This document shows, piece after piece, positions 1 to 64,000 of a stretch of 64,000 bases of DNA. Position 1 is the first letter of the stretch, and each line of letters opens with the position of its first letter. Source of the stretch: Candidatus Rokuibacteriota bacterium. Lineage in GTDB: Bacteria; Methylomirabilota; Methylomirabilia; Rokubacteriales; CSP1-6. The notes below the pieces were generated by a model. It did no database searches. It worked only from the letters and a program-made list of their open reading frames with translations, and had not been told where the DNA came from. The stretch covers positions 51,184 to 115,183 of the forward strand of contig QHTE01000046.1 in NCBI GenBank assembly GCA_003220685.1, in the 5' to 3' direction. The position numbers were made by a program, and so were the translations under genes.

Positions 1-84
1 CGAGTAGAACGTCTCGGCGCCCCAGTGCCCCGATTTCTGGTAGCGCGCGATGAGGTCGTCGGTGAGCCTGGTCTCGAACTTCAT
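1..84 (-). CDS. 5' fragment (28 codons, runs off the window start) of a gene immediately downstream of livF, N-terminus MKFETRLTDDLIARYQKSGHWGAETFY; possibly an AMP-dependent synthetase/ligase
   Basis: ATG at 84 on the minus strand, 22 nt after the livF stop. The reading frame is open to position 1. The N-terminal motif is only weakly reminiscent of acyl-CoA ligases. Confidence 0.3.
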   Translation of the reverse strand, partial: MKFETRLTDDLIARYQKSGHWGAETFYS

Positions 85-106
85 GGCGATGCCTCCAGCT
101 TACCCG

Positions 107-814
107 TCAGCCGCCGAGATAAGCGGCCTTGACGTGCGGGCTCTCGCGGAGCGCGGCCGCCGGGCCGCTCAGCACGATGCGCCCGGTCTCCATCACGTAC
201 GCGCGGGCGGCGACGGCCAGCGCCATCCGCGCATTCTGTTCCACCAGCAAGACCGCGACCTTCCGGTCCCGGTTGATCGACTCCACGATCGTCCGGATCT
301 CGCGGACGACCAGCGGGGCCAGACCGAACGACGGCTCGTCGAGCACCAGCAGGGTCGGGCTCGACATCAGCGCGCGGCCGATCGTGAGCATCTGCTGCTC
401 GCCGCCGCTGAGCGTGCCGGCGAGCTGGCGCCGGCGCTCGCCCAGGCGCGGGAACCGCTCGAGGACTTCGGCGAGCGTGCGCTCGATCGCCTGGCCGTCG
501 CGCCGGCGGTACGCGCCCATCCGGAGATTCTCGAGGACCGTCATCTGCGGAAAGAGCCGCCGTCCCTCGGGCGCGTGCGAGAGACCCAGGGTCACGATGC
601 GGTGCGCGCGCCATCTCGAGATGTCGACGCCGCGGAAGACGATTCGCCCGCCGCTCGGCCGGACGAGCCCCGAGAGCGCGCGCAGGGTCGAGGTCTTGCC
701 GGCGCCGTTGGGGCCGATGATCGCGACGATCTCGCCTTCGTGCACGGTGACCGACACGCCATCGACGGCGGCGACGTTGCCGTAATGGACCGTGAGGTCG
801 GCCAGCTCAAGCAC
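107..814 (-). CDS. livF: Branched-chain amino acid ABC transporter ATP-binding protein LivF
   Basis: 235 aa with Walker A GPNGAGKT, ABC signature LSGGEQQ and Walker B LLVLDEP. It is the last gene of a liv-type operon and overlaps livG by 8 nt. Confidence 0.9.
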   Translation of the reverse strand: MLELADLTVHYGNVAAVDGVSVTVHEGEIVAIIGPNGAGKTSTLRALSGLVRPSGGRIVFRGVDISRWRAHRIVTLGLSHAPEGRRLFPQMTVLENLRMGAYRRRDGQAIERTLAEVLERFPRLGERRRQLAGTLSGGEQQMLTIGRALMSSPTLLVLDEPSFGLAPLVVREIRTIVESINRDRKVAVLLVEQNARMALAVAARAYVMETGRIVLSGPAAALRESPHVKAAYLGG

Positions 815-1574
815 CCGGCTCCTCCGCGCCCAGGTAGGCCTCGATCACCACCGCGTTCGTCTGGATCTCGCGCGGCGTGCCCTCGGCGATGCGGACGCCG
901 TGATCGAGCACGGTCACGGTGTCGCAGACGCCCATGACCGCCTTCATGTCGTGCTCGACCAGGAGTACCGTGACGCTCTGCTCGGCGAGCCGCCTGAGGA
1001 CGGCGGTTGTCTCGGCCTTCTCGTGATCGGTGAGCCCGGCCAGCGGCTCGTCGAGGATGACGAGCTCGGCCCCGGTGGCGAGCGCCATCGCGAGCGCGAG
1101 CGCCTTCTGGTCGCGGTGTGGGAGCTGGCCGGCCACCTGGCCCGCGACCGCGCCGAGGCCGAGCGACGTCAGCAACGCGTGCGCGCGCTCGCGCGCCCGT
1201 CGCTCGCGCTCCCGATAGGCCCGCGACCAGAGGAGCGCCGGTACGAGCCCCGGAGCAGCCAGGAGATGGGCGCCGACGAGCACGTTCTGGAGCACCGTGT
1301 ACTCCCGGAAGAGCGCCGTCGCCTGGAACGTCCGCGCGATGCCGCGCCGGCAGATCTCCGACGGGCGGAGCTCGGAGATTCGCTCGCGCTTGTAGCGGAT
1401 CTCGCCGGCGGTCAAGGGGATGACGCCGGTGATCAGGTTGAAGACCGTGCTCTTGCCGGCCCCGTTGGGACCGATGAGGCCGTGGATCGAGCCGGGCATG
1501 ACCGTCATCGAAAGATCGGCGACGGCATGCAGGCCGCCGAAGCGCCGTGAGACTCGTCGAAGCTCAAGGAGCAA
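807..1574 (-). CDS. livG: Branched-chain amino acid ABC transporter ATP-binding protein LivG
   Basis: 255 aa with GPNGAGKST and the LivG-type extended C-terminus. It overlaps livM. Confidence 0.9.
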   Translation of the reverse strand: MLLELRRVSRRFGGLHAVADLSMTVMPGSIHGLIGPNGAGKSTVFNLITGVIPLTAGEIRYKRERISELRPSEICRRGIARTFQATALFREYTVLQNVLVGAHLLAAPGLVPALLWSRAYRERERRARERAHALLTSLGLGAVAGQVAGQLPHRDQKALALAMALATGAELVILDEPLAGLTDHEKAETTAVLRRLAEQSVTVLLVEHDMKAVMGVCDTVTVLDHGVRIAEGTPREIQTNAVVIEAYLGAEEPGA

Positions 1575-2559
1575 GGCCGGCTCCCGCGGGTGCCGTCGCC
1601 TGCCGGCGGCGTCTCCGGAGCAGGCGGCGGGCCGCGCTGGGAAGCGCCACGAGGCCCTCGGGCGCGAAGAGCATCGTCAGGATGAGGACAGCGCCGAAGA
1701 CGAGGATCTCGTAGTGGTGGAGCTCGCGCAGGAGCTCCGAGGCGATCGTCATCAAGATCGTTCCGACCGCCGGCCCCCACACGCTCCCCGTGCCGCCGAT
1801 CACCGTGAACACGACCAGCAGCACCATCGGCTCCAGTCCGAAATCACTGGAGTGCAGGACCTGGCGGAAGTGGGCGAAGAAGACGCCGGCGAGCCCGGCG
1901 ACGAAGCTGCCGAGGACGAAGGCCGTCAGCTTGTACCGGAAGACGTTCACGCCCAGGGTTTCGGCCACCAGGTCGGCCTGACGGATCGCGCCCGCGGTGA
2001 GGCCGAATCGCGAGTAGTCGAGACGGACGAGGGCCAGCACCACCACGACGCACATCACGGCCATCAGCCCGTAGAGCGCGAGCTTGCTGTCGAAGGCCAG
2101 CCCGAGCACCCGGCCGGGCTTGGGAATCCCCACCAGGCCCGAGGGGCCGCCGAAGAGCCCTTCGAAGAAGTTGTTGAAGAAGAGCCGGACGACCTCGGAG
2201 AAGGCGAATGTGATCAGGAAGTAGTACGGGCCGCTCACGCGAAGCGCGATGCTGCCGATCGGGACGGCCAGCGACGCCGCGACGAGCGCGCCGATCCACA
2301 GCGTGGCCCAGAAGGACAGCCCGGCCCGCGTCACCAGCAGGGCCGACGCGTAGGCGCCGATCCCCATGAAGGAGATGTGCGCCATGTTGATCTGTCCGGT
2401 GCTGATTTGAAGGCGGAAGCTCATCGTCAGGGTGAGGTTCATGAGGATGGTGGTGGCGACGTCGAGGTAGTAGGAGTCGCGCGTGATCAGGGGCAGCGCG
2501 GCGGCCGTCAGCGCGATCAGCGCCACGCCCGCAGCAGGACCCGACACACTACGCTCCAC
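1564..2559 (-). CDS. livM: Branched-chain amino acid ABC transporter permease LivM
   Basis: 331 aa polytopic membrane protein with LivM-family sequence, overlapping livH. Confidence 0.85.
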   Translation of the reverse strand: MERSVSGPAAGVALIALTAAALPLITRDSYYLDVATTILMNLTLTMSFRLQISTGQINMAHISFMGIGAYASALLVTRAGLSFWATLWIGALVAASLAVPIGSIALRVSGPYYFLITFAFSEVVRLFFNNFFEGLFGGPSGLVGIPKPGRVLGLAFDSKLALYGLMAVMCVVVVLALVRLDYSRFGLTAGAIRQADLVAETLGVNVFRYKLTAFVLGSFVAGLAGVFFAHFRQVLHSSDFGLEPMVLLVVFTVIGGTGSVWGPAVGTILMTIASELLRELHHYEILVFGAVLILTMLFAPEGLVALPSAARRLLRRRRRQATAPAGAGLAP

Positions 2560-3409
2560 TGAGCAGCCCCCGCGGCCGCACGAGCAGGACCACGATCACC
2601 ATCAGGAAGCCGAGGATGTTCACGGCGGCGCTTCCCATGAAGAGCGCGCCGAGCCCCTCGACACCCCCCAGAAGGAGGCCGCCGAGGACGGCGCCCGGCA
2701 GGCTCCCCATGCCGCCGACGATAATAATGATGAAGGCCTTGACGACCGGCAGCGCCCCCATCGCCGGGCTCACCGCGAAGAGCGGCGCGAGCAGGCCGCC
2801 GGCGCCTCCGGCCAGCGCGCAACCGACGCCGAAGCCCAGGGCGGAGGCCGCGTCGATGTTGACGCCCTGGAGCGCTGCGGCGTCCGGGTCCTGCGCCACA
2901 GCCCGCATGGCGCGCCCGGGCCGGCTCCAGCGCAAGAAGAGATAGAGGGCCGCGATCAGAACGATCGCGGAGAGGGTCACCACCACCCGCTCGACCGACA
3001 TCACCAGCCCGAAGACGCGCACGACGCCGGAGAACGCGGACGGCACGGGCTTGTCGAGCACGCCGAACGCGAGCTGCGCTCCGGCCTGCATGACCCAGAG
3101 CAGCCCGAGCGACACGATGAAGGCGTTCAGCGCGCGGCCGCGCAGATGGTGGAAGATCAGCCGCTCGGCCGCCACGCCCGCGAGGCCGACCGTGAGGATC
3201 GCCAGGCCCAGGGTCGCGAAGTAGTTCAGGCCGAAGAGGGCGTAGGCGTAGTAGGTGATGTAGCCCCCGAGCATGTAGAACTCGCCGTGGGCGAAGTTGA
3301 TGATCTCGAGGATCGAGAAGATGAGGGTGAGGCCGAGGGCGACCAGCACGTAGACCATCGCCAGGCCGAAGCCGTTGAGCAGCGCCTGGACGAGAAGCTC
3401 GATCGACAC
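2549..3409 (-). CDS. livH: Branched-chain amino acid ABC transporter permease LivH
   Basis: 286 aa polytopic permease of the LivH family. Confidence 0.85.
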   Translation of the reverse strand: MSIELLVQALLNGFGLAMVYVLVALGLTLIFSILEIINFAHGEFYMLGGYITYYAYALFGLNYFATLGLAILTVGLAGVAAERLIFHHLRGRALNAFIVSLGLLWVMQAGAQLAFGVLDKPVPSAFSGVVRVFGLVMSVERVVVTLSAIVLIAALYLFLRWSRPGRAMRAVAQDPDAAALQGVNIDAASALGFGVGCALAGGAGGLLAPLFAVSPAMGALPVVKAFIIIIVGGMGSLPGAVLGGLLLGGVEGLGALFMGSAAVNILGFLMVIVVLLVRPRGLLSGA

Positions 3410-3442
3410 CAGTCGCCCTCGGACCCTAGCGAGGGGCGGGCC

Positions 3443-4639
3443 TCACTTCTTCAGCGCCGCCGGCAGCACCTGCGCGATGTCGACCACCTTGCCGTCGCGG
3501 ATCTCGCTGATGACGACCGGGTAGAGGAACTGCCGGTCGATGCCGTACGTCTCCTTGCCGCCGAGGACCAGCTTGCCCCACACGGTGTCGAAAGGCTTCT
3601 GCGTGAGCGCCGCCAGGACCTTGTCGGTGTCGAGCGAGCGCGCGTCCTGCATGGCCTTGGTGAACACGTCGAAGGCCGCGTAGTTGGCGACGGCGATGAC
3701 GCCGGGCACTTCCTTGTAGCGCTTCTCGTACTCCTCGCCGAAGCGGCGCACGGTCGGGCTGACGAAATCGCTCTTCACGTTGATGTTCGTCGGGCTCCAC
3801 ACGCCCTCGGCCGCGTCCTTGCCGGCGACGCCGATGATCGTGAACGGATTGGTCCCGGCGGTCCAGCCCTTGGCGCCTTTGAAGCCGAGCTCGCGCGCCT
3901 GCTTCAGGATGAGCCCCGCCTCGCCGGCCGGCGCGGCCGCGACGTCGAGCATGTCGGGCTGGGTCGCCAGCATCTTGGTCAGAATGGGATAGAAGTCCTT
4001 GGTACCGCGCTCGTAGTACTCGTCGGCGGCGACCTCGAAGGCGAGCCCCTTGAGCGCCTTCACCACCGCGGTGTTGGTGTCCTTGCCGCTGGTGTCGTTG
4101 GGCGAGATGAGGGCGACGCGCTTGACGGCGGGGTGCTTTTCCTTCACCCAGCGATAGAAGGGCTCGGCGACTTCCCACTGGCTCAGCATCGCGCGGAACG
4201 AATGCGGCTTGTCGGGGCCGAGGTTGTTCGTGCCCCAGCACACGAACGAGAACAGGACCTTCTCGGGCTCGGTCACCGTTTGCACGGCGTTGCAGGTGGC
4301 GCCGACCGCGTTGCCGATGATGTACTTGACCTTGTCCTGGAACACGAGCTTGTTGGCCGCGGTGGCGGCGTCGGCGGCGAGCGCCTTGTGGTCGTAGCTC
4401 ACGAGCTTGATGTGATAGACGTCGTTGCCGACCTTCAGGCCGCCGGCCTTGTTGATCTCGTCGGCCTTCATCTCGGCGCCCCGCACCAGCTCGACGCCGT
4501 ACGACGCCGCGCCGCCCGAGAGCGGGCCCAGCACGCCGATCGTGAGCGTCTTGTCCTGGGCCGCGCCCCGCGTCGCGATGCCGGCCGCCACCAGCGCGAC
4601 CATGGCGATGGTCGCGATGCTCGCTCGGATCCTCATCAT
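3443..4639 (-). CDS. Periplasmic Leu/Ile/Val-type ABC substrate-binding protein (LivJ/LivK family)
   Basis: 398 aa with an N-terminal signal peptide and type I periplasmic binding fold signature (TLTIGVLGPLSGGAASYG). It is the first gene of the minus-strand liv operon. Confidence 0.85.
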   Translation of the reverse strand: MMRIRASIATIAMVALVAAGIATRGAAQDKTLTIGVLGPLSGGAASYGVELVRGAEMKADEINKAGGLKVGNDVYHIKLVSYDHKALAADAATAANKLVFQDKVKYIIGNAVGATCNAVQTVTEPEKVLFSFVCWGTNNLGPDKPHSFRAMLSQWEVAEPFYRWVKEKHPAVKRVALISPNDTSGKDTNTAVVKALKGLAFEVAADEYYERGTKDFYPILTKMLATQPDMLDVAAAPAGEAGLILKQARELGFKGAKGWTAGTNPFTIIGVAGKDAAEGVWSPTNINVKSDFVSPTVRRFGEEYEKRYKEVPGVIAVANYAAFDVFTKAMQDARSLDTDKVLAALTQKPFDTVWGKLVLGGKETYGIDRQFLYPVVISEIRDGKVVDIAQVLPAALKK

Positions 4640-4828
4640 CTCTCCTCCTCCTGATGCGTGTCCGTCGCGCGCTCCCGCTCGGGAGCGCGACGAGTCTCGC
4701 GCGGTCGCGGGCCGTATTCAAGCCCCGCGCGCAGCGAGGCGGCGGCGCGTCTTGACGTGCTCGTGAGGCGCCCCGATAATCCGCGCGTGGCGATCTCGGC
4801 CGGCCCGCGGGGAGCCTTTCGCGAGGAT

Positions 4829-5746
4829 GTGCTCGTCGAGGCGCCGGCGGTCGGTCGGCCGCGACCGTCGGCGGTGCGCCGTCAGGAATCGTGGCTCGCC
4901 TGGGGCCTCCTGACCCCGACGCTCCTGGTCATCCTCTTCCTGGTCGCCTATCCGTTCTTCTCGGCGATCTATCTCAGTTTGCAAGATAAGATGGTCGGCG
5001 CGCCCGGCCGCTTCGTTGGCGTCGCCAACTACCTCGATCTGCTCCGCGACGAGGTGTTCCTGCGCACGGCCTGGAACAGCGTGCTCTACACCGCGGTGGC
5101 GGTCGGCCTCAAGTTCGTGCTCGGGCTCACGATGGCGCTGATCCTCGACCAGCCCCGGCGCCTCAACAACGTCTTCCGTACGCTCCTGTTCGTGCCGTGG
5201 GCGGTGCCGGTCGTCATCGTGGCGCTGAACTGGCGCTGGATCTTCGACGACCTGAGCGGGTTCCTGAACAACTTCCTGATCACGTTCCACGTGACGAGCG
5301 ACATCGTCTCGTGGCTGTCCGACCCGCGGCTGGCGATGGCCTGCGTGATCGCGGTGGTGGTGTGGTCGGGCACGCCGTTCTACTCGATGACGTTCCTGGC
5401 CGGCTTGCAGGCGATTCCGAAGGAGCTCTACGAGGCGGCGGAGATCGACGGCGCCTCGACCCTGCAGCAGTTCTTCTTCGTCACGATCCCGCGGCTCAAG
5501 ACCATCTTCCTGACCACGGTGATGCTCTCGACGATCTGGACGGCCACCAACCTCCAGTTCGTGCTGATCCTCACGAAGGGCGGGCCCGCGAGCCGCACCG
5601 AGATCTTCCCGCACCTCGCGTACACGACGGCGCTCGGCGCCCGCCGGCTCGGGATGGGCGCGGCCATCTCGCTCGTGTTCTTCCCGGTGCTGGTCGTCCT
5701 CATCGTGCTGCTCACCCGGCGCATGCTGCGCTCGGCCGACGAGTAG
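4829..5746 (+). CDS. Carbohydrate ABC transporter permease (MalF/UgpA type)
   Basis: The ORF track begins at 4658, which would leave only 18 bp for divergent promoters opposite the liv binding-protein start at 4639. The N-terminal 57 codons are Arg-rich and low-complexity. I chose the in-frame GTG at 4829; GTG 4874 is also possible. The protein carries the EAA-like permease motif region and six predicted TM segments. Confidence 0.7.
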   Translation: MLVEAPAVGRPRPSAVRRQESWLAWGLLTPTLLVILFLVAYPFFSAIYLSLQDKMVGAPGRFVGVANYLDLLRDEVFLRTAWNSVLYTAVAVGLKFVLGLTMALILDQPRRLNNVFRTLLFVPWAVPVVIVALNWRWIFDDLSGFLNNFLITFHVTSDIVSWLSDPRLAMACVIAVVVWSGTPFYSMTFLAGLQAIPKELYEAAEIDGASTLQQFFFVTIPRLKTIFLTTVMLSTIWTATNLQFVLILTKGGPASRTEIFPHLAYTTALGARRLGMGAAISLVFFPVLVVLIVLLTRRMLRSADE

Positions 5747-5749
5747 GCG

Positions 5750-6595
5750 ATGGTGCGGACGACGTCGGGCTCGCGGCGGATCTTGAAGTGGATCGGGAAC
5801 GGTCTGCTCGTGGTGCTGCTGGTGTGGACGCTCCTGCCGTTCTACTGGATGATCGCGACCTCGCTCAAGGCCGACCGTGAGATCTACGGCTTCGAGGCGA
5901 CGCTCTACCCGCACCGGCCCACCCTGGCCGCCTACGGGCGGTTGTTCGGCACGACGCCGTTCATGAAGTACGTGCGCAACAGCACGATCATCGCGATCGG
6001 CAACACGGTGCTCTCGCTCGCGTTCGGGTGCCTGGGCGCGTACGCGCTGGCTCGGCTGCGCTTCCCGGGCCGCGCGCTGATCGCGCGGGGGCTCGTCGTC
6101 ACCTACCTGGTGCCGCCGGCGCTGCTCTTCATCCCGCTGTTCGCCGTGATGTCGGTGCTTCGGCTCATCGATACTCACCAGGGGCTGATCCTCGCGTACC
6201 TGAGCTTCTCCGTGCCGTTCTCGACGTGGCTGCTGATGGGCTACTTCCGGTCGGTCCCGCTCGAGCTGGAAGAGGCGGCGCTCGTCGACGGCTGCAGCCG
6301 GCTCGGCAGCCTCGTCCGGGTGATCCTGCCGATGTCCCTGCCGGCGCTCGCGGTCGTCACCTTCTTCTCGTTCACCCAGTCGTGGAACGAGTTCCTGTAC
6401 GCGAACGTGTTCGTGAACAGCGTGGAGGTCCGGACGATCACGATGGGGCTCTCGCTGTTCGTCGTCGAGGACGTCTTCTTCTGGGGTCCGATGATGGCCG
6501 CGTCGTTCCTCAGTACCTTGCCGCCGCTCGTCATGTACCTGATCTTCCAGCGCTGGGTCGTCAAGGGCCTGACCCTCGGCGCCGTGAAGGGCTGA
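5750..6595 (+). CDS. Carbohydrate ABC transporter permease (MalG/UgpE type)
   Basis: 281 aa with the conserved EAAxxDGA motif (EEAALVDGCS) of ABC inner-membrane subunits. Confidence 0.85.
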   Translation: MVRTTSGSRRILKWIGNGLLVVLLVWTLLPFYWMIATSLKADREIYGFEATLYPHRPTLAAYGRLFGTTPFMKYVRNSTIIAIGNTVLSLAFGCLGAYALARLRFPGRALIARGLVVTYLVPPALLFIPLFAVMSVLRLIDTHQGLILAYLSFSVPFSTWLLMGYFRSVPLELEEAALVDGCSRLGSLVRVILPMSLPALAVVTFFSFTQSWNEFLYANVFVNSVEVRTITMGLSLFVVEDVFFWGPMMAASFLSTLPPLVMYLIFQRWVVKGLTLGAVKG

Positions 6596-6613
6596 TCACA
6601 CAAGGAGACCCGT

Positions 6614-7936
6614 ATGAGCTCGATGAATCGGCGTGACGTCCTGAAGCTGGCCGGCGCCGCCGGCGTCGCGGCGACGGGCCCGTGGTGGCGGGTCGGCAAG
6701 AGTCACGCCCAGCGGCCGAAGAAGCTCGTCTACTGGCATCTGCCGAACTTCACGCCGCTCGCGGACCAGATCCAGAAGGAGCAGGTGTACGAGTTCGCCA
6801 AGCAGGCCGGGCTCAAGGAGTCCGAGGTGGAGTACGCGGTCGTCGCGAACGAGCAGGCGGCGGCCAAGCTCGCGGCGTCGATCGAAGCAGGCAACCCGCC
6901 GGACGTCATCCGGCTCTACGAGTCGAACGTGCAGTTCTACGGATCGCAGGGTCACCTGCTCGACGTCACCGAGCTCGTCGCGAAGATGCGGCGCGAGCCG
7001 AAGGGCATCTTCGAGTCGAGCATGACCGCGGTCGTGTACAAGGGCCGCGCGCTGGGCGTGCCGCTGGCCGTCAATCCCTGGCCGGTCCACGCCCGGCTCG
7101 ATCTGCTCGAGCAGGCGAAGGTCGAGTACCCGAAGACCTGGGACGAGTTCATCGAGACCAGCAAGAAGATCCAGTCGCCGCCGCGCCTGTACGCGTTCGG
7201 GATGTGCCTCGGCCTCGTCGAGGACACCACCGACAACGTGATGAATCTGCTCTGGTGCTACGGCGGCAAGATGGTCGAGGCCGACAACCGGACGGTGGTC
7301 ATGAACTCGGCGGCGAACGTGGCCGGCGTGAAGGTGATCGAGGCCATGTTCAAGACGCACAAGATCATCCCGCAGGGCGCGATCGGGTGGGACAATTCCG
7401 GCAACAACAAGGCCTACCAGTCGAAGCAGGCGGCGTTCGTGATGAACCCGTCGAGCATCTACGCCTATCTCGACTCGAACGACAAGGATCTGCAGAAGGT
7501 CACCGGGCTCTTCCCGGTGCCGGCCGGCCCCAAGGGCACCGTCAACCAGATCGACACGTGGTCCTACGGCGCGTTCAAGAAAAATCCGTATCCCGACATC
7601 GCGCGTGGGCTCATCGAGTACTTCATGCAGCCCGCGAACTACGACAAGATCATCCAGTCGACCGGCGGCCGCTGGGTGCCGGTCTACAAACGCCTCTTCG
7701 ATTCGCCCTTCTGGCGCGAGAAGCCCGAGTTCAAGCACTTCGTCAACATGGCCGAGACCGGCGTGCCGGTGAGCTACGCGGGCGCGCCGACGCCGGCGGC
7801 CGGCGAGGTGCTCAACACGCACGTGATCCCGAAGATGATCCAGCGGGTGCTTGTCGACAATTGGGAGCCGGCGAAGGCGCTCGAAGAGTGCGACAAGCGG
7901 ATCGTGGAGATTTACTCGAGGTATAACAAGGCGTGA
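6614..7936 (+). CDS. Extracellular solute-binding protein family 1 (sugar ABC transporter) with twin-arginine signal
   Basis: 440 aa with N-terminal MNRRDVLKLAGAAGVAA (TAT motif). It lies downstream of the two permeases. No ATPase gene is in the cluster. Confidence 0.8.
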   Translation: MSSMNRRDVLKLAGAAGVAATGPWWRVGKSHAQRPKKLVYWHLPNFTPLADQIQKEQVYEFAKQAGLKESEVEYAVVANEQAAAKLAASIEAGNPPDVIRLYESNVQFYGSQGHLLDVTELVAKMRREPKGIFESSMTAVVYKGRALGVPLAVNPWPVHARLDLLEQAKVEYPKTWDEFIETSKKIQSPPRLYAFGMCLGLVEDTTDNVMNLLWCYGGKMVEADNRTVVMNSAANVAGVKVIEAMFKTHKIIPQGAIGWDNSGNNKAYQSKQAAFVMNPSSIYAYLDSNDKDLQKVTGLFPVPAGPKGTVNQIDTWSYGAFKKNPYPDIARGLIEYFMQPANYDKIIQSTGGRWVPVYKRLFDSPFWREKPEFKHFVNMAETGVPVSYAGAPTPAAGEVLNTHVIPKMIQRVLVDNWEPAKALEECDKRIVEIYSRYNKA

Positions 7937-7951
7937 CCGCAGGCGGCCGAT

Positions 7952-7974
7952 AAGGGCCCATTTTGCGCGCCCTT
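7952..7974. terminator. Candidate bidirectional hairpin between convergent genes
   Basis: AAGGGC-ccattttgcgc-GCCCTT hairpin between the sugar binding-protein stop (7936) and the peptidase stop (8012). Confidence 0.35.
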
Positions 7975-8011
7975 GAGTCTTCCGCCGGTTAGCGGGGAGT
8001 TCGGAAGTTGG

Positions 8012-10027
8012 CTAGCCGGTGAGGCCGGGGACCAGGTCGGCGCCGACTTCGACCGCTATCGAGGAGCCGGCGAAGTCGCGCGGGCGGTCGATCGGCTGGG
8101 CGGCGCCGCCCAGGTGCTTGGCGAGGAACGCTTCGGTCACCGCGCGGAACGCGATCTGGTTCTGCGGCTTCGAGAAGCCGTGGCCCTCATCCGGGAAGAC
8201 GATGTAGGTCACCGGCACGTTGCGCCGGCGCAGCGCCGTCACCATCTGCTCCGATTCGGCGCGGGTCACACGCACGTCCTTGAGCCCCTGCACGATCAGG
8301 ATCGGCCGGAAGGCACGGTCGATGTGGGTCAGGGGCGAGCGCTCTCGCAGAAACGCCCGGCCTTCCTCGGTGTCCGGATCGCCGATGCGGTTCTTCCAGA
8401 CGCTGAATCCTGGCGCCCAGTAGGGCGGGATCGCCGCCATGAAGGTCAGGAGATTGGCGATGCCGTAGATGTCGACGATGCACGCGAACACCTCCGGCGT
8501 CTTCGTGGCCGCGGTGAGCGCCGCGTAGCCGCCATAGCTGCCGCCGTAGAAGCCGATCCGCTTGGGGTCGGCGATCCCGCGCGCGACCGCCCAGTCGACG
8601 CCGGCGATCAGGTCGTCGTGCATCTTGCCGCCCCACTCGCGATCGGCGGCGGTCACGAAGGCCTTGCCGAAGCCGGTCGAGCCTCGATAGTTGATGCTGA
8701 GCACCGCGTAGCCGCGATTGGCGAGCCACTGGTGGGTGGAATTGAATCCCCACTCGTCCCGGAGATAGGGTCCGCCGTGGATCACCAGAACCATCGGGAG
8801 GTTCTTCGCGTCCGGCGCCGGGCGCGTCAGGTAGCCCTGGATCCTGAGGCCATCCCGGGCCGGGAACGTCACGGGCTCGAGCGGCCGCAAGGGTAGGCCG
8901 TCGAGGCGACGCCGCGCCTTGAAGAGCGGCCGGATCCGCCGCGTGGCCCGATCGTAGAGGACCCATTCCGGGCTCGCGGCATCGTGCTGGACGTGGACCA
9001 TGACCCGGGTCGCGTCGGCGGTGAGGCCGATCAGCTCGACGTCGCCGGACGTCGACGCCTCGATCGCCTTCAGGTCCGCCGCGAAGCTGCGATCGACCAC
9101 CTGCCACCGTCGCCGATCGACCATGGCGCCGGCGGCGAGCGGGTGGCGCGTGACGCGATGGAGCAGGACCCTCGTGATGTCGGCGTCCGGGTTCTCGGCG
9201 AGCACGCGCGCCCGGCGAGTCGCCACGTCCACGGCTACGAGCGCGGCCTTGTCGCGATCCCGCGCGTCGAAGAGGTACAGGGTCTTACCGTCGGCGCTGA
9301 AGTCCAGGACCCGCGTGGCGTCGACGTCGCCGCGCGGGATCGACAGGAAGGGCACCCAGGCCCCGCTCGGCCGGCGCTCGAGCACCTCCACACTGCCGTC
9401 CTTGCGGACGCGGGAGCCGAGTCGCAGCTGGAAGGCGTCGTCCGTGGCGAGCCGCACGAACTGGGAATTCTCGAAGAGGAGTGTCGAATTCCCCGTCACG
9501 ACGTCGATGCGAAAGAGGTCGAAGAATTGCTTGTCGCGCTCGTTGTGGCTGATGAGCATCTCGCTCGGGAAGCGCCGGCTCACCTCCTGCAGCCAGGAGC
9601 GCACGCCACGCAGGGGCGTGAGCGGCACGACCGTGCCGTCGTGGATGTCGACGCTCGAGGCGCGCCAGTTCTCGTCGCCGTCGCGCTCCTCCCAGAAGAC
9701 GACGTGCCGATTCGTGTACGCCCACTGGAAGAAGGAGCCGATCGGGCGATCGGTTACGCGGGTCAGGGGCCGAGCCCCTTTCAGATCGCCGACGGGCGCC
9801 ACCCAGAGGTTGCGCACGCCGTCGACCGGGGCGACGTACGCCACCCACGCGCCGTCGAACGAGAGCTGGGCCCAGGCGACGTCCGGATCGCCGAAGAAGG
9901 TTTCGCGTGGGACGAGCGGGCGAGAGGGCGGCGACTGCGCGTTGGAGAGCCGCGGCAGGATGAGCCCCGCAGTCAGCGATGCGGTACCCACGAGAAAACG
10001 GCGACGGGACGACGGGATCGCGTGCAT
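8012..10027 (-). CDS. S9 family serine peptidase (prolyl oligopeptidase/dipeptidyl aminopeptidase type), TAT-exported
   Basis: The ORF track starts at 10333, but the first about 100 codons are low-complexity. The ATG at 10027 has a GGAGG RBS 5 nt upstream and gives MHAIPSSRRRFLVGTASL (twin-arginine signal). The protein has a beta-propeller region plus an alpha/beta hydrolase domain with GGSYGG (GxSxG) and a DEGHGF histidine motif. Confidence 0.8.
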   Translation of the reverse strand: MHAIPSSRRRFLVGTASLTAGLILPRLSNAQSPPSRPLVPRETFFGDPDVAWAQLSFDGAWVAYVAPVDGVRNLWVAPVGDLKGARPLTRVTDRPIGSFFQWAYTNRHVVFWEERDGDENWRASSVDIHDGTVVPLTPLRGVRSWLQEVSRRFPSEMLISHNERDKQFFDLFRIDVVTGNSTLLFENSQFVRLATDDAFQLRLGSRVRKDGSVEVLERRPSGAWVPFLSIPRGDVDATRVLDFSADGKTLYLFDARDRDKAALVAVDVATRRARVLAENPDADITRVLLHRVTRHPLAAGAMVDRRRWQVVDRSFAADLKAIEASTSGDVELIGLTADATRVMVHVQHDAASPEWVLYDRATRRIRPLFKARRRLDGLPLRPLEPVTFPARDGLRIQGYLTRPAPDAKNLPMVLVIHGGPYLRDEWGFNSTHQWLANRGYAVLSINYRGSTGFGKAFVTAADREWGGKMHDDLIAGVDWAVARGIADPKRIGFYGGSYGGYAALTAATKTPEVFACIVDIYGIANLLTFMAAIPPYWAPGFSVWKNRIGDPDTEEGRAFLRERSPLTHIDRAFRPILIVQGLKDVRVTRAESEQMVTALRRRNVPVTYIVFPDEGHGFSKPQNQIAFRAVTEAFLAKHLGGAAQPIDRPRDFAGSSIAVEVGADLVPGLTG

Positions 10028-10154
10028 CGAGGCCTCCTCCGCCAGGGTCCGCAGGCTAGCACATTCTCCCGACTCGATGTTCCCCGGAACCGCGCGCCCG
10101 GTCCGAGTGTTACGAGTACAATCCCAGGGAGTAACTCTGAGCCAAGGAGGAGCT

Positions 10155-10715
10155 ATGTCCATCGCACGCGCCGTGAGCCGGACTCTCGTCCTGAGCGCGC
10201 TGGCCGTTCTGGTCCTGGCTAGCGCTGCCGCCGCCCTGGAAGTTGGGCAGAAGGCCCCCGACTTCGCCCTCAACGGGACCGACGGCAAGCCCGTCAAGCT
10301 CTCAGACTTGACGGCCAAGGGGCCCGTCGTCATTTATACCTTCATCGCCGCGTTCACCCCGACCTGAACCCGTGAACTCGCCGGCTTCGAGGCGGCCCTG
10401 CCGCAGTTCGAAGCCGCCGGCGCCCAGGTCGTGGGCGTCAGCACCGATCACCACCTCGCCCTCGCCGCGTGGCAGAAAGACCAGCATTCGAAGCAGCTCC
10501 TCCTCTCGGATTTCCGCCGTCAAATGCTCCCGGCGTACGGGGCGATGGAGACGAACGAGGCGAGCCCCGTCTATCGTTACGCGAAGCGGGCGTACTTCAT
10601 CATCGACAAGACGGGCACCGTCAAATACATGAAGATCATGGACAGCCCGCTGAACCTCCTCGAGCCGGCCGAAGTGCTCGCGGCGGTGAAGGCAGCAAAC
10701 CTGTCCATGAAATGA
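10155..10715 (+). CDS. Selenocysteine-containing peroxiredoxin (BCP/PrxQ-like, AhpC/TSA family), secreted; UGA at 10365-10367 read as Sec
   Basis: ATG 10155 has an AAGGAGG RBS and a Sec-type signal peptide. The 5' and 3' portions are in the same frame, separated only by a TGA at the peroxidatic Cys position: VVIYTFIAAFTPT-U-TRELAGFE aligns to the BCP motif VVLYFYPKDDTPGCTTE. The downstream half (VVGVSTD...LLSDF...YFIIDKTGTV) is the canonical Prx C-terminal half. A strong hairpin starts 11 nt after the UGA. Confidence 0.75.
10379..10422 (+). promoter_or_regulatory. Candidate bacterial SECIS-like hairpin downstream of the in-frame UGA
   Basis: CGCCGGCTTCGA / TCGAAGCC(GCC)GGCG stem with an inner GCGGC-CCT-GCCGC mini-helix. 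It starts 11 nt 3' of the UGA, the same spacing as the E. coli fdhF SECIS. Confidence 0.5.
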
Positions 10716-11140
10716 GACAACGTTCGATGGGGTTGATTCGACTCGGCGGCCTGATCGGCCTGATTGCCACGATGTGCGCGGCGTGCGCAGAGCTCGACGC
10801 CACGCCGCCGCTCAGCACGACGGCCACGACCCTGACGGTCGGGTGGGAGCACCACTTCACGGTGGAATGGGCCGCCGCCGAACAGGGCCAGAGCTCGCGG
10901 AAGGTCTCCGGGTACGTCTACAACCGCAACGGCGAGTATGCGATACATCTGCGCGTTCTTGCCCAGGCCATCAACGCCAACGGCGCCGTGGTCGGTCAGC
11001 GTGTCGGCTACGTGCCCGGAGGTGTGGGCGGGTTCGGACGCGCGTACTTCGAGGTCCCGAACTTGCCAGCGACCGCCAGCTATCGGGTCAGCGTCTGGGA
11101 CTATACGTGGTTCCAGTCCGACGGTGACGGCAAGCAGTGA
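10712..11140 (+). CDS. Small exported protein of unknown function, translationally coupled (ATGA overlap) to the selenoprotein Prx
   Basis: 142 aa. The start ATG overlaps the Prx stop TGA. It has an N-terminal hydrophobic signal (LIGLIATMCAAC) and no recognisable family. Confidence 0.55.
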   Translation: MRQRSMGLIRLGGLIGLIATMCAACAELDATPPLSTTATTLTVGWEHHFTVEWAAAEQGQSSRKVSGYVYNRNGEYAIHLRVLAQAINANGAVVGQRVGYVPGGVGGFGRAYFEVPNLPATASYRVSVWDYTWFQSDGDGKQ

Positions 11141-11158
11141 GCTTCTCGAGCTGAGCTT

Positions 11159-11659
11159 CTAGGCAGGTGCCTTGGCCGCGGGGCCCTGGGGCTGACGAAT
11201 TAGCTCCACGGGCCCCTGCGGCTCCCAGCTCATGAGCGCCGTCCCGGTTCCCGCCAGCCTGTTTTCCCCGAGCCGGGTCAGACTGATCCAGCCGCCGTTC
11301 ACGGTGGCGGGCTCGAGCACGAGGGCGAGTCGTCCGTTCGAGGTCCCGAGCCGGCCCTGCACGTTGACCGAGACCATCTCGTTCCGGATCTTGACGGTCA
11401 GGATCCCTGCCACTCCGGGCAGGGTTCGGCCGAATACCTGCCAGGGACCGACGGTCACCCCGTCGACGGGCTCGGCGTCCCGCTGCTCGAGGATGACGAG
11501 CGTCACGGGAGCCCCGCCCCAGGTGCCCGTCCACGTTCCGCGCAGGTCCGGCATCTGCCCTACCGGCGTCGCCAACGGAGGCGGCGCCGCACAGGCGCCG
11601 AGGAGCGCCGAGATCACGGCGACGAGAACCCCAGCCCCGCGACGGTCTGCAGCGCGCAT
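11159..11659 (-). CDS. Lipoprotein of unknown function
   Basis: Start ATG at 11659 gives MRAADRRGAGVLVAVISALLGAC with the LLGAC lipobox. The region upstream in the ORF track (to 11941) is low-complexity. Confidence 0.55.
   Translation of the reverse strand: MRAADRRGAGVLVAVISALLGACAAPPPLATPVGQMPDLRGTWTGTWGGAPVTLVILEQRDAEPVDGVTVGPWQVFGRTLPGVAGILTVKIRNEMVSVNVQGRLGTSNGRLALVLEPATVNGGWISLTRLGENRLAGTGTALMSWEPQGPVELIRQPQGPAAKAPA
11629..11658. repeat. Half copy (right arm) of the REP-like element; overlaps the 5' end of the lipoprotein CDS
   Basis: 30-bp direct repeat ccccagccccgcgacggtctgcagcgcgca, identical to 11691-11720. Confidence 0.6.
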
Positions 11660-11668
11660 TGTTGGATA

Positions 11669-11720
11669 GGCGCGCCTCGACCGGCGGGGCCCCAGCCCCG
11701 CGACGGTCTGCAGCGCGCAC
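11669..11720. repeat. REP-like palindromic intergenic element, copy in reverse orientation
   Basis: Reverse complement GTGCGCGCTGCAGACCGTCGCGGGGCTGGGGCCCCGCCGGTCGAGGCGCGCC matches the copies at 25705 and 34649. It contains the GCGGGGCT/AGCCCCGC hairpin. Confidence 0.6.
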
Positions 11721-11786
11721 GGCGAGTCGAATATACTCGCGTCCGAAGCAGTGGAGGCGGGAGGCGTCCTTCGAACGGAGATGAAT

Positions 11787-13334
11787 ATGCGCCCGGATCG
11801 ATATATCGCGGTCCTCATCGTGAGTGTGACGCTCCTGATCTTCGCCGCGGTCCGGGAGGCGGCCGCGCAGCCCGCGCCGGCGGGCGACGTGGTCGTCGCC
11901 TGGCACGTCACGATCGCGCCGACCTGGTTCGACCCGTCCACCGCGCCGGCTCAGATCACGCCGTTCGGGATTCTCTTCGCCCTCCACGATGCGCTCGTCC
12001 GGCCGCTGCCGGGCAAGGGCAAGATGTCGCCGAGCCTGGCCGAGTCGTGGACGGAGAGCCCCGATGGGCTCGTGTACGAGTTCAAGCTGCGACGCGATCT
12101 CAAGTTCCACAACGGCGATCCCGTCACGAGCGAGGACGTCAAGTTCAGCTACGAGCGCTATCGAGGAGCGGGAGCCAAGGAGATCCAGGCGCACGTGCGC
12201 CAGGTCGAGATCGTCGATCCCCTGACCGTGCGCTTCCACCTGACCGAGCCCTGGCCGGACTTCATGACCTTCTACGGAACCACGGCCACCGCCGCCGGGA
12301 TTGTCGTCCCCAAGAAGTACGTGACCCAGGTCGGCGACGAAGGATTCAGAAAGCACCCGATCGGCGCCGGACCTTACCGCTTCGTGAGCCACAAGCCCGG
12401 CGTGGAAGTCGTGGTCGAGGCCTATCCCGGCTACTGGCGCCGCGTGCCCACCGTCAAGCGCTACGTCATGAAGAGCGTGCCCGAGGGCACGACGCGCGTG
12501 GCGATGCTGAAGAACGGCGAGGCCGACATCGCCTTCGCGCTCGACGGCGAAGACGCCCTGAACATCAAGCGCGACCCGCGGCTGCAGCTCGTGCCGTCCA
12601 AGCACGCGTCGATCTACTGGATCGAGTTCGCCGAGCAGTGGGATCCCAAATCGCCCTGGCACGACAGGCGAGTGCGACTGGCGGCCAACTACGCCCTCAA
12701 TCGTCAGGCGATCAACGAGGTCTCGTGTCTCGGCTACTGTCCGCCGGCCGGGGTCATCGTACCCCGCGTGATGGAGTTCGCACTGCAGGCGCCGCCGCTC
12801 CCGTACGAGCCGCAGAAGGCCAAGCAGCTCCTCGCCGAGGCCGGCTATCCCAACGGGATCGACGCCGGCGATTTCGTGCCGACGCCTCCGTTCGTGACGG
12901 CGGGGGAAGCGGCGGCGAACTTTCTGGGCGGCGTCGGGATCCGTACGAAGATGCGGCTCATGGAGCGTGCGGCGTTCCTCGCCGCGTGGCGCGAGAAAAA
13001 GCTCCGCGGCCTGTTCATGGCCGCGGTCGGGAACTCGGGCAACGCGGCCAGCCGCGTCGAGGCGTTCATGAACACCAAGGGAAGCAACGCCTACGGCGGC
13101 TACGCCGACCTCGACGATCTGTTCCACCAGCAGGCACGGGAGCGCGACCCCGGCAAGCGCGAGGCGCTGCTCCACCGCATCCAGCAGATCTCGATCGACC
13201 GGGTGATGTTCGCGCCGATCATGGATTATCGTACCTTGCGGGGTGTGGGACCGCGGATCGCCGAGCACATGCTCGACTCGATGCATCTGATACCCTTTCC
13301 GGCCTACGAGGAGGTGCGCCTGAAAGCGCAATAA
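11787..13334 (+). CDS. ABC transporter substrate-binding protein family 5 (peptide/nickel/opine type)
   Basis: SBP_bac_5-type sequence with signal peptide MRPDRYIAVLIVSVTLLIFAAVREAAA. Start chosen at ATG 11787 (GGAG 6 nt upstream); the ORF track starts at 11751. Confidence 0.75.
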   Translation: MRPDRYIAVLIVSVTLLIFAAVREAAAQPAPAGDVVVAWHVTIAPTWFDPSTAPAQITPFGILFALHDALVRPLPGKGKMSPSLAESWTESPDGLVYEFKLRRDLKFHNGDPVTSEDVKFSYERYRGAGAKEIQAHVRQVEIVDPLTVRFHLTEPWPDFMTFYGTTATAAGIVVPKKYVTQVGDEGFRKHPIGAGPYRFVSHKPGVEVVVEAYPGYWRRVPTVKRYVMKSVPEGTTRVAMLKNGEADIAFALDGEDALNIKRDPRLQLVPSKHASIYWIEFAEQWDPKSPWHDRRVRLAANYALNRQAINEVSCLGYCPPAGVIVPRVMEFALQAPPLPYEPQKAKQLLAEAGYPNGIDAGDFVPTPPFVTAGEAAANFLGGVGIRTKMRLMERAAFLAAWREKKLRGLFMAAVGNSGNAASRVEAFMNTKGSNAYGGYADLDDLFHQQARERDPGKREALLHRIQQISIDRVMFAPIMDYRTLRGVGPRIAEHMLDSMHLIPFPAYEEVRLKAQ

Positions 13335-13345
13335 GCGGCACGATC

Positions 13346-14977
13346 ATGTACGCGGCATATTTCGGGCTGACGGAGCGGCCGTTCTCGCTGGCTCCCGATC
13401 CGCGCTACCTCTACCTGAGTGACGCGCACCGGGAGGCCCTCGCGCATCTGCTCTACGGGATCGGCGAGGGCGGCAGCTTCGTGCAGCTGACGGGCGAGGT
13501 GGGGACCGGAAAGACCACGGTCTGCCGCGCCCTGCTGGAGCAGCTCCCGCCGGACGTGGACGTCGCGATGATCTTCAATCCGCGGCTCACCTCGATCGAG
13601 CTGTTGGCGGCGGTCTGCGACGAGCTCCGCGTGCCGTATCCCCCAGGAACGACGAGCTTGAAAGTGCTGGTCGACGCGCTGTCCCAGGCACTGCTCGACG
13701 CGCACGCGCGCGGGCGGCGGACCGTCCTCATCATCGACGAGGCCCAGAACCTGAGCGCGCGCGTCCTCGAGGAGGTTCGCCTCCTCACGAATCTGGAGAC
13801 GACGACCCAGAAGCTCCTGCAGGTGGTGCTCATCGGCCAGCCGGAGCTGGCCGATCTGCTCTCGCGACGCAACCTGCGTCAGCTCTCGCAGCGCGTGACG
13901 GCCCGCTATCACCTGCGACCGTTCAGCGAGGCGGAGTCGCAGCGTTACGTGCAGCATCGCATGGAGGTGGCGGGCCAGCGCCAGGCGATCTTCACTCGAC
14001 AGGGCGTGCGCGCCGCCCACCGCCTGTCGCGCGGCATCCCGCGTCTGCTCAACACGATCTGCGATCGCGCGCTGCTCGGCGCGTACGCGACCGGACAGAC
14101 GCGCGTCAAGGAAGCCGTCGTCCGGCGCGCGGCCCGTGAAGTGCTCGGCGCGCGCAGGAGTTGGCGCTGGGTGGCCGCGACGGCGGCCGCCGTGCTCCTC
14201 GTCCTCGTGGGCAGCACGATCGCCCTGGTCGCGACCGGCGGACTGCGCTCACTCGGGGCCTGGGCGTTCTCGCGGGTGGAGAAGGCGGGCCCGTCGCCCG
14301 AGACCCCGGCGCCCGCCCCGACGGTGGACGAGCGGCGAGCGCCGGAGCCGACCCTGGCGGCGACCCTGGACGATCCGTCGCTGACCGCCGACCGCGCGAG
14401 CGCCTTCGTGAACCTGTACGCGCTCTGGGGCCTCGACGCCCGGGGCGTGGACGCCGATCGCGGATGCGAGCTCGGGCGCGCGGCCCGCCTCAGGTGTCTC
14501 ACGCGCTCGGGAACCTGGACGGTGCTGCGTCGCCTCAACCTTCCGGCGATCCTCGAGCTCGCGACTCCCGACGGCCGGAAGCATCACGTGGTGCTGGCGC
14601 GCCTCGACGGCGACCGGGCGACGATCGAGATCGGCCCGCGTCGAGTCACGCTGCCGGCGACCGAGGTGGAGCGCTTCTGGGACGGCCCATTCGTGATGAT
14701 CTGGAAGTCGCCGGTGAGCGGGCCGGTGCCGCTCCAGCCGGGCATGCTGGGCCGCGACGTCGTCTGGCTTCGGCAGCGGCTCGGCGCGCTCGACGGACAA
14801 CCGATCACGGCGATGGCCAACCAGACCTACGACGAAGAGCTCAGGCGGCGCGTCGCCGTCTTCCAGCAGGGCGAGGCGCTGGTACCCGACGGCATCGCGG
14901 GTGAAGAGACACTCGTCCGTCTGGCCGCGACCGCCCCCGGAGCCAGCGGGCCCTCGCTCACCCGGGAGCGACCATAG
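13346..14977 (+). CDS. gspA: General secretion pathway protein A (ExeA/GspA family AAA ATPase with C-terminal peptidoglycan-binding domain)
   Basis: 543 aa. N-terminus MYAAYFGLTERPFSLAPDPRYLYLSDAHREALAHLLYG with Walker A GEVGTGKTT is the classic ExeA signature. It has one TM segment and a C-terminal PG_binding-like repeat (LRQRLGAL...VFQQGEALVPDGIAG). Confidence 0.8.
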   Translation: MYAAYFGLTERPFSLAPDPRYLYLSDAHREALAHLLYGIGEGGSFVQLTGEVGTGKTTVCRALLEQLPPDVDVAMIFNPRLTSIELLAAVCDELRVPYPPGTTSLKVLVDALSQALLDAHARGRRTVLIIDEAQNLSARVLEEVRLLTNLETTTQKLLQVVLIGQPELADLLSRRNLRQLSQRVTARYHLRPFSEAESQRYVQHRMEVAGQRQAIFTRQGVRAAHRLSRGIPRLLNTICDRALLGAYATGQTRVKEAVVRRAAREVLGARRSWRWVAATAAAVLLVLVGSTIALVATGGLRSLGAWAFSRVEKAGPSPETPAPAPTVDERRAPEPTLAATLDDPSLTADRASAFVNLYALWGLDARGVDADRGCELGRAARLRCLTRSGTWTVLRRLNLPAILELATPDGRKHHVVLARLDGDRATIEIGPRRVTLPATEVERFWDGPFVMIWKSPVSGPVPLQPGMLGRDVVWLRQRLGALDGQPITAMANQTYDEELRRRVAVFQQGEALVPDGIAGEETLVRLAATAPGASGPSLTRERP

Positions 14978-14979
14978 CC

Positions 14980-15654
14980 GTGTCGTACATCCTCGACGCG
15001 CTCACGAAGGCCGCCCAGCAGCGAGATCGACAGATTCCCGTGGTGCAGCGGCTCCTCTCGCCCGCGCCGAGAGCGCGCTCGCCGTGGAGCTACGCGTCCG
15101 GGCGTCTGCTCGCCGCGCTCGCGCTGAACGCGGTCCTCCTGGGCGCCGTGCTGATCTGGTGGCTGCGTCCTGTGGCGACCGAGGCGCCGCCCGCGCCGAT
15201 CGCCGCTCAGACGCCGCCGGCGAGCCCGCGTCCGCTCGTGAAGCTCGAGCCTCTGCCGAAGACCGATGTGGCGGTCGAGAAGCCGGCGCCGTCGCCGGCC
15301 GACACGCGGGCCGACGCCGCGCCGGTCGTGAAGCCGGGCACGCCGCCACCCGCCGCGCCGCCGGCCCCGCGCATGGGGACACCGACGATCCAGCCGGCTC
15401 CCGCGGCTCCGGCCGCGCCGGCGCCTCCGCCCGCGTCCGTCGCCCGACCTGCGCCACCGCCGGAGTCGGCGGGGCTCAGAGTCGAGGCGCTGATCTATGC
15501 CGACACACCGGCCGAGCGAATGGTGTTCATCAACGGCCGCCGGTATCGCGAAGGCGACTCGATCGATGGCCGGCTCCGGATCGAAGAGATCCGAGAAGAC
15601 GGCGTCGAGCTGAGCGATCAGGGTCGGCGCTTCACGTTGCGCGTCTCGCGCTGA
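14980..15654 (+). CDS. gspB: General secretion pathway protein B (ExeB/GspB family)
   Basis: GTG start 3 nt after the gspA stop. N-terminus SYILDALTKAAQQRD, one TM segment, a Pro/Ala-rich linker and a conserved C-terminal domain (FINGRRYREGDSIDG). Confidence 0.7.
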   Translation: MSYILDALTKAAQQRDRQIPVVQRLLSPAPRARSPWSYASGRLLAALALNAVLLGAVLIWWLRPVATEAPPAPIAAQTPPASPRPLVKLEPLPKTDVAVEKPAPSPADTRADAAPVVKPGTPPPAAPPAPRMGTPTIQPAPAAPAAPAPPPASVARPAPPPESAGLRVEALIYADTPAERMVFINGRRYREGDSIDGRLRIEEIREDGVELSDQGRRFTLRVSR

Positions 15655-15852
15655 CGCCAGTCCTGGCGCGCTCCGGCATTCCTGTCACGCCGTCCCTTCG
15701 CCGCTTGCCGGGCGTCGGGCGCGCGTAGCGCGCCGTTCATAGCAGAAAGTCTGTAGTTTTCAGGCGTGGTCCGCGGCGGCCTCCCCGGTGGCTCGACTCT
15801 TGCTCCTATAGAGTCGAATCTTCAGGAGGGACCTATTCGGTCACGTCCACGG

Positions 15853-16818
15853 ATGGCGGCACTGGCGTGCGCCGCCGGGCTCGCGATGCTCCTCACCGCA
15901 GCGCTGCACGCGGCCCCACCGGCGCGGCCCGTCAAGATCGCCGTGCTGACGCCGGGGCTCAGCTTCGGCGAGGTGCTCGGCGGCCTGCGCGATGGGCTTG
16001 GCCAGCTCGGCTACCGCGAGGACACCAACCTGATCTTGCTCGTGGAGGACACGAAGGGGGGCGGGTCCGACGTGAAGGCGCAGGCCCAGGCGCTGGTCGC
16101 CGCGAAGCCGGACGTGCTGGTGACGGTCAGCACTTCTCACACCATGGCAGCCAAGAGCGCGACGTCGACGATCCCGATCGTCTTCACGTGGGTGGGCGAT
16201 CCCGTCCGTTCCGGGCTGGTGCCGAACTACGCCTCCTCCGGCAACAACCTCACGGGGCTGTCGGTGTACTCAGGGCCGCTCTCCGGCAAGCGGCTCGAGA
16301 TCTTGAAGGAGATCACGCCCGATGCCCGCCGCATCCTCTGTCTGGTCGCCAGGGAGAGCATCGCCGAGATCAGCTTCGGCCTCGCGCAACGGACCGCCGA
16401 GCAGCTGGGGATGGTGCTGATCCGGCGCGACGTCGCGAGCCGCGACGACATCGTGCGCGAGCTCGGCGCGCTCCCCAGGGGCGCGTTCGACGCGATCTAT
16501 CACGTGCCCTCCGGCCTCGTGACCGCCCACATCGGCCTGTTGATCCAGCGCGCGCGCGACGACAAGGTGGCTCTGATGACGCACGAGGACGAGCAGGTGG
16601 CGGCCGGCGCCCTCGTCTCCTACGGCGCCAACTACCGGCGGATGGGCCAGCAGACGGCGCGCATCGTCGACCGCGTCCTCTCGGGCGTGGCGCCGTCCGA
16701 GATTCCGATCCAGATCCCGGACAAGCTCATGCTCGCCATCAACCTCGTCACGGCGCGGACGATCGGGCTGAAGCCGCCGCTCACGCTCCTCGAGCGAGCG
16801 GAGCGCATCGTCGAGTAG
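15853..16818 (+). CDS. Periplasmic ABC-transporter-type substrate-binding protein (PF04392/ABC_sub_bind family), partner of the downstream sensor kinase
   Basis: Start ATG 15853 gives signal peptide MAALACAAGLAMLLTAALHA. Type I binding-protein fold motifs are present. The gene directly precedes the histidine kinase. Confidence 0.65.
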   Translation: MAALACAAGLAMLLTAALHAAPPARPVKIAVLTPGLSFGEVLGGLRDGLGQLGYREDTNLILLVEDTKGGGSDVKAQAQALVAAKPDVLVTVSTSHTMAAKSATSTIPIVFTWVGDPVRSGLVPNYASSGNNLTGLSVYSGPLSGKRLEILKEITPDARRILCLVARESIAEISFGLAQRTAEQLGMVLIRRDVASRDDIVRELGALPRGAFDAIYHVPSGLVTAHIGLLIQRARDDKVALMTHEDEQVAAGALVSYGANYRRMGQQTARIVDRVLSGVAPSEIPIQIPDKLMLAINLVTARTIGLKPPLTLLERAERIVE

Positions 16819-16833
16819 CTTCCGCCGGCGCCG

Positions 16834-19563
16834 ATGCTCCCCGCGATCGGCCTTCGACTCGGAACCCTGCGCCGCCGGCTCTTCCTGCTGCTGGCGTCGG
16901 CGAGCGTCGTCGCGGTCGTGGGCGTCAACCTCATCTGGCTGCCCGGCGCCCTGCGCGACGTCCACGCGGCCCGCGGCGAGCTCGCGCTGGTCGCGGCGCG
17001 CGGCGTGCGGGACCAGATCGAATTCTTCCTCGCCGACAAGGAAGAGGCGGTGACGACGGTCGCGCAGCTGTTCCGCGCCGCCGTCATCGACGGAGACCCC
17101 AAGGGCGTCGCAACCGTGGGCCCGCGCTTTCTCGCGCGAGAGCGGGCCTTCGAGGAGGTCGGCATCTTCGAGCCGCCCCGCACGTGGCGGTACCGCCTGT
17201 CCCGGCGCGAGGTCGTGACGATCGCGAGCACCGACGCGCCGCCGGCGCTCGACGGGAGTCTCCACTTACGCGGCGTCGCCTGGGGCGCGGTCACCACCAC
17301 CGAGACGTCCGAGCCGTGGGTGACCATCGCCACGCCGCTCTCGGGAGCCGCGGAGGGCCGGCTCCTCGTCGTCGGCGTCCTGAACCTCAAGGACCTCTGG
17401 TCGCTGATCGCCGACCTGCAGCTCGGCCAGGGCGGACGCGCGTACGTCGTCGACCGGCGGGGCGGGCTCATCGCGGCCGACGACGCCAACCTCGTGCTCA
17501 AGCGGCTGTCCCTGCTCAACCGGCCGATCGTGCGCAGTCTCCTCGAGCAGGACCGCCCGGGCGGCGTCACCGGCTCCTACACGAACGAGCGCGGCGTCGA
17601 GTCGATGGCGACGGGCCTGCGCGTGGAGCGCGCCGGGTGGGGCGTGGTCGTGGAGCACCCGCGCGCCGTGGTGACCGCGGCGGTCGGGCAGAAGCTCTGG
17701 TTCTTCGCCGCGCTGACGGCGGCCGGGGTGCTGGTGAGCGCCGGGGCGGCTCACGTGCTGAGCGCGCGGCTGACCCGGCCCCTCGAGCGGCTGCGTCAGG
17801 GCGTGCAGCGCTTCGGCCGCGGCGAGCTCGATCACCGCGTGGCGATCGAGACCGCCGACGAGATCGGCGAGCTCGCGCTGCAGTTCAACCAGATGGCGAC
17901 CGAGCTCGGGGCCTCGCACGCGCGTCTGGAGGAGCGCATCCGCGACGCGACGCGCGATCTGGCGCGGCGGCAGCGCGAAGCCGAGGAGCTGGCCCGGGTC
18001 GCGCGGACGCTGACGGAAGACCTCGACGTGCACCAGGTCGCTGATCGCGTCGTCCAGCCGGTTCTGAAGCTCTTCGGTGTTCAGTCGTCCGTGCTCTGGC
18101 TGCGCCAGCCGGAGGGCTCGCTCGTGGCCGTCGGGATCAGCGGCCGGGCGCGCGAGAGCTTCCGCCGAGGCGACGTGCTGCCGGCCGGCGCCTCGATGGC
18201 GGGACGCGCGGTCGACGAGGGCCGGCCGGTCTGGACGAGCGACGTGCTGGCCGAGCCCGGCCTCGTCATGCCGGCGGATCAGCGCGCTCGGCTACAGGCC
18301 TCCGGCGACCGCGCCGTCCTCTGCGTGCCGATGGCCGTCAGCGCGCGAACGATCGGCGTACTCGCGCTCGGCGACGGCTCGACGCGCGAGTTCACCCACG
18401 ACGAGGTCGTGCTGCTCCAGGCCTTCGCCGACCAGGCGGCCATCGCGCTCCAGAACGCGAGCCTCTACGCCGAGTCGCAGACCCAGCGGATCCAGCTGAC
18501 GCAGATCCTCGAGTCGACTTCCGACGGCGTGCTCTTCGTCGGACCCGATGGCCTCATCCAGGCGGCCAACCGCCACGCCGGCGAGCTGCTCGGATACGCG
18601 GCGACCTCGACCGTCGGCAGCGACCTCGGCGAGATCCTGCGGCGCGGGTGCTCGGCGGCCTCGACCGAAAACTTGATATTGGCGTGCGCCGGCGGGCTGG
18701 GCGCGGCGCCCGATGCGGGCGCCAACGGCGACCTCGACGTGCCGAGCCTCAACCGCGTCCTGCACTGGGAGGCGCGCGCCACGCAGGATGCCGCCGGCCG
18801 GACGACGGGCCTGACGATCACCGTGCACGACGTGACGCAGGAGCGCGAGATCGCGCAGATGAAGAGCGACTTCGTCTCGTTCGCGACCCACCAGCTCCGC
18901 ACCCCGCTGTCGGGCATCAAGTGGATGCTGGAGCTGGCGATGCAGGAGACGGCCGTGCCCGACAGCGCCACCAGCTACATGACGGACGCGCTCGGCGCCG
19001 CGCAGCGACTCATCCAGCTCGTCAACGACCTGCTCGACGTGTCCAGGCTCGAGAGCGGCCGGATGAAGGCGACGCCGCAGCTCGTCGACCTGGCGGGCCT
19101 GACGCGGACCGTTCTGGACGATCTGAGGCTCCAGCTCGAGGAGAAGGACCATCGGCTGACGGTGGACGCGTGCGACGATCCGCTCGAAGTGTTCGCCGAC
19201 CCGCAGCTCCTGCGCCAGGTGGTGCTCAACCTCGCCTCGAACGCGATCAAGTATTCGCCGAGCCGGGGCAGTATCAGCGTCCGCCTGACGCGCGAAGAGG
19301 ACGTCGTGCGCTGGCAGATCACGGACACGGGGATCGGGATCCCCAAGGAGAGCCAGCGCCACCTGTTCGAGAAGTTCTACCGGGCCGACAACGTGGCGGC
19401 GCTCGAGACCGACGGAACGGGCCTCGGGCTCTATCTGGTGCGGCTGATCGTCGAGCAGATCGGCGGACGCGTCGGCTGCGCATCCGAAGAAGGGCAGGGC
19501 GCGACGTTCTACTTCACGGTGCCGTGCGCTCAGCCCTCCGGGCCCGCCGCCAGGTCGCGCTAG
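16834..19563 (+). CDS. Multidomain sensor histidine kinase (2 TM - HAMP - GAF - PAS - HisKA - HATPase_c)
   Basis: 909 aa with the H-box (FATHQLRTPLSG), N-box (NLASNAIKYSP) and G-boxes (DTGIGIP, GTGLGLYLV). The GAF and PAS segments are recognisable by eye. Confidence 0.85.
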   Translation: MLPAIGLRLGTLRRRLFLLLASASVVAVVGVNLIWLPGALRDVHAARGELALVAARGVRDQIEFFLADKEEAVTTVAQLFRAAVIDGDPKGVATVGPRFLARERAFEEVGIFEPPRTWRYRLSRREVVTIASTDAPPALDGSLHLRGVAWGAVTTTETSEPWVTIATPLSGAAEGRLLVVGVLNLKDLWSLIADLQLGQGGRAYVVDRRGGLIAADDANLVLKRLSLLNRPIVRSLLEQDRPGGVTGSYTNERGVESMATGLRVERAGWGVVVEHPRAVVTAAVGQKLWFFAALTAAGVLVSAGAAHVLSARLTRPLERLRQGVQRFGRGELDHRVAIETADEIGELALQFNQMATELGASHARLEERIRDATRDLARRQREAEELARVARTLTEDLDVHQVADRVVQPVLKLFGVQSSVLWLRQPEGSLVAVGISGRARESFRRGDVLPAGASMAGRAVDEGRPVWTSDVLAEPGLVMPADQRARLQASGDRAVLCVPMAVSARTIGVLALGDGSTREFTHDEVVLLQAFADQAAIALQNASLYAESQTQRIQLTQILESTSDGVLFVGPDGLIQAANRHAGELLGYAATSTVGSDLGEILRRGCSAASTENLILACAGGLGAAPDAGANGDLDVPSLNRVLHWEARATQDAAGRTTGLTITVHDVTQEREIAQMKSDFVSFATHQLRTPLSGIKWMLELAMQETAVPDSATSYMTDALGAAQRLIQLVNDLLDVSRLESGRMKATPQLVDLAGLTRTVLDDLRLQLEEKDHRLTVDACDDPLEVFADPQLLRQVVLNLASNAIKYSPSRGSISVRLTREEDVVRWQITDTGIGIPKESQRHLFEKFYRADNVAALETDGTGLGLYLVRLIVEQIGGRVGCASEEGQGATFYFTVPCAQPSGPAARSR

Positions 19564-19620
19564 CGCCTCGTTCACCGCGACGCTCCCGTCCTCGGCGCGG
19601 TCGCGATAAGCTCCGGAGTC

Positions 19621-20409
19621 GTGGACGGCCTGGCGCTCAAGCTCGTGCTCACACCAACCTTGATCGGCGCGGTCAGCATGGCCGGGCGGCGGTGGGGACC
19701 GGGTGTCAGCGGCTGGCTCGTCGGATTTCCGCTCACCTCGGGTCCGGTCGCGTTCTTCCTGGCGCTCGACCAGGGTGTGTCGTTCGCCGCCGGCGCGGCC
19801 GTCGGCTCCATGACGGGCGCCGCCGCGCAGGCCGTGTTCTGTGTCCTCTACGGGCGCTGGGCGCGCGGCCGGCACTGGGCCCTGGCGCTCCTCGCCGGCA
19901 GCCTGGGGTTCGCGGCGGCGGCCGTCGCGCTGCAGCACCTGACCCTCGCGCTCGTCCCGCTCCTGACGCTCGTGATCGGTACGGTCGTCCTAGCGCTCGT
20001 CTTCATGCCGAGAGATTCCGAGAGCCCTCGTCCCGCCCGGAGGCCGCGGTGGGACATCCCGGCGCGGCTCGTCGTGACGACCGCGATCGTGCTGCTGCTC
20101 ACGGGCCTCGCCACGACGCTCGGGCCTTCGCTCACGGGTTTGCTGGCGACGTTCCCGCTCTACGGCGCGATCCTCGCCGGCTTCGCGCATCATCTCGAGG
20201 GGCCCGGCCCAGCCATTCGCGTACTTCGTGGGCTGCTGCTCGGCCTGTTCGCGTTCGCCGGCTTCTTCTTCGTCCTGGTGCTCTCGATCGAGCGGGCCGG
20301 CATCGCGCAGGCCTTCGCCGCGGCCACCGCGGCGGCGCTGATCCTCCAGGCCGGCGCCCTCTGGGCCATGCGCCGGGAATCGCCGCAGGCTGGATCCGGT
20401 CGAGCTTGA
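19621..20409 (+). CDS. Polytopic membrane protein of unknown function
   Basis: 262 aa, Ala/Leu-rich, with 6-7 predicted TM helices. Putative GTG start. Confidence 0.45.
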   Translation: MDGLALKLVLTPTLIGAVSMAGRRWGPGVSGWLVGFPLTSGPVAFFLALDQGVSFAAGAAVGSMTGAAAQAVFCVLYGRWARGRHWALALLAGSLGFAAAAVALQHLTLALVPLLTLVIGTVVLALVFMPRDSESPRPARRPRWDIPARLVVTTAIVLLLTGLATTLGPSLTGLLATFPLYGAILAGFAHHLEGPGPAIRVLRGLLLGLFAFAGFFFVLVLSIERAGIAQAFAAATAAALILQAGALWAMRRESPQAGSGRA

Positions 20410-20505
20410 CCTGGACCGACGGCCCCGCTAGCCTCGAAGCGCCCGGCCCGCGGTACACTCTCGCCGAGGGTCAGCGATGCCGGGAACGACGAAGAGGAGG
20501 GGACG

Positions 20506-20973
20506 ATGATTCGACTCAGCGGGATCGGCCATGTGCTGTTGCGCGTGAGTGATATCGAGCGGTCGCGAGCCTTCTACTCGACGGTCCTCGGGCTCAAGGT
20601 CGTGGAGGAAGACCCCGAGCACGGAGGCGTCTTCATGGCGCTCGAGGGGCACGGCCACACCGTGGACCTCTTCCCGGTTCAGAATCCCGAGTCCGCTCAG
20701 CGCGTGGTGCAGGGCGGCGTGGGCGTCCATCACGTCGCCTTCCACGTGGGGAGCGAGGCCGCGCTGGCGGACGCTTACTTCACCCTGCAGGAGCACGGGA
20801 TTCCGATCGTCCGCGCCGTCGACCACGTGAGCCAGAAGAGCATCTACTTCCACGACCCCGACGGCAACTACCTCGAGATCTACTACGAGCTGCCGAACGC
20901 GCCGGACCTCTTCCGCGAGGGGCGCCACGATCGGGACCAGCCCCTGGTCTTCGACAAGCGCGCTTCCGCGTAG
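20506..20973 (+). CDS. VOC family protein (glyoxalase/bleomycin resistance/extradiol dioxygenase fold)
   Basis: 155 aa with RBS AGGAGGGGA. It has the IGHVLLRVSDIERSRAFYSTVLG N-terminal VOC motif and HHVAFHV metal-binding region. Confidence 0.75.
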   Translation: MIRLSGIGHVLLRVSDIERSRAFYSTVLGLKVVEEDPEHGGVFMALEGHGHTVDLFPVQNPESAQRVVQGGVGVHHVAFHVGSEAALADAYFTLQEHGIPIVRAVDHVSQKSIYFHDPDGNYLEIYYELPNAPDLFREGRHDRDQPLVFDKRASA

Positions 20974-21070
20974 AGCCGGACACGGGAGCTTCCTGGTTCT
21001 CCCGGGGCGATGGGAGCGAGCCGCGCGACCGCTCGCGCGTGGCTCCTGCCGCTGGTAGGATGGCTTCCCT

Positions 21071-21670
21071 GTGGTCAAACCACATCGCCGGCTTCTGACG
21101 GGCCTCCTGGCCGCCGTCGTCCTCGCGACCGGCCCCGTCTCGAGTGCCGCTCAGGCGCCTGAGGCCGAGCGCCCGCTCGACGGCTCGCAGCCCTTCTCCC
21201 TCGGCGTCGATACCTCTCGATTCCGTGTCTCGACGCTCGGCCCCAGGCCGGTGATCGGGACGGAAGATCCGACGCTGAGCAGCGCTCCGTACCGGCTCGT
21301 CGATGCGGAGCTATTCGGCACCGCCGTCTCGTTCGATCTCAAGCTGCGGTGGCCCGCTGCCGTCCCCGGCTCGTCCGCGCTCGGCCCGCTCGCCCCGTAT
21401 CTGTCGTTCGGGCCGACCGTCCTCTTGCCCGGCGCCGAAGGGGTGGCGCGCTCGGCGCAGCCCGCTTCCAGGACCGATGGCCCGATGGCGATCGGCCTGA
21501 GCTGGGGCGCCGGACTGTCGTGGCGGTTCACGCGGAACGCGGAGCTCTTCGGCGGCTACCGATTCATGCAATTCGGCCGGGACAGCCTCTCGCACGGCGA
21601 TCGATCGACCTCGTCGGACACCGAGCTCACCGGACACGACGTCCTCTACGGCATCTCGGTCCGGTTCTGA
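21071..21670 (+). CDS. Outer-membrane beta-barrel protein (OmpW/OmpA-like small porin)
   Basis: Signal peptide (LLAAVVLATGPVSSAAQA), alternating amphipathic strands and a C-terminal aromatic (…YGISVRF). Confidence 0.55.
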   Translation: MVKPHRRLLTGLLAAVVLATGPVSSAAQAPEAERPLDGSQPFSLGVDTSRFRVSTLGPRPVIGTEDPTLSSAPYRLVDAELFGTAVSFDLKLRWPAAVPGSSALGPLAPYLSFGPTVLLPGAEGVARSAQPASRTDGPMAIGLSWGAGLSWRFTRNAELFGGYRFMQFGRDSLSHGDRSTSSDTELTGHDVLYGISVRF

Positions 21671-21712
21671 CCGAGATCGCGCCCGGTGCTCCCTCCTCCG
21701 GCTCGCCGGCGC

Positions 21713-22174
21713 CTAGCCGGCGGCCGGGCCGACGGCTCGCTCGATCTCGTCGAGGTGCTCGCGCCGGTGCTCGGCGCGGAGCAGATTGATCGGGCTTCCC
21801 GCCCCGGCGTTCGCCGCGACGAGCTCGTCCGACAGCTTCTCGACCCGACGGTCCACCGCGTCCGCGACGGCGACCGCCAGCCGGGCCGCCGCCCGCGGCG
21901 GCAGCGCCAGACAGAGCGCCTTGGCCGAGTCGTTGATCCAGTCCACGTCCTTGGCGTCGATCGAGCGCGGAGTCGCGCGCGGGCCCTCTGTCTCCCAGCG
22001 CTCGATCAGGATCAGGGCGCGCTGATCCCAGAAGGCCAGGTGGGCGAGGACGGCGCCGACCGTCCAGCCGGCGTCGAGCGGGCGGACCAGCTCGCCGTCG
22101 CTCAGGCGGTCGACGAGGGCGCGTAGTCGCGCGCGCTCGTGATTGTTCTCGGTGACGTAAGACGGGGCCATCAA
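21713..22174 (-). CDS. DinB/YfiT-like metal-dependent hydrolase-fold protein (DinB_2/MDMPI_N-like)
   Basis: 153 aa with motif WTVGAVLAHLAFWDQ. It convincingly out-scores the overlapping plus-strand ORF, which is low-complexity. Confidence 0.5.
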   Translation of the reverse strand: MMAPSYVTENNHERARLRALVDRLSDGELVRPLDAGWTVGAVLAHLAFWDQRALILIERWETEGPRATPRSIDAKDVDWINDSAKALCLALPPRAAARLAVAVADAVDRRVEKLSDELVAANAGAGSPINLLRAEHRREHLDEIERAVGPAAG

Positions 22175-22297
22175 GCACCTCCCGACGCCGTCGCTGCGCG
22201 TCTGGTGAGATTATAGGCGAGCAGAGCTGCTGGCCTCGGCTTGACAACGCACGGAGCATCGGCGAATAGTTCCCGGACACGAACGGGAGGCGCTCGC

Positions 22298-23281
22298 ATG
22301 GAATTGCGAAATCTCGGCAAGACGGGTCTCAGGGTCTCGACGCTCGGATTCGGCTGCGGCAACGTGGGCGGACTCATCATCCGCGGCGCGCCGGGCGAGC
22401 GCGAGCGTGCGGTCGCGCGGGCGATGGAGCTCGGCATCAACTACTTCGACACCGCGCCATCGTACGGCGACGGCAAGTCCGAGGAGAACCTCGGCCGGGT
22501 GCTGAAGGCGCTGAAGGCGCGTGTGCAGGTCGGCACGAAGTTCCGTCTCGATCCTCCCGACCTGCGCGACATTCCCGGAGCGGTCGCCCGCTCGCTCGAC
22601 GCGAGCCTCAAGCGCCTCGGCCTGGAGCGCGTCGACCTGTTCCAGCTCCACAACCGGATCGAGTCGGCGCGCGGGTCCGGTGCCCTGAGCCTCGGCGACG
22701 TCCTGAGCGAAGTCGTCCCGGCCGTGCAGAAGCTCCGCCAGCAGGGGAAGGTCGGGTTCTGCGGCATCACCGCGCTCGGCGAGACCGCCGTACTGCATCA
22801 GGCGATCGACGCCGGGACCATCGATACCGCGCAGGTCTGCTACAACCTGCTCAACCCGAGCGCCGGCGCCGCGGTGCCGGCGGGCTTTCCCGCCCAGGAC
22901 TTCGGCCGGCTCCTCGAGCGCACCCGCGAGCGGCGCGTCGGCGTCATCGTCATCCGCGTGCTGGCCGCCGGCGCGCTGAGCGGCGTCGAGACGCGGCATC
23001 CCGTCGCGGTGCCCACGGTCGATCCGATCTCGACGGCGCCCGATTATCGGACCGACGTGGCCAGGGCGCAGGGGCTCGGCGCGCTCGTGCGAGAGGGGTA
23101 CGTCGAGAATCTGATCGAGGCGTCGATCCGCCTCGCGGTAGGGTCGGAGGCGGTCTCGACCGTCCTCGTCGGCTACTCGAGTCTCGAGCATCTCGAGGCC
23201 GCCGCGGCCGCGGTCGAGCGCGGGCCGCTGCCCACCGCGGCGCTCCAGCGCCTCGCCGCGCTCTGGTCCGGCCTGGCCTAG
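22298..23281 (+). CDS. Aldo/keto reductase
   Basis: ATG 22298 with GGGAGG RBS. N-terminus MELRNLGKTGLRVSTLGFGCGNVGG and the INYFDTAPSYGDG motif are AKR signatures. Confidence 0.85.
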   Translation: MELRNLGKTGLRVSTLGFGCGNVGGLIIRGAPGERERAVARAMELGINYFDTAPSYGDGKSEENLGRVLKALKARVQVGTKFRLDPPDLRDIPGAVARSLDASLKRLGLERVDLFQLHNRIESARGSGALSLGDVLSEVVPAVQKLRQQGKVGFCGITALGETAVLHQAIDAGTIDTAQVCYNLLNPSAGAAVPAGFPAQDFGRLLERTRERRVGVIVIRVLAAGALSGVETRHPVAVPTVDPISTAPDYRTDVARAQGLGALVREGYVENLIEASIRLAVGSEAVSTVLVGYSSLEHLEAAAAAVERGPLPTAALQRLAALWSGLA

Positions 23282-23697
23282 GCGCGGTTGACCCGGACGA
23301 TCGCCCAGCCGAACGCGCGCGCGCGCGCGTCGACGTCGGGCCGCCCGCGCCGGCCGCGCGCGCGCCGCTCGACCATCCACGGCGAATCGTGCTGACGCCG
23401 CTCGCCGCGGCGGCGGTCGAAGATCACCTCGGCCCAGTCGACGTCTGAAAACGCGCGCTGCAGGTAGCCGTGGTAGCTCGTCGCTTGGCGCGAGACGATG
23501 AAGAGCAGGCGGTGCCGCCATTGCTTCAGCACGTGGGTGACGTTGAGCACCCTGATGAGCACGCCCAGGCTCGTGTGGATGACGCCCGCGTCGCCGCCGT
23601 TGGCGCGCATCACCGTGTCGATCTGCTCGACGCGCATCCGGCTCGAGCGGCCGTCCTGGGTCGTGAACTCGATCCATCGTCCGCCGGGATCGTCCAT
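23278..23697 (-). CDS. Hypothetical protein (140 aa)
   Basis: ATG 23697 preceded by GGGGGAGA. No recognisable family. The upstream part of the track ORF lacks an RBS. Confidence 0.4.
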   Translation of the reverse strand: MDDPGGRWIEFTTQDGRSSRMRVEQIDTVMRANGGDAGVIHTSLGVLIRVLNVTHVLKQWRHRLLFIVSRQATSYHGYLQRAFSDVDWAEVIFDRRRGERRQHDSPWMVERRARGRRGRPDVDARARAFGWAIVRVNRA

Positions 23698-23847
23698 CGC
23701 TCTCCCCCTGAAAGAAATGGGTCGGGTCAAAAATGTTTCGGGGAGACACGCTAGCAACCCGGTTCTTCTGCCCACGCAAGAAATCGTAGCCGCGAGAGGC
23801 TGGCGCCGCGCGCGCCGGCGGCTACCAGATCTGGTGGCTCGCCGAGG

Positions 23848-24153
23848 TCAGAGTCGGCTGTTCAGGAGCGCGCCCCACGTCGCCACCAGGAACGGCACCA
23901 GATAGGTGAGAGGCACCTTCCAGGCCAGCGCGGTCGGCCACCGCGAGGACAGCAGCACGTCGCCCTGGTTGATGGCCAGGAGGACGGTGCCCACGATGAC
24001 GGCGATCCCGAGCGAGCGCTTCAGCAAGGGCGGATGTCGCAGCGCGCACCGGCCGCACTTGAGCACGGCGTTGGAGCCGACCCCGAAGAAGAAGAGCCGC
24101 CGGACGCGCTCGCGCCCGCACGAGTCGCAGCGGCCGGTTGGCGCCGGATCCAC
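23848..24153 (-). CDS. Small membrane protein with N-terminal double CxxC (zinc-ribbon-like) motif
   Basis: 101 aa with CDSCG...CGRC followed by two hydrophobic helices. Family unknown. Confidence 0.35.
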   Translation of the reverse strand: MDPAPTGRCDSCGRERVRRLFFFGVGSNAVLKCGRCALRHPPLLKRSLGIAVIVGTVLLAINQGDVLLSSRWPTALAWKVPLTYLVPFLVATWGALLNSRL

Positions 24154-24277
24154 GGCCCCGATTCTAACGGTATCGGGCCTTTCCGGCCCTGGCGTCGACC
24201 GTGGTATACCGGAAGAGCCACCATATGAAGCGCCCGGTGACCAACCGCGTCAGCGTCCCACGTCCCGGAGGTCTCTC

Positions 24278-24751
24278 GTGACCGGTCTGCGCTTCGGGCA
24301 GGCGGCACCGGGCTTCTCGCTGCCGTCGAGCGCGGGCGGCGAGACGTCCCTGGCCGACTTCAAGGGCAAGGACGTCGTGCTCGTCTTCTATTGCTACGAC
24401 TGGGGGGGCATCTGAACGCCCGAGCTGAGCGACCTGGGCCGGGTCGCCGACGAGATCGCCAGACGGGGCGCCGCCGTGGTCGCCATCAGCGGTGACAGCC
24501 CGTTCTGCCACGCCGCGTTCATGAAGGCGCGCAACTTCCCGTTCGCGCTCCTGAGCGACGTGCACCGCGCGGCGATCCGCGCCTACGGCGTGCTCGACGT
24601 CGATCGCAACGTCGCCTACCGCTCGACCTTCATCGTGGACCGGGACGGCGTGCTCCGCTGGGGGCAGGCCGGCGATCGCGAGATGGTTCGCGACGGGAGC
24701 GAGATCCTCCGCGTGCTCGACGTGATCGAAGGGCTCCGGCGGAAGCGCTGA
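24278..24751 (+). CDS. Selenocysteine-containing peroxiredoxin-like protein (AhpC/TSA thioredoxin fold); UGA at 24413-24415 read as Sec
   Basis: GTG 24278 with GGAGG 6 nt upstream. VLVFYCYDWGGI-U-TPEL aligns residue-for-residue with the Prx active-site VLFFYPLDFTFVCPTEI, placing the in-frame TGA at the peroxidatic Cys. The downstream in-frame half (AVVAISGDSPFCHAAF...LLSDV...RSTFIVDRDGVL) is the Prx C-terminal half. The N-terminal 124 codons of the track ORF 23906..24415 are rejected. Confidence 0.7.
24429..24447 (+). promoter_or_regulatory. Candidate SECIS-like hairpin
   Basis: GCGACC-tgggccg-GGTCGC, starting 13 nt after the UGA. It is shorter than the other two hairpins. Confidence 0.35.
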
Positions 24752-24759
24752 GTTGGCGC

Positions 24760-25698
24760 ATGAGCCGGGAGCCCCAGGACGTCTTCCGCAAGCTCACGCA
24801 GAACGTCGAGACGGTGATGCGCGGCCAGTCCGGCGCGATCCGGCGCCTGCTCGCCGCGTTCGCGAGCGGCGGCCACGTGCTGCTCGAGGACTATCCCGGC
24901 ACCGGCAAGACCACCCTGGCGAAGGCGCTCGCGCGCTCGATCGGCGGCCGCTTCAAGCGCATCCAGTTCACGCCTGATCTCCTGCCCTCGGACATCCTCG
25001 GGGTGTCCGTGTTCGACCAGCGCGCCCAGGCCTTCCACTTCCACGAGGGCCCCGTCTTCACCAACGTGCTGCTGGCCGACGAGATCAACCGCGCCTCGCC
25101 CCGCACGCAGTCCGCGCTCCTGGAAGCAATGGCCGAAGGCCAGGTCTCGGTCGAGGGCAGCTCCTATCGCCTGGCGGAGCTGTTCTTCGTCATCGCCACG
25201 CAGAATCCCGTCGAGTTTCGCGGCACCTATCCCTTGCCCGAGGCGCAGATGGACCGGTTCGCGGTGCAGCTGAGCCTCGGCTACGTGGCGCCCGAGGACG
25301 AGGTGGCGATCCTCTCGGCGCAGGCCCAGCGCCATCCGATCGACACCCTGGCGCCGTGCGTCTCGATCGACGACGTGCTGATGGTGCGCCGGCGCGCCGC
25401 AAGTGTCCGCATGAGCGACGAGCTGAAGCGCTACGCGGTCGACGTCGTGCGTGCCACGCGCGCCGCGAACGGCATCCAGCTCGGGGCCAGCCCGCGCGCC
25501 TCGCTGGCGCTCATGAAGGCCGCGCAGGCGCTGGCCCTCTCCGAAGGCCGCGAGTTCGTGGTCCCAGAGGACGTGCGTGAGATGGCGGTGCCCGTCATCG
25601 CTCACCGCATGGTCGTCGAGCCGCAGGCGCGCTTCGCCGGGGTGACGACGGCCGGGCTCGTCGAGGAGATTCTCGCGAAAGTCCCGATGCCGTCGTAG
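24760..25698 (+). CDS. moxR: MoxR-family AAA+ ATPase
   Basis: 312 aa with Walker A GYPGTGKT, Walker B LLADEINRA and a MoxR-type C-terminal domain. Confidence 0.85.
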   Translation: MSREPQDVFRKLTQNVETVMRGQSGAIRRLLAAFASGGHVLLEDYPGTGKTTLAKALARSIGGRFKRIQFTPDLLPSDILGVSVFDQRAQAFHFHEGPVFTNVLLADEINRASPRTQSALLEAMAEGQVSVEGSSYRLAELFFVIATQNPVEFRGTYPLPEAQMDRFAVQLSLGYVAPEDEVAILSAQAQRHPIDTLAPCVSIDDVLMVRRRAASVRMSDELKRYAVDVVRATRAANGIQLGASPRASLALMKAAQALALSEGREFVVPEDVREMAVPVIAHRMVVEPQARFAGVTTAGLVEEILAKVPMPS

Positions 25699-25704
25699 GC
25701 GCCG

Positions 25705-25755
25705 TGTGCGCTGCAGGTCGTCGCGGGGCTGGAGCCCCGCCGGCCGAGGCGCACC
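25705..25755. repeat. REP-like palindromic intergenic element (plus orientation)
   Basis: GTGTGCGCTGCAGGTCGTCGCGGGGCTGGAGCCCCGCCGGCCGAGGCGCAC between moxR and the DUF58 gene. Confidence 0.6.
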
Positions 25756-25769
25756 TATGGACAGAAAAT

Positions 25770-27095
25770 ATGAAGCGCCTCCTGTACCGCTGGTTCAGCT
25801 CCTTCGCGGCGTTTCAGTACCGGCTCGACCGGCGGTGCACGCGGGCCGGCTCGCTCGCCCTCGGCGTGCTCGGCGCCGCGATCGTGATCGGCCTCGACAC
25901 GAACCGGAGCGTCGGCTACCAGGTCTTCACCCTGGTGCTCGCCCTCGTCGCCCTCTCCGCGGCGTCGAGCCTGGTCTTTCGCGGGCGGTTCGCGGCGCAC
26001 CGGATCCTGCCGCGCTTCGCCTCCGTCGGCGTGCCGGTCGCCTACCGCGTCGCGATCGCCAATCAGACCGGCCGGCGCCAGGACGGGCTGGTCCTGCTGG
26101 AGGAGCTCACCGATCCGCGCCCGTCATTCGAGGAGTTCGTGACGGCCCGCGAGCCCGGCGAGGAGCGGCGGAACTGGTTCGACCGGCAGGTCGGCTATCC
26201 GCGCTGGGCCTGGCTCGTCTCGCAGAAGCGCGGCGCAGTCATCCCGCCGCGGCCGCTGCCCCCGCTCGACCCCGCGGTCGAGACCGAAGTGACCGTCGAG
26301 ATCACGCCGCTGCGCCGGGGCCTCCTGCGGTTCAGGGGCATCACGATCGCGCGGCCGGACCCGCTGGGGCTCATTCAGGCGCTCAAGTCGATCGCGTTGC
26401 CCCAGTCGCTCCTCGTCCTGCCGAAGCGGTATCCGATGGCGGAGATCCGGATCGCGGGTACCCGCAAGTACCAGCCGGGCGGCGTCGCGCTCGCGTCCAC
26501 CGTCGGCGACTCCGAGGAGTTCGTGTCACTGCGCGACTATCGGGCCGGCGATCCGATGCGCCGCATCCACTGGAAGAGCTTCGCCCGCGTCGGCCGGCCG
26601 GTCGTGAAGGAGTATCTCGACGAGTTCTTCGTGCGCCACGCGCTCGTGCTGGACACGTTCACGAGCCACGTCGGCGATCCGATCTTCGAGGAAGCCGTCT
26701 CGGTCGCGGCGTCGATCGCGATCTCGATGCAGACCCAGGAGTCGCTGCTCGACCTCATGTTCGTGGGGCCGGAGGCCTACTGCTTCACCGCCGGGCGCGG
26801 CGTCGCCCACACCGAGCAGCTGCTCGAGGTACTGGCGTGCGTCGGCCCGTGTCGGGACAAGGCGTTCCGCTCGCTGCACCACGCGGTGATCGATCGCCAC
26901 GACGTGCTGAGCGGCTGCGTCTGCGTGCTGCTCGCGTGGGACGCCGCGCGGCAGGAGCTCGTCCGCCACCTGGAGGCGCTCGGCACGCCGACCCGCGTCT
27001 TCGTCGTCGGCGAGCGGGCGACGCTCGACCGCCTACCGGGTGACGTGCACGGGCTCGAGATGGGCCGGATCGCCGAGGGGCTCGCATGCCTGTGA
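25770..27095 (+). CDS. DUF58 domain protein (MoxR-associated, vWA-like)
   Basis: Start ATG 25770 (MKRLLYRWFSS) avoids the REP element. The DUF58 region VSLRDYRAGDPMRRIHWKSFAR is conserved. Confidence 0.7.
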   Translation: MKRLLYRWFSSFAAFQYRLDRRCTRAGSLALGVLGAAIVIGLDTNRSVGYQVFTLVLALVALSAASSLVFRGRFAAHRILPRFASVGVPVAYRVAIANQTGRRQDGLVLLEELTDPRPSFEEFVTAREPGEERRNWFDRQVGYPRWAWLVSQKRGAVIPPRPLPPLDPAVETEVTVEITPLRRGLLRFRGITIARPDPLGLIQALKSIALPQSLLVLPKRYPMAEIRIAGTRKYQPGGVALASTVGDSEEFVSLRDYRAGDPMRRIHWKSFARVGRPVVKEYLDEFFVRHALVLDTFTSHVGDPIFEEAVSVAASIAISMQTQESLLDLMFVGPEAYCFTAGRGVAHTEQLLEVLACVGPCRDKAFRSLHHAVIDRHDVLSGCVCVLLAWDAARQELVRHLEALGTPTRVFVVGERATLDRLPGDVHGLEMGRIAEGLACL

Positions 27096-29116
27096 CGCCG
27101 CCCCCGCTGCTACTCGGCGCCGCGCTCCTCTTCTGGGGCTGGCAGACCGGCTTTCCGTTCCTCGCGCTGCCGCTGGCGATCCTCATCGAGGCCGCGCGCG
27201 CCCTGACGTGGCGGCTCGAGCTGTCGGCGACCGACTTCCACCGTCTCACCGATCTCTGCACCCTGCTGATCGGCGTCAGCGGCGTCTATCTCTTCTCGAC
27301 CACCGGCACCTCGCGGGCCGTCGACGGCCCCCGCGCGATGACGCTCTTGTTCCAGTGGCTGCCGTTCCTGATCTTCCCGCTGGTCGCGATCCAGCTCTAC
27401 AGCACGGCCGGAAAGGTCCCGCTGACGGCGTTCTTCTGGGCGCTCAGGCGTCAGGCGGCCCGCGCGCCCGAGACCCGGCCCGGACAGGTCGATCTCGGCT
27501 ACCTCTACTTCGCGCTCTGCGTCCTTTCGGCCAGCGCCGCCAACCGGCGCACCCTCGAGTTCTACGCGGGCCTGTGCGCGCTCGCGGCCTGGGCCCTCTG
27601 GCCGTGGCGCTCGCGACGCTTCTCGCCGCTCTGGTGGGCGCCGATGCTCGGCGTCGCCGCCCTCGCGGGGTACAGCGGCCACGTCGCGCTGCACCGGTTC
27701 CAGCAGGTGGTCGAGCAGACGGTGTTCGACTACATCTTCAGCATGGTGCGCGGCGACGCGGATCCGTTTCGGGTGACGACGGCCATCGGTCACCTCGGTC
27801 GGCTGAAGTTGTCGGAGCGCACGGTGCTGCGCGTCGAGCCGCGCGAGGGGCTCCGGCTGCCGTTTCTCCTGCGCGAGGCGAGCTACGACGTCTACAACTC
27901 GCCGGCGTGGCTCGCCTCCGGCGCGGCCTTCACGGCCGTCCAGCCCGAGGCCGACGGTGAGACGTGGCGGTTCGGCGCCGGTCGGAGCCCGGTCGAGCGG
28001 ATCACGGTCTCGGCCTACCTGAACCGCGGGCGCGGCGTGCTCGCCCTGCCGGGCGGGGCGTTCGAGATCGACCGCCTGGCCGTCGTCGGCGTCCAGAAGA
28101 ACCGCCTCGGGGCGGTGAAGGTCGAGGAAGGGCTGGGGCTCGTCACCTACACGACACTCTTCACGCCCGACGGGCCGCTCGATGCGCCGCCGGTCGAGGC
28201 CGATCTTCAAGTTCCCACGCGAGAGGCCCCGCTCGTCTCGCGGATCGCGGCGGACCTGGGGCTCGCCGGCGGGTCGCCCGTCGAGAAGGTCGACATCATC
28301 GCCGCGTACTTCCGAAGAAACTTCCGCTACTCGACCTGGAAGGGCGAGCGCCCACGGCGAGAGTCGGCGCTCGAGGAATTTCTCCTGAACTCGCGCGCGG
28401 GGCACTGCGAGTACTTCGCCACCGCCACGACCTTGCTCCTGCGGGCGGCCGGCGTGCCGGCTCGCTACACGGTCGGCTTCTCGGTTCAGGAATGGAGCCG
28501 CCTCGAGCAGCGGTACATCGTGCGCGCGCGTCACGCTCACTCCTGGACGCTCGCCTACGTGAACGGCGTCTGGCGCGACGTGGACACGACGCCGGCCGTG
28601 TGGGCCCAGACCGAGCAGAGCGAGTCGTCCTCGCTCGAGCCCGTGCACGATCTCTGGTCCTTCGCCGTCTTCCTGTTCTCGAAATGGCGGTGGAGCGAGG
28701 ACGACAGCGGCATCGGCCGGCACGCCGCCTGGCTCCTGATCCCGCTGGTGCTCCTGCTCGTCTGGCGTCTCTACTCGCGCCGGCGCGTCGGCCGCGAGGC
28801 CGCGGCGTCGCGCGCGACGGTCGCGGTCGCCCGCCCGGGTCAGGACTCCGAGTTCTACCTGATCGCCGAGCGCCTGCTCGCCGCGGGGCTCGGCCGTCGG
28901 GCGGACGAATCGCCGGCCGCCTGGATCGCGCGCATTCACGCGGCCGAGCTCGCCCCGATCCTGGACCTTCACTACCGCTATCGCTTCGACCCCACCGGCC
29001 TCGACGCCACCCAGCGGACTTCGCTCAGAGCGCAAGCCGATGCGTGGCTGCACGACCACGCGATGGAAACGAGCGTGACCGGCCCGCCGCCGCAAGCCGC
29101 TTCACGAACGTGCTAG
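27086..29116 (+). CDS. Transglutaminase-like domain membrane protein (DUF3488 - transglutaminase core - DUF4129 architecture)
   Basis: 676 aa with N-terminal multi-TM region and the transglutaminase Cys motif GHCEYFATATTLLLRAAGVPARYTVGF. It overlaps the DUF58 stop. Confidence 0.75.
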   Translation: MPVTPPPLLLGAALLFWGWQTGFPFLALPLAILIEAARALTWRLELSATDFHRLTDLCTLLIGVSGVYLFSTTGTSRAVDGPRAMTLLFQWLPFLIFPLVAIQLYSTAGKVPLTAFFWALRRQAARAPETRPGQVDLGYLYFALCVLSASAANRRTLEFYAGLCALAAWALWPWRSRRFSPLWWAPMLGVAALAGYSGHVALHRFQQVVEQTVFDYIFSMVRGDADPFRVTTAIGHLGRLKLSERTVLRVEPREGLRLPFLLREASYDVYNSPAWLASGAAFTAVQPEADGETWRFGAGRSPVERITVSAYLNRGRGVLALPGGAFEIDRLAVVGVQKNRLGAVKVEEGLGLVTYTTLFTPDGPLDAPPVEADLQVPTREAPLVSRIAADLGLAGGSPVEKVDIIAAYFRRNFRYSTWKGERPRRESALEEFLLNSRAGHCEYFATATTLLLRAAGVPARYTVGFSVQEWSRLEQRYIVRARHAHSWTLAYVNGVWRDVDTTPAVWAQTEQSESSSLEPVHDLWSFAVFLFSKWRWSEDDSGIGRHAAWLLIPLVLLLVWRLYSRRRVGREAAASRATVAVARPGQDSEFYLIAERLLAAGLGRRADESPAAWIARIHAAELAPILDLHYRYRFDPTGLDATQRTSLRAQADAWLHDHAMETSVTGPPPQAASRTC

Positions 29117-29125
29117 AGTGCGCGC

Positions 29126-30256
29126 ATGACATTCCCACCGATACCCGCAAGCGTTGAAGCGCTCGGTCTCGACCCCAAACCGCTCGGCCGTCTCCGCGAG
29201 CTGATCACGGCCCACATCGCCGAGGGGCGCTATCCGGCGGCGCAGATCGCCGTGGCCCGCCACGGCAAGCTCGGGCTCGTGTGGACGCTCGGCGACGCGC
29301 GGCTCGAGCCGCAGCGCGTGCCGGCGCGCGACGAGACGCTCTGGCTGCTCTTCTCGAACACGAAGGTGATCACCGCCTGCGCGGTGTGGCTCCTCGCGGA
29401 GCGCGGCGCGCTCGCGTTCACCGACCGGGTCGCCGATCACGTGCCGGGATTCGAGGCCAACGGCAAGGGCGACATCTCGATCATCCAGCTGCTCTCGCAC
29501 CAGGGCGGCTTTCCGAACGCCGAGGTGCCGAAGGCCGCGTGGGAGGACCACGAGCTCCTGCGGCGGTCGGTGTGCGGCTTCACGCTCGAATGGACGCCGG
29601 GCTCGCGCGTTCACTATCACCGCGGCGCCGCGCACTGGGTGGCCGCCGTCCTGATCGAGGCGCTCACCAAGACCGACTATCGGGCGTTCATCCGCGAGCA
29701 CATCGCCGAGCCGCTCGGCCTCGGGGACGAGCTGTTCGTCGGCCTGCCGGATCGTGCCCACGCTCGCGCCGTCGACATGCACGAGCCCGCGCAGGATGGC
29801 GCGCGGCAAGTGAGACGTAGCGAGGAGAGCTCGGCCGAGGCGCGGCGCGCGGGCTCGCCGGGCGGCGGCGGCTACGCGACCGCGCGCGCGATGGCGGCGT
29901 TCTATCAGATGCTGCTCCAGGGCGGCCAGCTCGGCGGGGCCAGGCTCCTGTCGCCGCGGACGATCGCCTACGTCATCCGCAACTACACGGGCGATCGCGT
30001 GGACGCCTACATGGGCATGCCGATGCACCGCGGCCTCGGGCCGCACCTGCGCGGGACCACGGAGACGATTCGCGGACTCGGCTCGCTCGCGACGCCGCGC
30101 ACGTTCGGTCACGGGGGCGTCGGCTCGTCGTATTGCTGGGCCGATCCCGATTCCGGGGTCTCCTTCGCCTATCTGACCAACAGCCGCGTGCCCGACCCGT
30201 GGCATTCGGCGCGGCTCGACCGCGTCAGCAACCTCGTTCACGCCTCGATCGTGTAG
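29126..30256 (+). CDS. Serine hydrolase, beta-lactamase/esterase family
   Basis: 376 aa with the SxxK motif (FSNTK) near the N-terminus and class C-like length. Confidence 0.7.
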   Translation: MTFPPIPASVEALGLDPKPLGRLRELITAHIAEGRYPAAQIAVARHGKLGLVWTLGDARLEPQRVPARDETLWLLFSNTKVITACAVWLLAERGALAFTDRVADHVPGFEANGKGDISIIQLLSHQGGFPNAEVPKAAWEDHELLRRSVCGFTLEWTPGSRVHYHRGAAHWVAAVLIEALTKTDYRAFIREHIAEPLGLGDELFVGLPDRAHARAVDMHEPAQDGARQVRRSEESSAEARRAGSPGGGGYATARAMAAFYQMLLQGGQLGGARLLSPRTIAYVIRNYTGDRVDAYMGMPMHRGLGPHLRGTTETIRGLGSLATPRTFGHGGVGSSYCWADPDSGVSFAYLTNSRVPDPWHSARLDRVSNLVHASIV

Positions 30257-30269
30257 CGGCCGTCGGGCC

Positions 30270-31028
30270 ATGGCGCCGCGCAGGGTGCTCGTGACCGGCA
30301 TGAGCGGGCTGATCGGCGGCGCGCTCCGCCGGCGTCTCGAGGGCAAGTACGAGCTGTCCGCCCTCAACCGGCGGCCGATCCCCGGCGTGAAGTGCTTTCA
30401 GGCCGACATCGCCGACCTCGACGCGATCGCGCCCGCCTTCGCCGACGTCGACACGGTCGTGCACCTCGCCGCGCGCACCGGCTCGAGCGACGTCTTCGCG
30501 GAGATCCTCCAGGCCAACGTGGTCGGCACCTACAACGTCTTCGAGGCCGCCCGGCGCGCGGGTGTCGGCCGGGTCGTCTACGCGTCGAGCGGCGCGACGG
30601 TGAGCGCCTGGGAGCGCGAGCCGCCCTACAGCGCGCTGGCCGCGGGCCGCTACGACGAGGCGAAATCGTGGAAGACGATGACCCACGAGATGCCGCTGCG
30701 CCCGGCCGGCCTCTACGGCGCCAGCAAGATCTGGGGCGAGGCGATCGCCCGCCACTACTCCGACGCACACGGCCTGTCGGCGATCTGCGTCCGCATCGGC
30801 CGCGTGCGGGCCGAGGACCGCCCGGTGTCGGCGCGCGAGTTCTCGGTCTTCTGCAGCCAGCGCGACGTCGTTCGCATGCTCGAGCTCTGCATCGCCGCGC
30901 CGGCCACGCTCGGGTTCGACATCTTCTACGCCGTCTCCGACAACCGCTGGGGCTACCGCGACCTCGAGCACGCCCGCGCCGTGCTCGGCTTCGAGCCGCG
31001 CGATCGGGCGGAGGACTATCGGCGATGA
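30270..31028 (+). CDS. NAD-dependent epimerase/dehydratase (SDR family)
   Basis: Rossmann motif VLVTGMSGLIGGAL and YxxxK (YGASK). Confidence 0.75.
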   Translation: MAPRRVLVTGMSGLIGGALRRRLEGKYELSALNRRPIPGVKCFQADIADLDAIAPAFADVDTVVHLAARTGSSDVFAEILQANVVGTYNVFEAARRAGVGRVVYASSGATVSAWEREPPYSALAAGRYDEAKSWKTMTHEMPLRPAGLYGASKIWGEAIARHYSDAHGLSAICVRIGRVRAEDRPVSAREFSVFCSQRDVVRMLELCIAAPATLGFDIFYAVSDNRWGYRDLEHARAVLGFEPRDRAEDYRR

Positions 31029-31894
31029 TCCGTGACGTCGTCAGCGTCCGCGACAAGACCCGCATCCACTACCGCCGCCTCGGTCAGGGGCCGGGCATGG
31101 TCCTGTTGCACGGTTACCCGCAGACCGGTCACATGTGGCGCAAGGTCATGCCGGCGTTCGCCGAGCGGTTCACGGTCGTCGCGCCCGACCTGCGCGGCTA
31201 CGGCGACTCCGACCGCCCGATCCGCGGCTACGACAAGCGCTCGATGGCGGCCGACATCGCCGACCTGGTCCAGGCGCTCGGCATCCAGCCGGTCGCGCTG
31301 ATCGGTCACGATCGCGGCGCGCGCGTGGCCCATCGGTTCGCGCTCGACCACCCCGCGCTGCTGACGCGGCTGGTGCTGCTGGACATCGCGCCCACCTACG
31401 ACGTGTTCGCGCGGACCGATCAGGTGAGCGCCCGCGCGCGATGGCACTGGTTCTTCCACCAGCTCCCCGACCTGCCGGAGGCGCTGACCGCCGGGCGCGA
31501 GGAGATCTATCTGCGCTACATGTACCGGACCTCCGCCTACAACCCCGCCGCCATCGAGGAAGAGGCGGTACAGGAGTACGTCCGCTGCTTCCGCCAGCCC
31601 GGCGCGATGCGCGCCGCCTTCGACGACTACCGCGCCGGCGCGACGATCGATCTCGAGCACGACGGCGCCGACCGCGACAAGAAAGTCGCCGCCCCGACCC
31701 TGGTGCTCTGGGGGGAGGCGGGCGGCCGCCGGCCGCAGGTGGCGGACATGCTCGGGGTCTGGAAGGAGCGCTGCGCCCAGGTCGTGGGACACGCCGTGCC
31801 GGGCTCCGGGCACTTCATCCCCGAGGAGCAGCCGGCGGCGGTGATCGAGGCCGTGCTGAGATTCGTCGGCGAGCCGCCGAAGGCCGGTCCCTGA
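31025..31894 (+). CDS. Alpha/beta hydrolase (epoxide hydrolase/haloacid dehalogenase-like subfamily)
   Basis: ATGA overlap with the upstream stop. Motifs HGYPQTGHMW, DLRGYGDS and the nucleophile elbow GHDRGA. Confidence 0.7.
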   Translation: MIRDVVSVRDKTRIHYRRLGQGPGMVLLHGYPQTGHMWRKVMPAFAERFTVVAPDLRGYGDSDRPIRGYDKRSMAADIADLVQALGIQPVALIGHDRGARVAHRFALDHPALLTRLVLLDIAPTYDVFARTDQVSARARWHWFFHQLPDLPEALTAGREEIYLRYMYRTSAYNPAAIEEEAVQEYVRCFRQPGAMRAAFDDYRAGATIDLEHDGADRDKKVAAPTLVLWGEAGGRRPQVADMLGVWKERCAQVVGHAVPGSGHFIPEEQPAAVIEAVLRFVGEPPKAGP

Positions 31895-32301
31895 TGAAGC
31901 TCAAGAAATCGATCGCGCAATGGTTCGACCGGGAGCGGATCTGCCGTGTGGCCAGCGCGAACTCGCGCGGCATGCCGCATCTCGTCCCAGTGTGCCAGGT
32001 GGTGGCCGACGGAAAGATCTACTACGCGTCCGCGAGCGACGGCCGCAAGGCGCTGAACCTCGCCGAGAACCCGCGCGTCGCGGTCACCGTCGATCTCTAT
32101 TCCGACGACTGGACCCACATCAAGGGCGCGATGGTGCAGGGGATGGCGCGCCTCTACGACCGAGGGCCACGGTTCAGGAAGGTCCGCGCGCTCCTCTATC
32201 GGAAGTATCCCCAGTATTCCCGCAACGCCACGCTCGACGAGAAGGACTCGGTCATCATCGAGGTGACACCGCTCCACGTCTTCACCTGGGGCCTGAACTA
32301 G
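31894..32301 (+). CDS. PPOX-class (pyridoxamine 5'-phosphate oxidase-like/F420-dependent) split-barrel protein
   Basis: 135 aa with ATGA overlap with the upstream gene. Split-barrel motif HLVPVCQVVADGKIYYAS. Confidence 0.55.
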   Translation: MKLKKSIAQWFDRERICRVASANSRGMPHLVPVCQVVADGKIYYASASDGRKALNLAENPRVAVTVDLYSDDWTHIKGAMVQGMARLYDRGPRFRKVRALLYRKYPQYSRNATLDEKDSVIIEVTPLHVFTWGLN

Positions 32302-32313
32302 CAGGCTTGGGCA

Positions 32314-32337
32314 GTAGGCGGCTTTCGGCCGCCTACT
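32314..32337. terminator. Bidirectional hairpin between convergent PPOX-like gene and GGDEF gene
   Basis: GTAGGCGGC-tttcg-GCCGCCTAC, a 9-bp stem. Coordinates are +/-1 because of the printed/ORF-track disagreement here. Confidence 0.45.
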
Positions 32338-33505
32338 CAGCGAGGCAGATGCGGTTGCGTCCCGTGTGCTTCGCCTCGTACAGGGCCTGGTCGGCGGCCC
32401 GAATGACCTCGTCGGGCTCGACGCCGGGCTCGTCCGGCTCCGCCACCCCGATGCTGACCGTGATCGCGAGCGTGGGGCGCCGGCCGATCGAGCGGACCGG
32501 CTTCTCGGGCCGCAGCTTCGGCCGATCGCGGCCTCGCAGGGTGAAGCTCGAGGCCTCGATCGTCTCGCGCAGGTCCTCGAGATACGGCAGCGCCTCCGCC
32601 GCCGACTTGCCCGGAAACAGCACTGCGAACTCTTCGCCGCCGTAGCGGAAGGGCCGCCCGCCGCCTTCAGTTCGCGTGAGGGTCGAGCCGATCAGGCGGA
32701 GCACCTGGTCGCCGGCCGCGTGACCGAACTCGTCGTTGAGCTGCTTGAAGTGGTCGATGTCGATCATTGCGATCGTGTAGTGCTCGGGCAGCCGCATGAG
32801 CGCGTCGGTCAGCGCGCGGCGCGACGGGAGCCCGGTCAGCTCGTCGCTGAACGCCATCCGGTGCGAGGTCTCGATCAGCGACACGATGAGGACGAGCCCG
32901 CCGGTCGCCAGGTACACGGTGGTCGCGGCGCGATCGCCGTTGAGCCCCAGCAGCGCGGCGAGCAGGGCCCAGGCGAGGCTCGCCTGGATCACGGTGCGCC
33001 GGACGACGAAGCGCAGCGCGGTCAGCGCGATCGCGACCAGGAAGGCCAGGAGGCCAATGGCCGGGATCTTCGTGACGTGCAGGCCGCTCGGATCGATCCC
33101 GTGCTGCAGGGCCTGGGCGACCGACGCTAGCTCGGGGCGCAGGAGCAGCGCGATCGCGAGCGGCTGGATCAGGATCGCGCCCTCGACGAGCCGGCCCGCC
33201 CACGTCCACATCGTGCGCTCCGAGAGCCAGGCGATGGCCGCCAGGTCGAACGGCAGCAGCAGCGCGACCGCGGCATAGACGACGCGGCCGACCGGCGCCG
33301 ACGGACCGGCCGCCGGGAAGTACGCGATCGCCCGCTCGGCGGCGAAGAGGACCCCCAGCGCGACGGCGAGCTGGATACGCTTGAAACGCCACCCCAGGAG
33401 GATTCCCGCGCAGAAGATGACCCACGAGTAGACCGGCGCCGAGGTCTCGACGGCCTCCCGTATCGACGCGGACTGCAAGATAACCGTGACACCCAGCAGC
33501 AGCAC
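32333..33505 (-). CDS. Membrane-anchored diguanylate cyclase (GGDEF domain)
   Basis: 390 aa with 6-7 N-terminal TM helices and a C-terminal GGDEF domain containing the GGEEF active-site motif (RYGGEEFAVLF). Confidence 0.85.
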   Translation of the reverse strand: MLLLGVTVILQSASIREAVETSAPVYSWVIFCAGILLGWRFKRIQLAVALGVLFAAERAIAYFPAAGPSAPVGRVVYAAVALLLPFDLAAIAWLSERTMWTWAGRLVEGAILIQPLAIALLLRPELASVAQALQHGIDPSGLHVTKIPAIGLLAFLVAIALTALRFVVRRTVIQASLAWALLAALLGLNGDRAATTVYLATGGLVLIVSLIETSHRMAFSDELTGLPSRRALTDALMRLPEHYTIAMIDIDHFKQLNDEFGHAAGDQVLRLIGSTLTRTEGGGRPFRYGGEEFAVLFPGKSAAEALPYLEDLRETIEASSFTLRGRDRPKLRPEKPVRSIGRRPTLAITVSIGVAEPDEPGVEPDEVIRAADQALYEAKHTGRNRICLAE

Positions 33506-33791
33506 GGCGCCGGGCGCCAGGTGAGGCAGGAGCCTGTCCAGGAGCGTCCGCTATTGCGGCGGGTAGCGGAACGGTGCCCAGCCGTTGCCCTGGAGCGGCT
33601 TGGGCGTATAGGTCGCGCCCGACTTGGCCGGCTTCGGCGCGGCCGGCTTCTTACCGGCGCGCTTCCGCGCCGCCGCATTCGGCGTCGCCTTCTTCCTTTT
33701 CATGCAGCGCACTTTACAACAGCGACGGAAATGTGGTCAATGAGAGGCCTGCCCGAGCGAAGGGAGGGCGTCCGCCCGTGAGGAATCGCCG

Positions 33792-34709
33792 TTGACCTCC
33801 GACTCGCTCCACCGGCTTCGCGATCGTCGGTTTCGCCGGCTGCCGGCGCGCCGAGTGCACGGCGAGCGCGACGCGCTCGCGTTCGTGCGCGACGTCGGCT
33901 TCTGCTCGACCTTCTACCGGTTCCCCGAGGGCGTGGCCTGTCTCTGGGAGGCGGTCGCCGGCAGGGCGAACCCGCGCTGGCCCCGGCACTCGCACCACGA
34001 CGCCGGGATCGGCCTCACCTGGGATCTGAAAGACACCCTGCCGGCCACCAAACGCGTGTACTACGGCAAGCTCCTGAAGGGTCGTCCGCTCCTCGTCGCG
34101 CTCGATCTGTTCCCGATGTTCTACACGCTCGTGCGCGGCCGCCAGCGGGCGCGTGACTACCGCGTCGAGTACGAGGCCGGGCGGCTCTCGCACGCGGCGC
34201 GGCGGATCATGGACGCGATGCTCGACGAGCACCCGCAGTACACTCGCGAGCTGCGCGCGAACGTCTTCATGCTGGAGCCCTCGAAGACGCGCGCGTTCGA
34301 GCGCGCGATGGCGGAGCTCCAGCAGGGGCTCTGGCTCGTCAAGAGCGAGGAGCGCTACGAGCCGACCTTCTCGTATCGCTGGGACCTGCTCGAGGCATGG
34401 CTGCCGGACGGCGTGGCCGAGGGCCGCCGGCTCTCGCGCGAGGTGGCCGTAGCCGGGCTGATCGAGCGGTACGCGCGCGGCGCGGTGTTCACGACCGAGC
34501 GCCAGCTCGCGCGCCTCTTCGGCATTCACCCGGACGAAGTCGCGCGGGCCGTGAAGACCCTGGTCCGCGCGCGGACGGTCCGCGCCGACTGCGCGATCGA
34601 CGGCTGGCCCGGGCGCTGGCTGATGCACGCCGCCTCGGGGCGCGGGTCGTGTGCGCTGCAGGCCGTCGCGGGGCTGGGGCCCCGCCGGCCGAGGCGCACG
34701 TATAGATAA
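33792..34709 (+). CDS. Winged-helix DNA-binding domain protein (DUF1006/YcaQ-AlkZ-like), start uncertain
   Basis: The FVRDVGFCSTFYRF and downstream motifs resemble the YcaQ family. The last 19 codons are supplied by the REP-like element. TTG start per the ORF track. Confidence 0.4.
   Translation: MTSDSLHRLRDRRFRRLPARRVHGERDALAFVRDVGFCSTFYRFPEGVACLWEAVAGRANPRWPRHSHHDAGIGLTWDLKDTLPATKRVYYGKLLKGRPLLVALDLFPMFYTLVRGRQRARDYRVEYEAGRLSHAARRIMDAMLDEHPQYTRELRANVFMLEPSKTRAFERAMAELQQGLWLVKSEERYEPTFSYRWDLLEAWLPDGVAEGRRLSREVAVAGLIERYARGAVFTTERQLARLFGIHPDEVARAVKTLVRARTVRADCAIDGWPGRWLMHAASGRGSCALQAVAGLGPRRPRRTYR
34649..34699. repeat. REP-like palindromic intergenic element (plus orientation)
   Basis: GTGTGCGCTGCAGGCCGTCGCGGGGCTGGGGCCCCGCCGGCCGAGGCGCAC, 22 nt upstream of the AhpD-like selenoprotein start. 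Confidence 0.6.
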
Positions 34710-34720
34710 GGAGCTGAGCG

Positions 34721-35548
34721 ATGCCGACGGTCAGACTGAGAGACGCCGAGGAGTACCCGGAGCCCGTCCAGAAGCTCTTCGAGGCCGCGAAGGCGTGGTT
34801 CAAGTACGACTTCGCCCAGCCGCCGGCGATGAGCCGGGTGATGGCGTGGGATCCGGAGCTCGGTGGCTTCCACGGGCGCGCGATGAAACGCGCGATGGGG
34901 CCGGGCGAGTGGAGCCGGGCCGAGAAGGAGATGGTCGCGGCGGTCGTGAGCGGCGTCAACGCCTGCGCCTACTGAGTAGGCGCCCACACTGCAGCCGGGA
35001 AGCTGCAGGGAATGGCCCACGACGCGCCCTGGTACGAGGCCGCGCTGCTGGTGGGCGTCACGAACGCGCTCAACGTCGTCGCCGACTCGCCGCTGGAGTC
35101 GCTCGAGCCGGCGCGCCCGAGCGCCGAGGCGCAGGCGGTGTTCGCCGAGATCCGCGCCTTCTACGAGCGCGCCGACGTGCCGGTGGCCTTCCGCCGCGTG
35201 GCGGCGGACCCGGGCTACCTGGCGGACCTGTGGGGCGCCGCACGGCGCGTGTTCGCCGACAACACACTCACGCGCCGTCACAAGGAGGCGCTGGCGTTCG
35301 CGGTCTCGGTCACGACGCGCTCGCAGTTCGGGACGGCGTTCCATCTCGGCGAGATGCGGCGACTCGGCGTCGGCGAGCGGGGAGTGATGGAGGTGCTCGG
35401 CGTCACGCAGATGTTCTCGAGCTACACCAAGATCGCCGACACGCTCCAGCTCGAGCCCGACATGGACGCCATCGCGGGCGTGGATCCATCACCCGCGCCC
35501 GGCGGTGCCGCGCCCGCGCCCAGGACGCGGCCGCCCGAGGCGCCGTAG
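34721..35548 (+). CDS. Selenocysteine-containing AhpD-like/carboxymuconolactone decarboxylase (CMD) family protein, two-domain; UGA at 34973-34975 read as Sec
   Basis: ATG 34721 with AAGGAG RBS. VSGVNACAY-U-VGAH matches the CMD/AhpD active-site motif NxCxYCxxxH with the TGA at the second Cys (CxxU). The downstream 178 codons are in the same frame and form a second, Cys-less CMD-like half. A CTGCAG palindromic hairpin lies 13 nt after the UGA. Confidence 0.7.
34989..35008 (+). promoter_or_regulatory. Candidate SECIS-like hairpin
   Basis: CTGCAG-ccgggaag-CTGCAG, starting 13 nt after the UGA. Confidence 0.4.
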
Positions 35549-35844
35549 CGCGCGCCGGCGGCTCAGCGGCAGTCCTCGCGAAGCGTCGCGCACGCGACGG
35601 TGAGAAACCGCTGGATGTCCGCGTCGGTGTGGGCGACGACAGTGGGCGGTCAGGGATCGCTACAATCCCGCGAGCGGCCACAGTTGTTGCAGACGATCTT
35701 GCACTGACGCTCTTCCATACGCTCGCCGCAGCGCTCGCAGATGTGCAGCCACTGCGTTCCGGCGGACAACGGTGCGACGTCGGCGCGAACGCGGGTCGGA
35801 GAGGGGCTCGGGCGCGGCTCCATGCCGCTGGTACACTACCCCGC

Positions 35845-36339
35845 ATGGCCGACGACTGGCAAGATCTGGAGTTTCTGCGCCACGTCTTCGACGAGACGCA
35901 GGTGGTCAGAAAGCCCCTCACCGGGATCATCACGGGCTATCACGTGCTGCCCTACATCCTGGTGGGACCGGAGCACGAGCACCCCGGCCGGTCGGTGGAG
36001 GTTCGCGGCCGCATCAAGGTGTCGCCCCGCCTCGTCATCGGCGCCGGCGGCGGACCGACCTACGGTGAGATGTTCAACGAGACCGAGCTGATGGACCAGC
36101 GCCTGATCGCGCGCGTGTTCAGCTTCCGCTACGCCTCGCGCGTCTCCCTCGAGAGCGAGGAGCTCCGGATCCGACGCCAGGAGCGCGACGCCCGCGGCCA
36201 TCTCGAGCGCGTCCTCGAAGAACTGGCGCAGCGCGAGGTCATCAACACCGGGGTCATCGCGACCCCGGACGCGCGCTTCTACCCTGTCTCGATCGACCGC
36301 TTCATCCGCGAGATCCTCGATCAAGAGTTCCGCGAGTAG
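35845..36339 (+). CDS. Hypothetical protein (164 aa)
   Basis: ATG 35845 gives MADDWQDLEFLRHVFDETQ. Codon usage is coherent but no family is recognised. The upstream part of the 562-aa track ORF is rejected. Confidence 0.45.
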   Translation: MADDWQDLEFLRHVFDETQVVRKPLTGIITGYHVLPYILVGPEHEHPGRSVEVRGRIKVSPRLVIGAGGGPTYGEMFNETELMDQRLIARVFSFRYASRVSLESEELRIRRQERDARGHLERVLEELAQREVINTGVIATPDARFYPVSIDRFIREILDQEFRE

Positions 36340-36363
36340 GGCGGCCGAGCGCGCGCCGATGAC

Positions 36364-37818
36364 GTGGTGAAGCGACCGCCGGTCGTCGGAGCGCTCGTCG
36401 TCCTCGGCCTGGCCACGCTCACCGGCGTGCTCGCGTGGCGCTCGCGGGGCTGGCCGCTGATCCACGACGTCCCGCTCATGCACTACATCGCCTGGCGCAT
36501 CGGCGCGGGCGCCGTGCCGTATCGAGACATCTTCGACATGAATTTCCCGGGCGTCTACGCGCTGCATCTGGCGGCCCTCGGCCTGTTCGGCGCCGGCGAC
36601 GCCGGCTGGCGCGCGTTCGATCTCGCGTGGCTCGCCGCGACGTCGCTCGCGGCCGCGGCGCTGGCCGCGCCGTGGGGACGCCTCGCGGCCGCCGGCGCCG
36701 GCCTGTTCTTCGCGGCGTACCACCTGGCCGGCGGTGCCTGGCACGCCGGGCAGCGCGACTTCTTGCTGTGTCCGTTCCTCTTGCTCGCGGCGCTCGGCGT
36801 CGCGCGGTGGGCCGAGCGTCCAGCCGAGCGGACGAGCCTCGCGTGGGGAGGGCTGGCTCTCGGCGCCGGCATCACGGTCAAGCCCCACGCCGGACTGCTC
36901 GCCGCGGCCCTGCTCGCGCTCGTCGCCCTCGTCGCCTATGCAGAGGGGAGGCCGCTCGCCGCGCCGGTCGCGGTCTTCGCGGCGGCGCTCGTCGTTCCGA
37001 CGCTCGCCGCCGTCGCCTGGCTCGCCGCCGCGGGCGCGCTCCCGGCGTGGTACGAGATCGTCGCCGGCTACCTGGTGCCGCTCTACTCGCGTCTCGGCGG
37101 GCCGGAGCGCTGGACGTTCTACCGGTGGCACGTGTGGATCCCGATCGCCGCCGGCGTGGCGCTGGCACTCGGGTCCGCCGTCGCGGGCCGCCGCTTCGCC
37201 GCGCGGCACGCGGTCGTCGCCGTCGGTCTGGGATACGGCGCCGCCCACTTCTTCGGCCAGGACAAGGGCTGGGAGTACCATCTTTATCCGCTCGCCGCGT
37301 TCGCGGCGGTCGCGCTCTTCGCCGAGCTGCCGCGGCTCCTCGAGGCGCGCCGCCTCGCGGCGCTGCCACTCTTGGCGTGCGTCGTCGCGGCGGGGACGAT
37401 GCTCGGGCTCAAGGGCGTCGAAGCGGCCGACGCCGCGTGGATCGCCGCGAGGGAGCGACGGGTGCAGGCACTCGTCGCCGACCTTGACGGCCGCATCGCG
37501 CCGGAGGATTTCGTTCAGGTGCTGGACACGACCGAGGCCGGGATCCACGCCTTGCTGCGCCTGCACGCCGTGCAGCCCACGCGGTTCATCTATGACTTTC
37601 ACTTCTATCACGACACCCAGACGCGCACGGTCCAGCGCCTGCGCGAAGAATTCCTCGCGGGCTTCGACGCGCATCCGCCGAAGTTCGTTGTGCTGTTCGA
37701 GCGGGGCTGGCCCGCCGGCGGCTACGAGCGCGTCGACCAGTTCCCGGGCCTCCGACTGCGGCTGTCCGCCTACCGGGTCGACCGCCGGCGGGACGGGTAC
37801 ATCGTCTATGCGCGCTGA
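36364..37818 (+). CDS. GT-C fold membrane glycosyltransferase (PMT_2/DUF2029-like, mannosyltransferase type)
   Basis: 484 aa with 10 or more TM helices and an N-terminal loop motif (HDVPLMHYIAWRIGAGAVPYRDIFDMNFPG) typical of GT-C enzymes. Confidence 0.6.
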   Translation: MVKRPPVVGALVVLGLATLTGVLAWRSRGWPLIHDVPLMHYIAWRIGAGAVPYRDIFDMNFPGVYALHLAALGLFGAGDAGWRAFDLAWLAATSLAAAALAAPWGRLAAAGAGLFFAAYHLAGGAWHAGQRDFLLCPFLLLAALGVARWAERPAERTSLAWGGLALGAGITVKPHAGLLAAALLALVALVAYAEGRPLAAPVAVFAAALVVPTLAAVAWLAAAGALPAWYEIVAGYLVPLYSRLGGPERWTFYRWHVWIPIAAGVALALGSAVAGRRFAARHAVVAVGLGYGAAHFFGQDKGWEYHLYPLAAFAAVALFAELPRLLEARRLAALPLLACVVAAGTMLGLKGVEAADAAWIAARERRVQALVADLDGRIAPEDFVQVLDTTEAGIHALLRLHAVQPTRFIYDFHFYHDTQTRTVQRLREEFLAGFDAHPPKFVVLFERGWPAGGYERVDQFPGLRLRLSAYRVDRRRDGYIVYAR

Positions 37819-38455
37819 CATCATCCGCCGCATCATCCGCGCCTACGACGATCCGATTGTGCGCGCCTACTGCTGGGTGCGGTTCTGGATCCTCCGGCAG
37901 CGTTTCCTCGACGAGATCGGCCAGTACCTCCCGGAGTCGGGACCCGTGCTCGACATCGGATGCGGCTTCGGCCTCTTCTCGCTCTACTACGCCGTGACGG
38001 CGCCCGCCCGATTCGTCCGGGGCGTCGACCTGAGCGTCCGGCGCATCGCGATGGCGCGTCGGGCGGCGTCACGGCTCGGCATCGAGAACGTGGCCTACGA
38101 AGAGGGCGACGCACGGACCTTCAAGGGCGACGGCGAGGTCGCGGCCGCGTACATGCTCGACATCGTGCACCACATCGCGCCGGACAACGTGGCCCCGCTC
38201 TTGCGTCGGCTTCACGCGTGCCTGTCCCCCCGCGGCGTCCTGATCGTCAAGGACGTCGACACGCGGCCGGCGCTCAAGCGCTGGTTCACCTGGACGCTGG
38301 ACAAGCTGATGGCGCCGACGACACCGGTGAGGTACTGGAGCGCAGACGAGCTGGGCGCGGCGCTACGGGCGGCGGGATTCGAGGTGCGGCGTCACGCGAT
38401 GCTTGATTTCCTGCCGTATCCGCACGTCATCTATATCGCGACCCGGCGACCGTGA
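37808..38455 (+). CDS. Class I SAM-dependent methyltransferase
   Basis: Motif I VLDIGCGFG. It overlaps the upstream GT-C gene by 11 nt. Confidence 0.75.
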   Translation: MRADIIRRIIRAYDDPIVRAYCWVRFWILRQRFLDEIGQYLPESGPVLDIGCGFGLFSLYYAVTAPARFVRGVDLSVRRIAMARRAASRLGIENVAYEEGDARTFKGDGEVAAAYMLDIVHHIAPDNVAPLLRRLHACLSPRGVLIVKDVDTRPALKRWFTWTLDKLMAPTTPVRYWSADELGAALRAAGFEVRRHAMLDFLPYPHVIYIATRRP

Positions 38456-38469
38456 CCCCCGAGCCGCCG

Positions 38470-39204
38470 TCACGACGGTCCCGGCGGCTCCTCGCGGGCC
38501 TCGTAGCGGAGCCGCCGCGCCTGGAGCCAGCGCACGCCGAACAGGTCGACCACGCCGCGCCACGCGCGGTTTCGCACGCCATAGTGCGAGACGCCGAACC
38601 GGCGCGGGCGGTGATTCACCGCCACCACGGTCACCCGATGGCCGGCCTGGCGCAGGAGCGCCGGGACGAACCGGTGGAAGCCGTCGAAGAACGGCAGGCT
38701 GTCGACGCACCGCCGGTGCATCGCCCTGAGCGAGCACGCGCTGTCGCGAACCTGGTCGCTGAGGACCGCACGGCGCACGCGGTTGGCGATGCGGGACGAG
38801 GCGCGCTTGAGCCACGGATCGCGTCGCGCCCGGCGCCAGCCCACCGCGGCGTCCCAGCGATCGAGCTCTCCGAGAAGCAGGGGAATGTCTCGCGGGTCGG
38901 ACTGCAGGTCGGAGTCGAGGGTGACGACCACGCGTCCGCGGACCGCCCGCAGGCCGGCCGCCAGCGCCGACGAGAGCCCACGGTTGGCGGCGAGCCGGAT
39001 CAGACGCACGCGCGAGTCCGTCAGCTGCAGGAGCTTCACGAACTCGACGCTCGCGTCGGTCGACCCGTCGTCGACCACGATCACCTCGGCCGGGTCCGCG
39101 ACGATCTTGAGGACCTCCTGCAGCTCTTCCCACAGGATGGGCAGGCTCTGAGCCTCGTTGAAGACGGGGAGGACGATCGAGAGCTCGACCAGTGTCGGGT
39201 TCAC
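38470..39204 (-). CDS. GT2 family glycosyltransferase, polyprenyl-phosphate sugar synthase type (DPM1/ArnC/GtrB-like)
   Basis: GTG 39204 (GTGA overlap with the upstream stop). Motifs LSIVLPVFNE and VVDDGSTD followed by the DxD region are typical of Dpm1-like GT2 enzymes. Confidence 0.75.
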   Translation of the reverse strand: MNPTLVELSIVLPVFNEAQSLPILWEELQEVLKIVADPAEVIVVDDGSTDASVEFVKLLQLTDSRVRLIRLAANRGLSSALAAGLRAVRGRVVVTLDSDLQSDPRDIPLLLGELDRWDAAVGWRRARRDPWLKRASSRIANRVRRAVLSDQVRDSACSLRAMHRRCVDSLPFFDGFHRFVPALLRQAGHRVTVVAVNHRPRRFGVSHYGVRNRAWRGVVDLFGVRWLQARRLRYEAREEPPGPS

Positions 39205-39458
39205 GCGCCGCCCCCGCCCAGGACGACCATCTCGTCGTCGGCGACGCGGCGAATCGCGACGATCCGCCACGACGGGTGCGCCCGAGGCTGAAGCCCGGTC
39301 CACGACTCCCTCGACATGATCACGGCCCCGCTGGCCGAGCCCGCCAGGAGCTGCTCGACGCGCGGGCGATCGAGCTCGACGACGGGCCGGCGAAGATAGA
39401 AATCGTAGGTCAGCCAGATGTCAGGGTACACCCGGACCGCGGCCCCGGACGGCGTCAA
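39201..39458 (-). CDS. Small ORF (85 aa) between the two glycosyltransferase genes, coupled by TTGA and GTGA overlaps; alternatively the C-terminal domain of the upstream GT-C protein after a -1 frame change
   Basis: Only the last 85 codons of the track ORF 39201..40070 look protein-like (…VRVYPDIWLTYDFYLRRPVVELDR…). A TTG at 39458 overlaps the upstream stop, mirroring the GTGA coupling at its own stop. Confidence 0.35.
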   Translation of the reverse strand: MTPSGAAVRVYPDIWLTYDFYLRRPVVELDRPRVEQLLAGSASGAVIMSRESWTGLQPRAHPSWRIVAIRRVADDEMVVLGGGGA

Positions 39459-40255
39459 ACCTTGCGCGGCCGCGCGCGGCGCAGGGCGCTGGCGCCTCCG
39501 TGCGCGGCGGCGCGCGTGAGGAACTCGCCCACGAGGAGCGCGAGGCCCGAGTAGATCGGAATCAGGTAGCGCGCGCGGTGGGCGCCGCTCAAGCCGACAA
39601 GCACCCAGATCGTGAGCGTCCAGGCGGCGATCAGGCAGCGCTCGACGTCGGGGCGCTTCCGCCACCACGTCGCGGCGGCGACGAGAAAGATCGTCCACGG
39701 CAGCACATACGCGAGGACCCAGAGGCTCTCGAGCCGGGCGCGCACGCCGCGACGGAACACCCAGCTGCCGTAGTGACCGCCGACGGTGTCGCCGACGAAC
39801 GCCGACCCGCGACCGACGAGATAGGTGCCGTACCAGGGCGCCAGCAGCACGGCGAGGACCACGAGGCCGAGGACGGGCCGCAGCCGCATCGTGTCGCGCC
39901 AGCCGTCGGAGTACGCAACCCCGGCGAATCCGGCGGCGAGCCCGACCAGGCCAATCGGCCCCTTGCTCAGGATCGCGCCGCCGACGCAGGCGTAAAATGC
40001 GACGAGCGGACGAGTCGCGTAACCCGCTCGGCGCGCTACGAGCAGGCCGTAGAGCGCCCACCACGTCCACGCCGTCACCATCACGTCCGACTGGCCGTGG
40101 TGGCCGATCGCGAAGAAGCCGATCGTGGACGCGAGCACCAACGCGGCCATCGCGCCTGCGCCGACGCCCCAGGTCCTAGCGCCGATCGCGAAGACGGCCG
40201 CGAGGGTCGCGATCGAGGACAGAACGGCCGGGAGCGCTGCCGTCCACTCCGTCAC
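39455..40255 (-). CDS. GT-C membrane glycosyltransferase, ArnT/PMT (GT39/GT83)-like N-terminal region
   Basis: 266 aa with multiple TM helices and the conserved loop LSKGPIGLV. It is short for the family, so it may be split or frameshifted with the following ORF. Confidence 0.5.
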   Translation of the reverse strand: MTEWTAALPAVLSSIATLAAVFAIGARTWGVGAGAMAALVLASTIGFFAIGHHGQSDVMVTAWTWWALYGLLVARRAGYATRPLVAFYACVGGAILSKGPIGLVGLAAGFAGVAYSDGWRDTMRLRPVLGLVVLAVLLAPWYGTYLVGRGSAFVGDTVGGHYGSWVFRRGVRARLESLWVLAYVLPWTIFLVAAATWWRKRPDVERCLIAAWTLTIWVLVGLSGAHRARYLIPIYSGLALLVGEFLTRAAAHGGASALRRARPRKV

Positions 40256-40345
40256 CTCGCGGCCCGGCAGCGACGCGACTGCGACGGACCAGAAGAAGAG
40301 CTGAGGCTTGTTGGTCTGCGAGGAGCGAGGGGCTAGTCTGAAACC

Positions 40346-40990
40346 ATGCTCGCCGTCCGCGCACTCGCGCTCGTCCTGATCTTCCTCGCTGGCTCGTCCT
40401 GGTCCGCCGGAGCTCAGAGCGGCAAGCTGGTGAGGGTCGCGTTAGACTTCCGGCAGTCGAGCACGCAGAACCGCGAGGCGGTCGATGGGAGCGGCCGTGT
40501 CATCGTCACCGATCGAGGCGCACGCTCCGCGGGTCGCGTCGGCGTGGACAGCACCGAGCGGCGCGTGCAGACGTCGACGGGCCTCTTCACGATCGTCCAG
40601 GACGGCGGTGAATCGACGCTCCTCGTCGCCAGCCAGATCCCGTACTCTCAGGTGACCTTCTATCGCGACTACCTGACGGGCGCGGGCTATGTCGCGACCG
40701 GCGTGCAGTTCAGGGACGTCGGGACCTCGCTGAAAGTGCGAGCCTCGATCCTGCCCGGCAAACAGGTCAAGGTGAGGCTGACGCCCACGATCAGCTGGCT
40801 CTCGGCGGACAGATCCGGCGTGGTCGAGGTCACCGAGGCTTCGACGGAGCTGATCGTGCCCAGCGGCCGGCCGGTCGTTCTCGGCGGCACTACCGCGCAG
40901 ACACACGAGCTCACGCGGCGGATCCTCGGCTATCGCGCCGCCGAGACCGCGACCGAGACGACGATGGCGCTGACCGCGACGATTCGCTAG
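40346..40990 (+). CDS. Short secretin-domain protein (type II/III secretion system secretin C-domain only) with signal peptide
   Basis: 214 aa. The region TGVQFRDVGTSLKVRASILPGKQVKVRLTPTISWL...ELIVPSGRPVVLGGTTAQ matches the PF00263 secretin core. N0/N1 domains are absent. Confidence 0.5.
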   Translation: MLAVRALALVLIFLAGSSWSAGAQSGKLVRVALDFRQSSTQNREAVDGSGRVIVTDRGARSAGRVGVDSTERRVQTSTGLFTIVQDGGESTLLVASQIPYSQVTFYRDYLTGAGYVATGVQFRDVGTSLKVRASILPGKQVKVRLTPTISWLSADRSGVVEVTEASTELIVPSGRPVVLGGTTAQTHELTRRILGYRAAETATETTMALTATIR

Positions 40991-41186
40991 CCCCCACTCG
41001 CGGTCCCGCCGCGCGCGGCCCGGCACCGCCCACCCGTCTTTGCCAAAGCTGTCACGGCTTCATGTGTAATCCTGGCACCTCGCACGCGGTCCTGTCCTCT
41101 AACTTCCGTCCGCATTAGCGTTCCGCGTTCTGGCACGGGACGTGCCAGTGGCACATGTGAACGCAGGCTGCGTCAAGGGAGGCTCT

Positions 41187-42458
41187 ATGCGCGTTCTACT
41201 GGTGCTGGCCATGATTCCACTTCTCGCCGCGTGCTCCGTCTCCACCTCGTCGGAGCCCGTGGCGACCCTCGGCGATCCTCCGTCCGGCACCGAGACAGCC
41301 GCCGGCACAACAGACACCGCCGGCGAACCCACCAGCGGGACGACCACGGCCACGACGGAGGCGACGACGACACCGGCCGGGACGACCGCGCCCGGGGCCG
41401 GCGAACCCGCCCCGAAGACGCCAGCCGCCAGCGCGTCTCCCGTCGTCCAGCTCCCCGAGCCCGCGGCCGCCCAGACCCCCGCTGCCGCCGCCAAGACCGC
41501 CGAGCCCGCGGTTGCCGAGACCCCCGAGCCTCCCCCCGCCCAGACCCCCGAGCCCGCCGCCGCCGCGCCGCTCACGACCCCGGGAACCAACATCGCGGGC
41601 AAGTGGACCGGCATGTGGGTCGGCTCCGGGCTCTTCAAGTCGCCGCGCCAGGAAAACCTCACGCTGGAGATGGCCCAGAGGGGCGACGCCGGCTACGGTC
41701 GGATGGTCCTCGACGGGGCCACGGCCGCCGAGTCGGTCCCCTGGGAAGTCCGCCAGCAGGGCCTGGGTGGAATTCGCGTGTTCGCGACAATCAACGGCTC
41801 GAAGGTGCGGCTCACGCACGAGGCGGACGATCGCATCTTCACGGCAGACTTGACCGTCATGGGCGATCAGATGGTGGGTGAGGTCAAGGGCCGCAAGGTT
41901 CGCCTGCTGCTGGCTCGTCAAGGGAGCGCCTCGAACGCTCCGGCTCGCGAGGTTCCGCCCCAGGCCGCACGACTGGCGCCGCCGCCCGTCGTTGCGAGCG
42001 AGCCCGTCGCGCCGCCGCAGACGCCCATCGCCATGGCGCCTCAGCCGCAAGCGCAGGAGCCCGAGAAGCCCAAGGCGGAGGCAGTGGTGCAGCGGCCGCG
42101 GAAAGACGACTACGTGGCGGCCCCCGAGCTGAAGTCGCTCTACTTCGACTTCGACAAGTCGGTCCTGAGGCCTGACGCCGTCGACGGGCTCACGAACAAC
42201 GTGACGTGGCTCAAGGAGAACGCCGACACGTTCGTGCTGATCGAGGGCAACGCCGACGAGCGCGGGACGTCCGAATACAACCTGGCACTCGGCGATCGCC
42301 GAGCCAAGTCGGCGATGGACTACCTCGAGGCCAACGGCATCGCCAAGGAGCGCATGTCGACCGTGTCCTACGGCAAGGAGCGGCCGATCTGCACCGACGC
42401 CACCGAGGCGTGCCGCGCTCAGAACCGTCGAGCCGATTTCCGCGTCAAGACTCGTTAA
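41187..42458 (+). CDS. OmpA-family lipoprotein with long Pro/Thr/Ala-rich linker (Pal-like peptidoglycan-binding C-terminus)
   Basis: GGAGG RBS, lipobox LLAAC and a C-terminal OmpA_C domain (LYFDFDKSVL...IEGNADERGTSEYNLALGDRRA). Confidence 0.8.
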   Translation: MRVLLVLAMIPLLAACSVSTSSEPVATLGDPPSGTETAAGTTDTAGEPTSGTTTATTEATTTPAGTTAPGAGEPAPKTPAASASPVVQLPEPAAAQTPAAAAKTAEPAVAETPEPPPAQTPEPAAAAPLTTPGTNIAGKWTGMWVGSGLFKSPRQENLTLEMAQRGDAGYGRMVLDGATAAESVPWEVRQQGLGGIRVFATINGSKVRLTHEADDRIFTADLTVMGDQMVGEVKGRKVRLLLARQGSASNAPAREVPPQAARLAPPPVVASEPVAPPQTPIAMAPQPQAQEPEKPKAEAVVQRPRKDDYVAAPELKSLYFDFDKSVLRPDAVDGLTNNVTWLKENADTFVLIEGNADERGTSEYNLALGDRRAKSAMDYLEANGIAKERMSTVSYGKERPICTDATEACRAQNRRADFRVKTR

Positions 42459-42518
42459 ACGCGTGATCGACGAGGGAGCCGGCGCGGGGTCGACGGCGCG
42501 CCGGCTCCGGTTGACTCG

Positions 42519-43586
42519 GTGATCCACCGCTCGCGATTCGCTCCGGTCGTCGCTCTTGTCGTCGTGCTCGTGATCACCCGGGCGATCCTGTGCCTGACGC
42601 CCGCGTGGGCGTATGGCCCGGCCGGCGCGGATCCCGCCTCGCGCGTTTCCCTGGGCACCGATCCAAGGAGCGGTCTCCGCTACATCCGGATCGCGGGCCG
42701 GGAGGCACCCGTCTACCCGACGGTCGACCTCTCGTGTGACGGCCAGCGCTGGACGCTCACCCTGGCGCGCTCCGAGGACGGCGCGGTCTACGAGCTCTCG
42801 CACGCCAACGTCGAGCGGATGCTGAACGCGTCCGAGTGTCGCCTGTTCCTGCCGGATCAGGAGGTCACGCTCGCCCGCGAGCAGCTGTGGGGGGTCTGGG
42901 CGGGCCCGACGCAGGGCCCGGGAGCCCCAACCGTCCTCGTCGGACAGGTCGTCGACGTCATCGACGGCAATACGATCCTCGTCAACATGGGCGAGCGCGC
43001 GGAGACCGTGCGCTACATCGGAATCATCAGTCAGGAGAACCGCCGTCCGCCGGGCCCCGAGGCCGTTCCCGGCGACTCCGGCCAGGCCAACCGCCAGCTG
43101 GTCGCACGCCAGCAGGTCCGCATGGAGCTGGACACCATGGAGCGCGACCGGGATGGGCACCTGCTCGCGTACGTCTGGGTCGCGGACAAGATGGTCAACG
43201 CCGAGCTCGTTCGCCGCGGCTCAGCCGAGGTCATGACCGTCCAGCCGAACGTGCGCCACCGGGACCTGTTCGTCACGCTCGAGCAGGAGGCCCGCGACAA
43301 CCGGCGCGGGCTGTGGGCCGATGCGGCGGAGCCGACCACGCCCACGAACGTCGAGCCCGCCCCCCGCCCGGTCGCCGAAGCGCGTCGCGGCGTCAGCCCT
43401 GCCGAGAACGGGTGGACGTGTCCGACGTCCCAGCCGATCAAGGGTCAGTACTTGACCTACACGGGCGGCGGACGGTGCGTCTACCACCTGCCGGACGGCG
43501 ACCGCTACAGCGCGACCAAGGCCGATCGTTGCTACGCGACTGTCGAAGACGCGCGGCAGGACGGGTGCGTCGCCTCGAGACGCTAG
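42519..43586 (+). CDS. Secreted/anchored thermonuclease (SNase/micrococcal nuclease-like) with extra C-terminal Cys-containing domain
   Basis: N-terminal TM/signal. SNase core motifs VVDVIDGNTILV, RYIGIISQE and DRDGHLLAYVWV. The C-terminal about 60 aa has four Cys. Confidence 0.65.
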   Translation: MIHRSRFAPVVALVVVLVITRAILCLTPAWAYGPAGADPASRVSLGTDPRSGLRYIRIAGREAPVYPTVDLSCDGQRWTLTLARSEDGAVYELSHANVERMLNASECRLFLPDQEVTLAREQLWGVWAGPTQGPGAPTVLVGQVVDVIDGNTILVNMGERAETVRYIGIISQENRRPPGPEAVPGDSGQANRQLVARQQVRMELDTMERDRDGHLLAYVWVADKMVNAELVRRGSAEVMTVQPNVRHRDLFVTLEQEARDNRRGLWADAAEPTTPTNVEPAPRPVAEARRGVSPAENGWTCPTSQPIKGQYLTYTGGGRCVYHLPDGDRYSATKADRCYATVEDARQDGCVASRR

Positions 43587-43602
43587 CCGCCTCGAGGAGC
43601 CT

Positions 43603-44556
43603 CTAGTCCGGCTTCGTGTATTTACACTCCCCGGGCAGGGTCGTCTGCTCGGCCAGCCCGAGCGCGTCGGCCGACAGCTTGTCCGCGGTCGTGACGATCG
43701 CGGCGGCGCGCCGCTTGAGGCTGTCGCAGTGCGCGACCACGTCGGCATCGGGCGCGAACGACGTGAACGCGGCAAAGGCGGCGCCCTCGTCTTCGGCCAC
43801 GGTCGCCCCGCCGCTGTAGCGTTGCGTTCGGCCGCGCACGGTGTACTGGTAGCCGTCGGGCCGCGTGGTGAGCGTCATGCCGGGGCCCTTGTCGAGGCAC
43901 TTCTCGAGGACGGCCCACGTGATCTCCGGCCGCCGAGGCTCTGCCGCCGGCGGCAGCGACAGCCGGGTCATCACGAGCGACGCGGTCTGCTGAAATTCCT
44001 CGTCCTGCTCGGCGACGCTTCTCCTCAGCCGCTCCTTGGCTTGTGAATACTCCTGATAGTGATTCGGGAGATCGCCGCTCAGCGAGCGGTGAGAGGTGAA
44101 GAGCGCCCTCAGCTCGGCCGCGTTGTCGGATCGGTCACGGCGCACGTCCGTCACCCGGCCTTCGGCACGCATGCGCCGCGCCACCTGGGACAGGCGCTCG
44201 GCGTCCGTACGCAGCACGGGCTGGAGCTGGCGCAGGTGGGCTTGCCGCACTTCCGTCGCGCGCGCCTGCCGGTTGTCCGCCGGGCGCGGCGTCTCGGCCT
44301 CCCGCGCGGGCTCGGGCGCGGCGGCCGGTTTGCCGCCGAGCGCCACCTCGGGCGTTTGCGGGGCTTCCGCAGACCGGTAGGCGTAGAAGCCTCGCGCACC
44401 GACGACGAGGCCGGCCAGCGCGATCCCCACGACGACGGCCCACAGCGCCAGCCGACCGGCGAGCGTGGCCAGGGAGCGCCGCCCGGACGGGCGCCTGGCG
44501 CGCGCCGCGGCCCGCTCGAACCGTCGCCGGTCTCGACTCGTCAGCATTGACAACAC
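43603..44556 (-). CDS. Membrane-anchored hypothetical protein
   Basis: 317 aa with one N-terminal TM segment, a charged coiled-coil-like middle and no recognised family. Confidence 0.4.
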   Translation of the reverse strand: MLSMLTSRDRRRFERAAARARRPSGRRSLATLAGRLALWAVVVGIALAGLVVGARGFYAYRSAEAPQTPEVALGGKPAAAPEPAREAETPRPADNRQARATEVRQAHLRQLQPVLRTDAERLSQVARRMRAEGRVTDVRRDRSDNAAELRALFTSHRSLSGDLPNHYQEYSQAKERLRRSVAEQDEEFQQTASLVMTRLSLPPAAEPRRPEITWAVLEKCLDKGPGMTLTTRPDGYQYTVRGRTQRYSGGATVAEDEGAAFAAFTSFAPDADVVAHCDSLKRRAAAIVTTADKLSADALGLAEQTTLPGECKYTKPD

Positions 44557-44651
44557 ACGGTTGGAGGCCGGCGCTCACCGATCGCGCCGGACTTCAAAGC
44601 GATGCTCGACACCGGCTACTATATCGCCTCACTGCTCTGGATCTGCCGTAG

Positions 44652-44684
44652 CCAGATGGCCATCTGGTTTCGTGGCCATCTGGG
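44652..44684. promoter_or_regulatory. Perfect 16-bp palindrome CCAGATGGCCATCTGG plus adjacent half-site GTGGCCATCTGGG upstream of the TonB-dependent receptor
   Basis: Read directly from the sequence. It sits about 45 bp upstream of the receptor start and is a candidate operator. Confidence 0.4.
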
Positions 44685-44726
44685 CATTGCCGGGTCCCCC
44701 CGATGCCGCTATTACACTGCGCGCAG

Positions 44727-47066
44727 ATGCGTTCGGGCCCCTCGCGTGCCGCAATGCTGCTGCTTGTCCTCATCGGCTCCCCGGCGGCAGCACAGGCGCC
44801 CCCGACTCCCTCCGAGACGCCGAGCCCGTCGGAGGAACCGGTTCAGCTGCCGCCGGTCCAGGTCATCGGCACCACCCCGCTCCCGTCCCTTGGAGTCCCG
44901 CTGGACAAGTACCCGGGCAACGCCCAGCGGGTGACCGCCGAGGAGATCAGAAGGCGGAATCTCGTCAATCTCCCCGAGCAGCTCTTTCGCAATTTCGGCT
45001 CCGTGAACATGAACGGCGCTCAGGGCAACTCCTGGCAAAGCGATCTGACCTATCGGGGCTTCCTGGGTGGACCCCTGACGGGCAGCCCCATCGGGTTATC
45101 CGTCTACCTGGACGGCATGCGCTTCAACGACGGGTTTGGCGACACTATCAACTGGGATCTCATCCCCCAGTTCGCCCTCGCCGGGGTGGATATCGTTCCC
45201 GGCTCCAATCCGCTCTTCGGGCTGAATACTCTCGGCGGCGCTCTCTCCATGCGAACCAAGCGAGGCTTCGACTTCCCCGGGTTCGAGCTCGGGGCCTCCG
45301 GCGGGTCCTGGGGGCGCTGGGGGGTCGAGGGCGGATACGGGGGCTCGCACGGCCCGTTCGACTGGCTCCTCGGCTTCAACGTGCTCAGCGAGAGCGGCTG
45401 GCGCGACGAGTCGCCCACGGACTTGCGGCAGCTGTTCGCCAAGGTCGGATACCTGACGTCCCAGACCGACCTCGAGCTGGGCTACATCTACGCCAACAAC
45501 AAGCTCACCGGAAACGGGCTGCTACCCGAGAGCACGCTGGCCGTCGATCGAAGCGCCGTCTACACGTTTCCCGACCAGACCAAGAACGTGATGCACCTGA
45601 TCAATCTGAGAGGCAGCCAGTGGCTGACGGACGCGGTGCTGCTGTCAGGCAACGCCTTCTACCGCAACTACACGCGCGAGACGCTCAACGGCGACGCCGA
45701 GGTCAACTGCGTCGACGACGCCACCGGTAGCCGGGTCTTCACCGCCAACGGGCGTCCTGTGCACCTGGGGCTGTGCCGGGGCTCCGCGGTCGGATTCGTC
45801 GACGCCCAGGGCAATCCGCTCGCCGGCAATCTGGCGCTCGAGGCGGACGGCCGGGACCGCATCAGCCGGACGCGCACCCAGGACTGGGGCGTGACCTTGC
45901 AGCTCCAGCACCGCGGCAAGATCGTCGATCGCGACAACCGGCTCACCGTCGGCGTCGCCTACGACGGGCACGCCACTCGATTCACTCAGACCGAAGCGCC
46001 GTCGGACTTCGTGCGCCGGGGCAACAGCGTGGGGACCGTCCCCGCGGGTGCGTTCGCAACCGACGTGGACGTCGAGACCGGCCAACAGAACCTCGGTGTG
46101 TACCTCGCCGACACGTTCGAGGTCTTTCCCCAGCTTGGCGTCACCCTGGCGGGGCGATTTCAGCACGCGAGCGTCGGCATCCGCGACCGGTCGGGCCGTA
46201 GTCCGGCCCTCGACGGCGATCACAGCTTCGATCACGTGAGCCCGGCGGCGGGGTTCACCTACCAGCCCTTTCCCAGCCTGACGACGTTCTTCTCCTTCAG
46301 CGAAGGGTTCCGCGCTCCGACACCGGCCGAGCTCACGTGCGCCGATCCCCAAGCTCCGTGCCGACTTCCCAACGCGTTCGTCGCCGACCCCACGCTCGAC
46401 CCCGTCATCGCGCGCACCTACGAATTCGGACTGCGGGGGCGAGCGCCGCTCGGAGATGGGCTCGGCTGGAGCCTCGCGTTCTTCCGCACCGACCTGAAGG
46501 ACGACATCCTGTTCATCGTGGCCGAGCCCGGCGGAGCCGGCTTCTTCCAGAACGTGGCCAAGACCCGTCGCCAGGGCATCGAGGCCGGACTATCGGGACG
46601 ATGGAATCGCGTCACGTACTTCATCAACTACGCCTATGTCGACGCGACCTACCGGAGCGACGAAACGCTGGCGAGCGTGACCGAGCCCAACGGCGTTCGC
46701 GTTCAGACCGGCGACCACATCCCCGGCATTCCCGCCCACAACCTCAAGGTGGGAGCCGAGGTCGAGATCTGGAATGATCTCTTCGCGGGCGCGAACGTCG
46801 TCCACGCCTCCGGCAGCTACCTGCGCGGCGACGACGGTAACAACCAGCCCAAGCTGGACGGCTACACGACCTTGAATCTGGCCATCCGCTACGCGCCGAT
46901 CAAGCACCTGGAGCTGTGGGGACGGGTCGACAACGTGACCAACGCCCACTATGCGACGGCGGGCGCGCTGAACTTCAACGCGTTCGCCGCGCCTATCGCC
47001 GTCGAGCGATTCGTCGCTCCCGGGGCGCCGATCGCCGGCTGGGTGGGTGCGAAGGTGCGCTTCTAG
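44727..47066 (+). CDS. TonB-dependent outer-membrane receptor
   Basis: Signal peptide, TonB box/plug region, 22-strand barrel length and a terminal aromatic (...GAKVRF). Start chosen at the second Met (44727); the track starts at 44703. Confidence 0.85.
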   Translation: MRSGPSRAAMLLLVLIGSPAAAQAPPTPSETPSPSEEPVQLPPVQVIGTTPLPSLGVPLDKYPGNAQRVTAEEIRRRNLVNLPEQLFRNFGSVNMNGAQGNSWQSDLTYRGFLGGPLTGSPIGLSVYLDGMRFNDGFGDTINWDLIPQFALAGVDIVPGSNPLFGLNTLGGALSMRTKRGFDFPGFELGASGGSWGRWGVEGGYGGSHGPFDWLLGFNVLSESGWRDESPTDLRQLFAKVGYLTSQTDLELGYIYANNKLTGNGLLPESTLAVDRSAVYTFPDQTKNVMHLINLRGSQWLTDAVLLSGNAFYRNYTRETLNGDAEVNCVDDATGSRVFTANGRPVHLGLCRGSAVGFVDAQGNPLAGNLALEADGRDRISRTRTQDWGVTLQLQHRGKIVDRDNRLTVGVAYDGHATRFTQTEAPSDFVRRGNSVGTVPAGAFATDVDVETGQQNLGVYLADTFEVFPQLGVTLAGRFQHASVGIRDRSGRSPALDGDHSFDHVSPAAGFTYQPFPSLTTFFSFSEGFRAPTPAELTCADPQAPCRLPNAFVADPTLDPVIARTYEFGLRGRAPLGDGLGWSLAFFRTDLKDDILFIVAEPGGAGFFQNVAKTRRQGIEAGLSGRWNRVTYFINYAYVDATYRSDETLASVTEPNGVRVQTGDHIPGIPAHNLKVGAEVEIWNDLFAGANVVHASGSYLRGDDGNNQPKLDGYTTLNLAIRYAPIKHLELWGRVDNVTNAHYATAGALNFNAFAAPIAVERFVAPGAPIAGWVGAKVRF

Positions 47067-47081
47067 GGCGGAGACTTAAAT

Positions 47082-47157
47082 GGTGGAGCTGAGGGGAGTC
47101 GAACCCCTGACCCCAAGACTGCCAGCCTTGTGCTCTCCCAACTGAGCTACAGCCCCA
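47082..47157 (-). tRNA. tRNA-Ala (anticodon GGC)
   Basis: 76 nt; clean cloverleaf with G3:U70 identity pair, anticodon loop CU-GGC-AG and encoded CCA. Confidence 0.85.
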
Positions 47158-47201
47158 CGCGAGAAATCACCCTACAGGGACGTGCGGAAGCTTGTCAAGA
47201 A

Positions 47202-47288
47202 TGGTGCCGGCGGTGGGACTCGAACCCACAAGCCCTTACGGGCACCCGGTTTTGAGCCGGGCTCGTTTGCCAGTTTCGACACGCCGGC
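47202..47288 (-). tRNA. tRNA-Leu (anticodon CAA), type II with long variable arm
   Basis: 87 nt with acceptor stem GCCGGCG/CGCCGGC, anticodon stem CCCGG/CCGGG, loop CU-CAA-AA, variable stem-loop GCCC-GTAA-GGGC, T-arm GTGGG-TTCGAGT-CCCAC and encoded CCA. Confidence 0.85.
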
Positions 47289-47393
47289 TCCGCACGATTC
47301 GACGCGGTCATACTATCACCGGCCGACCAGGGCGCCGTACCGCGGGCGCTCGGCAAGCGGCGAGGAACGGGGCCGCGATGAGTCGCTTCCGGG

Positions 47394-47750
47394 TCAGACA
47401 GGTGACGTCATCGGCGTAGTAGATCCAGCGCAGCCCGGCCAGGGACTCGCGATTTGCCGAAGGCGCCAGATACCATGGCGGCCGCGAGTTCTCCTCACGT
47501 CGATCTGACCGACGAGGTTTGCCAGCTGTCGCATTCTGGCGCGCAGCCACTGGATGTATAGGAAGCTGGCCGACACGATCGCGACATACAAGCGGGTGTA
47601 GACGTAGCTCGCACTCTTGAAAGTGTTGTAGCGGTCGACGTAGCTCACGATCGAGCCGTCTCCATCGAGATATCCGCGAAAGAAATCATTCGTACACGAA
47701 GAAGGAGGTGTCCACTCCCGTAGGTGCCGGGCAAATCGTTGAAATTATTT
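47394..47750 (-). mobile_element. Remnant of the 3' end of an IS5/IS4-family DDE transposase gene (about 70 codons)
   Basis: The minus-strand frame reads ...FFRGYLDGDGSIVSYVDRYNTFKSASYVYTRLYVAIVSASFLYIQWLRARMRQLA, resembling the C-terminal tail of IS5-family transposases (...RLSKDYERL...AMIYAAMIRLMLRRLA). No upstream transposase body is present, and local GC drops to about 50%. It lies immediately beside two tRNA genes. Confidence 0.35.
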
Positions 47751-47807
47751 GATGTATACTGAGTCGACGCCGCTTCGGCGTTCACATCTGACGCGAGGAG
47801 GACACCG

Positions 47808-48146
47808 ATGGTCAGACTCGTCGCCATGCTGGTCGCCGTCCTGTTCACCGTGGTCACGCTCGGCGTGTCGCCGGCGCTGGCGCAGACGAGCGCGCCCGCC
47901 AAGACCGACGCGCCGGCCAAGGCCAAGACCGAGACCAAGGCCGACGCGAAGAAGAAGGAGCCGCTCGACATCAACAGTGCGTCGGCGGACGAGCTCAAGG
48001 CGCTGCCCGGCATCGGCGACGCGTACGCGAAGAAGATCGTCGACGGCCGCCCGTACGCGCGCAAGGACGAGCTGACCAAGAAGAAGATCGTGCCGCAAGC
48101 CACCTACGACAAGATCAAGGATCAGATCATCGCCAAGCAGAAGTAG
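47808..48146 (+). CDS. comEA: ComEA-like helix-hairpin-helix DNA-binding protein (secreted)
   Basis: GAGGAGGA RBS and signal peptide. Lys-rich linker and HhH motif [30 protein letters not shown]. Confidence 0.75.
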
Positions 48147-48169
48147 CTCGGGAGGTCACGGGTCGCGGC

Positions 48170-50314
48170 ATGGGTGAGCGGTCGTTCGCGGAGGACGTCA
48201 AGCAGCTCGGGTACGGGGAAGGCGAGATCCTTCGCGGCGAAGGCATTCTCGCGATCACCAAGGCGCTGCTCCAGTCCGGCGTGAGCTACATCGGCGGCTA
48301 TCCGGGCGCGCCGGTCTCGTACCTGATCGACGTCCTGGCCGACGCGAACGATCCGCTGCTCAAGCCGCTCGGCATCTACTTCGAGCAGTCCGGCAGCGAG
48401 GCGGCGGCCGCCGCGCTCCTCGGCGCCTCCATCAACTATCCGATGCGCGGCGCCGTCACGTGGAAGTCGGTCGTCGGCACCAACGTCGCGTCCGACGCGC
48501 TCTCGCACGTCGCCTCGGCCGGCGTCATCGGCGGCTCCGTCATCGTGATCGGCGAGGACTACGGCGAGGGCGCCTCGATCCTCCAGGAGCGCACCCATTC
48601 GACGGCGCTGAAGTCGTCGATCCCGCTCCTCGATCCGCGCAACAGCCTCGACTCGTTCGCCCGTTTCGTCGGGGAGGGCTTCGGACTCTCCGAGGCGTGC
48701 CACGAGCCGGTCTTCTTCTCCATCCGGATCCGGGCGTGTCACATGCGCGGCACACTGCGGTGCCGCGACAACGTGCGCCCCGCGATCAGCATGCTCTCGC
48801 CGCTCGGCGCGCCGAGCTTCAGCATCGACCGGATCAACCTGCCGCCCTTCACATATCAGATGGAGGCGCAGAAGTTCGACAAGCGCCTGCCGGCGGCGAT
48901 GCGCTACATCGTCGAGCGCGGGCTCAACGAGCACTTCCGCGGCGACGAGGACCACGTCGGGATCGTCATGCAGGGCGGGCTCTGGAACACGACCCTGCGC
49001 GGCCTGCACGTGCTCGGCCTGGCCGACACGCGCGGCCGGACGCCGATCCCGCTGCTGGTGCTCAACGCCATCCATCCGCTGGTGCCCGAGGAGCTGATCG
49101 CATTCATGAGGACCAAGCAGCGCGTGCTCGTCGTCGAAGAGGGGATGCCGAACTACATCGAGCGCGAGCTGAAGGCGCTCGCCCACGAGGCGCGCCTTCC
49201 CGTCGAGATCCAGGGCAAGGAGCTCCTGTCGCCGCACGGCGAGTACGTGCCCTACCTCGTCATCGGCGGCCTGCGACGGTTCTTCACCTCGGCCGGGGTG
49301 AAGTCGCAGTCGACCGCGGCGATCGAGGACCGCTATCACGCGCTGACCGCGCACCGGGAGAAGGTCGGCGACGTGCTGCCCGAGCCGGTGGCCAAGCGCC
49401 CGCCGTCCTTCTGCACGGGCTGCCCGGAGCGGCCGGTGTTCAGCGCGCTCAAGATCCTCCGCGAGCGCGAGCCGGAGATCGGCGACACGCACGTCGCGGC
49501 TGACATCGGCTGCTCGACCTTCTCGACGCAGGCGCCGTTCAACGTCGGCAACTCGGTCCTCGGCTACGGCATGGGGCTCGCGTCGTCGAGCGCGGTCTCG
49601 CCGCTCTTCGCCAAGCGGACGATCTCCGTGATGGGCGACGGCGCCTTCTGGCACAACGGCCTCACCAACGGCGTCGCGAACGCGATGTACAACCGCCAGG
49701 ACTCGGTCCTGGTGATCCTCGACAATTTCTACGCGGCGGCGACCGGCCAGCACCACGTGCCGTCCACCGGCAAGAACGCGCGCAACGAGCCCGTGCCGAT
49801 GACCATCCCGCAGGCGTTGCACGGCCTGGGCGTGAAGTGGGTCCGGACCGTGAACTCGTACCGCATCGCCGAGGTGATCGGAACGATCCGCGAGGCCCTG
49901 ACGACGCGCGTCCCCGGCCTCAAGGTCATCATCGCGAGGAACGAGTGCATGCTCGAGCGCCAGCGTCGCGAGCGGCCCCGGCTGCGCCGCGAGGCGGCCG
50001 CCGGCCGTCAGGTCGTCCAGCCGCGCTTCGGCGTCGACCCCGACGTGTGCACGGGCGACCACTCCTGCATGCGCCTGAATGGATGCCCGTCGCTCACGCT
50101 TCGCGAGAGCCCCGATCCGCTCCGCGAGGACCCGATCGCGCACGTGGACGACACGTGCGTCGGCTGCGGCGTCTGCGGCGAGGTCGCCCACGCGGCGGTC
50201 CTGTGTCCGTCGTTCTACGAGGTGAAGGTGATCACGAACCCGACCTGGTGGACGCGGTTCGTGAGCCGTCTGCGCGCGGCCGTCATCCGCCGGCTCGCGG
50301 CCGTCGGGACGTGA
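48170..50314 (+). CDS. iorA: Indolepyruvate:ferredoxin oxidoreductase family, alpha subunit (TPP-binding, 4Fe-4S)
   Basis: 714 aa with TPP-binding GDG motif (ISVMGDGAFWHNGL) and C-terminal CxxCxxC (CVGCGVCGE). The stop overlaps the iorB start (GTGA). Confidence 0.75.
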   Translation: MGERSFAEDVKQLGYGEGEILRGEGILAITKALLQSGVSYIGGYPGAPVSYLIDVLADANDPLLKPLGIYFEQSGSEAAAAALLGASINYPMRGAVTWKSVVGTNVASDALSHVASAGVIGGSVIVIGEDYGEGASILQERTHSTALKSSIPLLDPRNSLDSFARFVGEGFGLSEACHEPVFFSIRIRACHMRGTLRCRDNVRPAISMLSPLGAPSFSIDRINLPPFTYQMEAQKFDKRLPAAMRYIVERGLNEHFRGDEDHVGIVMQGGLWNTTLRGLHVLGLADTRGRTPIPLLVLNAIHPLVPEELIAFMRTKQRVLVVEEGMPNYIERELKALAHEARLPVEIQGKELLSPHGEYVPYLVIGGLRRFFTSAGVKSQSTAAIEDRYHALTAHREKVGDVLPEPVAKRPPSFCTGCPERPVFSALKILREREPEIGDTHVAADIGCSTFSTQAPFNVGNSVLGYGMGLASSSAVSPLFAKRTISVMGDGAFWHNGLTNGVANAMYNRQDSVLVILDNFYAAATGQHHVPSTGKNARNEPVPMTIPQALHGLGVKWVRTVNSYRIAEVIGTIREALTTRVPGLKVIIARNECMLERQRRERPRLRREAAAGRQVVQPRFGVDPDVCTGDHSCMRLNGCPSLTLRESPDPLREDPIAHVDDTCVGCGVCGEVAHAAVLCPSFYEVKVITNPTWWTRFVSRLRAAVIRRLAAVGT

Positions 50315-51840
50315 CCGACGCGCCGATCCTGAGCCTCCTGGTCCCGGCGGTCGGCGGGCAGGGAGGCGGCGTGCTGCTCGACTGGATCGTCGACGCCGCG
50401 CTCGTCGACGGCTATCCCGTCCACGGCACCTCCATCCCCGGCGTGGCTCAGCGCACGGGATCGACGACCTACTACGTCGAGCTCTCGTGCGAGCGAGATG
50501 CTGCGGCGCACGGAACACCGATCTTCTCGCTCTATCCGGTGCCGGGTGCGCTCGACGTGCTGCTGGCGCCGGAGTTCCTCGAGGTCGGGCGCTCGATCGA
50601 GCTCGGCTTTCCGTCGCCGGGCCGGACCACCATCATCGCGAGCACCCACCGCCTGTACTCGATTCACGAGAAGATCGTGACCGGACGCGGCATCTATCCG
50701 ATCGAGAAGCTGCAGGCCGCGGCGCGCGCCTTCTCCAAGCGGCTCATCGCGTTCGACGCGCTGGCGCTGGCGCGCGAGCACGGGACCGAGGCCAACGCTG
50801 TGCTCCTCGGTGCGCTCGCGGGCTCCGGCGCCCTGCCGATCAACGCCGACGCGTATCGCGCGGCGATCAGGGCCAAAGGAGTTCAGGTCGACGCGAACCT
50901 GCGCGGGTTCGAAGCGGGACTCTCGGTGGCGGCGGGATCGGTCGGCGCCGCACGGGCGCCGGCTGTCCGCGACTCCTCCCGCCGAGCTCCGAGCGACCCC
51001 GCCGCCATGGGCGCGGGCGCATCGCAGGACATCGAGCGGATGATCGCCGAGTTTGCCGATGCGTTGCGGCCGGTGCTCCGCGTGGCCATTCCCCGTCTCA
51101 TCGACTACCAGGATCGGGCGTACGCGGAGCGGTTTCTGGAGCGGCTGCGACCCGTCGTCCGCGGGGGCAGTCTCGAGCTGGCGACGACCGTCGCACGTCA
51201 TCTCGCGACGTGGATGACGTACGAGGATGCCGTGCGGGTCGCACAGCTCAAAACGAGGGCAGCCCGATTCGAGCGCATACGTCGGGACAAGGGGGTTGGC
51301 GAGGGCGAAATCGTGGTGACCGACTTTCTCAAGCCGGACCTGGACGAGATCTACGGCGTCCTGCCGTATCGCCTCGTTTCGCCCTTCGCGCGCTGGGCCC
51401 AACGTCGGTGGCCGCACGGCCGCCCGACGCTGGGCCAGCACGTGAAGACGACAACCGTGAGCGGGTTTCTCCGCGTCTGGATGCTCACCTGGCTGCGGCC
51501 GCTGCGCCCGATCTCGTACCGCGCCCATGAGGAGCACGCGCGCATCGAGCGCTGGCTCGCCGCGATCGCCCGGTGCACCCAGTGGGACGACGGGCTCGCC
51601 TGCGAGGTCGGTCGAGCCGCCCAGCTCGTCAAGGGATACGGTGACGTCCGGCGGCGCATGGCCGGCCACTTCGATCGCCTGCTCGAGTCGGTGTTGCGGA
51701 CGGCCGAGCGCGAGGCGGCGACCGGAGAGAAATTCGAGGCGTCGCGATCGCTCGCCTCGCGGTACCGTACGTTGGTGCTGCAGGGACCCGACTCCGAAGC
51801 CGCGGCTGTCACGCTCGCCGCCGAGGCGTCAGCGCGCTAG
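50311..51840 (+). CDS. iorB: Indolepyruvate:ferredoxin oxidoreductase family, beta subunit
   Basis: 509 aa starting with GTG coupled to the iorA stop. The PFOR gamma-like domain (LVPAVGGQGGGVLLDWI) is typical of IorB. Confidence 0.7.
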   Translation: MTDAPILSLLVPAVGGQGGGVLLDWIVDAALVDGYPVHGTSIPGVAQRTGSTTYYVELSCERDAAAHGTPIFSLYPVPGALDVLLAPEFLEVGRSIELGFPSPGRTTIIASTHRLYSIHEKIVTGRGIYPIEKLQAAARAFSKRLIAFDALALAREHGTEANAVLLGALAGSGALPINADAYRAAIRAKGVQVDANLRGFEAGLSVAAGSVGAARAPAVRDSSRRAPSDPAAMGAGASQDIERMIAEFADALRPVLRVAIPRLIDYQDRAYAERFLERLRPVVRGGSLELATTVARHLATWMTYEDAVRVAQLKTRAARFERIRRDKGVGEGEIVVTDFLKPDLDEIYGVLPYRLVSPFARWAQRRWPHGRPTLGQHVKTTTVSGFLRVWMLTWLRPLRPISYRAHEEHARIERWLAAIARCTQWDDGLACEVGRAAQLVKGYGDVRRRMAGHFDRLLESVLRTAEREAATGEKFEASRSLASRYRTLVLQGPDSEAAAVTLAAEASAR

Positions 51841-51865
51841 TCGCCGTCACAGGAGGTCCCGGCAC

Positions 51866-52903
51866 ATGTCGCTCGCCGAAGTCCGATCGGTCTATGCCGT
51901 CTCGCGGGCAAGCCTCCTCGACTTCTACCGGACGATGGATCCCGACCGACCGTGTCCCTCCTCGGAAACGTGGGAATGGCTCTATCGTCCAAGCTTCGGC
52001 GCCCCGTGCAGCGCGCTGGTGGTGGAGCGCGACAATCGAGTGGTCGCCCACGCCGGCATCATCCCGTTCTGGCTCTCCGTGCGAGATCGGAAGGTCTCGG
52101 CCGGCTGGTACGTCGACTTTGCGGTGCTCCCGGAGCTGCAGCGCGCCGGGCTGGGGCGCGCGCTGACCCTCGAGTGGATGCGGCTCACGGATGTCCACGT
52201 GACCTTCTGCAACGAGCGATCGATGGGCCTCTTCCGAAAGCTGGGCTGGGAGGAATCCTTCGATACCCGTCTGCACCACTTCTTCCTCAAGCCGTTGAGC
52301 CATCCCAGCATGCTGAGGCGGCTGGACGGTCGTGTTCCGGCCGCGGTGACGGCGGCGGTGAACGGGGCCGCCCGAGCGCTTCTGAGCAACTGGTACGGCC
52401 TGCAATCGAGACGAGCGGGGAAGCTCGACTTCGCTCCGGTGAGCGAGAGGCTCCTCGAGCGCTTCGAGTCGACTCCCCGATCCGCCATCGCTCCGATCCG
52501 CGATCGGGAATATCTGCGCTGGCGATTTCTGGAGTCCCCATACCGACCCGAATATCTTGTGGCGCTCTCGGATGGTCTCCCGCTCGCGATCGTGCGGGAG
52601 CGGAAAGACAAGCCTCGCTCCCGGCACGTCGAGATCCTGTTCGTCAAAGACGACATCCCGTTTCCTGCGCTCAAGCAGCTGATCGCCGCGCTCGGAGTCT
52701 GGGCTTCCCGCCGCGACCATGCCTATCTCCGCTACTACGAGCCCGACCCGTTGCGCTCTCGACAGCTCCACCGGGCGCTGCGGTCGTACGTCCACCATCC
52801 GCGGTTCGCGTTCTTCGCCCGGAGCGCCGAGCTCATGGACGACTTGAAGCGGGGTCCGCTCCGCTGGCAGCTCGCCGACAGCGACTTCGAGGTGACCGGC
52901 TAG
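51866..52903 (+). CDS. GNAT-family acetyltransferase domain protein
   Basis: AGGAGG RBS 9 nt upstream. Acetyl-CoA binding motif LPELQRAGLGRAL. Confidence 0.55.
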   Translation: MSLAEVRSVYAVSRASLLDFYRTMDPDRPCPSSETWEWLYRPSFGAPCSALVVERDNRVVAHAGIIPFWLSVRDRKVSAGWYVDFAVLPELQRAGLGRALTLEWMRLTDVHVTFCNERSMGLFRKLGWEESFDTRLHHFFLKPLSHPSMLRRLDGRVPAAVTAAVNGAARALLSNWYGLQSRRAGKLDFAPVSERLLERFESTPRSAIAPIRDREYLRWRFLESPYRPEYLVALSDGLPLAIVRERKDKPRSRHVEILFVKDDIPFPALKQLIAALGVWASRRDHAYLRYYEPDPLRSRQLHRALRSYVHHPRFAFFARSAELMDDLKRGPLRWQLADSDFEVTG

Positions 52904-52905
52904 CG

Positions 52906-53910
52906 ATGGATCTGAAGGGCCGGATCAAGAGCGGCCTGATGGTGCTCGACCGGCCGATCGTGCGCTGGCAGCTGCGCGTCCTGGGCGACCGACCGGGACT
53001 GATTTCCCTGCTGTGTCACAGCGTCTTCACCGATCGCGCGCAGGCGCATTGCCGCAACCTCGACCCGCTCGAGGACCTGACCCTCGAGGACTACCAGCGC
53101 ATCTTCGAGCACTTCGGGGCGGCGGGCTACCAGTTCGTGAGCGAAGAGCAGGTTCTCGCCGGACTCGACCCGGATGGTCGGTTCGTCTGGCTGACGTTCG
53201 ACGACGGATACTACAACAACTTCCGGATCCTGCCGCTGATCGAGAAGCTGAAGATTCCGGCACAGCTGTACGTGTCGACCGACCACGTTCTGGAAGGCAA
53301 GAGCTTCTGGTGGGACGCACTCTACCGCGCGCGCTCCAGACAGGGGCGGACGCCGGACGAGATCTACCGGGAGGCCGAGGCGCTGAAGAGCAAGACGAAT
53401 CGTGAGCTCGAAGCGATCCTGGTCGGCGAGTTCGGCTCGAGCGTCCTGACACCGGCCTCGGACATCGATCGGCCCATGACCGCCGAGGAGGTCCGGCAAT
53501 TCGCGTCGCATCCACTGATCACGGTGGGGAATCACACCTCCGAGCACGGGGTTCTGACCAACTACTCGCTTCCCGAGGCCAGGCGGATCATCGAGAAGGG
53601 GGAGAACGATCTAAGACGAATCCTGGGCAGGCCCTGCCGAACCTTCGCGTATCCCAACGGGGACTTCTCGGAGGAGATGTTCGAAACGCTGGAGCGTCTG
53701 GGATACGCGGCCGCGATCTCGTGCGACTTCCGGAGAAATTCGATGGCGAGTGTCCTGACCGCGAGGTCTCGCTACCGAATCGGCCGGTTCTACCTCTCCG
53801 GGGGCTGGGACCTGGAGGCCCAGTGCCAGATGCTCAGGGCCGTCTTCTCACCGCTCCTCGCCCTCCGCGCGGCGGGCCTGCGGGCTCGCCGCCGGGCGCG
53901 GCGTCGTTGA
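52906..53910 (+). CDS. Polysaccharide deacetylase (NodB homology domain)
   Basis: Motifs TFDDGYYNNF, NHTSEH and FAYPNG are the NodB catalytic motifs. Confidence 0.8.
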   Translation: MDLKGRIKSGLMVLDRPIVRWQLRVLGDRPGLISLLCHSVFTDRAQAHCRNLDPLEDLTLEDYQRIFEHFGAAGYQFVSEEQVLAGLDPDGRFVWLTFDDGYYNNFRILPLIEKLKIPAQLYVSTDHVLEGKSFWWDALYRARSRQGRTPDEIYREAEALKSKTNRELEAILVGEFGSSVLTPASDIDRPMTAEEVRQFASHPLITVGNHTSEHGVLTNYSLPEARRIIEKGENDLRRILGRPCRTFAYPNGDFSEEMFETLERLGYAAAISCDFRRNSMASVLTARSRYRIGRFYLSGGWDLEAQCQMLRAVFSPLLALRAAGLRARRRARRR

Positions 53911-53977
53911 GCGACGTCTCGTAGGGTTCGCTCGCGCCGTGGTGAGCTCGCGGCGCGAGACTCTCGCGCCCCGTCTT

Positions 53978-54688
53978 CTAGACAGCGCGGCCGGCGGCGG
54001 ACGTCCGGCGAATCAGCCCGCGGAGGCGGTCGGCATCGTGCGGATCGAGGCGGACGAACGTGAAGGCCTGCCCGTCGGCGTCGACTCGAAGGAGGATCGA
54101 GATGACCTCGATCGGCGCGCCGCCGTCCGGCGGCGTGAAGATCGCCTTGCCGATCGTGTCCGAGTCCAGCGCCGCATCGAAGCGCGCTTTCATGCCCGAC
54201 AGGCCCACCTCGACGAGGGTCCCGTGGTGCTCGCGTCCGTTGTACTCGCGCAGCCGCGCCGGAATGCTCAGACGGGCGCGCGTCGACCGCCGCTTGTCCG
54301 GACGTCGCTCCAGCTCGGCGCCGCGGGCCATGGCGTGCGGCTCGAGGAACGTCAGGACCTCGTTCAGCCGCTCGAGCTGGACGGGCTTGCCCATGAAGTC
54401 GGCCGCGCCCAGCCTGAGGCACTCGCGGGCCTGGCTCTCGTTGACGACCCCGGAGACGGCGACGATCGGGACGCCGAGCGCCCGCACCGGGCGGAGCTGG
54501 AGGAAGTCGAGCCCGCTCATCCCGGGGAGCTGGACGTCGAGCAGGATCGCGTCGAGCCGCTCGCTCTGGAGGCTGGCGAGCGCGGCTTCGGCCGTGTGGA
54601 CGACGAGCGCGTGGTGGCCGAGCTCGACGAGAAAGTCGCGCAACACCTCGCCGAGGTCGAGCTGGTCTTCGACAACCAGGACCCGCAT
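53978..54688 (-). CDS. Response regulator receiver fused to PilZ domain
   Basis: REC domain (VLVVEDQ...ILLDVQLPGMSG...K) then PilZ motifs (RRSTRARL...DxSxxG-like LSGMKA). Confidence 0.7.
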   Translation of the reverse strand: MRVLVVEDQLDLGEVLRDFLVELGHHALVVHTAEAALASLQSERLDAILLDVQLPGMSGLDFLQLRPVRALGVPIVAVSGVVNESQARECLRLGAADFMGKPVQLERLNEVLTFLEPHAMARGAELERRPDKRRSTRARLSIPARLREYNGREHHGTLVEVGLSGMKARFDAALDSDTIGKAIFTPPDGGAPIEVISILLRVDADGQAFTFVRLDPHDADRLRGLIRRTSAAGRAV

Positions 54689-54803
54689 CTGCGGCCGAGC
54701 GTAGCACGATAGGTGCGGCTTCCCCGAGGAACCGAGACCGGTCGGGCCTCTCGGCCCGAAGTGCTATACTGTGCGCCCGGGTGCATCTCGAAGGAGGCAT
54801 ATC

Positions 54804-55147
54804 TTGTCGGGCTACCTGCCCGTTCTCATCTTCGCCGCGTTGATCCTCGGCTTCGGGGTCGTCTCGCTCGCGGTGGCGCGGCTTTTGCGTCCGAGCCGCC
54901 CCAGCCCCGTCAAGCTCATGAACTACGAGTGCGGCGCCGAGCCCATCGGGACCGCCTGGGTGCAGTTCCCCGTCGGCTTCTACCTGGTCGCGCTCGTGTT
55001 CATCGTCTTCGACGCGCTCGCAGTGTTCCTCTTCCCGTGGGCGCTGGTGCTCCGCGTCGTCGGCGTCAGCGCGTTCTGGGTGATGGCCGCGTTCGTCGGC
55101 CTCCTCGGACTCGGCTGGCTCTACGCGTACCGGGAGGGCGTGCTCGA

Positions 55148-55157
<10 letters not shown>
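54804..55157 (+). CDS. nuoA: NADH-quinone oxidoreductase subunit A
   Basis: TTG start 6 nt after AAGGAGG. 117 aa with three TM segments and a NuoA conserved core. Confidence 0.8.
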
Positions 55158-55785
<628 letters not shown>

Positions 55786-55789
<4 letters not shown>

Positions 55790-56235
55790 CGGCCGCCGAC
55801 GCGCGCGCGCGTATCCAGGAGCGCTTCGGAGTGGACGCGGTCGCCGACGGTGGGCTCGGCGTCACCCTGCCGCGCGATCGCTGGCAGGAGTTCGCCCGCT
55901 TCGCCCACGACGAGCTCGGCTGCCGCTACTTCAACTGGCTGTCCGCCGTGGACTGGCAGGACCAGGGTCTCGAGGTGCTCTGCCGCCTCGAGAACCTCGA
56001 CGCGCCGCTCGTGGTCGCGATGCGCACCCGGCTCCCCGCCGGCCAGACACGCTGTCCGTCGCTGACCTCGCTCTATCGCGGCGCCAACTGGATGGAGCGC
56101 GAGTGCTACGACATGTTCGGGATCGTCTTCGAAGGCCATCCCGACCTCCGACGCATCCTCCTCTCGGACGACTGGGAAGGCTACCCGCTCCGAAAGGACT
56201 ACGCCGTCGACACTCCGCTGGCCCCGTACCGATGA
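55786..56235 (+). CDS. nuoC: NADH-quinone oxidoreductase subunit C (30 kDa)
   Basis: 149 aa with ATGA overlap with nuoB. NuoC motif [23 protein letters not shown]. Confidence 0.85.
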
Positions 56236-56248
56236 GGAGACACGGTCC

Positions 56249-56884
56249 ATGATCTACGAGCTGCGCACCTATACCCTCTCGCCCGGCAAGCAGGGCGAGT
56301 ACCTCAAGCTCAATTCCGAGGTCGGCCGTCCGATCCGCGGCGACAAGTACGGCAAGCTCGAGGGCTCGTGGACGACCGAGTTCGGCACCCTCAACCAGTA
56401 CGTCCACCTCTGGGCCTACGCCGACCTGGTCGAGCGCGAGCGGCTGCGGGACGAGCTCGCGAAGAACGAGGCGTGGGGCCGCGACTACGTCGCGAAGATC
56501 CGGCCGCTGCTCCTCGCCCAGGAGAACAAGATCCTGTCGGCGCAGCTGCCGCTGAAGCCGCCGGGCGACGGCGGGCACGTCTACGAGCTCCGGGCGTATC
56601 GCACCCAGGTCGGGAAGGCCGGCGAGTGGCTCGGCCACTTCAAGGCGATCATGCCCGTGCGCGAGAAGTACTCGAAGAACGTGGGCGTGTTCCAGACCGA
56701 GGTGGCCCAGCTCAACGAGGTCGTGCACCTCTGGGCCTATCGCGATCTGAACGATCGGGCGGCCGTCCGCGGCAAGGTTCTTCAAGACGCGGAGTGGCAG
56801 GCGTTCCTCGGCAAGGCGACGCCGCTGCTCGTCGAGATGCGCTCGGTGGCGATGATTCCCGCGCCGTCCTCGCCGATGAAGTAA
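56249..56884 (+). CDS. NIPSNAP family protein (tandem NIPSNAP domains) inserted in the complex I operon
   Basis: 211 aa with two repeats of the YELRTYTL...HLWAY pattern. Confidence 0.7.
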   Translation: MIYELRTYTLSPGKQGEYLKLNSEVGRPIRGDKYGKLEGSWTTEFGTLNQYVHLWAYADLVERERLRDELAKNEAWGRDYVAKIRPLLLAQENKILSAQLPLKPPGDGGHVYELRAYRTQVGKAGEWLGHFKAIMPVREKYSKNVGVFQTEVAQLNEVVHLWAYRDLNDRAAVRGKVLQDAEWQAFLGKATPLLVEMRSVAMIPAPSSPMK

Positions 56885-56891
56885 CTCGACC

Positions 56892-58055
56892 GTGGCCGCG
56901 ACGCAGACCCAGCAGGTCGTCGAGATCGGGTACGGGGGCAACGAGCGCCTCATGATGAACATGGGGCCGCAGCACCCATCATCCCACGGCGTGTTCCGCA
57001 TGATCCTCACGCTCGAGGGCGAGACCGTCGTCGGCGTCGACGCCGTGATCGGCTATCTCCACCGCTGCCACGAGAAGCTCGGCGAGAGCCTGACGTACGT
57101 GCAGTACCCGTCGATCGCATCGAAGACCGACTACGTCGCGGCCATGACCGCCGAGCTCGCGTACGTCTCCGCCGTCGAGAAGATCGCGAAGGTCGAGGTT
57201 CCCCGCCGCGCGCAGTACCTGCGCGTGATCGTCGCCGAGCTGCAGCGGATCGCCTCCCACTGCCTCTGGCTCGGCACCTGGTGCCTGGACATGGGCGGAG
57301 CGCTCGGGGGCGGCGCGACCGTCTTCCTCTACTGCATCCGCGAGCGCGAGATGGTCCTGGATCGCTTCGAGGAGCTGACCGGCGCGCGCCTGCTCTACGG
57401 CTTCCACCAGACGGGCGGCACCCGGTACGACGTGCCGCCGGGCTGGGACAAGAAGGTGCGCGAGACGGTCGACTTCATCGAGCGCCGGCTCGACGAGTAC
57501 GAGTCGATGCTGGAGGGCAACACGTTCTTCCGCGTGCGCACGCAGGGCGTCGGCGTGATCTCGCGCGAGGTCGCCGAGACGGTGGGCGTGTCGGGCCCGC
57601 TGATCCGCGGCTCGGGCGTGGGGTACGACGTCCGGCGGGCCGAGCCGTATTCGTCGTACGGCGATTTCGACTTCGTCGTGCCCGTGGAGACCGCGGGCGA
57701 TTGCTACGCGCGCTATCGCGTGCGCATGGTCGAGTTCCGTCAGTCGATCCGGATCATCCGGCAGGCGCTCGACGGGCTCCCCGAGGGCCCGATCTCCTCG
57801 CGTCCCGGCGTGAAGTCCGTCGCCCAGGTCCGCGTGCCCAAGGGCGAGGGCTACACGCGCATCGAGGGCGCCCGCGGCGAGATCGGCTGCTACATCGTGA
57901 GCGACGGCGGGCCGAAGCCGTACCGCCTGAAGTGGCGGGGCGCGTCCTTCTCGAACCTGGCCGTCCTGCCCTACATCGTGCCCGGCCACAAGGTCGCCGA
58001 CGTGGTCGCGATCATGGGCTCCGTCGATCCGGTATTCGGGGAAGTCGACCGGTGA
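56892..58055 (+). CDS. nuoD: NADH-quinone oxidoreductase subunit D (49 kDa)
   Basis: GTG start. Motifs MMNMGPQHPSSHGVFRM and the C-terminal region match NuoD. Confidence 0.9.
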   Translation: MAATQTQQVVEIGYGGNERLMMNMGPQHPSSHGVFRMILTLEGETVVGVDAVIGYLHRCHEKLGESLTYVQYPSIASKTDYVAAMTAELAYVSAVEKIAKVEVPRRAQYLRVIVAELQRIASHCLWLGTWCLDMGGALGGGATVFLYCIREREMVLDRFEELTGARLLYGFHQTGGTRYDVPPGWDKKVRETVDFIERRLDEYESMLEGNTFFRVRTQGVGVISREVAETVGVSGPLIRGSGVGYDVRRAEPYSSYGDFDFVVPVETAGDCYARYRVRMVEFRQSIRIIRQALDGLPEGPISSRPGVKSVAQVRVPKGEGYTRIEGARGEIGCYIVSDGGPKPYRLKWRGASFSNLAVLPYIVPGHKVADVVAIMGSVDPVFGEVDR

Positions 58056-59041
58056 CCTTGCCGCCCATGGCCTGGCACGCGATCGAGGCGTTCATCGTCC
58101 TGAACGTCCTGCTCGGGCTGGTCGCCTACGTCACGCTGCTCGAGCGCAAGTTCGCCGCGCGCATGCAGTCGCGGATCGGCCCGTACTACGTCGGCCGGCC
58201 CCACGGCTGGCTCCAGCCGATCGCCGACGCGCTCAAGCTGATGATGAAGGAAGACATCGTCCCGGCCACCAGCGATCGCGCGGTCTACAACCTGGCGCCG
58301 ATCGTCTTCCTCGTCCCGTGCTTGCTGATCTTCGCGACGCTCCCGTTCGCGCCCACGCTCGGCGTCGCCGACCTGAACATCGGCGTACTGTTTTTCCTGG
58401 CCGTCTCGTCGCTGGAGATCGTCGGCCTCTTCATGGGCGGCTGGGGGTCGAACAACAAGTACGCGCTCCTGTCGGCGATGCGCGCGGTCAACCAGATCAT
58501 CTCCTACGACCTGCCGTTCATCTTCGCCGCGCTCGTTCCGGTCGTCCTCGCCGGCTCGATGCAGATGTCGTCGATCGTCGCCGCGCAGCAGGGACTCTGG
58601 TTCGTCGCCTACCCTCTCATCGGCCAGCTCGCCTTCCTCGCCTTCGTGGTGGCCACGCTCGCCGCCGAGAACCGGGTGCCCTTCGACATCCTCGAGGCCG
58701 AGTCGGAGCTGGTCGCCGGCTTCCGGGTCGAGTACAGCGGCATGAAGTTCGCCCTGATCCAGCTCGGCGAGTACGCGCACATGCTGGGCACGAGCTTCCT
58801 CGGCGCCCTGCTCTTCCTGGGCGGCTGGCTCGGCCCCGGGCCGGCGGCGCTCGGACCGCTGTGGCTCCTGCTCAAGGCGATGGTGATCTTCCTGCTGGTC
58901 ACCTGGGTGCGCTGGTCATTCGTGCGGATCCGGGTCGACCACATCCTGGCGATCTCGTGGAAGCTCCTGATGCCGGCGACCCTCGTCTTGCTGCTGGCGG
59001 CCGGGTTCGTCGTCGCGACGCGAGGCGCCGGTGGCGGGTAA
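58052..59041 (+). CDS. nuoH: NADH-quinone oxidoreductase subunit H
   Basis: NuoH core ERKFAARMQSRIGPYYVGRPHGWLQPIADALKL. The start is either the GTG at 58052 (GTGA-coupled to nuoD) or the ATG at 58067. Confidence 0.85.
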   Translation: MTLPPMAWHAIEAFIVLNVLLGLVAYVTLLERKFAARMQSRIGPYYVGRPHGWLQPIADALKLMMKEDIVPATSDRAVYNLAPIVFLVPCLLIFATLPFAPTLGVADLNIGVLFFLAVSSLEIVGLFMGGWGSNNKYALLSAMRAVNQIISYDLPFIFAALVPVVLAGSMQMSSIVAAQQGLWFVAYPLIGQLAFLAFVVATLAAENRVPFDILEAESELVAGFRVEYSGMKFALIQLGEYAHMLGTSFLGALLFLGGWLGPGPAALGPLWLLLKAMVIFLLVTWVRWSFVRIRVDHILAISWKLLMPATLVLLLAAGFVVATRGAGGG

Positions 59042-59600
59042 CGGCGGCGCGCCCGCGTTCTGGCGCGAGACGGGCCAGCTGATCGGCGCCATCGGGCGCG
59101 CGATGGGCGTCACCTTGCGGAACCTCTTCCGCAAGCCGGTGACCGTCCACTATCCCGACGTCCAGCGGCAATACCCGGACCGCTTCCGGGGCATCCTCGC
59201 CCTCGCCTACGACAAGGAGACCGGCGAGGAGGCGTGCATCGGCTGCCGTCTCTGCGAGTACGTCTGCCCGCCGCAAGTGATCAAGGTCGAGATGCTGAAG
59301 GGCCAGAAGCGGAACTACGCGAAGACGTTCACCCTCGAGCTCTACGCGTGCGAGTTCTGCGAGCTGTGCGTGCAGGTGTGCCCGACCGACGCGATCATCA
59401 TGATGAAATCCTTCGATCTCGCGACCGCGGACCGGCGCGAGCTCCTGCTCGACAAGGACCGGCTGCACGCCCTCGGCCTCACGTTCGAGCCATCGTGGGC
59501 CACGGGCAACCGGCTGCGCGACATGCAGGCGCCGCCGAGGCCGGCGCGAGCCGAGGCCAGGGGAGAAGCCAAGGGAGAGGCGAAGGAGCCGGCCGAGTGA
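59031..59600 (+). CDS. nuoI: NADH-quinone oxidoreductase subunit I (2x[4Fe-4S])
   Basis: Two CxxCxxCxxxCP motifs (CIGCRLCEYVCP, CEFCELCVQVCP). The N-terminus aligns to Thermus Nqo9 (GVTLRNLFRKPVTVHYPD). The start is GTG 59031 or ATG 59103, so it is uncertain. Confidence 0.8.
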   Translation: MAGNGGAPAFWRETGQLIGAIGRAMGVTLRNLFRKPVTVHYPDVQRQYPDRFRGILALAYDKETGEEACIGCRLCEYVCPPQVIKVEMLKGQKRNYAKTFTLELYACEFCELCVQVCPTDAIIMMKSFDLATADRRELLLDKDRLHALGLTFEPSWATGNRLRDMQAPPRPARAEARGEAKGEAKEPAE

Positions 59601-60091
59601 CCCTCGAAGCGGTTGGATTCTGGGTGGTAGCCGTGGTGCTACTCGCCTCGAGCCTTGCCGTCGTGCTCACCCCGAACCTGTTCCACGCCGTCCTCTACCT
59701 CGCCGCGGCCCTGGTCGCCACGGGCGCGATCTTCCTCTTGCTGGAGCAGCCCTTCCTCTTCGCCGTGCAGCTCCTGCTCTACGCCGGGGGCGTCGTCACG
59801 ATCGTGGTGTTCGCGATCATGCTGACCGAGCGGCTGATCGGGGAGCGCGTCCGGCAGACGAGCCGGCACCTCGTCAACGGCGCGATCGTCGCGGCCGCGG
59901 TCTTCGCCGGCATCGCGGGCTTCCTGCTGCGGTCGCCGCTGGCGACGCCGCGCCCGGGACCGGTCGACGACGCCACGGTCGCGATCGGGCGCGCCCTGGT
60001 GGGCCCCTTCGCCGTGACGCTCGAGCTCCTGGGCGTGCTCCTGGTGACGGCTCTCCTCGGCGCCCTCTACTTCGCGCGGAGCGACGAGTGA
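59597..60091 (+). CDS. nuoJ: NADH-quinone oxidoreductase subunit J
   Basis: GTGA-coupled to nuoI. 164 aa with 5 TM segments. Confidence 0.8.
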   Translation: MTLEAVGFWVVAVVLLASSLAVVLTPNLFHAVLYLAAALVATGAIFLLLEQPFLFAVQLLLYAGGVVTIVVFAIMLTERLIGERVRQTSRHLVNGAIVAAAVFAGIAGFLLRSPLATPRPGPVDDATVAIGRALVGPFAVTLELLGVLLVTALLGALYFARSDE

Positions 60092-60390
60092 TCGGGCTCT
60101 CGTCCTATCTGGTCCTGGCCGCGCTCATGTTCTCGATCGGGCTCTTCGGGGTCCTGACCCGCCGCAACGCGGTCGGTATCCTGCTCGGGATCGAGCTGAT
60201 GCTGAATGCCGTCAACATCAACCTGGTTGCCTTCGCGCGCTTTCACGGCGACCTGTTGGGGCTGGTCTTCACCTTGTTCACGCTCTCCATCACCGTCGCC
60301 GAGGTCGCCGTGGGACTCGCAATCGTCATCGTGATCTTCCGCGTGCGGCGGACGGTCGAGGCGGACCGCCTCGACCTGCTGCGGTGGTAG
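60088..60390 (+). CDS. nuoK: NADH-quinone oxidoreductase subunit K
   Basis: 100 aa with 3 TM segments and conserved Glu residues in TM2/TM3 (GIELML, AEVAVGLA). Confidence 0.9.
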   Translation: MIGLSSYLVLAALMFSIGLFGVLTRRNAVGILLGIELMLNAVNINLVAFARFHGDLLGLVFTLFTLSITVAEVAVGLAIVIVIFRVRRTVEADRLDLLRW

Positions 60391-60394
60391 CACC

Positions 60395-62208
<1,814 letters not shown>

Positions 62209-62221
<13 letters not shown>

Positions 62222-63744
62222 CCGTGCCCGTGCTCTCGATCATCACGTGGTCGCCGTTCGTCGGCGCGCTGCTCATCATGTTCACGGCCCGCCACCGCCC
62301 TCGCGCGGTGCGTCTGATCTCGGCGGCGACGACCGGCATCTCGGCGGTGCTGTCGCTCTGGATCTACGTGGCCTACGAGCGAGAGAACGCCGGCTTCCAG
62401 TTCTACGAGAAGCTTCCGCTCGTGCCGCCGCTCGGCATCTCGTACGAGCTCGGGGTCGACGGCATCAGCCTGCTGCTGGTCCTGCTGACGTCCATCATCA
62501 TCGTGGCCGGCGTCTTCGCGTCGTGGACGGTCGCGGTCCGGAGCCAGGAGTTCTACGCGCTGCTGCTGGCGCTCGTGACCGGCGTCTACGGCGTGTTCGT
62601 GTCGCTGGATCTCTTCGTCCTGTTCCTGTTCTACGAGCTCGCGGTGCTGCCGATGTACCTGCTGATCGGCATCTGGGGCTCGTCGGGCGAGGTGCGGCCG
62701 CGCGGAATCTTCGCGTGGGCATACCGCGAGACCGGGGTCGGGACGAAGGAATACGCGGCGATGAAGCTCACCCTCTATCTGCTGTTCGGATCGGCGTTCA
62801 TCCTGGTCGGCATCCTCGCCCTCTACGTCAACGCCGGATCCGGTTCGTTCTCGTTCCTCGACTTCGAGGCCACCGCGTTCCCGCGCCCGCTGCAGCGCTG
62901 GGTCTTCCTCGCCTTCTACGTCGGCTTCGGCATCCTCGCCGGCATCTGGCCGCTGCACACGTGGTCGCCCGACGGTCACGCCTCGGCGCCCACGGCGGTG
63001 TCGATGCTCCACGCCGGCGTGCTCATGAAGCTCGGCGCCTACGGCGTCGTGCGCGTGGGCATGGGGTTGCTGCCCGACGCGGCGGTGGACCTCGCCTGGC
63101 TGGTCGGCACGATCGCGTGCGTGAACATCGTGTACGGTGCGCTCTCCTCGATGGCGCAGACGGACCTGAAATACGTGATCGCCTACTCGTCCGTCTCCCA
63201 CATGGGGATCGTCATGCTGGGCGCCGCGACCCTGACCGAGGCGGGGCTCAACGGCTCGGTGTTCCAGATGTTCGCCCACGGCGTCATGACCGGGCTGTTC
63301 TTCGCGCTCGTCGGGCTCGTCTACGAGAAATCGCACTCGCGCGAGATCGGCAAGATGGGCGGCTTCGGCAAGCTGATGCCGGGGATCGCGACCGCGTTCA
63401 CGGTCGGCGGGCTCTCGTCGCTGGGCCTGCCGGCCACCGCGGGCTTCGTCGCCGAGCTCTTGACCTTCCTCGGGGCGTGGCGCTCCGCGCACTCGTGGTG
63501 GCTCTATCCGGCCGTCGCGGGAACCTTCCTGACCGCCGTCTACGTGCTGCGCGTCGTCAAGCAGATCTTCTGGGGACCGCCCTCGCCCCACTTCCACGAC
63601 CTCGTGGATGCGCGCGGCCCCGAGTGGGTCGCGCTGGTCGGGCTGGTCGCCGTGCTGGTGCTCTTCGGCATGGTCCCGTGGCTGGCGATCGCGCCGATCG
63701 ACACGGCGACGGTGCCGCTCCTGGCGCGGATCGTGACCCCGTGA
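62209..63744 (+). CDS. nuoM: NADH-quinone oxidoreductase subunit M
   Basis: ATG 62209 overlaps the nuoL end by 13 nt. 511 aa antiporter-like subunit. Confidence 0.85.
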
Positions 63745-64000
63745 GCCCGTTCGCCCTCGAGCTCGGTCTCGGCGCGGTCATGCTCGCGGTCTTCGGCGCG
63801 ACCCTGGCCGCCCGCGGGACCGATCGCCGGTGGATCGCCTGGCTCGCCACCGTGGGCGTCCTGGCCGTCGGCGTCGTCAGCGCGCTCGTGAAGCCCACGC
63901 CGCCAGCGCTCTTAGGCATGTTCGTCCAGGACGGCCTGGCGATCTTCGCGAAGCGGCTCTTCCTGGCCGCGACCTTCATCGGGCTCCTGGCCGGCATCGC
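63741..64000 (+). CDS. nuoN: NADH-quinone oxidoreductase subunit N, 5' part (runs off the window end)
   Basis: GTGA-coupled to nuoM. N-terminal TM helices VSPFALELGLGAVMLAVFGATLAA. Confidence 0.7.
   Translation, partial: MSPFALELGLGAVMLAVFGATLAARGTDRRWIAWLATVGVLAVGVVSALVKPTPPALLGMFVQDGLAIFAKRLFLAATFIGLLAGI

What the first reader, a model, noticed from the sequence alone, without database searches (positions are those of the whole stretch)
10155..10715. Secreted BCP/PrxQ-type peroxiredoxin with UGA at the peroxidatic Cys position (selenoprotein candidate)
The track shows two same-frame ORFs, 9000..10367 and 10431..10715. They are halves of one peroxiredoxin separated only by the TGA at 10365-10367. 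The TGA lies exactly where the catalytic Cys sits: FTPT-U-TREL against the BCP consensus TPGCTTE. The downstream half is a normal Prx C-terminal half. A stable, bulged hairpin starts 11 nt downstream, the canonical position for a bacterial SECIS element. Gene callers would annotate this as a truncated or pseudo gene. Sec-containing Prx families are known from comparative genomics, but each instance needs its own confirmation. This one is exported (signal peptide), which is unusual.
Basis: partly seen in the sequence, partly recalled or inferred. Interest (0 to 1): 0.85.

Follow-up and report, generated by a model that had tools for sequence, protein, structure and literature searches.

The report
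Exported selenocysteine peroxiredoxin gene in Rokubacteria
The "broken" peroxiredoxin gene is almost certainly one intact gene whose internal UGA encodes selenocysteine at the catalytic site; this enzyme type is already known, but gene callers routinely cut this soil-bacterial version in two.

Summary
One 186-codon AhpC/TSA gene (10155-10715, +) has an in-frame TGA at 10365-10367. That codon aligns with the peroxidatic Cys of solved BCP/PrxQ structures.

Evidence that the TGA is decoded:
- All 67 related loci, from about 58 Rokubacteria/Methylomirabilota MAGs (44-95% aa identity), carry TGA there, never TAA or TAG.
- More distant relatives carry TGC or TGT.
- Both halves are under purifying selection (dN/dS 0.25 and 0.34).
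- A hairpin at 10382-10416 is conserved with compensatory changes and is weaker in the closest Cys forms.
- TGA is otherwise an ordinary stop codon in this genome.
- The same window holds two more UGA-interrupted redox genes: a Prx-like gene (TGA 24413) and an AhpD-like CxxU gene (TGA 34973).
- In 43 related loci the Prx is followed by a secreted TlpA-like gene with a UxxC motif.

The protein has a signal peptide and no cysteine at all, so I read it as an exported "1-Sec" peroxiredoxin.

Not shown: selA, selB, selD and tRNA-Sec are absent from all DNA I could reach. Only the literature says the phylum uses Sec.

TxxU selenoperoxiredoxins have been known since 2001-2005, so this is a new member of a known kind and of moderate interest.

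The parts
10144..10152 (+). Shine-Dalgarno-like AAGGAGGAG in front of the true start codon
   Evidence: Read directly from the sequence. No comparable site precedes the GTG at 10431 that gene callers use for the C-terminal fragment.
10155..10715 (+). Single coding sequence of a 186-residue Prx (AhpC/TSA, BCP/PrxQ-like), with Sec at codon 71
   Evidence: Translation. PF00578 over residues 30-159. PDB BCP hits over residues 28-175. GC3 is continuous across the TGA. dN/dS is 0.25 upstream and 0.34 downstream of the TGA across 68 sequences.
10155..10235 (+). Predicted Sec-type (not twin-arginine) signal peptide, MSIARAVSRTLVLSALAVLVLASAAAA|LEVGQ
   Evidence: It has a basic n-region, a hydrophobic core and an AxA site directly before the start of the Prx domain. 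The same layout occurs in homologues P0001-P0008, P0012, P0024, P0043, P0046 and P0058. The region evolves fast (dN/dS 0.76) but stays hydrophobic. This is rule-based inference; no signal-peptide predictor was available.
10365..10367 (+). In-frame UGA read as selenocysteine (U71), at the peroxidatic Cys position, in the motif T-P-T-U
   Evidence: It aligns with the catalytic Cys of 2cx3, 2ywn and 3hjp. TGA occurs in 67/67 related loci and TGC/TGT in 12/12 distant ones. The 'W' in JGI gene calls is TGA in the DNA.
10382..10416 (+). SECIS-like hairpin. Lower stem 10382-10391/10407-10416, AG bulge 10405-10406, upper stem 10392-10396/10400-10404, apical loop CCU 10397-10399 (or CCCUG if the closing C-G pair is open)
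   Evidence: Folds. 90.4% of cells are paired over 57 distinct sequences, 7 pairs change on both sides, 0/500 shuffles reach this, and slid controls give 30-54%. RNAalifold recovers the core. Energy is -27.7 kcal/mol, top 0.9% of natural windows. Sec forms average -26.1, against -9.9, -15.9 and -22.0 in the closest Cys forms. dS drops in the hairpin codons (0.50 against 0.74).
10712..11140 (+). Downstream 142-aa ORF whose ATG overlaps the Prx stop (ATGA), implying translational coupling. It has an N-terminal hydrophobic or lipoprotein-like leader, and its function is unknown
   Evidence: Sequence. No Pfam or NCBIfam match. It sits in the same position only in the window's own clade, 10 loci.

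Best explanation
Positions 10155-10715 encode one exported, cysteine-free peroxiredoxin of the BCP/PrxQ type. Its catalytic residue is selenocysteine, encoded by UGA 10365-10367.

Shown:
- The UGA sits at the peroxidatic Cys position.
- It is conserved as TGA in every close orthologue.
- Both flanks are under purifying selection in one reading frame.
- A covarying hairpin lies 14 nt downstream.

Inferred:
- During translation, SelB carrying Sec-tRNA(Sec) binds this hairpin (a bacterial SECIS) and inserts Sec instead of terminating.
- The signal peptide sends the unfolded chain through SecYEG into the periplasm and is cut after AAA27.
- The selenolate, activated by the conserved Thr68 and Arg145, attacks H2O2 or an organic hydroperoxide and becomes a selenenic acid.
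- There is no resolving Cys, so an external periplasmic reductant must recycle it.
- In most relatives the obvious candidate is the secreted TlpA-like UxxC selenoprotein encoded directly downstream. This window's clade lacks that gene next door and has an unknown 142-aa protein instead.
For: - Domain and active-site alignment.
- 67/67 loci from about 58 MAGs have TGA, and 12/12 distant loci have TGC/TGT. Cys forms at 51-57% identity exist in metagenomes (P0012, P0024, P0043, P0046, P0058).
- dN/dS is 0.25 and 0.34 on the two sides of the TGA.
- Hairpin covariation and controls. Hairpin stability is specific to Sec forms.
- TGA is a normal stop in this genome: 23 of 47 predicted genes end in TGA.
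- There is a strong ribosome-binding site only at 10155.
- Two further UGA-interrupted redox genes lie in the same window, at the catalytic Cys of a Prx-like protein and within the CxxC of an AhpD-like protein.
- 44/44 TlpA-like downstream genes in relatives have TGA at the first Cys of CxxC, plus a conserved CGGGAGG-AGUUG-CCUUCCG hairpin.
- Thr68 is kept in 66/67, Arg145 in 66/66 and Glu74 in 67/67 Sec forms. None of the 67 has a Cys in the mature part.
- The phylum is reported to use Sec: 63 predicted selenoproteins in one Methylomirabilota MAG (PMC13188914) and [NiFeSe] hydrogenases (PMC13582414).
Against: - No selA, selB, selD or tRNA-Sec was found in the window, its flanks or about 0.9 Mb of related loci. 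The decoding machinery is therefore unverified for this organism.
- The MFE apical loop (CCU) has no guanosine, which published bacterial SECIS models expect. A G is in the loop only if the closing C-G pair opens.
- The single-sequence fold is weak against shuffles (z -1.6).
- Part of the lower stem comes from the self-complementary codons of GFE...FEA, and it partly persists in one Cys form (L087, -22 kcal/mol).
- The canonical Pro of PxxxTxxC is Ile or Val here. The protein scores below the cut-offs of every NCBIfam peroxiredoxin equivalog. Peroxidase activity is thus inferred, not shown.
- No Rfam family matches the hairpin.
- One metagenome copy (L083) has TTA instead of TGA, together with a premature stop.
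Confidence: 0.88

Rival explanations
1. It is a pseudogene. A nonsense mutation hit the catalytic Cys codon (TGC or TGT to TGA) and the gene is decaying.
For: A single-base change from TGC or TGT gives TGA. Public gene callers treat the locus as fragments. One metagenome copy (L083) looks degenerate, with TTA plus a premature stop.
Against: The same TGA is kept in 67/67 loci spanning 44-95% identity, with no other stops or frameshifts. dN/dS is 0.25-0.34 on both sides. A covarying hairpin lies downstream. Catalytic Thr, Arg and Glu are conserved.
Confidence: 0.02
2. The UGA is a true stop. The locus makes a 70-residue secreted peptide and, separately, a 94-115-residue C-terminal protein from an internal start.
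For: ORF lists and public annotations show two pieces. In-frame start codons exist downstream, such as GTG 10431.
Against: Neither piece is a foldable Prx domain; the Pfam and PDB alignments span the stop. There is no ribosome-binding site before 10431. The C-terminal piece would lack both the signal peptide and the catalytic residue. The stop is always TGA and never TAA or TAG, which is not expected for an ordinary terminator across 67 lineages.
Confidence: 0.03
3. The UGA is read through as a standard amino acid (Trp, Cys or Gly), either by a reassigned genetic code or by near-cognate suppression, rather than as selenocysteine.
For: JGI's gene caller translated close homologues with W at this site (P0001-P0007). 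The Sec machinery was not found in the DNA available.
Against: TGA terminates about half of the predicted genes in the window, including this one, so the code is standard. The 'W' is a caller artefact on short contigs. Trp or Gly at a peroxidatic Cys position would kill catalysis. The position-specific hairpin, the three other thiol-oxidoreductase families in this lineage with UGA exactly at a redox Cys, and the Sec/Cys pairing together form the classic selenoprotein signature. The phylum is reported as Sec-using (PMC13188914, PMC13582414).
Confidence: 0.05

Closest known systems
Selenocysteine-containing peroxiredoxins with a TxxU motif: PrxU of Eubacterium acidaminophilum (Sohling et al. 2001, cited in PMC13188914) and the 'Prx' selenoprotein family (COG1225) of the Sargasso Sea and GOS surveys (PMC1088965)
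   Same: AhpC/TSA fold. Sec replaces the peroxidatic Cys in a T-x-x-U context. A hairpin follows the UGA. Cys-containing homologues are widespread.
   Different: It scores far below the NCBIfam PrxU cut-off (46 against 270 bits). It carries a signal peptide. It has no Cys at all, so there is no resolving Cys. The Pro of the PxxxTxxU motif is Ile or Val. It is confined, in the genomes scanned, to Rokubacteria/Methylomirabilota.
Archaeal BCP/PrxQ peroxiredoxins with solved structures (Aeropyrum pernix BCP 2cx3; Sulfolobus Bcp1 2ywn/4g2e and Bcp4 3hjp)
   Same: These are the best sequence matches among solved structures (E 1e-24 to 1e-20 over about 145 residues). The catalytic Cys/Sec, the Thr/Ser at -3 and the Arg in the KRAxF(I/V)ID strand all align.
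   Different: They are cytoplasmic and use Cys. A. pernix BCP has a resolving Cys five residues after the catalytic one (CTKELC), where this protein has Ala (UTRELA).
1-Cys peroxiredoxins such as Mycobacterium tuberculosis AhpE (PDB 1xvw, a weaker hit)
   Same: A single redox-active chalcogen residue and no resolving Cys, so the oxidised form must be reduced by an outside partner.
   Different: AhpE is cytoplasmic and uses Cys, and the sequence similarity is distant (E about 1e-7).
TlpA/ResA/DsbE-type periplasmic thiol:disulfide oxidoreductases, including the known UxxC selenoprotein forms ('thiol:disulfide interchange protein' in PMC13188914; NCBIfam NF041054 WAxxUGC)
   Same: The gene directly downstream of the Sec-Prx in 43 related loci belongs here (ResA NF002854 E 5e-30). 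It has a signal peptide and the motif FWATW-U-PDC. It is a plausible reductant.
   Different: It is absent from this window. It scores below the cut-off of the WAxxUGC model (66 against 300 bits). I did not find the Prx-TlpA two-selenoprotein pairing described in the papers I could read.

Membership tests
Bacterial selenoprotein gene (UGA recoded to Sec) | The in-frame UGA aligns with Cys in homologues (a Sec/Cys pair) | tested here: met
   There is TGA in 67/67 close loci and TGC/TGT in 12/12 distant loci. Cys forms occur at 51-57% identity. The position equals the catalytic Cys of 2cx3.
Bacterial selenoprotein gene (UGA recoded to Sec) | Protein-coding conservation continues in frame on both sides of the UGA | tested here: met
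   dN/dS is 0.25 for codons 28-70 and 0.34 for codons 72-180 over 68 sequences. GC3 is continuous.
Bacterial selenoprotein gene (UGA recoded to Sec) | A stem-loop (bSECIS) lies immediately downstream of the UGA | tested here: met
   The hairpin at 10382-10416 lies 14 nt after the UGA. 90.4% of cells are paired, 7 pairs show compensatory changes, and 0/500 shuffles reach this. It is more stable in Sec forms than in Cys forms.
Bacterial selenoprotein gene (UGA recoded to Sec) | [quoted passage not shown] | tested here: inconclusive
   The MFE loop is CCU. The nearly invariant G at 10400 (alignment column 36) is in the loop only if the closing C-G pair is open. No bSECISearch tool was available, and Rfam has no matching family.
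Bacterial selenoprotein gene (UGA recoded to Sec) | selA, selB, selD and tRNA-Sec (selC) are present in the same genome | not testable with these tools
   None was found in the 64-kb window, its flanks or any fetched locus, and the rest of the genome could not be read. Indirect support comes from two more UGA-interrupted redox genes in the window and from literature on the phylum (PMC13188914, PMC13582414).
Bacterial selenoprotein gene (UGA recoded to Sec) | Selenium is actually incorporated at the site | not testable with these tools
   This needs 75Se labelling or mass spectrometry.
Peroxiredoxin (AhpC/TSA, PF00578), BCP/PrxQ-like | The domain match is above the curated threshold and is homologous to solved Prx structures over the whole domain | tested here: met
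   PF00578 scores 111.8 bits against a cut-off of 26. 2cx3, 2ywn and 3hjp match with E 1e-24 to 1e-20 over residues 28-175.
Peroxiredoxin (AhpC/TSA, PF00578), BCP/PrxQ-like | Catalytic Thr/Ser at -3 and Cys (here Sec) of the PxxxTxxC motif, plus the conserved Arg | tested here: met
   T68 occurs in 66/67, U71 in 67/67 and R145 in 66/66 Sec forms. These align with S46, C49 and the Arg of the 2cx3 KRAVFIV strand.
Peroxiredoxin (AhpC/TSA, PF00578), BCP/PrxQ-like | Pro at -7 of the PxxxTxxC motif | tested here: not met
   Position 64 is Ile in 59 and Val in 7 of the 66 Sec forms aligned at this position, never Pro.
Peroxiredoxin (AhpC/TSA, PF00578), BCP/PrxQ-like | A resolving Cys (typical of 2-Cys BCP: CxxxxC) | tested here: not met
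   The +5 position is Ala, and there is no Cys anywhere in the mature part of any of the 67 Sec forms. It can therefore only work like a 1-Cys Prx.
NCBIfam equivalogs: Bcp (NF006960), PrxU (NF040737), Prx-SUH (NF045827) | Score at or above the curated cut-off | tested here: not met
   The scores are 61.1 against 140, 46.1 against 270, and 36.2 against 298 bits. It is not a member of any of these named subfamilies.

The most novel reading that the evidence does not exclude
Rokubacteria run an entirely extracytoplasmic, selenium-based peroxide defence. A cysteine-free 1-Sec peroxiredoxin is exported through the Sec translocon. In most lineages it is recycled by a co-transcribed, secreted TlpA-like UxxC selenoprotein, giving a two-selenoprotein relay. 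The window's clade has swapped that partner for an uncharacterised 142-residue protein that may be a new kind of reductant or selenium-handling factor.
Probability: 0.35. Interest if true: 0.55.

Novelty: new member of a known kind. Interest (0 to 1): 0.4.

Why it matters
- **Annotation.** This family, and at least three other redox families in the same lineage, is split or truncated in essentially all public gene calls. Hundreds of protein clusters are affected. Proteome and metabolic reconstructions of Rokubacteria therefore miss their active antioxidant enzymes.
- **Ecology.** Rokubacteria are described as common soil bacteria (own knowledge, not tested here). Three selenoprotein genes within 25 kb, together with a report of 63 in one Methylomirabilota MAG (PMC13188914), suggest a strong selenium dependence in a mostly aerobic soil lineage. 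That would link soil selenium availability to oxidative-stress tolerance.
- **Biochemistry.** A Cys-free exported Prx with a single Sec would be a clean natural system for studying selenenic-acid chemistry and its reduction outside the cytoplasm.

Tried and rejected
- **Sec machinery by similarity.** I ran tblastn with E. coli SelA, SelB and SelD against the window and all loci and got no hits.
- **tRNA-Sec.** ARAGORN and Rfam on the window and on 71 loci found none.
- **Extending the window.** Both ends were extended through identical contigs. This yielded only fatty-acid, ABC-transporter, nuo and ribosomal genes.
- **Rfam on the hairpin region at permissive E-values.** Only chance hits appeared.
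- **Literature.** I searched for Rokubacteria or Methylomirabilota selenoproteins. Only a review sentence and a hydrogenase paper turned up, and the primary source (Deng et al. 2026) is not held.
- **Whole-window scan for other in-frame TGAs with coding signal on both sides.** After excluding two plain gene boundaries (6593 and 3445), it found the Prx, the second Prx-like gene and the AhpD-like gene.
- **Rejected readings.** These were a reassigned code (TGA is the commonest stop), a pseudogene, and a split gene; see the rival explanations.
- **Not done.** I did not predict a structure, because the sequence match to solved BCP structures already covers the whole domain.

Full report
**What is in the sequence**

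The + strand carries ATG 10155 behind a Shine-Dalgarno-like AAGGAGGAG (10144-10152). An open frame runs from there to TGA 10713-10715 and is interrupted only by TGA 10365-10367. It overlies the antisense S9 peptidase gene (8012-10027, -).

Read through, the product is 186 residues. PF00578 AhpC-TSA matches residues 30-159 (E 2.6e-32) and PF08534 Redoxin also matches, so the domain spans the stop. Against solved structures the best matches are BCP/PrxQ proteins of Aeropyrum and Sulfolobus (E 1e-24 to 1e-20, residues 28-175). The TGA aligns with their catalytic Cys: AAFSPVCTKEL against AAFTPT*TREL. The GC3 of the frame (0.83-0.85) is continuous across the TGA.

**Is the UGA decoded?**

One scan of 185,579 species-representative genomes returned 80 loci. 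In tblastn alignments, 67 loci have a stop at the aligned position while the alignment continues through it. These loci have 44-95% identity, come from about 58 assemblies, and are nearly all Rokubacteria/Methylomirabilota MAGs. The codon is TGA in 67/67 and never TAA or TAG. The 12 more distant loci that align across this position (32-42% identity) have TGC or TGT.

In the protein database, the closest "full-length" hits carry W at this site. The DNA shows TGA, so this is a gene-caller artefact. More than 100 clusters are 102-113-aa fragments that start just after the TGA. Full-length Cys forms appear at 51-57% identity.

Pairwise Nei-Gojobori estimates over 68 sequences give dN/dS of 0.25 for codons 28-70 and 0.34 for codons 72-180. 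Both halves are therefore expressed as protein in this frame.

TGA is an ordinary stop here. It ends 23 of 47 predicted genes, against 20 for TAG and 4 for TAA. A reassigned code is excluded.

One metagenome copy has TTA at the site plus a premature stop, and looks like a dead copy or an assembly error.

**The hairpin**

In this sequence the best fold downstream of the UGA has three parts: a 10-bp lower stem (10382-10391/10407-10416), an AG bulge, and a 5-bp upper stem closing a CCU loop.

- Taken alone it is only modestly better than dinucleotide shuffles (z -1.6).
- It lies in the top 0.9% of natural 48-nt windows from this GC-rich window.
- Across 57 distinct orthologous sequences, 90.4% of cells are paired and 7 of 15 pairs show changes on both sides. 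One example is C-G to G-C at columns 29/39, where an Ala-to-Gly change pairs with a synonymous Pro change. No shuffle out of 500 reaches the observed values, and sliding the partners gives 30-54% pairing.
- RNAalifold finds the same core.
- Sec forms average -26.1 kcal/mol. The three closest Cys forms give -9.9, -15.9 and -22.0.
- Synonymous divergence is lower in the hairpin codons (0.50 against 0.74).

There are caveats. Part of the lower stem arises from the self-complementary codons of GFE...FEA. The MFE apical loop also lacks the guanosine expected of bacterial SECIS elements (PMC1088965) unless the closing pair opens. No Rfam family matches.

**Does the organism decode Sec?**

This could not be shown directly. 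No selA, selB, selD or tRNA-Sec lies in the window, in 10-kb extensions on either side, or in the related loci.

The indirect evidence is strong.

- A scan for in-frame TGAs with coding signal on both sides found two more in the same window.
- The first is a cytoplasmic Prx-like gene (24278-24751) with TGA 24413 at the same catalytic position, in the motif YDWGGI-U-TPEL. Its database homologues are again W-containing or truncated.
- The second is an AhpD/CMD gene (34721-35548) with TGA 34973 inside the canonical VSxxNxCxYCxxxH motif, giving CxxU. The AhpD core model spans the site. A perfect 7-bp hairpin starts 13 nt downstream. All 120 best homologues are C-terminal fragments.
- In 43 related loci the Sec-Prx is followed, often with overlapping stop and start codons, by a secreted TlpA/ResA-like gene with FWATW-U-PDC. 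TGA occurs in 44/44 copies of this gene, one locus holding a second copy. A conserved CGGGAGG-AGUUG-CCUUCCG hairpin lies 9 nt after the UGA.
- A 2026 review reports a Methylomirabilota MAG with 63 predicted selenoprotein genes (PMC13188914). [NiFeSe] hydrogenase variants are also reported in the phylum (PMC13582414).

**What it is and how it probably works**

The N-terminus is MSIARAVSRTLVLSALAVLVLASAAAA|LEVGQ. It has the basic, hydrophobic and AxA layout of a Sec-type signal peptide and no twin arginine. The same layout recurs in all full-length homologues, directly before the start of the Prx domain. This is inference, since no predictor was available.

GspA- and T2SS-B-like genes nearby fit a diderm cell with a periplasm.

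Among the 67 Sec forms, Thr68, Glu74 and Arg145 are essentially invariant. The canonical Pro at -7 is always Ile or Val. None has a single Cys in the mature part.

The protein can therefore only act like a 1-Cys Prx. Sec would be oxidised to a selenenic acid by a peroxide, and an external partner would then reduce it. The adjacent TlpA-like selenoprotein of relatives is the natural candidate. This window's clade instead has a translationally coupled 142-aa protein of unknown function (10712-11140), found in the same place in 10 loci. Peroxidase activity, export and the identity of the reductant are all inferred.

**Comparison with what is known**

Sec-containing peroxiredoxins with a TxxU motif are established. 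PrxU of Eubacterium acidaminophilum is one. [quoted passage not shown]

This protein works like those but is not a member of the named NCBIfam subfamilies. Bcp, PrxU and Prx-SUH all score below their cut-offs. It differs in four respects: it is exported, it is Cys-free, it lacks the motif Pro, and it is largely restricted to one phylum. I did not find a Prx-TlpA two-selenoprotein operon described in the papers I could read.

**Verdict**

I put about 0.88 on a Sec-encoding UGA in a single Prx gene.

It is a new member of a known kind, not a new mechanism. Exported selenoproteins are not exceptional. Interest is moderate (0.4). Its value lies in correcting annotation, in selenium ecology of soil Rokubacteria, and in a possible periplasmic selenoprotein relay.

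The key missing test is the presence of selA, selB, selC and selD in the complete genome, followed by mass-spectrometric detection of the Sec peptide.

Noticed in passing
window 24278-24751 (+), TGA at 24413-24415: Second selenoprotein candidate. It is a cytoplasmic AhpC/TSA Prx-like gene (GGAGG 24267-24271, GTG start) with an in-frame TGA at the catalytic Cys position (FYCYDWGGI-U-TPEL), and it is 28% identical to the finding's Prx. PF00578 gives E 8e-36 when the TGA is read as Cys. Database homologues carry W (a code-4 call) or are 91-108-aa fragments. A possible hairpin GCGACC-UGGGCCG-GGUCGC lies 13 nt after the UGA.
   Followed up: partly
window 34721-35548 (+), TGA at 34973-34975: Third selenoprotein candidate. 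It is an AhpD/CMD-family protein with TGA inside the core motif VSGVNACAY-U-VGAH (CxxU). TIGR00778 and PF02627 span the site. A perfect 7-bp hairpin CUGCAGC-CGGGAA-GCUGCAG starts 13 nt downstream. All 120 best homologues are C-terminal fragments, and P0241 (NCBI, Candidatus Rokuibacteriota) is 100% identical to the fragment.
   Followed up: partly
related loci, e.g. L043 6480-7010; 43 of the 67 Sec-Prx loci: Directly downstream of the Sec-Prx, often with overlapping stop and start codons, lies a secreted TlpA/ResA-like gene with the motif FWATW-U-PDC. TGA occurs in 44/44 copies. A conserved, covarying hairpin CGGGAGG-AGUUG-CCUUCCG starts 9 nt after the UGA. This makes a two-selenoprotein operon, which this window lacks.
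   Followed up: partly
window 10712-11140 (+): A 142-aa ORF overlaps the Prx stop (ATGA). It has a hydrophobic, lipoprotein-like leader and no Pfam or NCBIfam match. It occupies the place of the TlpA-like gene only in the window's own clade (10 loci: L001-L007, L010, L012, L013).
   Followed up: partly
L083 917-919 (ENA forest-soil contig, protein P0065): This is the only relative found with a sense codon other than Cys at the site: TTA (Leu) in place of TGA. It also has a premature stop after residue 143, so it is probably a decayed copy or an assembly error. P0008 shows G at the site and P0121 (second family) shows L, but neither has a contig on record to check.
   Followed up: partly
proteins P0001-P0007 and P0122-P0127 (JGI gene calls); L084 777-1328: JGI gene calls on short contigs translate the Sec TGA as Trp, apparently because a code-4 model was chosen. 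This produces spurious full-length 'FTPTWTKEL' proteins in public databases. The DNA of L084 shows TGA.
   Followed up: yes
loci L012, L020/L056, L040, L055: Bins labelled Binatia, Dormiibacterota, Verrucomicrobiia and the archaeon Nitrosotalea carry Sec-Prx genes 62-93% identical to the Rokubacteria gene. Mis-binned Rokubacteria contigs in the soil MAG catalogue are more likely than real transfer. Nine assemblies hold two paralogous Sec-Prx loci.
   Followed up: no
window 13337-15654 (+) and 53978-62221: The surrounding genes are ordinary: ABC transporter components, a Tat-signal S9 peptidase divergent from the Prx, GspA-like AAA plus T2SS-B-like genes, a large GAF/PAS histidine kinase, a MoxR/DUF58/transglutaminase cluster, and a nuo (complex I) operon running off the right end. 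None is selenium-related.
   Followed up: partly

What the first reader, a model, noticed from the sequence alone, without database searches (positions are those of the whole stretch)
24278..24751. Second peroxiredoxin-like gene with in-frame UGA at the catalytic Cys (VLVFYCYDWGGI-U-TPEL)
This is an independent second case. The N-terminal part (GTG 24278, GGAGG RBS) and the C-terminal part (track ORF 24476..24751) share a frame and are split by the TGA at 24413-24415. The TGA aligns with the peroxidatic Cys of the universal Prx motif FYPLDFTFVCPTE. A short GC hairpin follows 13 nt later. Two separate Prx genes both interrupted at exactly the redox residue is not what random nonsense mutations would give.
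Basis: partly seen in the sequence, partly recalled or inferred. Interest (0 to 1): 0.85.

Follow-up and report, generated by a model that had tools for sequence, protein, structure and literature searches.

The report
Selenocysteine peroxiredoxin gene in Rokubacteria
The apparent stop codon inside this peroxiredoxin gene is almost certainly a selenocysteine codon at the catalytic position: it is kept as TGA in 80 related soil-bacterium genomes and followed by a conserved RNA hairpin, so this is a real but mis-annotated member of a known class of selenoproteins, with an unusual active-site motif.

Summary
Window 24278-24751 (+) is one 157-codon AhpC/TSA peroxiredoxin gene with an in-frame TGA (24413-24415) that aligns exactly with the peroxidatic Cys. 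It is not a pseudogene. The codon is TGA in all 80 species-level genomes recovered (mostly Candidatus Rokubacteria/Methylomirabilota MAGs, 64-94% aa identity), never TGC, TGT, TAA or TAG. The gene's real stop varies freely (TGA 50, TAA 21, TAG 15). Both halves are under purifying selection. T-P-E-L straight after the TGA is 96-100% conserved, and no restart codon is conserved. A 7-bp hairpin (24430-24446, loop GGC, 21 nt from UGA to loop) meets the published bacterial SECIS model. It shows compensatory changes, including one at a synonymous Leu codon. The nearest full-length relatives (32-39% identity) carry Cys at this position. TGA ends 20 of 45 genes in the window, so there is no code reassignment. 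Two other genes in the window (a second Prx and an AhpD-like gene) also have TGA at a redox Cys. I could not search these genomes for selA/B/C/D. Support for the Sec trait in the phylum comes from the literature only. Sec-peroxiredoxins are a known kind. This clade differs in its active site, CxxxGxxU instead of PxxxTxxU, and public gene calls truncate it.

The parts
24267..24271 (+). Shine-Dalgarno-like GGAGG, 6 nt before the start codon
   Evidence: Read directly from the sequence.
24278..24751 (+). Complete Sec-peroxiredoxin coding sequence: 157 codons including Sec46, GTG start, terminal TGA at 24749-24751
   Evidence: One frame throughout. Pfam AhpC-TSA 8e-36 spanning the TGA. GC3 0.93 before and 0.95 after the TGA, 0.59 upstream of the start. 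tblastn matches residues 1-157 in 80 genomes.
24392..24394 (+). Cys39 codon (TGC), 7 residues before Sec, where canonical Prx has the Pro of PxxxTxxC; candidate resolving Cys
   Evidence: Cys in 81/81 sequences using both TGC (69) and TGT (12). The resolving role is inferred. The equivalent Pro38 of MtAhpE lies near the reactive Cys (PMC7231847).
24404..24406 (+). Gly43 codon, where canonical Prx has the catalytic Thr/Ser (-3)
   Evidence: Gly in 81/81. The nearest Cys-form relatives have S/T there.
24413..24415 (+). In-frame TGA = predicted selenocysteine codon (Sec46) at the peroxidatic position
   Evidence: TGA in 85/85 related loci. Aligns to the peroxidatic Cys of Prx2 and of 13+ nearest full-length relatives. 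The terminal stop of the same gene varies TGA/TAA/TAG.
24430..24446 (+). bSECIS-like hairpin inside the coding sequence: 5' arm 24430-24436 (CGACCUG), apical loop 24437-24439 (GGC), 3' arm 24440-24446 (CGGGUCG)
   Evidence: RNAalifold consensus. 97.3% of cells paired against 12-46% in slid controls, with 3 pairs showing double changes. -8.4 kcal/mol here, median -9.1, and 77/81 at or below -7.5. 21 nt between UGA and loop. Tree-aware covariation.
24620..24622 (+). Arg115 codon, the conserved catalytic Arg of peroxiredoxins (AYR motif)
   Evidence: Invariant in 81/81. Aligned to the AYR of Prx2.

Best explanation
Window 24278-24751 encodes one 157-residue cytoplasmic peroxiredoxin whose peroxidatic residue is selenocysteine. 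During translation the UGA at 24413-24415 is read as Sec: the hairpin at 24430-24446, 14 nt downstream within the coding sequence, acts as a bacterial SECIS element that recruits SelB with GTP and Sec-tRNA(Sec). This step is inferred from the anatomy and conservation.

The product has a Prx1/AhpE-like fold with Sec46 at the start of helix alpha2 and the catalytic Arg115. The selenolate attacks a hydroperoxide to give a selenenic acid. My inference is that this is resolved either by the invariant Cys39, which replaces the active-site Pro at -7, forming an intramolecular Cys39-Sec46 selenenylsulfide, or directly by an external thiol as in 1-Cys AhpE. A thioredoxin-, glutaredoxin- or AhpD-like reductant then recycles the enzyme.

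The gene is a conserved, stand-alone antioxidant gene of Candidatus Rokubacteria/Methylomirabilota. Automatic annotation splits it into a 45-aa and a 91-aa ORF.
For: Shown here:
1. TGA at this codon in 85/85 loci, including 80 different species genomes at 64-94% aa identity, with no TGC/TGT/TAA/TAG. The true stop of the same gene is TGA 50, TAA 21, TAG 15.
2. dN/dS of about 0-0.25 in both the N- and C-terminal parts for close pairs. T47-P48-E49-L50 right after the TGA are 96-100% conserved. The first in-frame start after the TGA lies anywhere from +4 to +73 codons.
3. The hairpin meets the four bSECIS criteria quoted in PMC13188914: 7-bp stem with a 3-nt loop, G in loop positions 1-2, 21-nt spacing, and MFE at or below -7.5 in 77/81.
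4. Covariation: pair 20/32 is AU 39, GC 28, GU 14 with zero mismatches and at least 14 state changes on the tree. Pair 24/28 links a synonymous Leu codon to the partner base (CTG with a C-initial codon 54/56, CTC with a G-initial codon 15/16), while CTC and CTG are used equally elsewhere.
5. The TGA column is Cys in the nearest full-length relatives and in all solved Prx.
6. Pfam AhpC-TSA spans the TGA. An AF2 model of a 71%-identical homologue matches only peroxiredoxins (TM 0.64-0.71).
7. TGA terminates 20 of 45 genes in the window.
8. Two further genes in the window have TGA at a redox Cys followed by a hairpin.

From the literature: a Methylomirabilota MAG is predicted to have 63 selenoprotein genes (PMC13188914), and Sec-type hydrogenases occur in that phylum (PMC13582414).
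Against: - No tRNA-Sec, selA, selB or selD was found in the window or in 1.38 Mb of related loci. The rest of these genomes could not be searched, so the Sec machinery is not shown for this organism.
- Folding this sequence alone does not single out the hairpin (z = -1.1 and -0.9, and the MFE picks a competing structure).
- The -3 Thr/Ser that Cys-peroxiredoxins need is Gly here, so peroxidase activity is less certain than the Sec decoding.
- There is no proteomic or 75Se evidence.
- One database homologue (P0001) shows L at the Sec column and could not be traced.
Confidence: 0.9

Rival explanations
1. UGA plus the hairpin is recoded, but to an amino acid other than Sec. One route is Cys delivered by a SelC*-type tRNA (tRNA-ReC) through SelB. 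Another is low-level near-cognate read-through as Trp or Cys.
For: tRNA-ReC, which decodes UGA as Cys in the presence of a SECIS, is described in several bacterial phyla (PMC13582414). Nothing in the DNA separates Sec from SelB-delivered Cys.
Against: If Cys were acceptable, a single-base TGA to TGC/TGT change should appear among 80 species. It never does, while Cys39 switches freely between TGC and TGT. That paper's tRNA-ReC counts for UXXU-type genomes name Armatimonadota, Desulfobacterota and JAPLJL01, not Methylomirabilota. The loss of the Thr needed by Cys-Prx fits a more reactive selenolate better.
Confidence: 0.05
2. A split gene: the TGA is a true stop, and the 45-aa N-terminal peptide and a separately initiated C-terminal fragment (for example from GTG 24476) are made and assemble non-covalently, or only the C-terminal part works.
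For: Gene callers produce exactly this 45-aa plus 91-aa pair in all five assemblies. Hundreds of database entries are 91-108 aa fragments.
Against: No restart codon is conserved: the first in-frame ATG/GTG/TTG lies anywhere from +4 to +73 codons. The 20 codons between the TGA and GTG 24476 are protein-conserved, with TPEL at 96-100%. A plain stop would drift among TGA/TAA/TAG as the terminal stop does. Such a split would leave no catalytic residue at the peroxidatic position.
Confidence: 0.02
3. A pseudogene or an assembly or sequencing error: a nonsense mutation in a formerly Cys-containing peroxiredoxin.
For: An isolated in-frame stop in a single sequence is most often this.
Against: The same TGA is in 5 independent assemblies and 80 species genomes. 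dN/dS is well below 1 on both sides. GC3 is 0.93 and 0.95 on the two sides. There are no other disruptions.
Confidence: 0.01
4. Genome-wide reassignment of UGA to a sense codon, as in code 4 or 25. This is what the W-containing database translations imply.
For: Nine 'full-length' database homologues show W at this column.
Against: Those same translations run past the normal stop with another W, as expected when code 4 is applied to short contigs. In the window 20 of 45 confident genes end in TGA, this one included. The genome is 69.5% G+C.
Confidence: 0.01

Closest known systems
Selenocysteine-containing peroxiredoxins: PrxU of Eubacterium acidaminophilum (Sohling et al. 2001) and the 'Prx, PF00578, TxxU' selenoprotein family of the Zhang/Gladyshev catalogues (PMC13188914)
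   Same: Same Pfam domain. Sec replaces the peroxidatic Cys at the same structural position. UGA is followed by an in-frame bSECIS hairpin. The catalytic Arg and the Glu at +3 are retained.
   Different: The motif is CxxxGxxU in 81/81 sequences rather than the PxxxTxxU the review describes as crucial. The score against the curated PrxU model NF040737 is 71 bits against a cutoff of 270. The lineage is aerobic-soil and groundwater Rokubacteria rather than anaerobic Clostridia or Deltaproteobacteria.
Mycobacterium tuberculosis AhpE (Rv2238c), a 1-Cys peroxiredoxin reduced by mycoredoxin-1
   Same: Similar size (153 vs 157 aa) with no C-terminal extension carrying a resolving Cys. Sequence E=5e-17. 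Structural TM 0.64-0.68. JGI labels several homologues 'mycoredoxin-dependent peroxiredoxin'.
   Different: About 26-28% identity in the structural alignment to the model of homologue P0004. AhpE has Cys45, Thr42 and Pro38, where this protein has Sec46, Gly43 and Cys39. No mycoredoxin-like neighbour was seen.
Typical 2-Cys Prx1/AhpC peroxiredoxins (human Prx2, tryparedoxin peroxidase)
   Same: Best sequence hits (E=5e-20) and best structural hits. Conserved FY-x-x-D-[FW] and AYR motifs.
   Different: The C-terminal arm with the resolving Cys is missing. The peroxidatic residue is Sec, and the Thr and Pro are missing.
Prx-like thiol:disulfide oxidoreductase selenoproteins (UxxC/UxxU), UGC-containing Prx-like protein, PRX_like2 (UxxS), and Prx-SUH (CxxU)
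   Same: These are also PF00578-type or thioredoxin-fold selenoproteins listed in the review.
   Different: Their Sec lies in CxxC-type or other motifs. Here the context is I-U-T-P-E, with no Cys or Ser at +3 and none at -3. NF045827 (Prx-SUH) gave no hit for this protein.

Membership tests
Bacterial selenoprotein gene (Sec-UGA with bSECIS) | In-frame UGA conserved as UGA among orthologues, with coding conservation on both sides | tested here: met
   TGA in 85/85 loci. dN/dS well below 1 on both sides. TPEL after the UGA 96-100% conserved.
Bacterial selenoprotein gene (Sec-UGA with bSECIS) | [quoted passage not shown] | tested here: met
   7-bp stem, loop G-G/U-N, 21 nt spacing, -8.4 kcal/mol here and 77/81 at or below -7.5. 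Covariation supported on a tree.
Bacterial selenoprotein gene (Sec-UGA with bSECIS) | Homologues with Cys aligned to the UGA | tested here: met
   The nearest full-length relatives (32-39% identity) and all solved Prx have Cys at that column.
Bacterial selenoprotein gene (Sec-UGA with bSECIS) | selA, selB, selC (tRNA-Sec) and selD present in the same genome | not testable with these tools
   None in the window or in 1.38 Mb of flanks. Literature support is at phylum level only.
Bacterial selenoprotein gene (Sec-UGA with bSECIS) | Selenium physically present in the protein (75Se labelling or mass spectrometry) | not testable with these tools
   Requires an experiment.
Peroxiredoxin (AhpC/TSA, PF00578) | Domain match above the curated threshold and a Prx fold | tested here: met
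   123 bits against a cutoff of 26, covering 122 of 124 model positions. Foldseek top 50 hits are all peroxiredoxins (the model is of homologue P0004, pLDDT 73.7).
Peroxiredoxin (AhpC/TSA, PF00578) | Peroxidatic Cys/Sec and the conserved catalytic Arg | tested here: met
   UGA lies on the peroxidatic Cys column. Arg115 is invariant in 81/81.
Peroxiredoxin (AhpC/TSA, PF00578) | Thr/Ser at -3 and Pro at -7 of the PxxxTxxC motif | tested here: not met
   Gly43 and Cys39 in 81/81. In Cys-Prx the Thr is reported as replaceable only by Ser (PMC7231847).
Peroxiredoxin (AhpC/TSA, PF00578) | Hydroperoxide reductase activity | not testable with these tools
   Requires an enzyme assay.
PrxU (NCBIfam NF040737 equivalog) | Score at or above the curated cutoff of 270 bits | tested here: not met
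   71.3 bits. This is the best NCBIfam hit but far below the cutoff.
AhpE subfamily of peroxiredoxins | Closer to AhpE than to other Prx subfamilies; 1-Cys mechanism with a mycoredoxin or mycothiol reductant | tested here: inconclusive
   AhpE and Prx1-type proteins score about equally by sequence (5e-17 vs 5e-20) and by structure. No subfamily phylogeny was done, and no reductant gene is nearby.

The most novel reading that the evidence does not exclude
This is a distinct, obligately selenium-dependent peroxiredoxin subfamily that is widespread in Rokubacteria. Sec has made the otherwise essential active-site Thr dispensable (Gly in all members), and the active-site Pro has been replaced by an invariant Cys that acts as a built-in resolving residue, giving a C-x6-U selenenylsulfide within the active-site pocket. 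That would be a catalytic cycle different from those of the 1-Cys, typical 2-Cys and atypical 2-Cys Prx classes I know of. It would also explain why no member has reverted to Cys.
Probability: 0.3. Interest if true: 0.55.

Novelty: new member of a known kind. Interest (0 to 1): 0.4.

Why it matters
- Annotation: this gene is split into two short 'hypothetical' or 'AhpC' fragments in every public assembly examined, and hundreds of database clusters hold only the C-terminal fragment. Recognising it as one selenoprotein fixes the annotation of a gene present in at least 80 species of a major uncultured soil and groundwater phylum.
- Selenium use in Rokubacteria: together with the second Sec-Prx and the Sec-AhpD-like gene in the same 64 kb, it adds direct sequence evidence that Rokubacteria rely heavily on selenium for antioxidant defence, which has implications for selenium ecology in soils.
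- Enzymology: the strict retention of Sec alongside loss of the Prx catalytic Thr is a natural experiment on what Sec contributes to peroxidase catalysis.

Tried and rejected
- Rfam at gathering thresholds and ARAGORN on the window found only tRNA-Ala and tRNA-Leu, with no tRNA-Sec and no SECIS family.
This says little, because only 10-kb flanks are held.
- Single-sequence folding of the region after the UGA is not distinguishable from shuffles and gives a competing structure. I therefore rely on comparative data.
- The idea of a functional link to the downstream MoxR-DUF58-transglutaminase operon (9-nt gap) is rejected as a family feature. MoxR is adjacent in only 18/80 loci, all close relatives, and no neighbour is conserved across the family.
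- A GC3-only scan for other coding TGAs mostly returns shadow frames and gene junctions. A stricter version found the AhpD-like gene.
I modelled homologue P0004, which has W at the Sec site. Its active-site loop (residues 43-50) has low confidence, and no coordinates are returned, so the Cys39-Sec46 distance could not be measured.
- P0001, with L at the Sec column, could not be traced to DNA.
- The paper reporting 63 selenoproteins in a Methylomirabilota MAG (Deng et al. 2026) and the supplement of PMC13582414 are not held.
- Searches for Rokubacteria or Methylomirabilis with selenocysteine found nothing specific.
- The sigma-70 promoter and intrinsic terminator scan of 23700-25000 found nothing.

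Full report
**1. The observation**

The region reads as the first-stage reader said. GGAGG (24267-24271) sits 6 nt before GTG 24278. The frame runs 157 codons to TGA 24749-24751, interrupted only by TGA 24413-24415 at codon 46. The mechanical ORF list shows just the 91-aa piece 24476-24751.

With Cys in place of the stop, Pfam AhpC-TSA matches residues 7-128 against positions 2-123 of its 124-position model (E=8e-36, 123 bits against a cutoff of 26). The domain therefore needs both halves. GC3 is 0.93 before and 0.95 after the TGA, and 0.59 upstream of the GTG. phmmer against PDB sequences aligns the TGA with the peroxidatic Cys of human Prx2 (FYPLDFTFVCPTE) and aligns AYR115 with the catalytic Arg.

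**2. Where the window comes from**

The neighbouring MoxR-like protein is encoded, with the same 45-aa plus 91-aa split Prx upstream, on contigs from five independent soil assemblies (JGI, ENA, and NCBI MAG GCA_009771655.1). A sequencing error is therefore excluded.

A scan of one genome per GTDB species found 168 related stretches. The best 80 come from 80 different species. 68 of them are labelled Candidatus Rokubacteria, Rokuibacteriota or Methylomirabilota, and the rest carry other MAG labels that may reflect mis-binning or transfer.

**3. The TGA is selected for**

- At the aligned codon, all 85 loci have TGA, down to 64% amino-acid identity. None has TGC, TGT, TAA or TAG.
- The genuine stop of the same gene is TGA in 50, TAA in 21 and TAG in 15 sequences. 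Real stops drift, and this codon does not.
- Cys39, seven residues upstream, is Cys in 81/81 sequences and uses both TGC (69) and TGT (12). An ordinary Cys codon behaves differently from codon 46.
- Nei-Gojobori estimates give dN/dS of about 0-0.25 in both the N-terminal 45 codons and the C-terminal 111 codons for close pairs.
- The residues just after the TGA are T (96%), P (100%), E (100%) and L (99%). The first in-frame start codon after the TGA lies anywhere from +4 to +73 codons. A separately initiated C-terminal protein cannot be the conserved product.
- In the large protein database, the 'full-length' homologues carry W at this column and read through their normal stop with another W. 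These are code-4 translations of short contigs, not Cys forms. Hundreds of further clusters are 91-108-aa C-terminal fragments.
- TGA ends 20 of 45 confident genes in the window, so the code is standard.

**4. Cys homologues**

In a library clustered at 50% identity, every relative above about 55% identity is a fragment of 109 aa or less. The nearest full-length proteins are 32-39% identical overall, and they carry Cys at the TGA column within the canonical FYPxD[WF][ST]xxC motif. The Sec/Cys pairing used to define selenoproteins is therefore met. The Sec clade is well separated from Cys forms.

**5. The RNA element**

Folding this sequence alone is uninformative (z = -1.1 and -0.9, and the MFE is a competing fold). 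The evidence for the hairpin comes from comparing sequences.

- On 81 aligned sequences, RNAalifold predicts one helix, at window 24430-24436 and 24440-24446 with loop 24437-24439.
- 97.3% of cells are paired, against 12-46% when the 3' partners are slid by 1-3 columns. 0 of 500 shuffles reach the observed pairing or covariation score.
- Pair nt20/32, counted from the U of UGA, is A-U in 39, G-C in 28 and G-U in 14 sequences, with no mismatch. It changed state at least 14 times on a neighbour-joining tree built without the hairpin codons.
- These two bases are second codon positions (Asp/Gly and Val/Ala) four residues apart in a helix, so protein coevolution could contribute. That would not explain why Gly…Val (G-U) is common while Asp…Ala (A·C) is absent.
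- Pair nt24/28 is free of that confound. It links the synonymous third base of a Leu codon to the first base of the codon two positions on. CTG goes with a C-initial codon in 54 of 56 cases and CTC with a G-initial codon in 15 of 16. The C-G state occurs in 5 separate clades. CTC and CTG are used equally elsewhere in the gene, 555 vs 513.
- The element fits the published bacterial SECIS model (PMC13188914, section 5). It has a 7-bp stem and a 3-nt loop G-G/U-N (5 nt where the closing pair is G·A). There are 21 nt between UGA and loop. The stability is -8.4 kcal/mol here, with a median of -9.1 and 77/81 at or below -7.5.

**6. The protein**

- Foldseek against PDB returned only peroxiredoxins: Prx1/AhpC-type proteins and M. 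tuberculosis AhpE, TM 0.64-0.71.
- No NCBIfam model reaches its cutoff. The best is PrxU, the Sec-peroxiredoxin equivalog, at 71 bits against 270.
- The active site departs from the canonical PxxxTxxC/U motif. Position -7 is Cys and position -3 is Gly in 81/81 sequences, while Glu at +3 and Arg115 are invariant.
- The 2026 review describes the PxxxTxxU motif as crucial in Sec-Prx. PMC7231847 reports that the Thr of Cys-Prx can be replaced only by Ser, and that Pro38 of MtAhpE lies near the reactive Cys.
- From this I infer, without having shown it, that the selenolate tolerates loss of the Thr, which would explain the lack of any Cys revertant. I also infer that Cys39 may resolve the selenenic acid as an intramolecular selenenylsulfide.
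- The protein has no signal peptide.

**7. Context**

The MoxR-DUF58-transglutaminase genes that start 9 nt downstream accompany the gene in only 18 of 80 genomes. No neighbour is conserved across the family, and no Trx-, AhpF- or AhpD-like gene is adjacent.

Two other genes in the window have TGA at a redox Cys:
- A secreted-type Prx paralogue at 10155-10715, with TGA at 10365 in TPT-U-TREL.
- An AhpD/CMD-family gene at 34721-35548, with TGA at 34973 in C-A-Y-U-V-G-A-H. It is followed 20 nt later by a 7-bp hairpin with a CGGGAA loop.

Three such genes in 64 kb fit an organism that decodes Sec.

**8. What is missing**

I found no tRNA-Sec, selA, selB or selD in the window or in the 1.38 Mb held, and I could not search the rest of these genomes. 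Support for the Sec trait in the phylum comes from the literature. A Methylomirabilota MAG is predicted to have 63 selenoprotein genes (Deng et al. 2026, as cited in PMC13188914). Sec-type group 4 hydrogenases are reported in Methylomirabilota (PMC13582414).

The same paper describes tRNA-ReC, which reads UGA plus SECIS as Cys. I keep that as a minor rival. The total absence of TGC/TGT among 80 species argues against Cys being acceptable at this position.

**9. Verdict**

This is a genuine, conserved, mis-annotated selenocysteine peroxiredoxin gene. Sec-peroxiredoxins are a known selenoprotein kind, so it is a new member of a known kind rather than a new kind. Its points of interest are its presence in all 80 genomes recovered (mostly Rokubacteria), the strict retention of Sec, and the non-canonical CxxxGxxU active site.

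Noticed in passing
window 34721-35548 (+), TGA at 34973-34975: A third candidate selenoprotein gene. It is an AhpD/carboxymuconolactone-decarboxylase family protein (Pfam CMD 2.7e-16, match spanning the TGA) with the TGA in the active-site motif C-A-Y-U-V-G-A-H. GC3 is 0.94 before and 0.93 after. A 7-bp hairpin CUGCAGC-CGGGAA-GCUGCAG at 34989-35008 follows 20 nt after the UGA. AhpD-like proteins are a known selenoprotein family, and AhpD reduces AhpC in mycobacteria, so it could be a reductant for the Sec-Prx proteins.
   Followed up: partly
window 10155-10715 (+), TGA at 10365-10367: The 'first' Sec-Prx paralogue: 186 codons, a signal-peptide-like N-terminus, Pfam AhpC-TSA 2.6e-32, 28% identical to the gene studied here. 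Its TGA is at the aligned peroxidatic position in TPT-U-TREL, so it keeps the TxxU threonine. A long hairpin follows the UGA, but its apical loop (CCU) has no G (z=-1.9). Conservation in other genomes was not examined.
   Followed up: partly
database proteins P0002-P0010: Public metagenome gene calls translate this gene with TGA as Trp (code 4) on short contigs. This gives spurious 'full-length' proteins with W at the Sec site and read-through C-terminal tails. NCBI and ENA entries are instead truncated to 91-108 aa.
   Followed up: yes
database protein P0001 (161 aa, 72% identical): It shows Leu at the Sec column (GGILTPEL). No encoding contig is on record, so the codon could not be checked. 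It may be a real substitution or a translation artefact.
   Followed up: partly
loci L014, L031, L032, L046, L047, L049, L053, L061, L080, L084: Ten of the 80 genomes carrying this Rokubacteria-type gene are labelled as other phyla (Binatia, Dormibacterota, Verrucomicrobiia, Limnocylindria, the archaeon Nitrosocosmicus, Acidoferrum, Deferrimicrobiaceae, Myxococcales, Nitrospinota). This suggests mis-binned contigs or horizontal transfer.
   Followed up: no
window 24760-29116 (+): A MoxR-like AAA+ ATPase, a DUF58 protein and a transglutaminase-domain protein form a tight same-strand cluster starting 9 nt after the Prx stop. The cluster accompanies the Prx only in its closest relatives (18/80).
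   Followed up: yes
window 23848-24153 (-): A divergently oriented 101-aa ORF with an N-terminal CxxC…CxxC pattern (CDSCGRE…CGRCALRH), a hydrophobic C-terminal half and no Pfam hit. It is conserved upstream of the Prx in 10 related genomes.
   Followed up: no
window 54771-62221 (+) and 47081-47288 (-): By eye, several ORFs here look like NADH:quinone oxidoreductase (nuo) subunits, but I did not run them against any family library. tRNA-Ala(GGC) and tRNA-Leu(CAA) are the only tRNAs in the window.
   Followed up: no

What the first reader, a model, noticed from the sequence alone, without database searches (positions are those of the whole stretch)
34721..35548. AhpD-like (CMD family) two-domain protein with CxxU active site encoded by UGA
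VNACAY-TGA-VGAH reproduces the AhpD/CMD catalytic motif NxCxYCxxxH with the TGA replacing the second Cys. The frame continues for 178 more codons into a second, Cys-less CMD-like half. A CTGCAG/CTGCAG hairpin begins 13 nt after the UGA. AhpD-like is a recognised Sec-utilising family, which makes this the third peroxide-related selenoprotein in 25 kb. A REP-like element sits 22 nt upstream of the start.
Basis: partly seen in the sequence, partly recalled or inferred. Interest (0 to 1): 0.85.

Follow-up and report, generated by a model that had tools for sequence, protein, structure and literature searches.

The report
Selenocysteine-containing AhpD-like redox protein gene
This is one real gene for a 275-residue AhpD/CMD-family redox protein whose active-site residue is selenocysteine, encoded by an in-frame UGA; public annotations wrongly split it in two, but AhpD-like selenoproteins of this kind are already known.

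Summary
Window 34721-35548 (+) is a single gene with an in-frame TGA at 34973-34975, from a Candidatus Rokuibacteriota (Methylomirabilota) genome.

- **Domains:** the read-through product has two CMD/AhpD domains. The first carries E70...C82-A-Y-U85-V-G-A-H89. The second has no redox Cys.
- **TGA conservation:** all 21 homologous loci examined (39-92% identity, including a Tectomicrobia MAG) have TGA at the same column. Both flanks are under purifying selection.
- **Cys homologs:** full-length two-domain relatives have Cys at that column (hhalign E = 7.6e-58, end to end).
- **SECIS:** a 7-bp hairpin with a CGGGAA loop, starting 13 nt after the UGA, meets the published bacterial SECIS model. 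It is nucleotide-invariant in 15 orthologs, synonymous sites included, and shows compensatory changes in divergent members.
- **Sec machinery:** tRNA-Sec and selA lie 3-6 kb from the ortholog in two related genomes. They were not seen in this window.
- **UGA as stop:** TGA ends about half of the other window genes, so it is not reassigned genome-wide.

CxxU AhpD-like and CMD-like selenoproteins have been known since 2005-2008, and Methylomirabilota is reported to be selenoprotein-rich. This is therefore a new member of a known kind and an annotation correction. No conserved thioredoxin or peroxiredoxin partner is adjacent, so the substrate is inferred only.

The parts
34708..34713 (+). Shine-Dalgarno AAGGAG, 7 nt before the start codon
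   Evidence: Read directly from the sequence. Most orthologs start with MPTVRLR at the equivalent ATG; one (L007) reads VPTVRLR from GTG.
34721..35548 (+). Complete selenoprotein coding sequence, 275 residues (84 + Sec + 190), stop TAG at 35546-35548. Public records split it into 84-aa and 178-aa ORFs.
   Evidence: Both halves are conserved and under purifying selection. Full-length Cys homologs are collinear with it.
34928..34930 (+). Glu70 codon, the predicted proton-relay Glu (equivalent of M. tuberculosis AhpD Glu118)
   Evidence: Invariant in orthologs and in the divergent Sec clade. The offset to the TIGR00777 profile (residue 66 = position 114) places it at position 118 (weak hit). Residue roles are from my own knowledge of MtAhpD.
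34964..34987 (+). Redox motif C82-A-Y-U85-V-G-A-H89
   Evidence: C82, Y84, U85 and H89 are invariant in the Sec clade. The motif aligns with C-x-Y-C-x-x-x-H of the Cys homologs and of the 2oyo/2pfx structures.
34973..34975 (+). In-frame UGA read as selenocysteine (U85)
   Evidence: TGA at the same column in 15 species-level orthologs and in 6 divergent homologs of 39-54% identity. The column holds Cys in 7 of 10 distant full-length relatives.
34989..35008 (+). Bacterial SECIS hairpin: 5' arm 34989-34995 (CUGCAGC), loop 34996-35001 (CGGGAA), 3' arm 35002-35008 (GCUGCAG)
   Evidence: Hairpin energy is -12.4 kcal/mol, with 20 nt between the UGA and the loop and G at loop position 2. These meet the criteria quoted in PMC13188914. 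Seven consecutive codons are codon-invariant in 15 orthologs. In the 18-sequence alignment 94.4% of cells are paired and 3 of 7 pairs show double changes.
34880..35014 (+). First CMD/AhpD core domain (best Pfam stretch, residues 54-98), carrying the CxxU centre
   Evidence: Pfam PF02627 at 59.8 bits and TIGR00778 at 48.2 bits.
35228..35443 (+). Second CMD-like domain (residues 170-241) with no redox Cys or Sec, presumed structural
   Evidence: Pfam CMD at 29.7 bits for the C-terminal half alone, profile positions 7-78 of 84. The AF2 model of Cys homolog P0178 shows two six-helix repeats.
34645..34702 (+). REP-like 58-nt palindromic repeat just upstream. It is context only, not a conserved part of the gene.
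   Evidence: Three copies in the window. It folds at -40.1 kcal/mol and is tandemly duplicated in strain contig L016. It is absent upstream of the orthologs in other species.

Best explanation
Window 34721-35548 (+) is one gene encoding a 275-residue selenoprotein of the AhpD/carboxymuconolactone-decarboxylase (CMD) superfamily.

**Translation.** It starts at ATG 34721. When the ribosome reaches UGA 34973, the hairpin at 34989-35008 acts as a bacterial SECIS. It recruits SelB-GTP-Sec-tRNA(Sec), so selenocysteine is inserted instead of terminating.

**Protein.** It has two all-helical CMD repeats. The N-terminal repeat carries the redox centre C82-x-x-U85 with H89 and E70. These correspond to Cys130, Cys133, His137 and Glu118 of M. 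tuberculosis AhpD. The C-terminal repeat is a degenerate, Cys-less copy that probably completes the fold.

**Chemistry (inferred).** The U85 selenolate is the attacking nucleophile on a hydroperoxide, or on an oxidised partner such as a peroxiredoxin sulfenate or disulfide. C82 then resolves the intermediate into an intramolecular selenenylsulfide. A thiol reductant regenerates the reduced enzyme.

**Shown:** the gene structure, the conservation of the TGA, the Sec/Cys pairing, the SECIS conservation and covariation, the domain identity, and the presence of selC and selA in related genomes.

**Inferred:** actual Sec insertion, the chemistry, and the substrate and reductant. My confidence in the selenoprotein reading is 0.93. 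My confidence in a specifically peroxide or peroxiredoxin role is only about 0.5.
For: - **TGA conservation:** TGA is at the same column in 15 orthologous loci of 67-92% identity and in 6 divergent homologs of 39-54% identity. One of these is from a Candidatus Tectomicrobia MAG.
- **Both sides are coding:** third-position GC is 0.94 and 0.93. dN/dS is about 0.09-0.29 upstream and 0.13-0.49 downstream of the TGA in the 11 closer orthologs.
- **No independent downstream gene:** the 12 codons between the TGA and the next ATG encode invariant residues including H89. The ATG at 35012 is missing in four of the six divergent homologs.
- **Cys homologs:** full-length two-domain proteins of 247-275 aa have C-x-Y-C at the column. 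The profile-profile alignment gives 100% probability and E = 7.6e-58 over 254 columns.
- **Family:** CMD 59.8 bits, ahpD_dom 48.2 bits, second half 29.7 bits. The nearest solved structures are AhpD-fold peroxidase-related proteins (2oyo, 2pfx, 6k40), with both halves aligning. The AF2 model of Cys homolog P0178 (pLDDT 89.4) hits only AhpD/CMD folds among its best matches: 2q0t, 2oyo, 6k40, 1knc.
- **SECIS:** it meets the published model of 7-bp stem, 6-nt loop with G at position 2, 20-nt spacing and -12.4 kcal/mol. Codons 90-96 (ACT GCA GCC GGG AAG CTG CAG) are codon-invariant in 15 orthologs. Elsewhere only about 10 of 110 degenerate, amino-acid-invariant columns are codon-invariant. There is covariation at 3 of 7 pairs.
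- **Machinery:** tRNA-Sec (Rfam RF01852, 71.3 and 67.9 bits) lies 3.0 and 5.7 kb from the ortholog in L011 and L008. A selA equivalog (TIGR00474, 578 bits) is in L011.
- **UGA is still a stop:** TGA terminates about half of the window's genes.
- **Other Sec candidates:** two further genes in the window have TGA at the peroxidatic-Cys position of AhpC/TSA peroxiredoxins.
- **Literature:** AhpD-like CxxU selenoprotein families are established (PMC2398784; PMC13188914). A Methylomirabilota MAG is reported with 63 selenoprotein genes.
Against: - No selA, selB, selC or selD lies within the 64-kb window, so the machinery of this particular genome was not seen.
- The hairpin's folding energy is not exceptional against shuffles of this 70% GC sequence (z = -0.82 and -0.36). 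Its support comes from conservation, not thermodynamics.
- There is no conserved gene neighbourhood and no adjacent thioredoxin, peroxiredoxin or lipoamide partner, so the substrate is unsupported by context.
- The protein falls below the cut-offs of every curated AhpD subfamily model: TIGR01926 53.1 vs 81.8, NF041238 31.8 vs 175, TIGR00777 13.4 vs 192.
- The structural model is of a 26%-identical Cys homolog, not of the window protein.
- There is no experimental evidence of Se incorporation.
Confidence: 0.93

Rival explanations
1. The TGA is a genuine stop. On this view the locus holds two separate small genes (84 aa and 178 aa), or a split or decaying CMD gene, as all public annotations show.
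For: NCBI, JGI and ENA gene calls all give 84-aa plus 178-aa ORFs. An ATG at 35012 follows the TGA. TGA is a normal stop in this genome.
Against: - An identical TGA column in 21 independent assemblies across 39-92% identity argues against both decay and sequencing error.
- The 12 codons between the TGA and ATG 35012 are conserved in frame and contain the catalytic His. They would be untranslated on this reading.
- The downstream ATG is not conserved (L021, L026, L028 and L020 have none there).
- The 84-aa piece would end one residue short of completing the CxxC motif.
- Cys homologs are single polypeptides.
Confidence: 0.03
2. The UGA is read through, but not as selenocysteine. Possibilities are near-cognate or suppressor insertion of Cys, Trp or Gly, or a lineage-wide UGA reassignment.
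For: The Sec machinery was not seen in the window itself. One distant relative has Gly and another Ser at the column (P0198, P0192).
Against: - TGA ends about half of the window's genes, so there is no reassignment.
- A nucleotide-invariant, covarying hairpin at the canonical SECIS distance is what SelB-dependent decoding needs.
- tRNA-Sec and selA are present next to orthologs.
- The column is a redox Cys, the classical Sec/Cys pair.
Confidence: 0.03
3. It is a selenoprotein, but its job is not peroxide or peroxiredoxin reduction. CMD-fold CxxC proteins also carry out other thiol chemistry, for example the reductive debrominase Bmp8. The protein could act on another electrophile, or in selenium or arsenic handling.
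For: - There is no conserved Prx/Trx neighbour.
- It falls below the cut-off of all curated peroxidase-related subfamilies.
- The fold search also retrieves Bmp8 debrominase (6ohi/6ohj) and decarboxylase-annotated CMD proteins (2q0t, 4g9q).
- In L011 the ortholog lies near ArsR, ArsM, tRNA-Sec and selA.
Against: - The Glu...C-x-x-C/U-x-x-x-His constellation matches the AhpD redox centre.
- The closest sequence relatives with solved structures are 'peroxidase-related' or AhpD proteins.
- Two Sec-peroxiredoxin genes are in the same 25 kb.
- The L011 neighbourhood is not conserved in the window or in L008.
Confidence: 0.3

Closest known systems
AhpD-like / CMD-like CxxU selenoprotein families (AhpD-like 1, COG2128/TIGR01926; AhpD-like 2 / CMD-like, PF02627), described from Sargasso Sea and GOS metagenomes and listed in the 2026 review
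   Same: CMD/AhpD domain, with Sec replacing the second Cys of the CxxC redox motif (CxxU). The SECIS lies in the coding sequence immediately downstream, and Cys homologs exist.
   Different: The window protein has two full CMD domains (275 aa) with an insertion of about 70 residues relative to TIGR01926-type proteins. It scores below the TIGR01926 cut-off (53.1 vs 81.8). It gave no reportable hit (E <= 1) to NF041047 and only 31.8 bits to NF041238. It comes from Rokubacteria or Tectomicrobia soil and groundwater lineages rather than marine samples.
TIGR01926 'peroxidase-related enzyme' structures 2oyo (Deinococcus geothermalis) and 2pfx (Silicibacter sp. TM1040)
   Same: These are the best sequence matches among solved structures. 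The N-terminal motif E-x-E-[LM]-[IV]-A-V-V-V-S-x-[IV]-N-x-C-x-Y-C-x-x-x-H aligns with residues 6-94. The C-terminal half aligns with residues 182-247.
   Different: They use Cys, not Sec. They are 191-196 aa and lack the segment of roughly residues 100-180. Their function is also uncharacterised.
Mycobacterium tuberculosis AhpD (1knc/1gu9; TIGR00777)
   Same: All-helical AhpD fold (via the Cys homolog). Glu, C-x-x-C and His fall at profile positions 118, 130, 133 and 137, matching E70, C82, U85 and H89 (offset; residue roles from my own knowledge).
   Different: The hit is only 13.4 bits against a 192-bit cut-off. In MtAhpD the redox centre is in the C-terminal repeat of a 177-aa protein and the gene sits next to ahpC. 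Here the centre is in the N-terminal repeat and no ahpC is adjacent.
Two-domain CMD protein Bxe_B0980 from Burkholderia xenovorans (2q0t, 258 aa)
   Same: This is the best full-length structural match to the family's Cys homolog model (TM 0.64-0.69), with the same two-CMD-repeat size class.
   Different: Sequence identity is 16%, it is annotated as a putative gamma-carboxymuconolactone decarboxylase subunit, and it contains no Sec.

Membership tests
Pfam CMD (PF02627) / AhpD core domain (TIGR00778) | HMM score at or above the curated cut-off | tested here: met
   PF02627 scores 59.8 bits against 23. TIGR00778 scores 48.2 against 27.8. The C-terminal half alone scores 29.7 against 23.
Pfam CMD (PF02627) / AhpD core domain (TIGR00778) | All-helical AhpD-like fold | tested here: inconclusive
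   Tested only on Cys homolog P0178 (26% identical; hhalign E = 7.6e-58 to the Sec clade). Its AF2 model has pLDDT 89.4 and its best PDB matches are all AhpD/CMD folds. The tool would not accept the window read-through sequence.
Redox-active AhpD-type centre | Glu ... C-x-x-C(U)-x-x-x-H constellation | tested here: met
   E70, C82, U85 and H89 are invariant in the Sec clade. They align with the same residues in 2oyo/2pfx and in the Cys homologs.
Bacterial selenoprotein gene | In-frame UGA conserved in homologs, with coding conservation on both sides | tested here: met
   21 of 21 loci have the TGA. dN/dS is well below 1 on both sides in the 11 closer orthologs.
Bacterial selenoprotein gene | UGA column aligns with Cys in homologs (Sec/Cys pair) | tested here: met
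   Seven of ten distant full-length relatives have Cys at the column.
Bacterial selenoprotein gene | bSECIS: 3-9 nt loop, 4-16 bp stem, G in the first two loop positions, 16-37 nt from the UGA, energy at or below -7.5 kcal/mol | tested here: met
   6-nt loop CGGGAA, 7-bp stem, 20-nt spacing, -12.4 kcal/mol. It is nucleotide-invariant and covaries.
Bacterial selenoprotein gene | selA, selB, selC and selD present in the same genome | not testable with these tools
   None lies in the 64-kb window. selC is in ortholog loci L008 and L011, and selA is in L011. selB and selD were not seen. The rest of this genome could not be reached.
Bacterial selenoprotein gene | Selenium demonstrated in the protein | not testable with these tools
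   Needs 75Se labelling or mass spectrometry.
TIGR01926 peroxidase-related enzyme (the 'AhpD-like protein' selenoprotein family) | HMM score at or above 81.8 bits | tested here: not met
   53.1 bits in 3 stretches. It is related to this subfamily but outside it.
NF041238 AhpD_rel_CFYUT (seleno)protein | HMM score at or above 175 bits | tested here: not met
   31.8 bits, covering the motif region only.
TIGR00777 AhpD (M. tuberculosis type) | HMM score at or above 191.95 bits, and an ahpC neighbour | tested here: not met
   13.4 bits. No adjacent ahpC was found.

The most novel reading that the evidence does not exclude
This could be a distinct two-CMD-domain subfamily that is essentially obligately selenocysteine-dependent. 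No Cys form was found above about 35% identity among 1.84 billion representative proteins. The subfamily is shared by Rokubacteria and Tectomicrobia, and no curated selenoprotein model covers it. Together with the two Sec-peroxiredoxins nearby, it might form a selenium-based peroxide-defence set in these uncultured soil phyla. Its occasional position beside selC and selA might reflect a link to maintenance of the Sec trait.
Probability: 0.2. Interest if true: 0.45.

Novelty: new member of a known kind. Interest (0 to 1): 0.3.

Why it matters
- **Annotation error:** the gene is split in every public record I saw. The protein search returned 1313 clusters, and all but one or two of the 120 listed are C-terminal fragments. 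NCBI names the fragments 'carboxymuconolactone decarboxylase family protein'.
- **Practical use:** the 21-locus alignment, the Sec/Cys pairing and the SECIS consensus given here would allow a family model that annotates the gene correctly.
- **Biology:** it adds a well-supported case, with covariation evidence for its SECIS, to the large selenoproteome reported for Methylomirabilota. It also shows three Sec-dependent redox genes within 25 kb.
- **Limit:** it does not change what is known about how AhpD-like selenoproteins work.

Tried and rejected
- The exhaustive representative search and the structure predictor accept only exact window sequences. I searched with the 190-aa post-TGA part instead and modelled a Cys homolog.
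- **Rfam gathering scan of the window.** It found only two tRNAs, no tRNA-Sec and no named SECIS family.
- **Thermodynamic test of the hairpin.** It is not significant against shuffles in this GC-rich sequence, so I did not use it as evidence.
- **Promoter and terminator scan.** Nothing was found in 34400-35900.
- **Synteny with thioredoxin or peroxiredoxin.** None exists within 10 kb either side, and there is no conserved neighbourhood among divergent homologs.
- **Local tblastn/blastn of L011 selA and tRNA-Sec against the window.** No hit.
- **P0146 (227 aa).** It looked like a full-length read-through form but is a frameshifted translation and uninformative.
- **Genome-wide UGA reassignment, pseudogene or assembly error, and two independent genes.** All rejected; the reasons are under the rival explanations.
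- **REP-like element as part of the gene's control region.** Rejected as a conserved feature, because it is absent upstream of orthologs in other species.
Full report
**1. Observation.**
The region reads as the first-stage reader said.
- An AAGGAG Shine-Dalgarno at 34708-34713 precedes ATG 34721.
- Eighty-four codons later the frame reads ...V-N-A-C-A-Y-TGA(34973-34975)-V-G-A-H... and stays open to TAG at 35546-35548.
- One hundred and ninety sense codons follow the TGA.
- Per-position GC (1st/2nd/3rd) is 0.66/0.49/0.94 upstream and 0.75/0.53/0.93 downstream, the same coding signature on both sides.
- The first CTGCAG begins 13 nt after the UGA. The stem is 7 bp (34989-34995 with 35002-35008) and the loop is CGGGAA.

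**2. Organism and public annotation.**
- The closest database proteins are C-terminal fragments of about 178 aa from Candidatus Rokuibacteriota / Methylomirabilota MAGs.
- On contigs carrying the identical sequence, gene callers give an 84-aa ORF with no Pfam hit, followed by a 178-aa ORF with a weak CMD hit. The gene is therefore split in public records.

**3. Is the TGA a sense codon?**
- A scan of one genome per GTDB species returned 15 loci with 67-92% amino-acid identity. Fourteen of them span the whole read-through product; L014 is cut by a contig end and starts at residue 81.
- Every one has TGA at the same column, inside A-C-x-Y-*-V-x-A-H-T-A-A-G-K-L-Q-G-M.
- An exhaustive HMMER search of 1.84 billion representatives with the post-TGA part found only 219 relatives.
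- I fetched the DNA of six divergent relatives (39-54% identity). One is from a Candidatus Tectomicrobia MAG. All six again have TGA at that column and are again annotated as a pair of ORFs, 63-85 aa plus 168-193 aa.
- Nei-Gojobori estimates give dN/dS of about 0.09-0.29 for codons 1-84 and 0.13-0.49 for codons 98-260 in the 11 closer orthologs. Both parts are translated and constrained.
- The ATG at 35012 is not conserved in four of the six divergent homologs. The 12 codons it would skip include the invariant His89.
- TGA ends 24 of the 48 ORFs called in the window, three of which are the candidate Sec codons. UGA is therefore not reassigned genome-wide.

**4. Sec/Cys pairing.**
- The same exhaustive search also returned full-length proteins of 247-275 aa with the same two-domain layout.
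- Seven of the ten I aligned carry C-x-Y-C-[IV]-x-x-H, with the second Cys in the TGA column. The other three have Gly, Ser or Phe there.
- A profile-profile comparison of the Sec clade against these proteins gives 100% probability and E = 7.6e-58. It aligns 254 columns from residue 1 to about residue 251.
- This is the classical signature of a selenoprotein. It also shows that the two 'ORFs' are one polypeptide.

**5. SECIS.**
- The published bacterial SECIS model requires a 3-9 nt loop, a 4-16 bp stem, G in the first two loop positions, 16-37 nt between the UGA and the loop, and an energy of -7.5 kcal/mol or lower (PMC13188914).
- The hairpin has a 6-nt loop CGGGAA, a 7-bp stem, 20-nt spacing and -12.4 kcal/mol, so it meets all four criteria.
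- Its stability is not unusual against shuffles of this 70% GC sequence. The evidence is evolutionary instead.
- In the orthologs the 21 nt ACTGCAGCCGGGAAGCTGCAG are identical.
- In the codon alignment of 15 of these sequences, seven consecutive codons (90-96) are codon-invariant, among them the GC-poor ACT and GCA. Elsewhere only about 10 of 110 degenerate, amino-acid-invariant columns are codon-invariant.
- Synonymous divergence is lower across codons 86-97 than in either flank in most pairwise comparisons.
- Among the divergent homologs the stem changes but stays paired: U-A to G-U in L021 and A-U to U-A in L024, with the loop becoming GGUA in L024.
- Over 18 sequences 94.4% of cells are paired, 3 of 7 pairs show changes on both sides, and no shuffle out of 500 reaches the observed covariation score. 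The tool's caveat about related sequences applies to that control.

**6. Sec machinery.**
- The window has no tRNA-Sec and no selA.
- ARAGORN and Rfam find tRNA-Sec (RF01852, 71.3 and 67.9 bits against a gathering score of 47) 3.0 kb and 5.7 kb downstream of the ortholog in L011 and L008.
- L011 also encodes a selA equivalog (TIGR00474, 578 bits against a cut-off of 268) 1.3 kb beyond the tRNA.
- The window holds two more genes with TGA at the peroxidatic-Cys position of AhpC/TSA peroxiredoxins (TGA at 10365 and 24413; 111.8 and 123.1 bits for the read-through products).
- A 2026 review reports a Methylomirabilota MAG with 63 predicted selenoprotein genes.
It could not be tested for this exact genome.

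**7. What the protein is.**
- The read-through product passes Pfam CMD (59.8 bits) and the AhpD core domain TIGR00778 (48.2 bits). The second half alone passes CMD at 29.7 bits, covering residues 170-241.
- The best solved relatives are 'peroxidase-related' AhpD-fold proteins (2oyo, 2pfx, 6k40). Their N- and C-terminal halves align with residues 6-94 and 182-247. The window protein thus has about 70 extra residues in between.
- The weak TIGR00777 hit places E70, C82, U85 and H89 at profile positions 118, 130, 133 and 137. From my own knowledge of the literature, these are the Glu-Cys-Cys-His numbers of M. tuberculosis AhpD, with Cys133 as the nucleophile.
- An AlphaFold model of Cys homolog P0178 (pLDDT 89.4, pTM 0.87) shows two six-helix repeats. 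Its best PDB matches are all AhpD/CMD folds, and the closest is the two-domain protein 2q0t. This is indirect evidence, because the window sequence itself could not be submitted.

**8. Mechanism and its limits.**
- The most likely mechanism is SelB- and SECIS-dependent insertion of Sec at position 85. The U85 selenolate then attacks a peroxide or an oxidised partner, C82 resolves the intermediate to a selenenylsulfide, and a thiol reductant regenerates the enzyme.
- Gene context gives no help. Upstream is an AlkZ-related gene (106.5 bits). Downstream are unannotated genes and a methyltransferase.
- No thioredoxin or peroxiredoxin lies within 10 kb of the gene on the downstream side, and the nearest peroxiredoxin upstream is the Sec-Prx about 10 kb away.
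- The divergent homologs sit in unrelated neighbourhoods containing UbiD, amidohydrolase, ABC transporter and TetR genes.
- A non-peroxide role therefore stays open, and I give it about 0.3. CMD-fold enzymes such as the debrominase Bmp8 also appear among the fold matches.

**9. Comparison with what is known, and novelty.**
- AhpD-like 1 (COG2128, CxxU) and AhpD-like 2 (PF02627, CxxU) selenoproteins were described from marine metagenomes (PMC2398784).
- The 2026 review lists AhpD-like (TIGR01926), CMD-like (PF02627), a distant AhpD homolog (NF041047) and an AhpD-related family (NF041238), all with CxxU.
- The window protein works like these and belongs to the same domain family. It fails the cut-offs of the curated subfamily models: TIGR01926 53.1 vs 81.8, NF041238 31.8 vs 175, TIGR00777 13.4 vs 192.
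- It has a distinctive architecture of two full CMD domains.
- I therefore class it as a new member of a known kind. The practical consequence is an annotation correction. My interest score is 0.3.

**10. Side observation on the REP-like element.**
- The 58-nt palindrome at 34645-34702 (-40.1 kcal/mol) has two more copies in the window.
- It is tandemly duplicated in one strain-level contig (L016) and absent upstream of orthologs in other species.
- It is a mobile or repetitive intergenic element, not part of the selenoprotein gene's conserved anatomy.

Noticed in passing
window ~10155-10715 (+), TGA at 10365-10367: A peroxiredoxin (AhpC/TSA, 111.8 bits for the read-through product) with in-frame TGA at the peroxidatic-Cys position (FTPT-U-TRE, the known TxxU Prx type). 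A strong hairpin follows the TGA (-27.1 kcal/mol, z = -2.4).
   Followed up: partly
window ~24270-24751 (+), TGA at 24413-24415: A second AhpC/TSA peroxiredoxin (123.1 bits for the read-through product) with in-frame TGA in WGGI-U-TPE. I did not check whether the TGA is conserved in orthologs.
   Followed up: partly
window 34645-34702 (+), 25703-25754 (+), 11672-11721 (-); L016 9569-9626 and 9634-9691: A 58-nt REP-like palindromic repeat (-40.1 kcal/mol) with three copies in the window, all intergenic or at gene ends. It is tandemly duplicated in one strain contig (L016) and single in three others (L017-L019), which suggests a mobile or expandable element. The AlkZ-related ORF (33792-34709) reads through the copy at 34645-34702 for its last ~20 codons.
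   Followed up: partly
L011 9851-9948 and 11284-12729; L008 12457-12554: tRNA-Sec lies 3.0 and 5.7 kb downstream of the AhpD-like ortholog in two Methylomirabilota species. selA follows in L011, with ArsR and an arsenite methyltransferase (NF008823, 379 bits) in between. This proximity is not conserved in the window.
   Followed up: partly
proteins P0198, P0192, P0170 (alignment A1): Distant full-length relatives have Gly, Ser or Phe at the Sec/Cys column. P0170 has also lost the first Cys. These may be redox-inactive derivatives of the family.
   Followed up: no
window 35650-35823 (-): A 57-aa ORF with two CxxC pairs (CERCG...CNNCG), zinc-ribbon-like, immediately downstream of the AhpD-like gene on the opposite strand. 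It has no Pfam hit and is not called in the public annotation.
   Followed up: no
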